Below are positions 1 through 64,000 of a stretch of DNA of 64,000 nucleotides, piece by piece. Numbering within the stretch: position 1 is the first letter of the stretch; each line of letters starts with the position of its first letter. The notes under the pieces are model-generated. The model was not told the DNA's origin and ran no database searches. It was given only the letters and a program-made list of their open reading frames with translations. Both the position numbers and the translations under genes were made by a program. Source of the DNA: Octopus bimaculoides (Eukaryota); the NCBI RefSeq assembly GCF_001194135.2, contig NC_069003.1, positions 5,091,723-5,155,722 of the forward strand, read 5' to 3'.

Positions 1-357
1 CTCCTCTTCGGGTGGCCTTCATTTCCGCCTCCTCTTCCTTCTTCTCCAGCATTTTTTCTATTTTTCCTTTTCTTTTTCTTCTCCTTCTTCAACTCTTTTA
101 TTTTCTTTCTTTCTTTCTTTCTTCTCCGCCTTCTTTTTCCTTCTTTTCTTCTTCCTTTACCGTCTTATTCGTTTTCCGTCTTGTTTTTCTTCTTTCTTCC
201 GTTCCACTTCTCTTTTCTCTTTATTTGGCCCTTCCTTTCTTTCATTTTCTTGTTGTTGTTGTTGCTGTTGTTGTTGTTGTTGTTGCTGTTGTTGTCATTC
301 TTCTTCTTCTTCTCCTCCTCCTCTTTTTTTATAAGAATGATAATTATGAAGAGGATT

Positions 358-390
<33 letters not shown>

Positions 391-391
391 G

Positions 392-443
<52 letters not shown>

Positions 444-462
444 CATTATTATTCCAAAGAGG
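1..462. repeat. Compound low-complexity/trinucleotide microsatellite (TCT, TGT, CAT, TAT)
   Basis: Direct reading: successive (tgt)n, (cat)n and (tat)n runs. Confidence 0.95.
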
Positions 463-469
463 GATGAAC

Positions 470-730
470 CAATACTTGGGTAAGTGAACAGGAGCAAGGG
501 TTAAGAATTTATTCAGAGGGGATAAATATGGCGCCGTTTCTTTACGGCAGCTGTGTACAACGTCGCAATCAAATTAACAGATCGGTGGACTCTAACCAAA
601 ATACCCGAAACTAAAATAAAGTTAAACCGGATGGAGGCGTTGTTTCGTCCCCTAACCACGCCTCGTGAACTTCCGGTTGTGATTAGTTTTATATTTTTAT
701 GTCTTCACCACCAAGAAATTTTTATCGTAC
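470..730. repeat. Unclassified interspersed repeat or regulatory island
   Basis: ggagcaagggttaagaatttattc (491-514) matches ggagctaggttaaggatttattc (28875-28897) at about 21/24; also carries YY1-like aatatggcg and ETS-like acttccggt. Confidence 0.3.
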
Positions 731-734
731 CTAA

Positions 735-1600
735 TTGGGCCCTACACCACCTCACTTTATTCCAAGTACCGTAGTTCGCTGCAGCACAGAACAGCTCGCC
801 ACAGCCCACACTTGCACGCCTCAGATCGCCTTAATTCACTCCAAGACAACCTCAATCCACAGCAGCCATAGCCCATCCCAAATCATACTAGCCCACTTCA
901 GTCTTTCGAGCCAACGTCAGCCCTTCTCAGCCAATTTCAACCCATTCCAGGTTACCCCAGCTCACTTCAGCCCATCCCAGCACAACTCGGCCCACCTCAG
1001 CTCACAACGGCTCACCTCAGGCACCCTTGCTTACCTCAGTTCTCTCCAACCAGCTTTATTCAATCTCAACCTACCTCAGCCCACTAGCATAGCTATAGTG
1101 TGTACCGCCACAGGCGGTCCTTCTGTTTGCCGTCCCCGGACCCCACAAAAATCACATATTGCTTACAGCAGACCCAAAAGTGCCGCCCGGGGCTGATCGC
1201 CGCTACGGCCCTCCTCCTAGCTGTGCTAGTGTCCAGCCGATCTCAGTCCACCATAGCTCTTCCCAGCTAATCTCAGCCCCGCCAAACTCATTTCCAGCCA
1301 AACTCATTCCACGCCAGTCTACCCCAACTCACCGCAGCCCACAAAAGAGCAACTCAGCTCATCTCATCCGAGCCTGGCTCATTTTAGCCCACATCAATCC
1401 ACCTCAGCTTACCCTCCGCCCTCAACTTCAGCCCACACAAGACTCACCCCAGCCATTCTCAGCCAACTTCAGCTCACTCCTATCCATTTCAGCTTACCCC
1501 AGACTATTTTAACTCACCTCTGACCCCTCCGGCCTACCTACCTCTACTCCACCAACCTCAACTTCCTCTGCCCATCTCAGATTTTCTCAGCTCTTTCTAA
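735..1600 (+). repeat. Degenerate 5/10-bp pentamer satellite (CTCAG/CCCAG/AGCTC), C-rich on +
   Basis: Repeating ctcag, cccag, agctc and cccac units with strong C-over-G skew. Confidence 0.8.
1082..1231. mobile_element. Candidate CACTA/EnSpm-like MITE (150 bp) with 14-bp terminal inverted repeats
   Basis: cactagcatagcta (1082-1095) pairs with tagctgtgctagtg (1218-1231), 13/14; ends CACTA...TAGTG; flanks gcc/tcc are an imperfect 3-bp TSD; GC-rich interior differs from the surrounding array. Confidence 0.45.
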
Positions 1601-1740
1601 AATATTCCTCCTATAGACGTATCTACTGATAAGAGAGCCTCTGTGTGTGTGTATTTGTGTGCGTGCATGTGCGCGCATGTGCGTGCATGTGCGTGAATGC
1701 GCGTATGTGCACGTGTATGTGTATGTGTCTGGCTATGTGT

Positions 1741-1936
1741 GTCTGTGTTTGTGCTGGTACCTGACAACTGCTTTACACCTGGTGTTGGTTTGTTTATGTC
1801 CCAGTGAATTAGCGGTTCGGCAAAGGATTCCGGTAGGATAAGTACCGGGCCTATAAGTCGATTTGCTCAACTAAACTCTTCCAGCGGGTGCTCCAGAACG
1901 GCCGCAACCCAATCACTGAAACAAGTAAAAGAATAA
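1741..1936 (+). mobile_element. SINE family B, 3' half
   Basis: ttagcggttcggcaaa...aataagtac...ctgaaacaagtaaaaga tail shared with the copy at 7388-7670. Confidence 0.8.
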
Positions 1937-1959
1937 CAGCCTAAAAGAATATATATGAA

Positions 1960-1999
<40 letters not shown>

Positions 2000-2859
2000 A
2001 GTAGGTTCGTGGTTTATAGGTATATGTGTGAGTTCGTGTGTGTGTAGGTGCGTGAGAGTGTGTGATTTGCTTTATGTGTTTGTATGTAACTGTGTACGTG
2101 TTTATACATGTGTTTTCGGATGCGTGTATCCTTATCAGAAGCCATGTTTTGTTTCTTCCGTATGCATGCATAGCTGTGCATTCACGCGAATGTATATACA
2201 TGGAAGCATGCATGTGTAAATAAATAAATAAATAAATAAATAAATGTGTNNNNNNNNNNNNNNNNNNNNNNNNNNNNNNNNNNNNNNNNNNNNNNNNNNN
2301 NNNNNNNNNNNNNNNNNNNNNNNNNNNNNNNNNNNNNNNNNNNNNNNNNNNNNNNNNNNNNNNNNNNNNNNNNNNNNNNNNNNNNNNNNNNNNNNNNNNN
2401 NNNNNNNNNNNNNNNNNNNNNNNNNNNNNNNNNNNNNNNNNNNNNNNNNNNNNNNNNNNNNNNNNNNNNNNNNNNNNNNNNNNNNNNNNNNNNNNNNNNN
2501 NNNNNNNNNNNNNNNNNNNNNNNNNNNNNNNNNNNNNNNNNNNNNNNNNNNNNNNNNNNNNNNNNNNNNNNNNNNNNNNNNNNNNNNNNNNNNNNNNNNN
2601 NNNNNNNNNNNNNNNNNNNNNNNNNNNNNNNNNNNNNNNNNNNNNNNNNNNNNNNNNNNNNNNNNNNNNNNNNNNNNNNNNNNNNNNNNNNNNNNNNNNN
2701 NNNNNNNNNNNNNNNNNNNNNNNNNNNNNNNNNNNNNNNNNNNNNNNNNNNNNNNNNNNNNNNNNNNNNNNNNNNNNNNNNNNNNNNNNNNNNNNNNNNN
2801 NNNNNNNNNNNNNNNNNNNNNNNNNNNNNNNNNNNNNNNNNNNNNNNNNNNNNNNNNNN

Positions 2860-2890
<31 letters not shown>

Positions 2891-3117
2891 TTATTTCACT
2901 TGGCTTGTTGGTTCTTTTATTCGTTTATTTATTTCTGTATTTGTTTATTTATCGGAGCATTTAAAGCATCGCTTCACAGACAAGAATTTATCACACAGCC
3001 TGATAAATTCGATATGTTATACCATTTGACGTCTAATAAAATATAGCTTCTCCGACTAAATATCTGGGGTACAGTTAGGATTGTGTGTTGTTATACACAC
3101 TACGTAAAAAGATAGAC

Positions 3118-3745
<628 letters not shown>

Positions 3746-5160
3746 AACCAAACTAGATTTCTCTCTCTCGCTTTCTCTCTCTCCTCGCCCTCTCTCTCAC
3801 TCACTCCCCCTCCCCCTCTCTACTTCTTTCTAATATCATAAATATTTACTCCTTGATATTCGATTACGTCCATCAGTGTCAGCCGTATCTCCGTTCTCTG
3901 CCGACGATTTACACCGATTTTTCTTATTAGGCAGGGACACACCTGCAGACATGTTTCGACATCGTTCCAGCTCATCACTCAAACCTTCTCTCCATATACA
4001 CACTCACCATGCACACACACATCACCACCACCACCACCACCACCACTACCACCACCACACGCATATATATCTATATAATATAACATATTATAGCATTATA
4101 TATTATGCATGCATATATATTCAGTGATGTGTTCTCAATAAATTTTTTACTCTTATCTCAGTATAGGATCAGACCATCAATAAATGTATCGTTGTCATTC
4201 TTAAATTTGCTAATAATGTTTTATACATAAATACATATATATATAAATACATATATATATNNNNNNNNNNNNNNNNNNNNNNNNNNNNNNNNNNNNNNNN
4301 NNNNNNNNNNNNNNNNNNNNNNNNNNNNNNNNNNNNNNNNNNNNNNNNNNNNNNNNNNNNNNNNNNNNNNNNNNNNNNNNNNNNNNNNNNNNNNNNNNNN
4401 NNNNNNNNNNNNNNNNNNNNNNNNNNNNNNNNNNNNNNNNNNNNNNNNNNNNNNNNNNNNNNNNNNNNNNNNNNNNNNNNNNNNNNNNNNNNNNNNNNNN
4501 NNNNNNNNNNNNNNNNNNNNNNNNNNNNNNNNNNNNNNNNNNNNNNNNNNNNNNNNNNNNNNNNNNNNNNNNNNNNNNNNNNNNNNNNNNNNNNNNNNNN
4601 NNNNNNNNNNNNNNNNNNNNNNNNNNNNNNNNNNNNNNNNNNNNNNNNNNNNNNNNNNNNNNNNNNNNNNNNNNNNNNNNNNNNNNNNNNNNNNNNNNNN
4701 NNNNNNNNNNNNNNNNNNNNNNNNNNNNNNNNNNNNNNNNNNNNNNNNNNNNNNNNNNNNNNNNNNNNNNNNNNNNNNNNNNNNNNNNNNNNNNNNNNNN
4801 NNNNNNNNNNNNNNNNNNNNNNNNNNNNNNNNNNNNNNNNNNNNNNNNNNNNNNNNNNNNNNNNNNNNNNNNNNNNNNNNNNNNNNNNNNNNNNNNNNNN
4901 NNNNNNNNNNNNNNNNNNNNNNNNNNNNNNNNNNNNNNNNNNNNNNNNNNNNNNNNNNNNNNNNNNNNNNNNNNNNNNNNNNNNNNNNNNNNNNNNNNNN
5001 NNNNNNNNNNNNNNNNNNNNNNNNNNNNNNNNNNNNNNNNNNNNNNNNNNNNNNNNNNNNNNNNNNNNNNNNNNNNNNNNNNNNNNNNNNNNNNNNNNNN
5101 NNNNNNNNNNNNNNNNNNNNNNNNNNNNNNNNNNNNNNNNNNNNNNNNNNNNNNNNNNNA

Positions 5161-5212
5161 GGACGTGATTTGGGAGAGATTTCGCTGCTATTTCTACGAG
5201 GTCGAGACACCA
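5161..5212 (+). repeat. Short interspersed family X (gagggagatttggctgctatttctagc-like core)
   Basis: Related cores at about 11620-11670, 27835-27870, 49045-49085 (-), 54345-54385, 54665-54710 and 58125-58190. Confidence 0.65.
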
Positions 5213-5464
5213 TGGTGAGACTCCTCCGGATCAAACAGAGTTGTAAACGACCCCTGCGGGCAGATCTATACAATGACCCAGTTTCGATTCCCTATTGGGG
5301 ATATTACGCTTCAGTAACGCCACGTGCCTGCTTCGTGTTCGGCCATAGTGAAATATCATGGTGAGAAGCGAAAGGTCACGGTTGACTAACTTCTTCCTAA
5401 GATTTGTTGTTGTTGTTGTCGTTATTGTCGTCTTCATTCTTCAGCCGCAGCCTTCTTCTCCTTG

Positions 5465-5665
5465 CTTCAGTCATTAGACTGTGGCCATGCTGGGGCATCG
5501 CCTTGAAGAATTTTTAGTCGAATGAATCTATACCTGTGCGTATTTTCTTTTTAAGCCTGCTACTTATTCTATCGATGTCTCTTGCCGAGCCGCTGAGGTT
5601 ACGGGAACGTAAACATACCAACACCGGCTGTCAAGCGGTTGTGGGAGAGAAACACAAGCACAGAC
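5465..5665 (-). mobile_element. SINE family B, 3' half
   Basis: Reverse complement of the family B tail (cttgcttcagtcatt...tacttattctatcg...ccgctgaggttacggg). Confidence 0.8.
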
Positions 5666-5669
5666 ATAT

Positions 5670-5748
5670 AAATACCCACCCACACACACACACATATACA
5701 TACATACATACATACATGCATACATACCTACATACATACACACACACA

Positions 5749-5782
<34 letters not shown>

Positions 5783-5871
5783 CATACATACATATATACA
5801 TACATACATACATACATACATACATAGACACACACACACATTCATGCATGCATGCATATATACATACATAC

Positions 5872-5903
<32 letters not shown>

Positions 5904-5990
5904 GGACAGACAGACAGACAGACAGACAGACAGAAGGACGGACGGACGGACGGACGGACGGATGGATGGATGGATGGATGGACGGATACG
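5670..5990. repeat. Graded tetranucleotide array (TACA)n-(GATA)n-(GACA)n-(GGAC)n-(GGAT)n
   Basis: Direct reading. Confidence 0.95.
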
Positions 5991-6073
5991 TATATAGAAA
6001 GATATATTGACAAATTGGGAAACAAGTATGAAAAACGGTAGAGAGGTAAAGCGGAGTGATATACAAGAACTGA

Positions 6074-6130
6074 TGATGTCACTCGTGACGTCACAACTCT
6101 TTATAGGCTGACACTTTCTAAATGGCGCGT
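6074..6130. promoter_or_regulatory. Tandem CRE-like sites with adjacent TATA-like and YY1-like motifs
   Basis: TGATGTCA 6074-6081; perfect gTGACGTCAc 6085-6094; TATAAAG on - strand at about 6099-6105; aaATGGCG at about 6120. Confidence 0.3.
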
Positions 6131-7199
6131 TATTGCGCGGTCGATGAGGAACTACGCTGCGAATTCCCACTCCTTCTGTTTACATGGACACCGTGTTTGT
6201 GCGAAACACTTCCCTGCTTGTCTGCGAGCGTTCCCACAGGACCGGACAGGGGCCAACTGCAATGTTATCCTAGGATGCAGTTCATTACATGTTGGAGAGT
6301 AACACGAGGTAATGGGGACTGGTGGCGTGGTGGTAGTGGTGGTGGTGGTGGTGNNNNNNNNNNNNNNNNNNNNNNNNNNNNNNNNNNNNNNNNNNNNNNN
6401 NNNNNNNNNNNNNNNNNNNNNNNNNNNNNNNNNNNNNNNNNNNNNNNNNNNNNNNNNNNNNNNNNNNNNNNNNNNNNNNNNNNNNNNNNNNNNNNNNNNN
6501 NNNNNNNNNNNNNNNNNNNNNNNNNNNNNNNNNNNNNNNNNNNNNNNNNNNNNNNNNNNNNNNNNNNNNNNNNNNNNNNNNNNNNNNNNNNNNNNNNNNN
6601 NNNNNNNNNNNNNNNNNNNNNNNNNNNNNNNNNNNNNNNNNNNNNNNNNNNNNNNNNNNNNNNNNNNNNNNNNNNNNNNNNNNNNNNNNNNNNNNNNNNN
6701 NNNNNNNNNNNNNNNNNNNNNNNNNNNNNNNNNNNNNNNNNNNNNNNNNNNNNNNNNNNNNNNNNNNNNNNNNNNNNNNNNNNNNNNNNNNNNNNNNNNN
6801 NNNNNNNNNNNNNNNNNNNNNNNNNNNNNNNNNNNNNNNNNNNNNNNNNNNNNNNNNNNNNNNNNNNNNNNNNNNNNNNNNNNNNNNNNNNNNNNNNNNN
6901 NNNNNNNNNNNNNNNNNNNNNNNNNNNNNNNNNNNNNNNNNNNNNNNNNNNNNNNNNNNNNNNNNNNNNNNNNNNNNNNNNNNNNNNNNNNNNNNNNNNN
7001 NNNNNNNNNNNNNNNNNNNNNNNNNNNNNNNNNNNNNNNNNNNNNNNNNNNNNNNNNNNNNNNNNNNNNNNNNNNNNNNNNNNNNNNNNNNNNNNNNNNN
7101 NNNNNNNNNNNNNNNNNNNNNNNNNNNNNNNNNNNNNNNNNNNNNNNNNNNNNNNNNNNNNNNNNNNNNNNNNNNNNNNNNNNNNNNNNNATATATATA

Positions 7200-7385
7200 G
7201 TCAATCCAAACAAGAACAAGCAAGAAAAAACAGCAACGCGAGGACGTGGAATAAGTACAGTGTTATTGGACGCTCAGGAAAGGAAAGAAAAGAAAGAGGA
7301 TCTTACGCTTCGAGCGGAGCTCTTCATCAGAAGTATAGAAAAAGTCCAAAGAAGGGAAGACGGAGAAAGAAAATCGCGAGAGTGG
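7200..7385 (-). mobile_element. Penelope-like-derived short repeat carrying a minimal hammerhead motif
   Basis: - strand CTGATGA-A-GAGC-tcc-GCTC-GAAG-CGT; similar layout to 52610-52770. Confidence 0.55.
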
Positions 7386-7387
7386 AT

Positions 7388-7670
7388 TGTGAGTGGATTT
7401 GGTAGACGGAAACTGAAAGAAGCCCTTAGTGTATGTGTATGTGTGTGTGCTTGGGGGTCTGTGTTTGCCCCCCCCCCACTCACCAAACATCGCTTGACAA
7501 CTGATGCTGGTGTGTTTACGCCTCCATAATTTAGCGGCTCGGCAAAAGAGCGAGAGAATAAGTACTAGGCTTACAAAGAATTAGCCCTGGGGTCATTTTG
7601 CTCGACCAAAGGTGGTACTCCAGCGTGGATGAAGTCAAATGACTGAAACAAGTAAAAGACTAAAAGAATA
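7388..7670 (+). mobile_element. SINE family B (tRNA-headed, CORE-like; resembles the octopus OR-type SINEs)
   Basis: ttgtgagtggatttggtagacggaaactgaaagaagccc, internal (TG)n, and 3' tail aaatgactgaaacaagtaaaaga. Confidence 0.85.
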
Positions 7671-7671
7671 T

Positions 7672-8020
7672 TCAAAGAGCATTCTCGAACTTTTTGAACA
7701 TTTTACAGAAAAGACATTTATTAATTTCAAAGAAATACAAAACTCCTTCAAAGTACGATCGTCTAACTTCAATGCCTTGTAGTGCTCCATCCACTTCGTG
7801 CAGTCCCTATGGAAGTTCTTCAAAGTGAAGATATCCAGGATCCTCATCTGTCACAGTCTTCTTCATCTTCAAAACGACTGCCCCTGAGATTCCCCTTCAT
7901 CTTGAGAGAACAACCAAAAGCCACAAGGGACAAGGTCGAACTGTAAGGACTGTGGGACAGTATTTGTTTCCCCCATCTCTGTCAAGGAGCTAGTTTATGA
8001 GAATGTTTGTCACTATGAAC
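7672..8020 (-). pseudogene. Mariner transposase C-terminal remnant
   Basis: - strand reads approximately LTEMG..TVPQ-PYS..DL.PCGFWL..KMKGNLRGSRFED...LDIFTLKNFHRDCTKWMEHY...YFEG with frameshifts (YSPDL region of DD34D mariners). Confidence 0.85.
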
Positions 8021-8021
8021 A

Positions 8022-8310
8022 CTCAGGACCAGACCATCAATCGAGGGTTCTACTGCGAAGTTTTGATGCTTTTGAGGGAGGACTATCGGTGAAAACGACC
8101 GGATCTGTGGAGCACGAAGAACTAGGTTCTTCCCGACGACAAATGCACCGAACTCTCCTCATTCGTGAGTTTCTCGCCGAAAAAGAAAAACAAAAAGGTC
8201 CTCGAATCAATTACAGGAAACAACTTCCAAATCAGATTCCAAAAAGAGCAGCAACACTAGGACTGGTGTGGTGCTGCGCAATGTGACTATTTCGAAGGAG
8301 ATGATGTTAA
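8022..8310 (+). pseudogene. Second mariner transposase remnant, internally deleted
   Basis: + strand reads QTINRGFYCEVL..LREDYR*KRPDLW...DNA...TLLIREFLAEK, then ...FQK..QH*DWCGAAQCDYFEGD. Confidence 0.8.
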
Positions 8311-8322
8311 AACTTAGGCAAA

Positions 8323-8388
<66 letters not shown>

Positions 8389-9000
8389 GCATAACTACTC
8401 CCCGTCGAAACTGACTGAGATCCAGTTCCCTTTTGTATTTCTGCATTTGTTCTGGAGGAGTGTGTGAGTGCCTCTCTGTGTGTGGTGTGTGTGTGGGGGG
8501 GGGGGAGGTGTATCTATACATATATGCGTATGTGCAGGTGTGTGTGCATATGTATACACGTCTGTGTGCACGTGTGCTAGTGTATGTGTCAATGCATGTG
8601 CGTGTACGTGTTGTGTGTTTACTTGTGTGCGCGTGTGCATGGATTCTTCTGCGTGTACGTGTGCATGTGCGTGTGTGCGTGTGAATGCATGCGTGTGTGT
8701 GCGTGAGTGTGTGCTTGTGTGTTTACAAGTGCGTGAGGGCGTGTGTGTGTGTGTGTGTGTGTGTGCATGTGCGTGCATGCGTGTGTATACAAGTGTGTAT
8801 ATGCGTGTGTGAATGTGTGAATGTGTGTCCGCGCATGCGTTTCGTTGTGTGTGTGTGTGTGTGTGTGTATGTGTGTGTATGTGTGTGTGATGTGTGTGCT
8901 TATATATTTACTATTGGGGCATGAAAATTGAGCAAAAGAAAGAAAGCAATGAAGAACTGAAGGGAGTGCAGGAAGCAACGATTAGATAGGGTGAGAAAAC

Positions 9001-9045
<45 letters not shown>

Positions 9046-9139
9046 AAGAGAGAGAAAGAGAGAGAGAGGCAAAAGTGGGAGAGGTGGGGAGAGTGGCGAT
9101 ATTATAACGCTTGTTTTGTATTCATTGTGAAGGACGGCG

Positions 9140-9270
9140 ATCGGCGATAGGACGTCCCACGTGACGCGCCACAGCTGTGGCGGAACGATCCGCTTGGCTG
9201 GTTTTTTGTTCCCGACTGGAAGATCACTGGGGGATTATCTCTCGGTGTATATTTCTGATGTAAAATCAGA
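9140..9270. promoter_or_regulatory. CpG-rich island with clustered palindromes/E-boxes
   Basis: GACGTC 9151-9156, CACGTG 9158-9163, perfect 16-bp palindrome CGCCACAGCTGTGGCG 9167-9182. Confidence 0.35.
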
Positions 9271-9534
9271 CATGTCTCAGCGAGGGAGAGCGAGGAGAGT
9301 ATTAGAGCCGACAACAGTTATAGCGACAACGACACGAACGACAACAACAATGGCGGCAATAACATCGACAACACCAACAGCAACGGTGTTAATAACAACA
9401 ACAACAACGATGACAATAACAACAACAACGATGACAATAGCAACAACAACAACAACTATGACAATAACAAGAACAACAATAACAAAGACGAGGGCCAACA
9501 GCAGCAGATCCTAATTAAAGTACAAGACCAACAC

Positions 9535-9716
9535 TTTTGAGGGGAGGGGTTGGTTTATTAGATGCTATCGACACAAGTACTTGACTGCTGTTCTGTTTTA
9601 TCGACCCCCGGAAAGGTGAAAGGTAAGTTTGACCCCCCGACTGGATTTGAACTCAGAATGTAAAGAGTTGGAACGAATACTTCAAAATCTTTGTTACCGA
9701 CGCTCTGGCGATTCTA
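9535..9716 (-). mobile_element. SINE family A (degenerate)
   Basis: Reverse complement of gagttcaaatcc...cctttcaccttt...gtcgataaaa core. Confidence 0.8.
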
Positions 9717-9799
9717 TAACAGCTGAGGGAGACGGACCTGCAACATTAGAAGCTACAACAATAATACAAGCAACAACAACAATAAAAACAGCGGCAATA

Positions 9800-10004
9800 G
9801 GTCCAGTTCCAAGGCCTGGAATTTGAAGGGAGGGGGATGGTCGATTAGATCGACTGCAGTACTCAACTGGTACTTATTTCATCGATCCCGAAAGGATGAA
9901 ATGCAAAGTCGACCTCGGCGGAATTTGAACTCAGAACGTAGCGACGGGCGAAATGCCGCTAAGCATTTCGCCCGGCGTGTTAACGTGTCTGCCAGCTCCC
10001 CGCC

Positions 10005-10007
<3 letters not shown>
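9800..10007 (-). mobile_element. SINE family A, near full length (tRNA-derived head)
   Basis: - strand aaggcggggagctggcag... A-box, gagttcaaattcc B-box, and core ccgaggtcgactttgcatttcatcctttcgggatcgat. Confidence 0.9.
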
Positions 10008-10076
<69 letters not shown>

Positions 10077-10201
10077 GGTACCCTAGGCATAACACCTACA
10101 TGAACTTCTAACTTGTCTCTTGAGGTCTCTGGGTGAGACTTGGATCCAACTTGTACAAATGCAGAGCAAAAGTCAAACGTAAAATAATAATAATAATAAT
10201 A
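10077..10201 (+). mobile_element. 5'-truncated LINE 3' UTR inserted in (TAA)n, probably R4/Dong type
   Basis: About 107-bp unique block flanked on both sides by (TAA)n; gaggtctctgggtgagacttgga stem typical of such 3' UTRs (from memory). Confidence 0.5.
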
Positions 10202-10349
10202 AATCATGTACAGCATTCCGTACACTCGCCGTTGAATCTGTAATCAAAATTCATGCCACTGTCTTCTTTGGGTTATCTGCTCTTAGCGCGTTATCGTTTT
10301 AATTATGCAAATTACAACTGACCGAGCAGGTTTCCAACTCATCCTATAA

Positions 10350-10585
10350 AACTCCTTTTGTTACCATATTTTTGCTAGAATACACAGCTGGTGTTTCAAT
10401 AAGTGTTTAAATTAATGAGGAATTTAGTTAAATATCTTTGTCATTATCAAGCTGATGTTTGGAAACATAAATTATCGCGAAAGGATGATGAAAGCCTTCA
10501 ATTTTGATTCAAGTATTAAAACAGAAAATTTGTATCATAGAAGGAGAGTGTCTTAGTCTGGTTAGTATCAGAACAGTTCAATTTG
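10350..10585. mobile_element. Degenerate AT-rich MITE (piggyBac-like ends, eroded)
   Basis: ccttttgttaccatattt...gaaacataaatt...tttgtatcatagaa resembles a common octopus MITE as I recall it; termini degenerate. Confidence 0.35.
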
Positions 10586-10689
10586 ATGTGAAGGAAATAA
10601 AGGACAATGATATATCGACAATGAGATCTTCCATGCCGTCATCTCACGACAGATGAGGCTTCCCTAACCTCTTGCTGTACATATGCTCA

Positions 10690-10865
10690 CTCCTTCCGCC
10701 AAATTGACATTACCTGTACAGGTGCACAAATGTGCCACACGTCAGGTGTCGAAATGATCGCAGTGCAACGTTAAACGAAGTGTTTTGCTCAAGAATACAA
10801 CACACCGCCCTCTCTGGGAATCAAAAACACGATTTAACTCTGACAACTAGGCCAAGTGCCTTCAC
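10690..10865 (-). mobile_element. SINE fragment (CORE-like head)
   Basis: gcaacgttaaacgaagtgttttgctcaagaatacaacac...gggaatcaaaaacacg is the reverse complement of the family C head. Confidence 0.65.
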
Positions 10866-11110
10866 ACGTGTGATGGTAAGATCATAAAAAAAATTACATC
10901 TGGTGAGAGATAAATATTTAATAAACGCAATACATGTTTTTATGTGCTACTATTAGTTTTACGTGCTGAGAGCATGCCAAACAGTGTTTTAACACGTCTG
11001 CTGTCCCAGCACAATCATCAAACAGACGTGTGATAAAAAATGTTTGGCATGTTATCAGCACATGGAACTAAGAGTAGCACATAAAAACATTATGTTTATT
11101 AAATAATATA

Positions 11111-11151
<41 letters not shown>

Positions 11152-38593: not shown

Positions 38594-40815
38594 AATTAAC
38601 AAAAACATAATAATTAACATAAAATTATGAACTGGTATTGAGTACGTTAGCTTGTACGTTCAGCTTGTGAGCTTTCTTATTCTCACTCTCACTCTCTCCT
38701 GATCTCTCCCTCTTTCAATTCCTCTCCTTGTCACTACCTCCTCCTCCACTTCCTCTTCCTTCTGCTCCTTCAGAAGTTTCGCCTATTTTGGTGCAACTCA
38801 GATAAACCTGACCGGCGGCAGTCCTATGCTCGTATATTTTCTTTTGCTTTTTGTGGAAGAGACGCGCCTCGCTGGTCCGAAGATCTATCTGCTGCGAGCA
38901 GCCTGCCTCCAGCGGCCTCGACATGACTAGTCACTGCTTCATATGTAAGAAATAAGTTTTCAATATCGCAAGGGGGACTACGATCTCGTAAAATAACTTG
39001 GACCAAGATGAAAAAGAATGGCTCAATCGAGAAAATATCAGAAGTGCATTGTGACTAGCAGTGTACAACAACATCTTATCGTCTGGTCGATATTTTGATA
39101 CAGTGATGGAACTCTTAATCTCCTTTGCATTTGATTTCTTTGCAATGTTACTTCATTGTAATGATTAATGGCACTGCATACAGCTATAGCTTATTTTTAC
39201 ATTGTTGTTGTGAAACAGCTGGTAAATTTGTGACTATTTAAGAAATAAATATTTCCTAATTAGAGAAAACAAAAAAAGGTCTGTCATATGGAACTTTACA
39301 TCAGTGCTATGCGGTGGTTTATACCATATTGTATTTCTTTTCCTATCATTTTTAAGTTGGTTGTTAATTTTGCTGTTGCGGAGCACTTAATTTTTTGATA
39401 TTTGTTGCATTTTAGTTTCTCGCTGTATTCTGTGAGAACACTACTCATCTTCCTCGTTTCTTCGCCTCTCTCTCTCTCTCTCTCTCTTTCTCCCTCTCTA
39501 TATATCTATATCTCTCTTTTCTCTCTTTCTTTCACACGCACACGCTGTCTCACAGACACACACGCACTGCACTTTTGCAAACAGTTCCCTCGGATAACCA
39601 TTTGCTTTTTGTCCAATTTCAAGATAATTGCATTGAAAAAACAAAATATCCAAGGAAAAGGGGGCAACGGAAAGGAAATACAAACATAATTTACAATTTG
39701 AAATTAAATAGTCTTTTATTTATATCTTTTTTTTATTTTACTTATTTAATTCGTTGCGAAAATTTCAACGTTTCTCGCAATAAGAGGTTTCATTCACACC
39801 AGCCATATGCAACCATCCTAATTTCATTCACATCGTTCAAATATCCCCACCCTCCCCTTCTTTTTGTATCTGACTCTCTCACTCTCTGTATGTCTTTCTC
39901 CTTCTCTCTCTTTTTCTCACTCACTCTCTCTCTCTCTCTCTCTCTCAGTCTCTATCTAATTAATTGACAGCAATTCACTGCTTCATGTTGCTCATATATG
40001 CTATTTGAGTGATGGTGGCTGCGTCGGTGGTGGTGGTGGTGGTTGCTGTGAGGGCAGTAGTAGTAGTGGTGACGACGGTGATGGTTGCAGAGGCGGCAGT
40101 AGGGGTGATGGTGATGGCGGTGGTGGTGGTAGTGGTGGTGATTGTGGTGTTGTTGTTGGTGGTGATGGTGACGTTAGTGATAGTAGTGGTGGTGGTGGTC
40201 GTCATCGTCGTCGTGGGGACGTTGATAGTGATGGTGACGTTGCTGGTGGTGGTGGTGTTGGTGGTGATGGCGGTGATGTTGCTTGTCGCGTTGACAGCGG
40301 TGGTATCGGGGATGGTAATAGTTGTTGTGGTNNNNNNNNNNNNNNNNNNNNNNNNNNNNNNNNNNNNNNNNNNNNNNNNNNNNNNNNNNNNNNNNNNNNN
40401 NNNNNNNNNNNNNNNNNNNNNNNNNNNNNNNNNNNNNNNNNNNNNNNNNNNNNNNNNNNNNNNNNNNNNNNNNNNNNNNNNNNNNNNNNNNNNNNNNNNN
40501 NNNNNNNNNNNNNNNNNNNNNNNNNNNNNNNNNNNNNNNNNNNNNNNNNNNNNNNNNNNNNNNNNNNNNNNNNNNNNNNNNNNNNNNNNNNNNNNNNNNN
40601 NNNNNNNNNNNNNNNNNNNNNNNNNNNNNNNNNNNNNNNNNNNNNNNNNNNNNNNNNNNNNCATGTGTGGGCATGTGTATTGCATGTGTAAGAGACAAAG
40701 TGAGCGATGAGAGCATACTCAGGAAGAATGTGTATATGTGTGTAAATGTGTTTATATATGTGTGTATGTATGAGTATGTCTATGTATATGTCGTGAAACG
40801 TGCGCGTGTGCGTGT

Positions 40816-40865
<50 letters not shown>

Positions 40866-41752
40866 ATCTGACAAGCGAGAGAGAGAAGAAGAGGGACAGA
40901 GACAAAGAGATAGCAGGAATAGATGAAGTGAGAGAGGAGGGGGTGAGGTGTGAGGTGATGTATGTGTGGTAGGCGACGTGTGAAATATCAACGTTGCGGT
41001 GATGCTATAAGGTGTGATGAGCAAGATAGTCTCTCAAGACAAGCCACTCACACTCTCATTGTCACTCTCGCTCTCACTCTCTCCTGATCTCTCCCTCTTC
41101 CTATTTCTCTCCCTGTCACTTCCTCCTCCTCTTCCTCCTCCTCCTCTTCCTCTCACCCATCATTAATCTCGTCCATTGATCCCGATTAGATCTATCAATG
41201 TCGTCTGGATTTTCTCTCGCTCATCGCTTATGTATGTGTTTACAAATTGGATTGTAGACCAATCCCACAGGAATATAGTTATGTATATACTGATGTGTAT
41301 GTATGTACGTATGTATACACACACACATAAACACACACGCACATATATATATACATATGTGAATGTTTCCATATATATACACACACGCATATATATATAT
41401 ATGTGTGTGTGTGTGTGTATTTGTACATACCTACATATATCAATGTATGTATAAATATATAAATAAATATCTCCGTTTATCAAATCCATATCCGCATATG
41501 CATATATGTATGTATATATACATGTATATATACATAAATACGTGCATGTACATATGCATATATATATATTATGTATATGTATATATATGTATATATATAT
41601 TGTGTATACATATATATATATATATATATATGTATACAAATATGTTTGTCACATATTTCAACTGCTAAAGTTACCGTGGAGCTACACTGCAGTTACCGTG
41701 GAGAAATTCCTCTCTTGTGGTAAGAGGTGTGAAAACACCTAGTTCATTCAGT

Positions 41753-41834
41753 GTTGCCATCTCTCGGGAATCTCAGACATCGATGTTTCGAGTTTATTGA
41801 CTCTTGTCGATGAGATGTACCTAAGAGAGGCAAC
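41753..41834 (-). ncRNA. Extended type I hammerhead ribozyme with variant core (U3-A8, C4)
   Basis: - strand: gttgcc-tctctt-agGTAC-atctca | TCGACAA | gagt-caataa-actc | GAAA | catcgatg-TC(cleave) | tgagat-TCCC-gagaga-t-ggcaac; all three helices pair and the triplet is GUC. Confidence 0.8.
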
Positions 41835-41994
41835 TCTGGACGAACTAAATAAAGATTGTAGCTTTTTCTATAATTCAGTCAACAATATTACTCATTCGTG
41901 TTTTGTGGATCACAGTTATGTCCATAGCTTTTATATTTTTCAGAACGTTTCTTATGGACGTTCTGAACAGTTCCATCTTCTTCAAACTTCCACA

Positions 41995-42027
41995 TAACTT
42001 AGCGGTTCGGTAAAAGAGAATCGATAC

Positions 42028-42063
<36 letters not shown>

Positions 42064-42084
42064 CAGATAGATAGATAGATAGAT

Positions 42085-42160
<76 letters not shown>
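41995..42160 (+). repeat. SINE family B fragment running into an expanded (GATA)n array
   Basis: cataacttagcggttcggtaaaagagaatcgata followed by (gata)n. Confidence 0.75.
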
Positions 42161-42385
42161 GCAGGGAGTTGTCTATATTGACAATCTACACCTGGATAGT
42201 TAAACTGCAATCTTTTCTGCGGCACTATTCGTGACGCACATGGGGTAATTTTGGGGAGAGATACGGAATTTGCTAGTCGATATAAATTTGGAGTTGCTGA
42301 TTTTACTTATGTGATATTTGATGTTGCATGGTCAAATATACATGGGTTTATTAGCATTTTCAAATTTATAATTTTGAATATGATG

Positions 42386-42431
42386 CTGAAGAGTGAAATG
42401 AATTTTTATAAAATTCTAATCACGAAACGTC
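42386..42431 (+). ncRNA. Hammerhead-like motif with long stem II and broken stem I
   Basis: CTGAAGA-gtga-aat-gaatttt-tat-aaaattc-taa-tcac-GAAA-CGTC. Confidence 0.45.
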
Positions 42432-43863
42432 GTACAGGATTAACTAACGGCAGGTTTGTTCTGTTTATTTTTCCTCTTTTATTCTATGTGAGCCATGAAT
42501 ATCGCTATCCGTTGGAGACTTAATTATAGTTAGAATTAGTAGTTTTAACTGTTATTTCTAAATTTTCAGTATGTTGGTGAAGCAACTTTTGCTGATCCCT
42601 ATATTATGTTTATATATATATATATATATATATGTAGATATGTATATACACAATGTGCATGCATACACACGCATACACACACGCATACACACACTCATAC
42701 ATACATATACAGGCACGCATACATATATGCTTATACATATGCACATGTAGCATTATATATTTATTTGATTTTATGTGCCTTCGTGTGGGTTTATAAGTGT
42801 ATATACAAGTATGTGAAAGTGTGTGTTTCTGTATCAAAGTGCATTTATGTATCCGTGTGCTCATGTATGTGTATGTGTTTGAGTGCTTCCAGTCTGTGTG
42901 TGTACGTATGTTTTATATGCCTGTATATACATGTGTGTGTGTACGTCTGTGTTTGAACAAGGCTGTGCATTGCAAAAGAAAAATGAATGTGTCGAGAGAA
43001 GAGAAAGAAACAAAATGAAGGTAAGAGGGGTTATTTTGGTTTTCCTTTTCTCTTTCTGTTTTTTTTTTCTTTTTCTTTTGATTGGCAAGAATGTAGCAAT
43101 TTGTGTGTGTAATGAAACAGAAGGCTGCAATAACGGAGATGGGCCTGTGTTGACATTGATAAGTTAAGTGACTGTCATCAGGCGATTAACTACGACAACT
43201 TGACAATATTGCTGGACGCCATTACTGAGCAGACGACACTCATTTTCTCTTCCCTCTTCCATTCCTACGCTTACCATTTCTCTATCTCTCTCCCTGTCCT
43301 TCTTCTCTCTTCTTTCTCTATCTCTTTCCCCTTCCTTCTTTCTCTCTTCTCTCAATTCTTTTCTCGTTTAGACATCATTCCGAATGTGTATTTCTTTCCC
43401 CTTGTTATTTATCTTTCCCTTTTGGTTTACTCTTTCTTTCTCCCTACTTTCTCTTTTCTCATACATTCTTACTCTTTATATTTTTCTCCTCTTCTCCTGA
43501 CTCTTTCTCTTGCTGTTCCTTACTCATTCTCCCTTTCATGCTTCTTTCTTTCCCTCTCTATCAACATTCTCTCTTTCTCTATCTCTATCTATCTATCATT
43601 ATTTATTTATTTATTCTTTCTTTCCATCTATCCATCTATCATCTATCTATCTATCATCTATCTATCTATATAACTATCCATCTATCCATCTGTCTATCTA
43701 TCGGTCTAAATATCTATCTATCTATCTATATATATATATTTTTTTATTTTTATGACGTTGACCACTAACGTGGACATTTAATGTGCTAGAAATAGATCAC
43801 ATCTTGTGTCTAAAAAGACCTAAATTGTTCTCAATAATATAATAATAATAATTTAATAATAAT

Positions 43864-43898
<35 letters not shown>

Positions 43899-44417
43899 NN
43901 NNNNNNNNNNNNNNNNNNNNNNNNNNNNNNNNNNNNNNNNNNNNNNNNNNNNNNNNNNNNNNNNNNNNNNNNNNNNNNNNNNNNNNNNNNNNNNNNNNNN
44001 NNNNNNNNNNNNNNNNNNNNNNNNNNNNNNNNNNNNNNNNNNNNNNNNNNNNNNNNNNNNNNNNNNNNNNNNNNNNNNNNNNNNNNNNNNNNNNNNNNNN
44101 NNNNNNNNNNNNNNNNNNNNNNNNNNNNNNNNNNNNNNNNNNNNNNNNNNNNNNNNNNNNNNNNNNNNNNNNNNNNNNNNNNNNNNNNNNNNNNNNNNNN
44201 NNNNNNNNNNNNNNNNNNNNNNNNNNNNNNNNNNNNNNNNNNNNNNNNNNNNNNNNNNNNNNNNNNNNNNNNNNNNNNNNNNNNNNNNNNNNNNNNNNNN
44301 NNNNNNNNNNNNNNNNNNNNNNNNNNNNNNNNNNNNNNNNNNNNNNNNNNNNNNNNNNNNNNNNNNNNNNNNNNNNNNNNNNNNNNNNNNNNNNNNNNNN
44401 NNNNNNNNNNNNNNNNN

Positions 44418-44468
<51 letters not shown>

Positions 44469-44652
44469 CCTCACACATATATACCTATATACACACACAC
44501 ACACACACCGTATTTCTTTCAATGATATCGCAAGGATTTTCCTGCCTTTACTTTTCATTCATTTTTTTCCATAATGGAGCTATTTTCTTCAACAGATAAT
44601 TTTTTTTATTTGTTAAGTTACGCCTACATAACTACTTCTCTGTCTATCTATC

Positions 44653-44714
<62 letters not shown>

Positions 44715-45060
44715 ATCCATCTAGTCGTCTATCCGTTCGTCAATCTATCTCCGTGTCTATCAACCAGTCTATCTATCTGTATTTGTGAGTGTATGTATAT
44801 GGATGATGTTTCCACTTAATTCATTCTTTCATCATGTCATTCAGTATTTGTTCANNNNNNNNNNNNNNNNNNNNNNNNNNNNNNNNNNNNNNNNNNNNNN
44901 NNNNNNNNNNNNNNNNNNNNNNNNNNCACACATACTCAACACACATACATATGCATATATAGATATATCTGCTGGTGTATGTGGGTGAGTTGAACAAATG
45001 CCCCGTAACGTGATAAAGGAGTGTATTAAAGGGAAACAACAACTTTGAAATGCTAATAGA

Positions 45061-45320
45061 TGACTGGATCATCACCTGACTGACTGTCACCTGACTAGAT
45101 TGTCACCTGATTGATTGTCACGTGAGTATATTGTCACAAGACAGTGATATGAATTGTCATATGACTGTAGTGTCATGTAATTGTACTGTCACCTTATTTC
45201 ACTGTCAAATGACTGCACTGTCATAAGACTGTACTGTCGTATGACTGTCACATGACATGGTCATCACATGACTACACTGTCACACGACTGCACTGTCATT
45301 AATGGACTATCACGTGACCA
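45061..45320. repeat. About 16-bp minisatellite of palindromic GTCANNTGAC (E-box) units
   Basis: Units at 45071, 45086, 45102, 45117, 45133, 45156, 45172, 45188, 45204, 45220, 45237, 45247, 45263, 45279, 45295 and 45309. Confidence 0.85.
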
Positions 45321-45869
45321 GTTACAAAGAAAGAAAGGATAACGTGAAGTGTGAAAAAAACACGTTTACAAATTACGAAAAGGTTAAGCGACGTCATACA
45401 ATGTTTGCAAGGTCGTATTAAGAATATCAAAAGTACACATACACATAGACACGCACAAATGCATACAACTACATATACATATATATGTAGACACACACAT
45501 ATACACATACATACGTATATACACATGTATACATAGGCACATACATATATGCACGTATACATGTATACGCACATATTTGCGTAGAAATAATGAAAAATGT
45601 ACAATAAAACACAATAGTTAAAGCACGGTATGGATTAAAAAGGCAAGACAAGAAAGATGTTCTGACAATGCTGTGTTAAGGCGCTCCACGAATCTGTTCA
45701 CTTAACCATTTCCCAAGTTATGCTCCAGTGCAACCGAATGCACCAGTAAGCATTTTAAAGATATTTAGTGTTGAAAAATGCTAATCTTAAGAGCATTCAC
45801 CTTTATGTTTGATAATATCTTAAATTTAGTTTTACTAGTAATATATCTTTTGCATCTTTTTTATATTCT

Positions 45870-46130
45870 AACTTCTGAGGAAAGACCTTGGCACCACAAA
45901 AGCATAACTTTGTCTAGTAACTGTTTGTTTGATTTTCGAAGGACGGTAGACCTTAGGTCATTCTCGTTCTCTTCATTTTTTCTTTTAGTAATTTCCCTGA
46001 AAAAAGAGTTCGTTGTTGTTTACAAGAAATTCTTCTCCTCATTTTCGCTGTTTTATATCGAGTTTTCTTTTACAGCGATTTTTTTTCTCTTATTTCCTTT
46101 CGTATTTTCGCCGACTATAATTTTAACCTG
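45870..46130 (-). pseudogene. Possible decayed Tigger/pogo (CENP-B HTH) transposase fragment
   Basis: - strand ...LRSTVLRKSNKQLLDKVMLLWCQ resembles the (RK)..LDKAL.LW motif; weak. Confidence 0.25.
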
Positions 46131-46159
46131 TAATTAAATTTTTCTTCTTCATCCTAAAA

Positions 46160-46255
46160 TGAAGATGCAGTACAGCATTTGAGTTTCTGAGTTCAAATCC
46201 CACCGAAGTCAACTTACCTTTTCATCTCTCCGAGATCTATAAATTGACCACACTA
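46160..46255 (+). mobile_element. SINE family A fragment
   Basis: ttctgagttcaaatcccaccgaagtcaacttaccttttcatc core. Confidence 0.75.
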
Positions 46256-47110
46256 GTGGTCGAAGTGGCGGTGTTAGTGCTGGTGGTGGTTGTCGCAGTA
46301 GTGGCCCGTGTGGTGCTAGTGGTAGATAACGCTGTAGTGGCCTGAGAATGGCTGTGATAGTGGTATTTGTGATGAAAGAGGTTAAGGTTGCTGTTATGGT
46401 CATTGTTGTTGTTGCTGTTGTTGTTGTTGCTGCTGCTGTTGCTGCAAAGATGGTGGTGGTGGCGGCGGTGTTGGTAGTGGTAGTAGTAGTGGTGGTGGTG
46501 GTGGTGGTGGTGGTGGTGGTGAGGGTGGTGGTGATGGTGGTGGTGAGGGTGGTGGTGAGGGTGGTGGTGATGGTAGTGGTAGTGGTGGTGGCGGTAGTGA
46601 CGGTAGCGGTGGCAGTGACGGTAGCTGTAGCGGCGGCAGTGGTGGTGGTATTTGTTGGTAGTGGTAGTGATGTTGGTGGTGGGGGTAGTGGGGGTGACAC
46701 CAGCGGTGGCGGTGAAGGTGAAGGAGGTGGTAGTGGTGCCGTGGGGGTGACAGTGTTGGCGATATTGAATCAATTATAACTGTTGGTAATGATGCTCGTC
46801 ATTATTATAGTCACAATAGTTGCTGTTGTTGTTGTTGGTGGTGGAGTTTGCAGTTGTGGTAGTGGTGGTGGCGTTTGTGGTGGTGGTGGTGGTTATTGTT
46901 GTTGTGGTTAATGTGATTGTCGTTGTTGTTCTTTCGATCGTTGTTGTGGTCGTTCTACTTCATTCTTGCTGTCGTTTTCTCTCTCTCTCTCTCTCTTTCG
47001 TTATTAGTTCTAATTGTTGTTTTACTACTTTGCTCTTGTTGTTTTTGTCATTGTCGCTGTTTGTTCTAGTCCAAATTTATTGCTGTTGTTGTTGTTGTTG
47101 TAGTTGTTGC

Positions 47111-47148
<38 letters not shown>

Positions 47149-47150
47149 GT
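46255..47150. repeat. Degenerate (GGT/GTA/TGT)n trinucleotide arrays
   Basis: Direct reading. Confidence 0.9.
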
Positions 47151-47423
47151 TCACCATTTCTGATTTAATTGTTTCTTCTTATCAGTGTTTTTACGTCTCT
47201 AAGCAAACAGCAATTTAAATGGCGGTATTGTTTTGTGCTCTCTGAACGCACGGGCAGAGAGAGAGAGAGAGAAAGAGAGAGATGTGAGGCTGTTAGAGAC
47301 GAGGTGTTAGAGAGGAGGTGGGAGAGAGAGGTAGATAGAGAGCTAGGGAGAGAGAGAGAGTGAGCGGAAAGGAGAGCGGAGGAAAAGTGTCAAGAGATAG
47401 ACAGATTGCAGTACGTATATGAA

Positions 47424-47454
<31 letters not shown>

Positions 47455-48366
47455 TAGAAAAGTAGATCGACTGGCACAAACGAAGAGGTANNNNNNNNNN
47501 NNNNNNNNNNNNNNNNNNNNNNNNNNNNNNNNNNNNNNNNNNNNNNNNNNNNNNNNNNNNNNNNNNNNNNNNNNNNNNNNNNNNNNNNNNNNNNNNNNNN
47601 NNNNNNNNNNNNNNNNNNNNNNNNNNNNNNNNNNNNNNNNNNNNNNNNNNNNNNNNNNNNNNNNNNNNNNNNNNNNNNNNNNNNNNNNNNNNNNNNNNNN
47701 NNNNNNNNNNNNNNNNNNNNNNNNNNNNNNNNNNNNNNNNNNNNNNNNNNNNNNNNNNNNNNNNNNNNNNNNNNNNNNNNNNNNNNNNNNNNNNNNNNNN
47801 NNNNNNNNNNNNNNNNNNNNNNNNNNNNNNNNNNNNNNNNNNNNNNNNNNNNNNNNNNNNNNNNNNNNNNNNNNNNNNNNNNNNNNNNNNNNNNNNNNNN
47901 NNNNNNNNNNNNNNNNNNNNNNNNNNNNNNNNNNNNNNNNNNNNNNNNNNNNNNNNNNNNNNNNNNNNNNNNNNNNNNNNNNNNNNNNNNNNNNNNNNNN
48001 NNNNNNNNNNNNNNNNNNNNNNNNNNNNNNNNNNNNNNNNNNNNNNNNNNNNNNNNNNNNNNNNNNNNNNNNNNNNNNNNNNNNNNNNNNNNNNNNNNNN
48101 NNNNNNNNNNNNNNNNNNNNNNNNNNNNNNNNNNNNNNNNNNNNNNNNNNNNNNNNNNNNNNNNNNNNNNNNNNNNNNNNNNNNNNNNNNNNNNNNNNNN
48201 NNNNNNNNNNNNNNNNNNNNNNNNNNNNNNNNNNNNNNNNNNNNNNNNNNNNNNNNNNNNNNNNNNNNNNNNNNNNNNNNNNNNNNNNNNNNNNNNNNNN
48301 NNNNNNNNNNNNNNNNNNNNNNNNNNNNNNNNNNNNNNNNNNNNNNNNNNNNNNNNNNNNNNNNNN

Positions 48367-48408
<42 letters not shown>

Positions 48409-48530
48409 ATACGTATATATATATACATATGTATAGTTTGTGTATGTGTATAAGTACTGGCACATACATACAGACGCAATTATACACTGAAACATATACA
48501 ATTATACATATATAAACACACCCACACCCG

Positions 48531-48573
<43 letters not shown>

Positions 48574-48659
48574 GTACATATACACGCACACATATACGCA
48601 CACTTATATGCGTATATATATATATATATATATACACACACATATGTTAAGTATATATG

Positions 48660-48965
48660 TAAGGACGCAAGCGTGGCTCGGTGGTTAAAAAGTTCTCATC
48701 GCAAAAATGAAGTCTCGAGTTCAATCTCCAGCGTGGCAAAGATCTCTAATATAGCCTCGTGTTACCTTCAAGTCTTATGAATTGCACTTCTAATTCAAAG
48801 GGGCCAGCCTTGTCCCATTCTGTGTCACGCTGAATCTCTCTGAAACCTGCGTTAGGCGTACGCGTGTCTGTGGAGTGCTCAGCCACATGCATGTTAATTT
48901 CACGAGCAGGCTGTTCCGGTGATCGTATCGACTGAAACGCTCATGGTTATAACTGACGAAGAGCC
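48660..48965 (+). mobile_element. SINE family C
   Basis: gcgtggctcggtggttaaaa head; aaggggccagccttgtc...gtgtcacgctgaatctc...gttaatttcacgagcaggctgttcc body and tail. Confidence 0.85.
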
Positions 48966-51453
48966 TGGCCATTTACCAGCACTTTCTACAAGAACAATGT
49001 TCCTAGCCTTTGAGATTTGCTTAGCTGGAAGCCACTTCGCGATCATCCATCTGCTAGAAAGAGAAGCCAAATCTCTCTCATTGATATGCTGCATATTATA
49101 TACGAAAGAGCACATTGGATAATAAAGCCAGAGATATACTCAAGCCAATACGATGCAAGACTATATATCTTTTACCAAAGAATAAGTAAGAGCAACACCA
49201 AGAACTCTTGGTTCCAGTGCTTTGTGGTTTAATCTAAGAAGGAACTTTTGTCTCGAAGATCTACCCCAGACTGTAGAGAAAGAAATCCGACTCAAGACAG
49301 AGAAAGATTAAACCTCTCGGCAAATATCTCATCAAATGCATACGACAGTATGGAATTCGTTAAATACGGATTATGTTAAACCCGGAGATGGATTAAGGCA
49401 TTTACTACCCAGTACAATACACAGTCAATCTGATTTGCTTTCAACTAGTTTCCATTAACGCAGATGGATTCAAAAACACATTGATTAACTGTACGATATG
49501 GTTGTTCAAAGATACTTGCCTAAGATGAATCACAAAACATGTGAGCAGAAATAGCGGTGTAGTAGTTGAGAAGCAAGATTGTAAACTATACGACTGTGTG
49601 TGCCCTCCAGATTGCAATCAAGACCGTTTTACTTCTGGTACTGATTTTACCCTGGATATCACTGAAATATTCGAGTCTCCTGTTTAAATATTTGCTTCCA
49701 TATTTATATCTAACATAGCAATCTGCTATTTAATTGATGAATTGTGTTAATTAAGTTAATGCTCAATGGACAGTGATTATCATCTGGTCATCAATGCCAA
49801 ATCGATTCTGCCATCCCACCAAATATACGCATATTTCTGCATGAGTGTATATATATATATATNNNNNNNNNNNNNNNNNNNNNNNNNNNNNNNNNNNNNN
49901 NNNNNNNNNNNNNNNNNNNNNNNNNNNNNNNNNNNNNNNNNNNNNNNNNNNNNNNNNNNNNNNNNNNNNNNNNNNNNNNNNNNNNNNNNNNNNNNNNNNN
50001 NNNNNNNNNNNNNNNNNNNNNNNNNNNNNNNNNNNNNNNNNNNNNNNNNNNNNNNNNNNNNNNNNNNNNNNNNNNNNNNNNNNNNNNNNNNNNNNNNNNN
50101 NNNNNNNNNNNNNNNNNNNNNNNNNNNNNNNNNNNNNNNNNNNNNNNNNNNNNNNNNNNNNNNNNNNNNNNNNNNNNNNNNNNNNNNNNNNNNNNNNNNN
50201 NNNNNNNNNNNNNNNNNNNNNNNNNNNNNNNNNNNNNNNNNNNNNNNNNNNNNNNNNNNNNNNNNNNNNNNNNNNNNNNNNNNNNNNNNNNNNNNNNNNN
50301 NNNNNNNNNNNNNNNNNNNNNNNNNNNNNNNNNNNNNNNNNNNNNNNNNNNNNNNNNNNNNNNNNNNNNNNNNNNNNNNNNNNNNNNNNNNNNNNNNNNN
50401 NNNNNNNNNNNNNNNNNNNNNNNNNNNNNNNNNNNNNNNNNNNNNNNGGCAGCGGTAGTGGTGTTAGAACGATGGTGGATGAGGAGGCGGTGGTGGCGCC
50501 CGACCTGATAGTGGCGGTGGTGGTGGCGGTGGTTTTTCTATTGGTGGTGAGCTAAAGGTGGTTATGAGTGGTAGAGGTGCGGACGGAGTGGGGAATTGGA
50601 TGGGGGTGGGGGTGACAGAGCCGATCACGCGACCATCTTATTATTATTAGATTGAATCAAATCATGGAGGGGCGGTAAATCTGTAGACGGTAGAGGGAGC
50701 TAAAGTAGCGAGTGTTAAAAGCCTCGTTCTGAAGAGATAGCGCGATCACAGCGCACACCATTATTCAATTAAACGCGTTACACAGACAAACACGCACACG
50801 CGCGCACACAAACACACATATATACATACAAGGCAGCACATACATACATGCACACATGTATATATATACATACGTATACACACACACACATATACATACT
50901 TACATATGCATATACTGACACACGCCTGTATACATCGACAAACATACAAGTTTACTGTTATACAGATATTCACGTGTAATAGACACAAATGAACATACAC
51001 ACATGCATAAACAANNNNNNNNNNGTATACATCGACAAACATACAAGTTTACTGTTATACAGATATTCACGTGTAATAGACACAAATGAACATACACACA
51101 TGCATAAACAAGTATGTGTACATGTACATATGCATATAAATGCATGGTGACATACACATATAGACGATGAACGCGTGTATTTGCACGCACACACACATGC
51201 AGGCCCATACATGCACACACAACATTCAAACACATATATTTATGTTACGAACACATCAAAAACGGGTGTAAATATGTATGTNNNNNNNNNNTACACATAT
51301 AGACGATGAACGCGTGTATTTGCACGCACACACACATGCAGGCGCATACATGCACACACAACATTCAAACACACATATATTTATGTTACGAACACATCAA
51401 AAACGGGTGTAAATATGTATGTATGTATGTATGTATGTATATACATATACATT

Positions 51454-51549
<96 letters not shown>

Positions 51550-51705
51550 CTGAGAGGTAGATAGATAGATAGATAGATAGATAGGTGGACAGATGTTTAA
51601 ATAACTCAACACGTAACGCAATCACTTCCAATTATACATATACACACACATATATTTACGCTAAAACATATAAACACTGCCTAATACACACACACACATA
51701 CATAC

Positions 51706-51748
<43 letters not shown>

Positions 51749-52266
51749 CATAAAACATACATATACATATATTTACATATACATATATATACATATACAT
51801 ACATACATTCATGCATGCATACATGCATATATACATGCATCTGTACATAGCAGTGCACAGAAACATGCACAGATGTACGCATCCCAATCTCACTTGTGCA
51901 TGCACTTGTATTCGTAGACATATGCACATAGACATGCACATTTGCTCATGTGCATACGCGGCAAGAAACAAGGCCACGTGTACGGAAGGACAAAATGAAA
52001 GTTATCAACGTGCAGGAAAACGCCGAGTACATATACATACACATATCCACGCACATCTATATGTGTACGACATGTTTACACATATCGATGCACAGTTCAC
52101 ACATCTACAGATATGCGCACAAGCATACATGTCTGTACATACACACACATGGAAATAAACGCAAAAGAATACGCAGATTTAAATATAGACACAATTATAC
52201 ACACACACTTATCTCCACGCAGATATTCATACAAGCATGCACACACACACAACTACTCTCATTCTG

Positions 52267-52314
<48 letters not shown>

Positions 52315-52609
52315 ATGTATGTGTGTATACATCCTTATATGGATATATATATACACATAAATACGAGGGTTGTAAGAAAAGTCGTGAGCTGCAAGAAAAC
52401 AAAACATGGTATAAGACTTCAAGGCTCAAAACTTTTCATACACNNNNNNNNNNNNNNNNNNNNNNNNNNNNNNNNNNNNNNNNNNNNNNNNNNNNNNNNN
52501 NNNNNNNNNNNNNNNNNNNNNNNNNNNNNNNNNNNNNNNNNNNNNNNNNNNNNTATATATGTATTATGTATGTATGTATGTATTTAAGTGTATATAGAGA
52601 GAATTCATA

Positions 52610-52770
52610 AAAAAACAAAAGACGAAGACAAGTGGTGTAGACAACAAACAGATGTATTACTTTAACGCTCGGGAAGTGAAAAAGTCTTTAACGTTTCGAG
52701 CCTACGCTCTTCCACAGAACAGAAAGAAACAAGGAGAGAAAATAAAGAATGTGTAGTGGCTAGCGATCTA
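52610..52770 (-). mobile_element. Penelope-like-derived short repeat with a minimal hammerhead variant
   Basis: - strand CTGTGGA-A-GAGC-gtag-GCTC-GAAA-CGTT-aaag. Confidence 0.55.
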
Positions 52771-53383
52771 TCATGGCGAATGTACATACATACATACATA
52801 CATACATACATACATACATACATACATACACAGGGTGCAGTGAATAAATCGTCGTCTAAATTATGAAAAAATGAAAATAATCCTGACACCTCATTTTAAC
52901 AGATATACTTATCAAAATTATCCCTCACATATCGTCTCACATATTTGTCCCCAGTAATTCTCAATCTATATATCTACTGTTGCCTCTCTCTATTCCCCTT
53001 CTCTTTCTCTTTCTTTCTTTCTTTCTCTCACTCCCCCTCTCTCTCTTTCTCTGTCTCTCTCTTGCTCACTTTCTCCCCCCTCTCTCTATCTCTTTCCACT
53101 TTTGGTGCTTTGTCCTTTTCCAATCTCTCTCTCATTATGTTTTCTTCCTTCTCTCTATCTCTTTCTTCCACTTCCCACAAACTATCTCTCTTTCACCCTC
53201 TCTCCCCTCTCTCTTTCTCTGCGAATATACATACATGTATACATGCATATATATACAAATATATGTATATATACACGCACACACACACATACACATACAC
53301 ATATATCGCTTTTGATACAATTATCTCTCAATATCTCACTTTATTTCAATATCTGTCCTTATTGACAGTACATATACTCCCAA

Positions 53384-53417
<34 letters not shown>

Positions 53418-53485
53418 GACACACACCACACATTCACCATACAGCGCACTATGCATACATACATACACATACGTAAAATTCTCAG

Positions 53486-53605
53486 TTGGCAGCATTACTC
53501 CCAGGCCCCGCCCTCCCCCTTCAAATTCTGGTCAATATACATTGTTGCAGGCCCAGCTCCCCGCCTCTGCTCCCTACTTCAACACAGCATTGAACCTTCA
53601 GTCAA
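53486..53605 (+). CDS. Candidate isolated 120-nt exon of unknown product
   Basis: ttctcAG at 53484-53485 and GTAGGT at 53606; symmetric phase-1 frame GSITPRPRPPPSNSGQYTLLQAQLPASAPYFNTALNLQS; no family recognised. Confidence 0.25.
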
Positions 53606-53770
53606 GTAGGTGAAAGCTTTAAAGCCAGTCAATGGTCAACTGAAGCCAAACAATCCCTGGCTGACCTGTCGTTCACGTTTTCAAGGTTAACAACAATTCT
53701 GTCGAAATATTTTCACTTAGTGTGCAATTTCGACGCTACGTATTCGGTCCGTGTATGCATATGTGTGAGT

Positions 53771-53815
<45 letters not shown>

Positions 53816-53917
53816 GGCGTGTGTATGAGTATGTCTATGTATGTACATATTTTAATGTAGTATATATCATATATCCATACCTATACACACATTCACTATA
53901 AACATGCACACACACGC

Positions 53918-53950
<33 letters not shown>

Positions 53951-53960
53951 NNNNNNNNNN

Positions 53961-54003
<43 letters not shown>

Positions 54004-54120
54004 TATGACTGAAGTAAATAAACACCCTTATAATCGTTAAGATTTATTTAAATCTAAAATTATGCATCTAAGTTATTTATTAATTATTATAATGTGAATA
54101 TCTAATATTTAGTAGAGAAA

Positions 54121-54345
54121 CCCTTTACATCTTTCAATGCAAGGACCCTATTCAATACGCCACTGGTTAGACGACGAATATTCTCTTGAGGAAGTTCTTG
54201 CCAAGTTTCACGCAATAATCTCAAAAGTTCTGGCTTTGAGGATGCTTTCTTGGTCTTCTTATGAATTATCTTGTCCGTTAGGCGTCAGAGGTGTTCAATA
54301 GGGTTCATATCTGGTGACTGGCCTGGCCATGGAAGCTTTTAAGTG
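54121..54345 (-). pseudogene. Tc1-like (DD34E) transposase C-terminal remnant
   Basis: - strand LPWPGQSPDMNPIEHL*...ELLRLLRETWQELPQENIRRL (WP.QSPDLNPIE motif). Confidence 0.9.
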
Positions 54346-54410
54346 CCATTTGAAAGAGCTTTGGTAGCTATTTCTAACATGTAACGACTCCTTTTTAGAC
54401 AACCGGTTTC

Positions 54411-54617
54411 AAATTTTGGCACAACGCCAGCAAGTTCGGGGTGGGGGGGGGACAAGTCAATTACATTGACCCAAGTCCTCAACTGGTACTTATTTTATCG
54501 ACCCCGAAAGGATGAAAGGCAAAGTCGACCTCGGCGAAATTTGAACTTAGGACATAAAGACGGACGAAATACCGCTAAGCATTTTATCTGGCATGATAAC
54601 GATTCTGCAAGATCCGG
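54411..54617 (-). mobile_element. SINE family A
   Basis: atcgaccccgaaaggatgaaaggcaaagtcgacctcggcgaaatttgaac core. Confidence 0.9.
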
Positions 54618-55350
54618 CATCAACCATATTGCATAGATTAGGTGAATGTATCTTTTGAAAACATTAGTGTGTGGTTTGAGGGAAATTTAGCTACTATTTC
54701 TAACATGCAACCCTTATAAGCCTTTAATACCCTACGTCTTTGTGAAACATTTTATGCTTGTATAGCGTGTGTTCAAGTAGGGGTTAAGTTTTTTTAAGGG
54801 CTCACAGTCATGCTCCTAAAAGGGCCTTACAGCCATAAAAGTCAAGAAGCTGAGGTCAAAGGTGAAATCGAATGTAACTTGGTTTGGAGTATATTTTTAA
54901 GTATTTATAAGTATTTTCATTTAATATTCTTGAGAATGGTCTGAATTGCTGTTAAAAGGGTTCTTGAAGCGTGGATTTCATTATTGCAATCCGCCCTTTT
55001 CTAGCGCTAGCATTCTGGGTTGGAGGAGGTTTTTTTTTAGCCCTCCCTCCCCTCCCTGGGCTATAGTTGTTTCATTATGTCCAATCCTCATATACATTGT
55101 GCTTATATCTAAGAAAAACAAAAAGACGTTAAGATTGAACCAGGACCTTCTGTATCCGCATGTTGTATGTTAATGAAAAGTTTATTGTCCTATAAAGGTA
55201 GACAGGTGTAAAAGCAGCTTCAACTGGGCGTGGAGTAGGCATTGAATGTGGCGAAGCACTGATGTAGAAAGATGTTGGAGTAGCATTTTCTTCTTGTATT
55301 TTTTTTTTTTGTGTGTGTGTTTGTAGGTGTGTGGGTGTTTTTTTTAACAG

Positions 55351-55400
55351 TTTTCAACAAGCTTTAACAACAACACGAATTAACATCAGCCTCCGAGAAG
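55351..55400 (+). other. Candidate 50-nt exon (coding or non-coding)
   Basis: Acceptor ttttttttaacAG and donor AG|GTAAGG; only one open frame (FQQALTTTRINISLRE). Confidence 0.3.
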
Positions 55401-55490
55401 GTAAGGACTTGTTTTACATATTCAATTTCTGCTGTTAAATTGTTAAATGACAAGAAGAAAAACATTCTAGACATTAATAATAATAACAAC

Positions 55491-55545
<55 letters not shown>

Positions 55546-56227
55546 GTGACAGTCATATAAAAAAAAAGACACAGGAGACAAGATGGCGTAACATTTAAAA
55601 GCATGAAGCTACGGGAGAAAAATAAAAATATATAAATAAATTTATGAAACGGGTGTTAGCGTAACAAAACAAAATAACAAATATAAATAATAAAACGCGA
55701 TCGGACAATCGTTAAAAGTGTGCATATAATTTGTGAATTTGTGAGATGTTGGTGATGTCTGTCTTGTAGTCTTGGCTTGACTTGGCTTCATTTTGGCTTG
55801 TCGGCTGCCTGGGTGCGCGGCTGGATGATTTCGCTTAAAGAGAAAGAGAGAGAGAGAAAGAGAGAGAAAGCCTTGAAAATTTCTGACCAAAGATTTGTGA
55901 GCTATGTGGATGTATTCGTTGATTAGGTAGGTGACTTTTGCTATTTATTATTCATAGCATTATTTTACAGTGGTGATACCTCAGAAGATGATGGTTTGCA
56001 GCTGCTGGAAAGACGAGAGAGAGACACCTCCTTCGTGACATTAAACTCAAGTGTTTCCAATTATGACGCTATTCAAACGCCAACGACAGCACATATACAA
56101 ACCCTCAAATTATTCTGCCTACATACATACATATGCATGCATGCATGTATGTATGTATGTATGTATGTATGTATGTATATATGTATGTATGTATGTATGC
56201 ATACATGTATGTATATATGTATGTATG

Positions 56228-56259
<32 letters not shown>

Positions 56260-56678
56260 TCTATGTATGTATCTGTGTATGCGCGTATGTGTATATACTT
56301 GTATAAATATATATATATATATATATATANNNNNNNNNNNNNNNNNNNNNNNNNNNNNNNNNNNNNNNNNNNNNNNNNNNNNNNNNNNNNNNNNNNNNNN
56401 NNNNNNNNNNNNNNNNNNNNNNNNNNNNNNNNNNNNNNNNNNNNNNNNNNNNNNNNNNNNNNNNNNNNNNNNNNNNNNNNNNNNNNNNNNNNNNNNNNNN
56501 NNNNNNTATATGTATACATATATATATACATATATATGCATACACATAAATACATATAAAAGTGTGTACGTATGTATATGTACACGCACACAAACATATA
56601 TATAAATGTATATATATACATGCATATATATATATGTATATATATGTATATGCATATGTATATATATGTATATGCATA

Positions 56679-56736
<58 letters not shown>

Positions 56737-57121
56737 GTATATGTATATATCTTGGAGGAGGAAAAAACTGTTGTCTTTTTTGTCTCTTGCTGTTTTATGT
56801 TGTTTTTTGTTGTTGGATTTTTGGTTTTGAGTTGTTGTTTTTTGTTTTTCTTTCTTTTCTTTGCGTCCATTTCTTCTTCTGAAAGTTCTTCCCGCCTACC
56901 GCCGCCCCTACCCGACTCCACCTACCCACCACACCCTTCCTCTACCTTCAGAATCTCGGTTCTATGAAGCGTCTAAAACGTACATAACCCTAAACTATCA
57001 AAAACTCTAAAAGCCATGCGCCAACTCAATAATTAACGTGTTGTTTGGAACCATTTAATACAACCCTCTCCACCCACGACCAATACCCACCAAAAAATGG
57101 TCTTTTCTCTTCTCTCTTTCT

Positions 57122-57206
<85 letters not shown>

Positions 57207-57400
57207 TTCTGTGTCAAGCAGTATAAAATCTATTGGAGCGTGGAATTATTCCTCTGCTGCAGCAAGAAAAACGAAGAACACAAAGAATTTATATGCGAAA
57301 GGAAAAAATAAAAAAAAACAACAAAATAGTAATAAATAAAGACAAACAACAAAAGCGAAAAAGATGTATATTCTCTGAATTTATTTACTTTATTGCTGTG

Positions 57401-57432
<32 letters not shown>

Positions 57433-57700
57433 CTCGCAGGAATTGTGCAAAAGTCCGTTGGATGTTAAATGCATATGCATGATATATATACATATATATA
57501 CATGCGCAAATAATATAAATATATGTATAAATATAGAGAGAGAAAGCGAAAGAAATATATAGACAGATAGATAGATACATACATACATACATACATACAT
57601 ATACAAATATATATAAATGTGTGTATATATAAATACATACATACAAGCATCGTATATATGTATATGTGTGTACCTACATACACTTATATACATATGTATG

Positions 57701-57734
<34 letters not shown>

Positions 57735-57744
57735 NNNNNNNNNN

Positions 57745-57783
<39 letters not shown>

Positions 57784-58189
57784 TCTATATGCATATATAT
57801 CCGCATCTATATATATACGCACTTATATATATAAAAATCTGTGTGTATGCATACATAAATACATGCACGCATACATACATACATACATACATACATACAT
57901 ACATACATACATGCTCGCATTCATACACAAATACATACTTACATGCTTATATATCGATGGGTGGAATTCAGAAATGGTAGAGCAGCAGAGAAATATATCA
58001 TCTTGTTGATATTGTTGTTGTTATTTAACTGTAGTCCTGCCCTGATTCCACAGAACTACGATCAAAAGCATTTCGGCTATGACCAACCCATCAATTTTTT
58101 TCAGGCTAATATACCCTCTTTAACATGCTCTTTTCTAACATGAAGTACGTAATTTGAGGTAGTTCTCACTTTTATTTTGTTGCAGTTAA

Positions 58190-58250
58190 AGAACAACTAC
58201 ATGTATATATATGTTTCGGTGTAACTGGTCTCGTCAGTGTAGTACAGTTC
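58190..58250 (-). ncRNA. Decayed type I hammerhead motif
   Basis: - strand gaac-tgt-actaca-CTGACGAG-accagttacac-CGAAAC-atatatataca-tgtagt-t-gttc; stem I pairs, stem II and the triplet are decayed. Confidence 0.5.
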
Positions 58251-58534
58251 ATCCGAACTTATAGATCGATTCACTAAATACATTTATACATAATAAATAT
58301 GCAACTGAATATCAGTTTATCCTTTCCCTAAGCATGCAAATTAACTCAGAAATTTAATGTCAATTGTTTGAAGTTGTCTCCCCTTATAAACGTTCCTAAA
58401 GGTTCATTGTCACTGGCTTTTTGAATTGTTTACCCTTATTTCTCTTAATTTTCGATTATATAAATTAATCTTACCCCCAAAATATACTTAACATTTTCTA
58501 TGTATAAACTTCATTTTCTGCAGATTTGGTTTAA

Positions 58535-58582
58535 GTCCACTGTTCTGACGAGTTCAAATAGTCCGAAACTTATGTCCATAGC
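58535..58582 (+). ncRNA. Decayed Sm-alpha-like type I hammerhead motif
   Basis: CTGACGAG-tt-CAAATA-gtc-CGAAAC-ttat-GTC; core and GUC triplet intact, stem II unpaired, stem I partial. Confidence 0.55.
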
Positions 58583-58927
58583 TGTCTTTTCCATGTGGAA
58601 AAAGATCTCGCTCTCGTTTTGTCTATGCATGTAAACTTAATTGAAGAATTCCATCCTAAAAATTCTAAACCTCCACTTAATCAAGTTCAGGTACATAAAA
58701 ATGCCATAGGACAATTGAAACACTACCATAACAACCCTGTCTCTCCCAGTCAGTTCAGGCATTCCTACATTTTACCAAGCTGTTTCAACATCATCCTCTG
58801 AACGCTACTTTAACACTTTCAGTCTGCGACACAGATACAACATCCCTGTAGTACCCATCCTACCAATACCGTCTCTTCCCCTTCTCAGATTCACACACTT
58901 ATGGCAGCGGCCCTTCAGTATTTCTAA

Positions 58928-59010
58928 ATCATGTAAAAGAACTCGAAAGTTTGGGCCTCCAGCCAGGCCTTTCACGATACCCTTAAAGCCAAGAAGTTTT
59001 CAGCACCACC
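58928..59010 (+). mobile_element. Fragment shared with the Penelope-like remnant at 29957-30050
   Basis: tgtaaaagaactcg...tgggcctccagccaggcctttca.gataccctta near-identical in both places. Confidence 0.75.
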
Positions 59011-59036
59011 CCACCCCTAGTACATCTGTAACAGCT

Positions 59037-59310
59037 CACAACACTACTACAACACCATCCTACTAGCACTACGTCTCCCACTACGTCACACACTTTTGTA
59101 ACACCCTCCACACAACACTACTGCAATGTCATCCTAACAACACTATTTTATCGCTCAGTACAGATACATCTCTAACACCATAACACCCTACAACGCTACC
59201 ACAACACCATCCTACCAACACACACACATACTCTCTCCCGCTCACCCAACCCCCCACACACATCTACAACACCCCACAACACTGTTACAACATCATCCTA
59301 ACAACGCTAT
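59037..59310. repeat. Degenerate minisatellite, four units of 74-86 bp with a conserved ~33-bp core
   Basis: cacaacactactacaacaccatcctac-like core at 59037, 59111, 59189 and 59275. Confidence 0.7.
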
Positions 59311-59335
59311 CTCTTCCACTTAGTCTAGACATAGC

Positions 59336-60835
59336 TATTAGATTGGTGCAAAATAATTGTTTTTTGTTATTTTAACCTTTGAGGTTTATTTTGGAAGAAA
59401 CGTTCATGTAATATACTATTTTGAATCTCTTTAGATTTCGATCTATTGAATAATACTGATGGTTTTGCTTGCACAGTTAATTCCTGTTTATTTTAGGCTG
59501 TCAAATTAAAAAATAGAAAAAAGCAAATTCGGACGATTTTATTGTCAAGGAACGTACAGCTTCAAAAATTTGTTTTCAGAAATTTCCAGTAAAGCAGACG
59601 ATATCTTTTAAGATGAGGAAGTTTGCGAGTTACCATCTTCTAAGATTTACCACGACCAATGGAGGATCATTACTAAAGCTTACTCACGCAAAATAATTGG
59701 AAGCGTTGCAGGAGAACTAAATGTTGAACAGTTAAATGTTGTTATATATTTGCATTAGACTAGACAGTCAAAAAGGAGTGATAAACGGGTGCTGCACTAG
59801 CTGAATGGAAGTTAGAATTAAAAGATTCATCTCACGAAATCTATTCTGCACTTCATTTGGGCCCCAAAACAAAAAAAAACTATTAATTTCTTGATAGTAT
59901 TGCGACAAGTGAAGTGACGAGAAATTGATCCTATAACAACAGCTGAGAGCAGGACTGGACGACTTGGCGCAGCTGTTCAGGCGTTGGTGATTGGCGCAGC
60001 TGTTCGGGCGTTGGCGCGGCTGACTGGACATTCGCCTCGTTTTGACCACAGAAATTTTTCGGAAGCAACTGCACATATACACACGTGCGCATGCATACGC
60101 ACACGTAGAAATATACACATATAGTTACAGTGAAAAGAGAGAGAGAAAAAGAAAGAGAGAAAGAGACATACAGACAGATAGAAGGAGGGAGATTGAAAGG
60201 GAAAGAGAGTGAGAGACATTACAATTTATTAATTGAACCTGGCCATTTCTTCTTCCTGACAACACCTGAGCGAGTCTTGCAAATGGCGGCACAAACTGAA
60301 AGAACTGAGAGCTCCAAGACTTTTGGGAAAGGGGGCCAGTTGATTAGATCGACTCCAGTACACAACTGGTACTTAATTTATTGACCCCGAAAAGGTGAAA
60401 GGCAAAGCCGACCTCGGCGGAATTTGAACTCAGAACATAAAGACAGACGAAATACTGCTCAGCATTTCGCCCGGCGTGCTAACGATTCTGCCAGCTCGCC
60501 ACCTATACACCAAAACTTTACGCCACTCTGCTGACTCCCCAGACTTCTCTCTGACCAATTACCAATTTTTCGGTCCTTCCAATAACTTCCTGCAAGCAAA
60601 GGTCTTCATCAAACGAGCAGCAGTTCAAACGGTAACAACAACTAATAGTTCCTGGACCTTATGAATTCTAGGCAACCGGGATAGATTTTTTTTCCAACCA
60701 AGGAATAAGTGTAGATTTTAATGGCTATTACAATCAATTAACTACATTGGCATTAATAATCATTTATTATGTATTGATATCGATTTAAAGTTGATATTTA
60801 AAAGCCACTACAACTATTTTGGCACCAACCTGCTA
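59336..60835 (+). mobile_element. Decayed Hsmar1-like (cecropia-type) mariner with both TIRs and nested insertions
   Basis: 5' TA-ttagattggtgcaaaataattg and 3' caactattttggcaccaacctgc-TA; remnants FLDSIAT..DEKLILYNN (~59885-59960), PFLLPDN (~60245) and HSADSPDFSLTNYQFF...NFLQAK (~60520-60600). Confidence 0.85.
60321..60503 (-). mobile_element. SINE family A nested in the mariner
   Basis: Near full-length reverse-complement copy with head and core. Confidence 0.9.
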
Positions 60836-60879
60836 CAACCCCGCAAAAAACACTAATCACTAATGTAGTATCGTTGCTG

Positions 60880-61075
60880 CGCCGTTCTACAACTTAAACA
60901 GCATTTCTTCCAACGTTTATGTTCTGAGTTCCAATGTCATCGGAGTCGACTTTGCCTTTCATCCAGTCGGAGTCGAGAAATAAGTAGCGGTCGTGCACCG
61001 GGGTCGATGTAATCGACTAACCATTTCCCCTGAAATTGCTGGCCTTGTGCCAACATTTGAAACCAATACAGCAAC
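60880..61075 (+). mobile_element. SINE family A (degenerate)
   Basis: gttctgagttcc...gtcgactttgcctttcatcc...ggggtcgatgtaatcgactaa...ggccttgtgcc. Confidence 0.85.
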
Positions 61076-61418
61076 AAAGTGATTGTATGTTGTCAACTTA
61101 ATGTGGCAGTCCCATGTGTTTATTCCCGCCTTGCCCTTACCATGGTCTTTTCCGTAGGCTTTTCTTTCCACGGATAAACCTAATCTTGCTTTTACACTTT
61201 TAAAATTTTTTCTGTGATACACGATCCCTTTTGATCGTTTTTTTTTCCTCACGATCACTTTTGATCGGAATTTTATTTTCCTCCTTTCTTATCCGAAAAG
61301 AATAGCTCTACATTGTATTTTGTCCCCTCTGTTTTCGGCCCTGTGTGGCTAATAAAGAGACTTATCTATCTATCTATCTATCTACCTACCTACCTACCTA
61401 CATACATACATACATACA

Positions 61419-61450
<32 letters not shown>

Positions 61451-61654
61451 CATCCATCAATCAATCTATTTGTCTGTTTATCTATCTATCCATCCATCTA
61501 TTTTATCTGTATCCATCCATCCATCCATCCATCCATCTAGCCATCTCCAGTTATCCCTCCGTCCATCTTGAAACTCCCTATCCACCCCTACCCATCCCCA
61601 CTCCCGTCTGTAAATCCCCTCATCCATTCCTTCCGTACAAACACTTCTGCCATT

Positions 61655-61738
61655 ACTTCCGATGTGATTCCTGCAATACTTCCGGTCTGACCAAACTCCT
61701 CGTTTCACTCGGTAATAGAAACTGAGTGACCCGGATGT
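61655..61738. promoter_or_regulatory. Cluster of three ETS-type motifs
   Basis: ACTTCCGAT 61655-61663, ACTTCCGGT 61678-61686, CCGGATGT 61731-61738. Confidence 0.25.
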
Positions 61739-62325
61739 GAAGTGGCCAGAATGACTGGTTTAAGAATCTGGTCAGTTATTCGTGACACACGCACGCACAC
61801 ACACGCACAAAGACATACGCTTAAATATATACATATAAATATATACACTCGCGCGCGCACAAACAAGTGAATACACACATGTACACAAACACATATACAT
61901 TCATGGTCACACAGACACACACCCATGCATACACACAAAGATGTATATACATATATATATATATATATACATACACAAAAAGTGATACACAGACAGACAC
62001 ACACACATACATAGAAATACATACACAGGCATATGCACACATAGACATGCATACTCAAAGACATACACGGGTCTACCACACACACACACACACACACACA
62101 CATACTCGCACACGCGTATATTCACACACCTGTACACAAACACATACAATACGCATACATACATACATACTTACACGCATGCATGCATCCACATGCACAC
62201 AGAGTCATAGCACCTAACCACCACAGACACACACACATGTATATATATGTACATATATACACACATGCACTCTAGACACACATACATACATACATTCGTA
62301 CATACGTATGTACGTAGTATATACA

Positions 62326-62358
<33 letters not shown>

Positions 62359-62439
62359 TCACGCATACGTACGTACATAAAGACATACATACATACATAA
62401 ACACACATACATACATACATACATACATGAATGATAGAG

Positions 62440-62565
62440 AGATGGCACAGAATCGTTAGTACGCCGGACAAAATATTCTGCAGCATTTTATCCGGCTTTA
62501 CGTTCAGACTTCAAATGTTTCTGAGGTCGAATTTGCCTTCTATGCATCAGAGTCGATAAAATAGA
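62440..62565 (+). mobile_element. SINE family A (degenerate)
   Basis: tggcacagaatcgttagtacgccggacaaaat...gaggtcgaatttgccttc. Confidence 0.8.
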
Positions 62566-62617
62566 CATCCTTGAGTATGAGTGATGACTTGCGCCCCTTC
62601 CGTCCCTTCACCATCAC

Positions 62618-62712
<95 letters not shown>

Positions 62713-62849
62713 TATCTATCTGTCTATCTTTATTTAGTGACTTCACTTTAAACGAAGTCACTGGCCAAGTCATCACTTGTCCTCAAAGATATCTAGATGG
62801 TCTTAGTCGTTCCGACGGAGGAACATGATGATTATTTAGAAGTTCGTTT

Positions 62850-63170
62850 CACAAATATTTGGTTACAGGTTCGGCTCCACTGCACGGCATCTTCATTGTG
62901 TTCGACCATAACCTTGAGTCGTCCAAAGTCTTGAGAAGGGAGTTTAATTGAAGGAATCTACGAAACTACATTGGGATCACATCAGTTGAACTTTTATATC
63001 TAGTCTTTTATATTGTCTCTTTTACTTGTTTTAATCATTGGATAACGACCTTCCTAGGGGCAAACCTTAAAGGGTTTCTTAGTGGAACAAACTTCCCTCA
63101 GTTCTTAAGGTTTGATACGTATTCTCTCGGTCTCTTTTGCCGTTGGATGGCCTTTGAACTACATGCGTTC
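62850..63170. mobile_element. Decayed SINE family B pieces in both orientations
   Basis: ggttacaggttcggctccactgcacggc head on +; tcttttacttgttttaatcatt tail on -. Confidence 0.55.
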
Positions 63171-63954
63171 CTACGCCCTTTGAAGGGTTTTGTTTTTTAT
63201 CCTACAAGATGTCCAATAACCACCAAGCAAGCTTTGTGGGGTCACCGGTTCAGTCGCCGACGACCCGACCATGCAACGGTTTGTACCGGGTTACATGTTA
63301 CCAACAGCATTCAGAAGTGACCTGACCTTGGAATAAATAGTAGCTAAGAAGCGATTTTTTTCCACATTCGTTAAAACCCTGGCTTTTCCAAACCAAGGTC
63401 CCAATACCTGATGCAGGTTAGTCATATCGACAGCAGAAATAACCACAAGACCATATCTATACCATTAACCATTGGTGATTTTCACAGTTTATAAGTTACT
63501 ACTCAGACACGACTACCATTTGTGCAGCTGTCGCCATAGTACATTGTTTCTCATGAGATTAGATCGTAAGACTGTTTCCTTAGCAACTGGTGACAGCAGC
63601 TCGTCCTATTCTCTCATGACACTTACAAACATCTGTCTGCACGTCTTAGTGTCAAAAGATCTATGAAAGATCGACAAAAAAAAAGAAAACGCTGGCAGCT
63701 TCAACAAAGATTTTACAGCGAAAACCTTTCTTTATAAACAAAAGGTTTAATGCATTATTATATAAGTATGCGTTCATGGCGTGGGGTGTATGTGTATGCA
63801 TATATGCGCGTGTATCTATGTGTGTACATGTGTGTGTGTGTGTCTGTGTATCTGTGTGTGTGTACTGAGTATGTGAGTGTATGCGTGGTTGTGCGTGTGT
63901 AATACATGTCGACATACATAACATACATATACATGCATATATATGAATATATGA

Positions 63955-64000
<46 letters not shown>

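What the first reader, a model, noticed from the sequence alone, without database searches (positions are those of the whole stretch)
41753..41834. Intact extended type I hammerhead ribozyme with a non-canonical U3-C4...A8 core
Seen (- strand): stem I is 6 bp (AUCUCA/UGAGAU), then an internal loop (AGGUAC/UCCC), 6 bp (UCUCUU/GAGAGA, one G-U), a 1-nt bulge and 6 bp (GUUGCC/GGCAAC). Stem II is GAGU-CAAUAA-ACUC. GAAA is intact. Stem III is the perfect palindrome ACAUCGAUGU, and the triplet is GUC (cut between + coordinates 41776 and 41775). The core reads UCGACAA instead of CUGANGA. Established: C3-G8 is a tertiary Watson-Crick pair that tolerates a U-A swap, and the Schistosoma Sm-alpha ribozyme has the same geometry (6-bp proximal stem I, GUAC/UCCA loop, 4-bp stem II with CAAAUA loop). 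U4 is normally conserved. Inference: because every helix and tertiary-loop motif is preserved and the 3-8 change is compensatory, this looks like a functional or tuned (slower) variant rather than random decay. Searches requiring CUGANGA would miss it. It may mark an undescribed cephalopod retrozyme/circRNA family or an exapted intronic ribozyme.
Basis: partly seen in the sequence, partly recalled or inferred. Interest (0 to 1): 0.9.

Follow-up and report, generated by a model that had tools for sequence, protein, structure and literature searches.

The report
Solo hammerhead-type ribozyme copy, altered core
This is a single copy of the self-cutting "hammerhead" RNA motif that mobile elements scatter through animal genomes; its helices are perfectly kept, but three catalytic-core letters are changed, so it is most likely a weakened or dead relic, not a new kind of ribozyme.

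Summary
The - strand 41834..41753 folds on paper into a type I hammerhead: 6-bp proximal stem I, GGUAC/UCC internal loop, 4-bp stem II with a 6-nt loop, GAAA, palindromic stem III, and GUC with C17 at 41776. It is not chance. A relaxed descriptor finds only this site in the window and almost nothing in shuffles. A covariance model built from five tested animal hammerheads scores it 36.3 bits (E about 3e-9).

The first core strand reads UCGACAA, not CUGANGA, and no Rfam hammerhead model reports it even at E<=10. Published work already covers both deviations. U3-A8 is a known natural covariation. U4C is a known viroid variant that "considerably decreases" cleavage in vitro. The motif is a single copy in a ~366-nt self-paired segment between microsatellites, in octopus-like DNA. 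There is no tandem partner, and I could reach no relatives in any collection.

Best reading: a solo retrozyme- or Penelope-type hammerhead copy from a U3-A8 lineage, with one further U4-to-C hit, so slow or inactive. A conserved, active U3-C4-A8 family is not excluded (about 10%). Interest is modest.

The parts
41740..41847 (-). Whole hammerhead arm (108 nt): a three-way junction at the tip of a ~28-bp interrupted helix I
   Evidence: Fold -43.2 kcal/mol, z = -6.0, 0 of 200 shuffles as stable. Inverted repeat I1.
41823..41834 (-). Distal and middle stem I, 5' strand (GUUGCC UCUCUU)
   Evidence: Pairs with 41753-41765, with one G-U and one bulged U at 41759.
41817..41822 (-). Stem I internal loop, 5' side: AGGUAC, the tertiary-contact motif
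   Evidence: GGUAC is identical to Schistosoma Sm1/N79.
41811..41816 (-). Proximal stem I, 5' strand: AUCUCA (6 bp)
   Evidence: Perfect pairing with 41770-41775.
41804..41810 (-). First core strand: UCGACAA in place of CUGANGA (U3, C4, G5, A6, C7, A8, A9)
   Evidence: Read directly. It differs from the consensus at positions 3, 4 and 8, and all three changes are transitions.
41790..41803 (-). Stem-loop II: GAGU-CAAUAA-ACUC, with the G10.1-C11.1 pair
   Evidence: The loop resembles Sm1 CAAAUA.
41787..41789 (-). G12 A13 A14 of the GAAA box
   Evidence: matched by model R1.
41777..41786 (-). Stem III: the palindrome ACAUCGAUGU, running from A15.1 to U16.1
   Evidence: The self-duplex is -12.9 kcal/mol. 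Tested coral, mussel and axolotl retrozyme hammerheads have the same kind of palindrome.
41776..41776 (-). C17. The predicted cleavage lies 3' of this base, between 41776 and 41775
   Evidence: Position relative to GUC and stem I. Cleavage itself was not tested.
41770..41775 (-). Proximal stem I, 3' strand: UGAGAU
41753..41769 (-). Internal loop 3' side (UCCC), then GAGAGA, bulged U, GGCAAC (3' strand of middle and distal stem I)
   Evidence: GAUUCC is shared with Sm1.
41655..42020 (-). Putative solo element: a ~366-nt non-repetitive segment between a (TA)n-rich tract and a (GATA)n tract. Its boundaries are inferred.
   Evidence: There is no second copy in the window. Fold -103 kcal/mol, z = -4.4. 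With the arm removed the rest still gives z = -2.6. The size lies inside the 170-400 nt range of animal retrozymes.

Best explanation
This is a solitary genomic copy of a hammerhead-bearing retroelement RNA of the animal retrozyme / Penelope-like kind. It sits between microsatellites in octopus-like DNA.

In active relatives the pathway is known. Multimeric transcripts fold into this type I junction. The stem I bulge (GGUAC/UCC) docks on loop II. The RNA cuts itself after C17, often through a two-copy helix III formed by the palindrome. The monomers are then circularised by a host ligase and copied back into DNA.

This copy most likely descends from a lineage that already carried the known U3-A8 covariation (core UUGACAA). 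It has one further U4-to-C transition in the uridine turn. It also has no tandem partner with which to build the two-copy helix III. It is therefore expected to cleave slowly or not at all, and to be a young relic rather than a working ribozyme.

Shown: the architecture, its non-random nature, its resemblance to tested animal hammerheads, its single-copy state, and the core differences. Inferred: the retroelement origin, the order of the mutations, and the loss of activity.
For: Architecture:
- It matches the published definition of canonical animal type I hammerheads: helix I 6 bp, helix II 4 bp with interacting loops, and a short palindromic helix III.
- Model R1, built from five tested hammerheads, gives 36.3 bits, E about 3e-9, over all 57 positions.
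- The loop motifs are identical to Sm1.
- Tested coral, mussel and axolotl retrozyme hammerheads have the same palindromic helix III.

Setting:
- The ~366-nt segment is strongly self-paired, as retrozyme RNAs are.
- It lies between microsatellites, which are preferred targets of Penelope-like elements.
- Solo 'monomer' retrozymes are common and dispersed.
- Cephalopod genomes carry hammerheads: 235 Rfam hits in the giant squid. The window shares repeats with Octopus vulgaris.

Core:
- U3-A8 is a documented natural covariation.
- U4C lowers activity.
- In a full mutant scan of a type III hammerhead, all single and double mutants in the CUGA turn except C3G/G8C had low activity.
- The new UCGA (positions 3-6) is predicted to pair with the UCGA at the centre of stem III, with about 0.75 probability. 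That fold competes with the active one.
- No Rfam hammerhead model reports it.
Against: - Three of the six constrained bases of one core strand are changed, while about 70 paired bases show at most two G-U pairs, one bulge and one A-A mismatch. Under plain neutral decay from CUGANGA I estimate this clustering at roughly P = 0.004. That is my own Poisson estimate, assuming <= 5% divergence.
- The proposed U3-A8 ancestor removes most of that problem, but it is an assumption and has not been observed.
- A natural U4C viroid hammerhead still works well enough in vivo, and strong tertiary contacts can offset core defects. Residual activity therefore cannot be excluded.
- No family consensus, transcription data or cleavage data were available.
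Confidence: 0.6

Rival explanations
1. It is a functional, possibly slowed, hammerhead variant. On this reading the U3-C4...A8 core is the conserved core of an undescribed cephalopod ribozyme or retrozyme family, and still supports self-cleavage.
For: - The helices, G10.1-C11.1, GAAA, A15.1-U16.1, C17 and the Sm1-type docking loops are all perfectly preserved while the core differs.
- The 3-8 change keeps a Watson-Crick pair and is active in other settings.
- A U4C viroid variant is viable in vivo.
- The clustering of changes in the core fits poorly with random decay (my own estimate).
Against: - Only a single copy exists, and no relatives were found.
- There is no tandem partner for the dimeric mode.
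- U4C considerably lowers in vitro activity.
- A mutant scan found no rescue in the CUGA turn apart from C3G/G8C.
- No hammerhead combining U3-A8 with C4 appeared in the papers I read.
Confidence: 0.13
2. It is a deliberately disarmed hammerhead. On this reading a hammerhead-bearing insert lies in a host transcript, and selection favoured core mutations that stop self-cleavage. The stable arm was kept, either for a non-catalytic role as a structured RNA or simply because too little time has passed for it to decay.
For: - The substitutions are concentrated in the catalytic strand, with the helices intact.
- Retrozymes are depleted from genic regions, which implies that cleavage inside genes is costly.
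- The mutant UCGA adds 4 bp to the rod-like fold.
Against: - No gene, exon or transcript could be placed here. No convincing coding ORF turned up: the non-repetitive candidates tested had no Pfam hit, and the window has no tRNA or Rfam hit.
- There is no evidence of conservation.
Confidence: 0.1
3. It is a chance hairpin with a branched tip that merely resembles a hammerhead.
For: - With three core mismatches allowed, the CUGANGA strand carries little information; about 17% of random 7-mers pass.
- Rfam models do not report it.
- A genome-wide scan tests tens of thousands of windows.
Against: - 0 of 150 shuffled windows give a hit with stem I >= 6 bp.
- R1 scores it 36.3 bits, against 17.8 bits for the next best hit and <= 10.8 for everything else.
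- It shares an 8/8 and a 6/6 block with Sm1 exactly at the docking motif.
- It has a further 22 bp of helix I.
Confidence: 0.03

Closest known systems
Schistosoma mansoni Sm-alpha / Sm1 hammerhead (N79 is its engineered form), the archetype of canonical animal type I hammerheads
   Same: - 6-bp proximal stem I.
- GGUAC / UCC internal loop, with identical flanking AUC/GAU pairs.
- 4-bp stem II closed by G-C.
- 6-nt loop II of the form CAA..A.
- GAAAC and a GUC cleavage triplet.
   Different: - The core is UCGACAA against CUGAUGA.
- Sm-alpha is a SINE-like satellite with pol III promoter boxes. None were found here.
- This is a single copy, not a repeat array.
Non-LTR retrozymes of animals (Cervera and de la Pena 2020), such as those of coral, mussel and axolotl
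   Same: - A type I hammerhead with a palindromic helix III.
- A unit of 170-400 nt that is highly self-paired.
- Solo monomers are known.
   Different: - No tandem repeat here.
- The core is not canonical.
- No evidence of circular RNA.
Penelope-like element hammerheads with the U3-A8 core covariation (Cervera and de la Pena 2014; Perreault et al. 2011)
   Same: - U3-A8 replaces C3-G8.
- Mostly single dispersed motifs.
- Insertion near microsatellites.
- A dimer-prone helix III.
   Different: - Those are 'minimal' motifs with a long helix II, an extra base after A9, and no loop-loop docking.
- This one has the canonical docking architecture, plus C4.
- There is no Penelope ORF next to it.
Natural U4C hammerhead variant of a viroid (Ambros and Flores 1998, as cited by Perreault et al. 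2011)
   Same: C in place of the uridine-turn U4 in an otherwise complete natural hammerhead.
   Different: - It is a type III viroid ribozyme with C3-G8 intact.
- Its activity was measured; here nothing was measured.
- I could not read the primary paper.

Membership tests
Hammerhead ribozyme (consensus definition; Rfam Hammerhead_1 and clan) | Three helices meeting at a junction, with joining strands of 7 nt, 3 nt (GAA) and 1 nt (N17) | tested here: met
Hammerhead ribozyme (consensus definition; Rfam Hammerhead_1 and clan) | Conserved strand C3 U4 G5 A6 N7 G8 A9 | tested here: not met
   It reads U C G A C A A. Positions 3 and 8 covary (a known variant). Position 4 is C.
Hammerhead ribozyme (consensus definition; Rfam Hammerhead_1 and clan) | G12 A13 A14, the A15.1-U16.1 pair, the G10.1-C11.1 pair, and N17 not G | tested here: met
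   GAA, then A...U closing stem III; G41803-C41790; C17 at 41776.
Hammerhead ribozyme (consensus definition; Rfam Hammerhead_1 and clan) | Reaches the Rfam covariance-model gathering score | tested here: not met
   There is no hammerhead hit at gathering, nor at E<=10 in a 401-nt search or a 98-nt search.
Hammerhead ribozyme (consensus definition; Rfam Hammerhead_1 and clan) | Site-specific self-cleavage 3' of N17 | not testable with these tools
   Needs in vitro transcription or RNA end mapping.
Canonical animal type I hammerhead (Sm1-like) | Helix I 6 bp and helix II 4 bp with conserved interacting loops, plus a short helix III with a palindromic loop | tested here: met
   Definition. Sequence. 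Comparison with Sm1.
Canonical animal type I hammerhead (Sm1-like) | Scores as a member under a covariance model of experimentally tested members | tested here: met
   R1 was built from Sm1/N79, coral, mussel and two axolotl ribozymes and did not include this sequence. It gives 36.3 bits, E about 3e-9 (rough). Caveat: the alignment was hand-registered with N padding, and its 4-column loop III suits this sequence.
Non-LTR retrozyme | Tandem repeats of 170-400 bp, each with a hammerhead | tested here: not met
   No second copy in 64 kb by blastn with word size 7, by descriptor or by repeat search. At most it is a solo monomer.
Non-LTR retrozyme | Highly self-paired unit RNA, expressed as linear and circular RNA | tested here: inconclusive
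   Self-pairing is supported: z = -4.4 for the whole segment and -2.6 without the arm. Expression is not testable here.
Penelope-like element terminal repeat (pLTR) hammerhead | Lies in the terminal repeat of an element that encodes RT and a GIY-YIG endonuclease | tested here: not met
   There are no ORFs with such domains in or near 41-43 kb. The only endonuclease-like remnant is 12 kb away at 29631-29972 and has no Pfam hit.
Sm-alpha-like SINE | tRNA-type pol III A and B boxes upstream of the ribozyme | tested here: not met
   No tRNA-like gene was found. With <= 2 mismatches there is no A or B box on the ribozyme strand in 41600-42080.

The most novel reading that the evidence does not exclude
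Octopus genomes harbour a hammerhead lineage whose catalytic pocket is U3-C4...A8 and which still self-cleaves. The cytosine would replace the uridine of the U-turn, helped by the strong Sm1-type loop docking. The accepted CUGANGA consensus, and every search built on it, would then miss a working class of animal ribozymes.
Probability: 0.1. Interest if true: 0.55.

Novelty: new variant of a known kind. Interest (0 to 1): 0.3.

Why it matters
If this copy is a relic, as I think, it matters little. Animal genomes hold thousands of hammerhead copies, and published surveys routinely discard those with mutated cores.

It is still a useful reminder that Rfam and consensus descriptors are blind to near-perfect hammerhead folds with a few core changes. 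Census figures for genomic ribozymes are therefore lower bounds.

If the U3-C4-A8 core proved to be conserved and active, it would widen the tolerated hammerhead core. It would also give a natural test case for whether a cytosine can take the place of the U-turn uridine. That would interest ribozyme specialists but would not change the field.

Tried and rejected
Rfam:
- All-family scans at gathering threshold and at E<=10 on 401 nt and 98 nt gave no hammerhead hit.
- The low-scoring hits were microsatellite-driven miRNA look-alikes, plus a 5.8-bit partial match to a hairpin-ribozyme model. I dismissed these.

Search for other copies:
- blastn of 41655-42015 against the window: none.
- Exact-pattern scans of viral contigs: none.
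- Metagenome contigs: one hit, L001. On reading it is a chance 19-mer with no hammerhead context.
- Prokaryotic genome contigs: none.

Protein route to paralogous copies:
- Exact look-ups of three ORFs overlapping the segment: nothing.
- A homology search with the 84-aa stop-to-stop frame across the motif: nothing.

Organism identification:
- Exact look-ups of three other ORFs: nothing.
- A homology search with the ORF at 29.6 kb alone: nothing.
- The profile search finally pointed to Octopus vulgaris.
- Scanning that 20-kb octopus locus and four short Logan contigs with model R1 found no hammerhead.

Other checks:
- MAFFT alignments of the reference ribozymes were mis-registered. I replaced them with a hand-registered, N-padded alignment.
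- Secondary-structure energies do not separate the observed core from a CUGACGA revertant. Both place the hammerhead fold about 9 kcal/mol above the minimum.
- The pol III SINE idea is rejected.
- Two further hammerhead-like motifs, at 58.2 kb and 42.4 kb, could not be told apart from chance.
- The primary papers on U4C and on 3-8 swaps are not held.

Full report
**1. What is there**

On the - strand, window 41834..41753 reads GUUGCCUCUCUUAGGUACAUCUCAUCGACAAGAGUCAAUAAACUCGAAACAUCGAUGUCUGAGAUUCCCGAGAGAUGGCAAC.
- An 18-bp interrupted stem I (6+6+6 bp, one G-U, one bulged U), with an AGGUAC/UCCC internal loop.
- The strand UCGACAA.
- Stem-loop II: GAGU-CAAUAA-ACUC.
- GAA.
- The 10-nt palindrome ACAUCGAUGU.
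- C17 at 41776.
- The return strand of stem I.

The predicted scissile bond lies between 41776 and 41775. Helix I runs on for another 3+7 pairs, so the motif is the tip of a 108-nt arm at 41740-41847.

**2. Is it more than chance?**

Yes.
- The 82-nt piece folds with z = -4.4 and the 108-nt arm with z = -6.0. No shuffle in 200 does as well.
- I wrote a hammerhead descriptor requiring stem I >= 5 bp, stem II >= 4 bp, stem III >= 3 bp, GAAA, N17 not G, and up to three mismatches to CUGANGA. It finds this locus and nothing else on either strand of the window.
- In 150 dinucleotide-preserving shuffles of the window, it fired 5 times with stem I >= 5 bp and never with stem I >= 6 bp.
- With three mismatches allowed, the first core strand carries almost no information. 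The signal comes from the junction geometry, GAAA, the closing pairs and the helices.

**3. Does it look like real hammerheads?**

Rfam says no. No hammerhead family is reported at the gathering threshold, nor at E<=10 when only 401 nt or 98 nt are searched. It is also a failed membership test.

I then built my own covariance model (R1) from five experimentally used animal type I hammerheads:
- Schistosoma Sm1 in its N79 form (sequence).
- The coral, the mussel and two axolotl retrozyme ribozymes (sequences).

MAFFT mis-registered these sequences, so I aligned them by hand in register with N padding. The finding was not in the model. Searched over the whole window with filters off, R1 gives 36.3 bits, E about 3e-9 (rough calibration), over all 57 model positions at 41765-41821 (-). 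The next hits are 17.8 and 10.8 bits. The best hit in 25 kb of other DNA, mostly from an Octopus vulgaris chromosome, is 10.5 bits.

Column by column, the sequence shares with Sm1 the 5' block GGUACAUC (8/8) and the 3' block GAUUCC (6/6). These are the stem I bulge that docks on loop II, and loop II itself is CAAUAA against CAAAUA.

The published description of 'canonical' animal hammerheads fits exactly: helix I of 6 bp, helix II of 4 bp with interacting loops, and a short helix III with a palindromic loop. The tested coral, mussel and axolotl ribozymes also have palindromic helix III sequences: ACAGUACUGU, ACGCGCGU, ACACGUGU and ACAUGU. I conclude that it is hammerhead-derived, with about 0.9 confidence.

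**4. The core**

Against CUGANGA the sequence has U3, C4 and A8, all three being transitions. What the literature says:

[quoted passage not shown] Perreault et al. [quoted passage not shown] Cervera and de la Pena 2014 found about 1,300 U3-A8 motifs in Schistosoma Penelope-like elements. This part is therefore known, not new.

(b) U4 is the uridine of the U-turn, and the A6-N7 phosphate contacts it. [quoted passage not shown]

(c) In a complete single and double mutant scan of a type III hammerhead, only C3G/G8C showed rescue in the CUGA region. [quoted passage not shown]

(d) The new UCGA at positions 3-6 is complementary to the UCGA at the centre of the stem III palindrome. In the predicted ensemble this competing pairing has about 0.75 probability, against 0 in a CUGACGA revertant. 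However, nearest-neighbour energies place the hammerhead fold about 9 kcal/mol above the minimum for both sequences, so this argument is weak.

Taken together, the copy is expected to be much slower than a canonical one and may be dead. Residual activity cannot be ruled out.

**5. An oddity, and how I resolve it**

Three of the six constrained bases of one strand differ from the consensus. Meanwhile about 70 paired bases show at most two G-U pairs, one bulge and one A-A mismatch.
- If the copy had drifted neutrally from CUGANGA at <= 5% divergence, about 0.3 hits would be expected in those six bases. Three or more has P of roughly 0.004 (my own Poisson estimate, not a tool result).
- The most economical account is that the source lineage already carried the functional U3-A8 covariation (core UUGACAA), a state known in nature. 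Only U4-to-C is then a later single hit, and one hit is unremarkable (P about 0.26).
- This is an inference. I could not see any relative.
- Two alternatives remain as rivals: selection for a disarmed ribozyme inside a host transcript, or a genuinely functional U3-C4-A8 family.

**6. Surroundings**
- The motif lies in a ~366-nt non-repetitive segment (about 41655-42020), between a (TA)n-rich tract and a (GATA)n tract.
- There is no second copy in the window and no tandem repeat.
- There is no tRNA-like gene and no pol III box on the ribozyme strand.
- There is no credible ORF in or near the segment.
- The segment is strongly self-paired as RNA: -103 kcal/mol, z = -4.4. With the arm removed it still gives z = -2.6, and its two ends pair with each other.
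- Its size and self-pairing fit animal non-LTR retrozymes (170-400 nt, 'highly self-paired').
- Solo monomers of such elements are common and evenly dispersed.
- Penelope-like elements, their proposed parents, prefer microsatellite targets.
- A single copy cannot form the two-copy helix III in cis, and it cannot release a unit-length RNA.

**7. Which organism**

The window is a gap-rich draft scaffold (28 N runs, 8,630 N) full of microsatellites, with no tRNA genes and no Rfam hits.
- A decayed ORF at 29631-29972 belongs to a family whose best named member is a hypothetical protein of Octopus vulgaris.
- The 20-kb O. vulgaris locus around that gene shares several interspersed repeats with the window at 80-88% nucleotide identity.
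An octopus is likely.
- Cephalopod genomes are already known to contain hammerheads: 235 Rfam Hammerhead_1 hits in the giant squid.

**8. What could not be done**

The decisive test is the consensus of related copies, and it was out of reach. None of the DNA collections contains cephalopod genomes. The protein-based routes to paralogous copies found nothing.

**9. Verdict**
It is a real, beautifully preserved hammerhead-type fold of the Sm1 kind, in octopus-like DNA.
- 'Intact' and 'functional' are unproven. Given C4, the lack of a partner copy and the single-copy state, both are more likely wrong than right.
- Each core deviation has a precedent. I did not find their combination in the papers I read, but it rests on one sequence.
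- Interest is modest, at 0.3.

Noticed in passing
window 58191-58248 (- strand): A second hammerhead-like motif with a canonical core: ACUACA-CUGACGA-G...C-GAAAC...UGUAGU. It has a perfect 6-bp stem I, but stem II is reduced to one pair and a (UA)n run sits where stem III should be. Model R1 gives 17.8 bits, E 0.0034. My own descriptor expects 0.15 such sites per shuffled window, and the local fold does not support it. It may be a decayed relic or it may be chance. If real, it shows that CUGACGA cores exist in this genome.
   Followed up: partly
window 42375-42445 (+ strand): A CUGAAGA...CGAAAC pair of boxes enclosing a long stem II (GUGA/UCAC plus a 7-bp inner hairpin). It lies about 540 nt from the finding, on the opposite strand. 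R1 gives 10.8 bits, E 0.64, and 0.12 such sites are expected per shuffled window. Pairs of minimal hammerheads 100-700 bp apart on opposite strands are described for Penelope-like elements. There is no sequence similarity between the two flanks and no fold support.
   Followed up: partly
window 29631-29972 (+ strand): A decayed ORF with a Cys-rich CNCR..CPLD motif followed by a degenerate YIGL..FK.R stretch. It has 31 relatives in the representative library, and intact ones read ...YIGLTE..FK.RY..H..SF.... The best named relative is a hypothetical protein of Octopus vulgaris. There is no Pfam hit. From memory, this looks like the N-terminal GIY-YIG endonuclease of Naiad-type Penelope-like elements, which are reported as old remnants in cephalopods. 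I did not test that identification.
   Followed up: partly
window 17732-18042; also 60338-60502, 9840-10001, 54454-54614, 38404-38565, 17338-17478, 22051-22216: Interspersed repeats shared with an Octopus vulgaris chromosome locus (L002): a ~310-bp element at 87-88% identity and a ~160-bp SINE-like element at 79-86% identity, the latter present several times in the window. These place the window in an octopus-like genome.
   Followed up: partly
window 41669-41681 and 41691-41703: A perfect 13-nt direct repeat, AGTTACCGTGGAG, with 22-nt spacing. It lies in the part of the segment 3' of the hammerhead arm on the - strand. Its meaning is unknown.
   Followed up: no
window 20001-28000: About 8 kb with strong strand asymmetry (GC skew -0.56 then -0.44, AT skew -0.27 then -0.17). 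It is pyrimidine-rich on the + strand and built largely of CT-type and TCTA-type simple repeats.
   Followed up: no
whole window: A draft-quality scaffold with 28 runs of N totalling 8,630 bases, and dense microsatellites of (TA)n, (CA)n, (GATA)n and (CT)n. It has no tRNA gene and no Rfam family at gathering score.
   Followed up: yes
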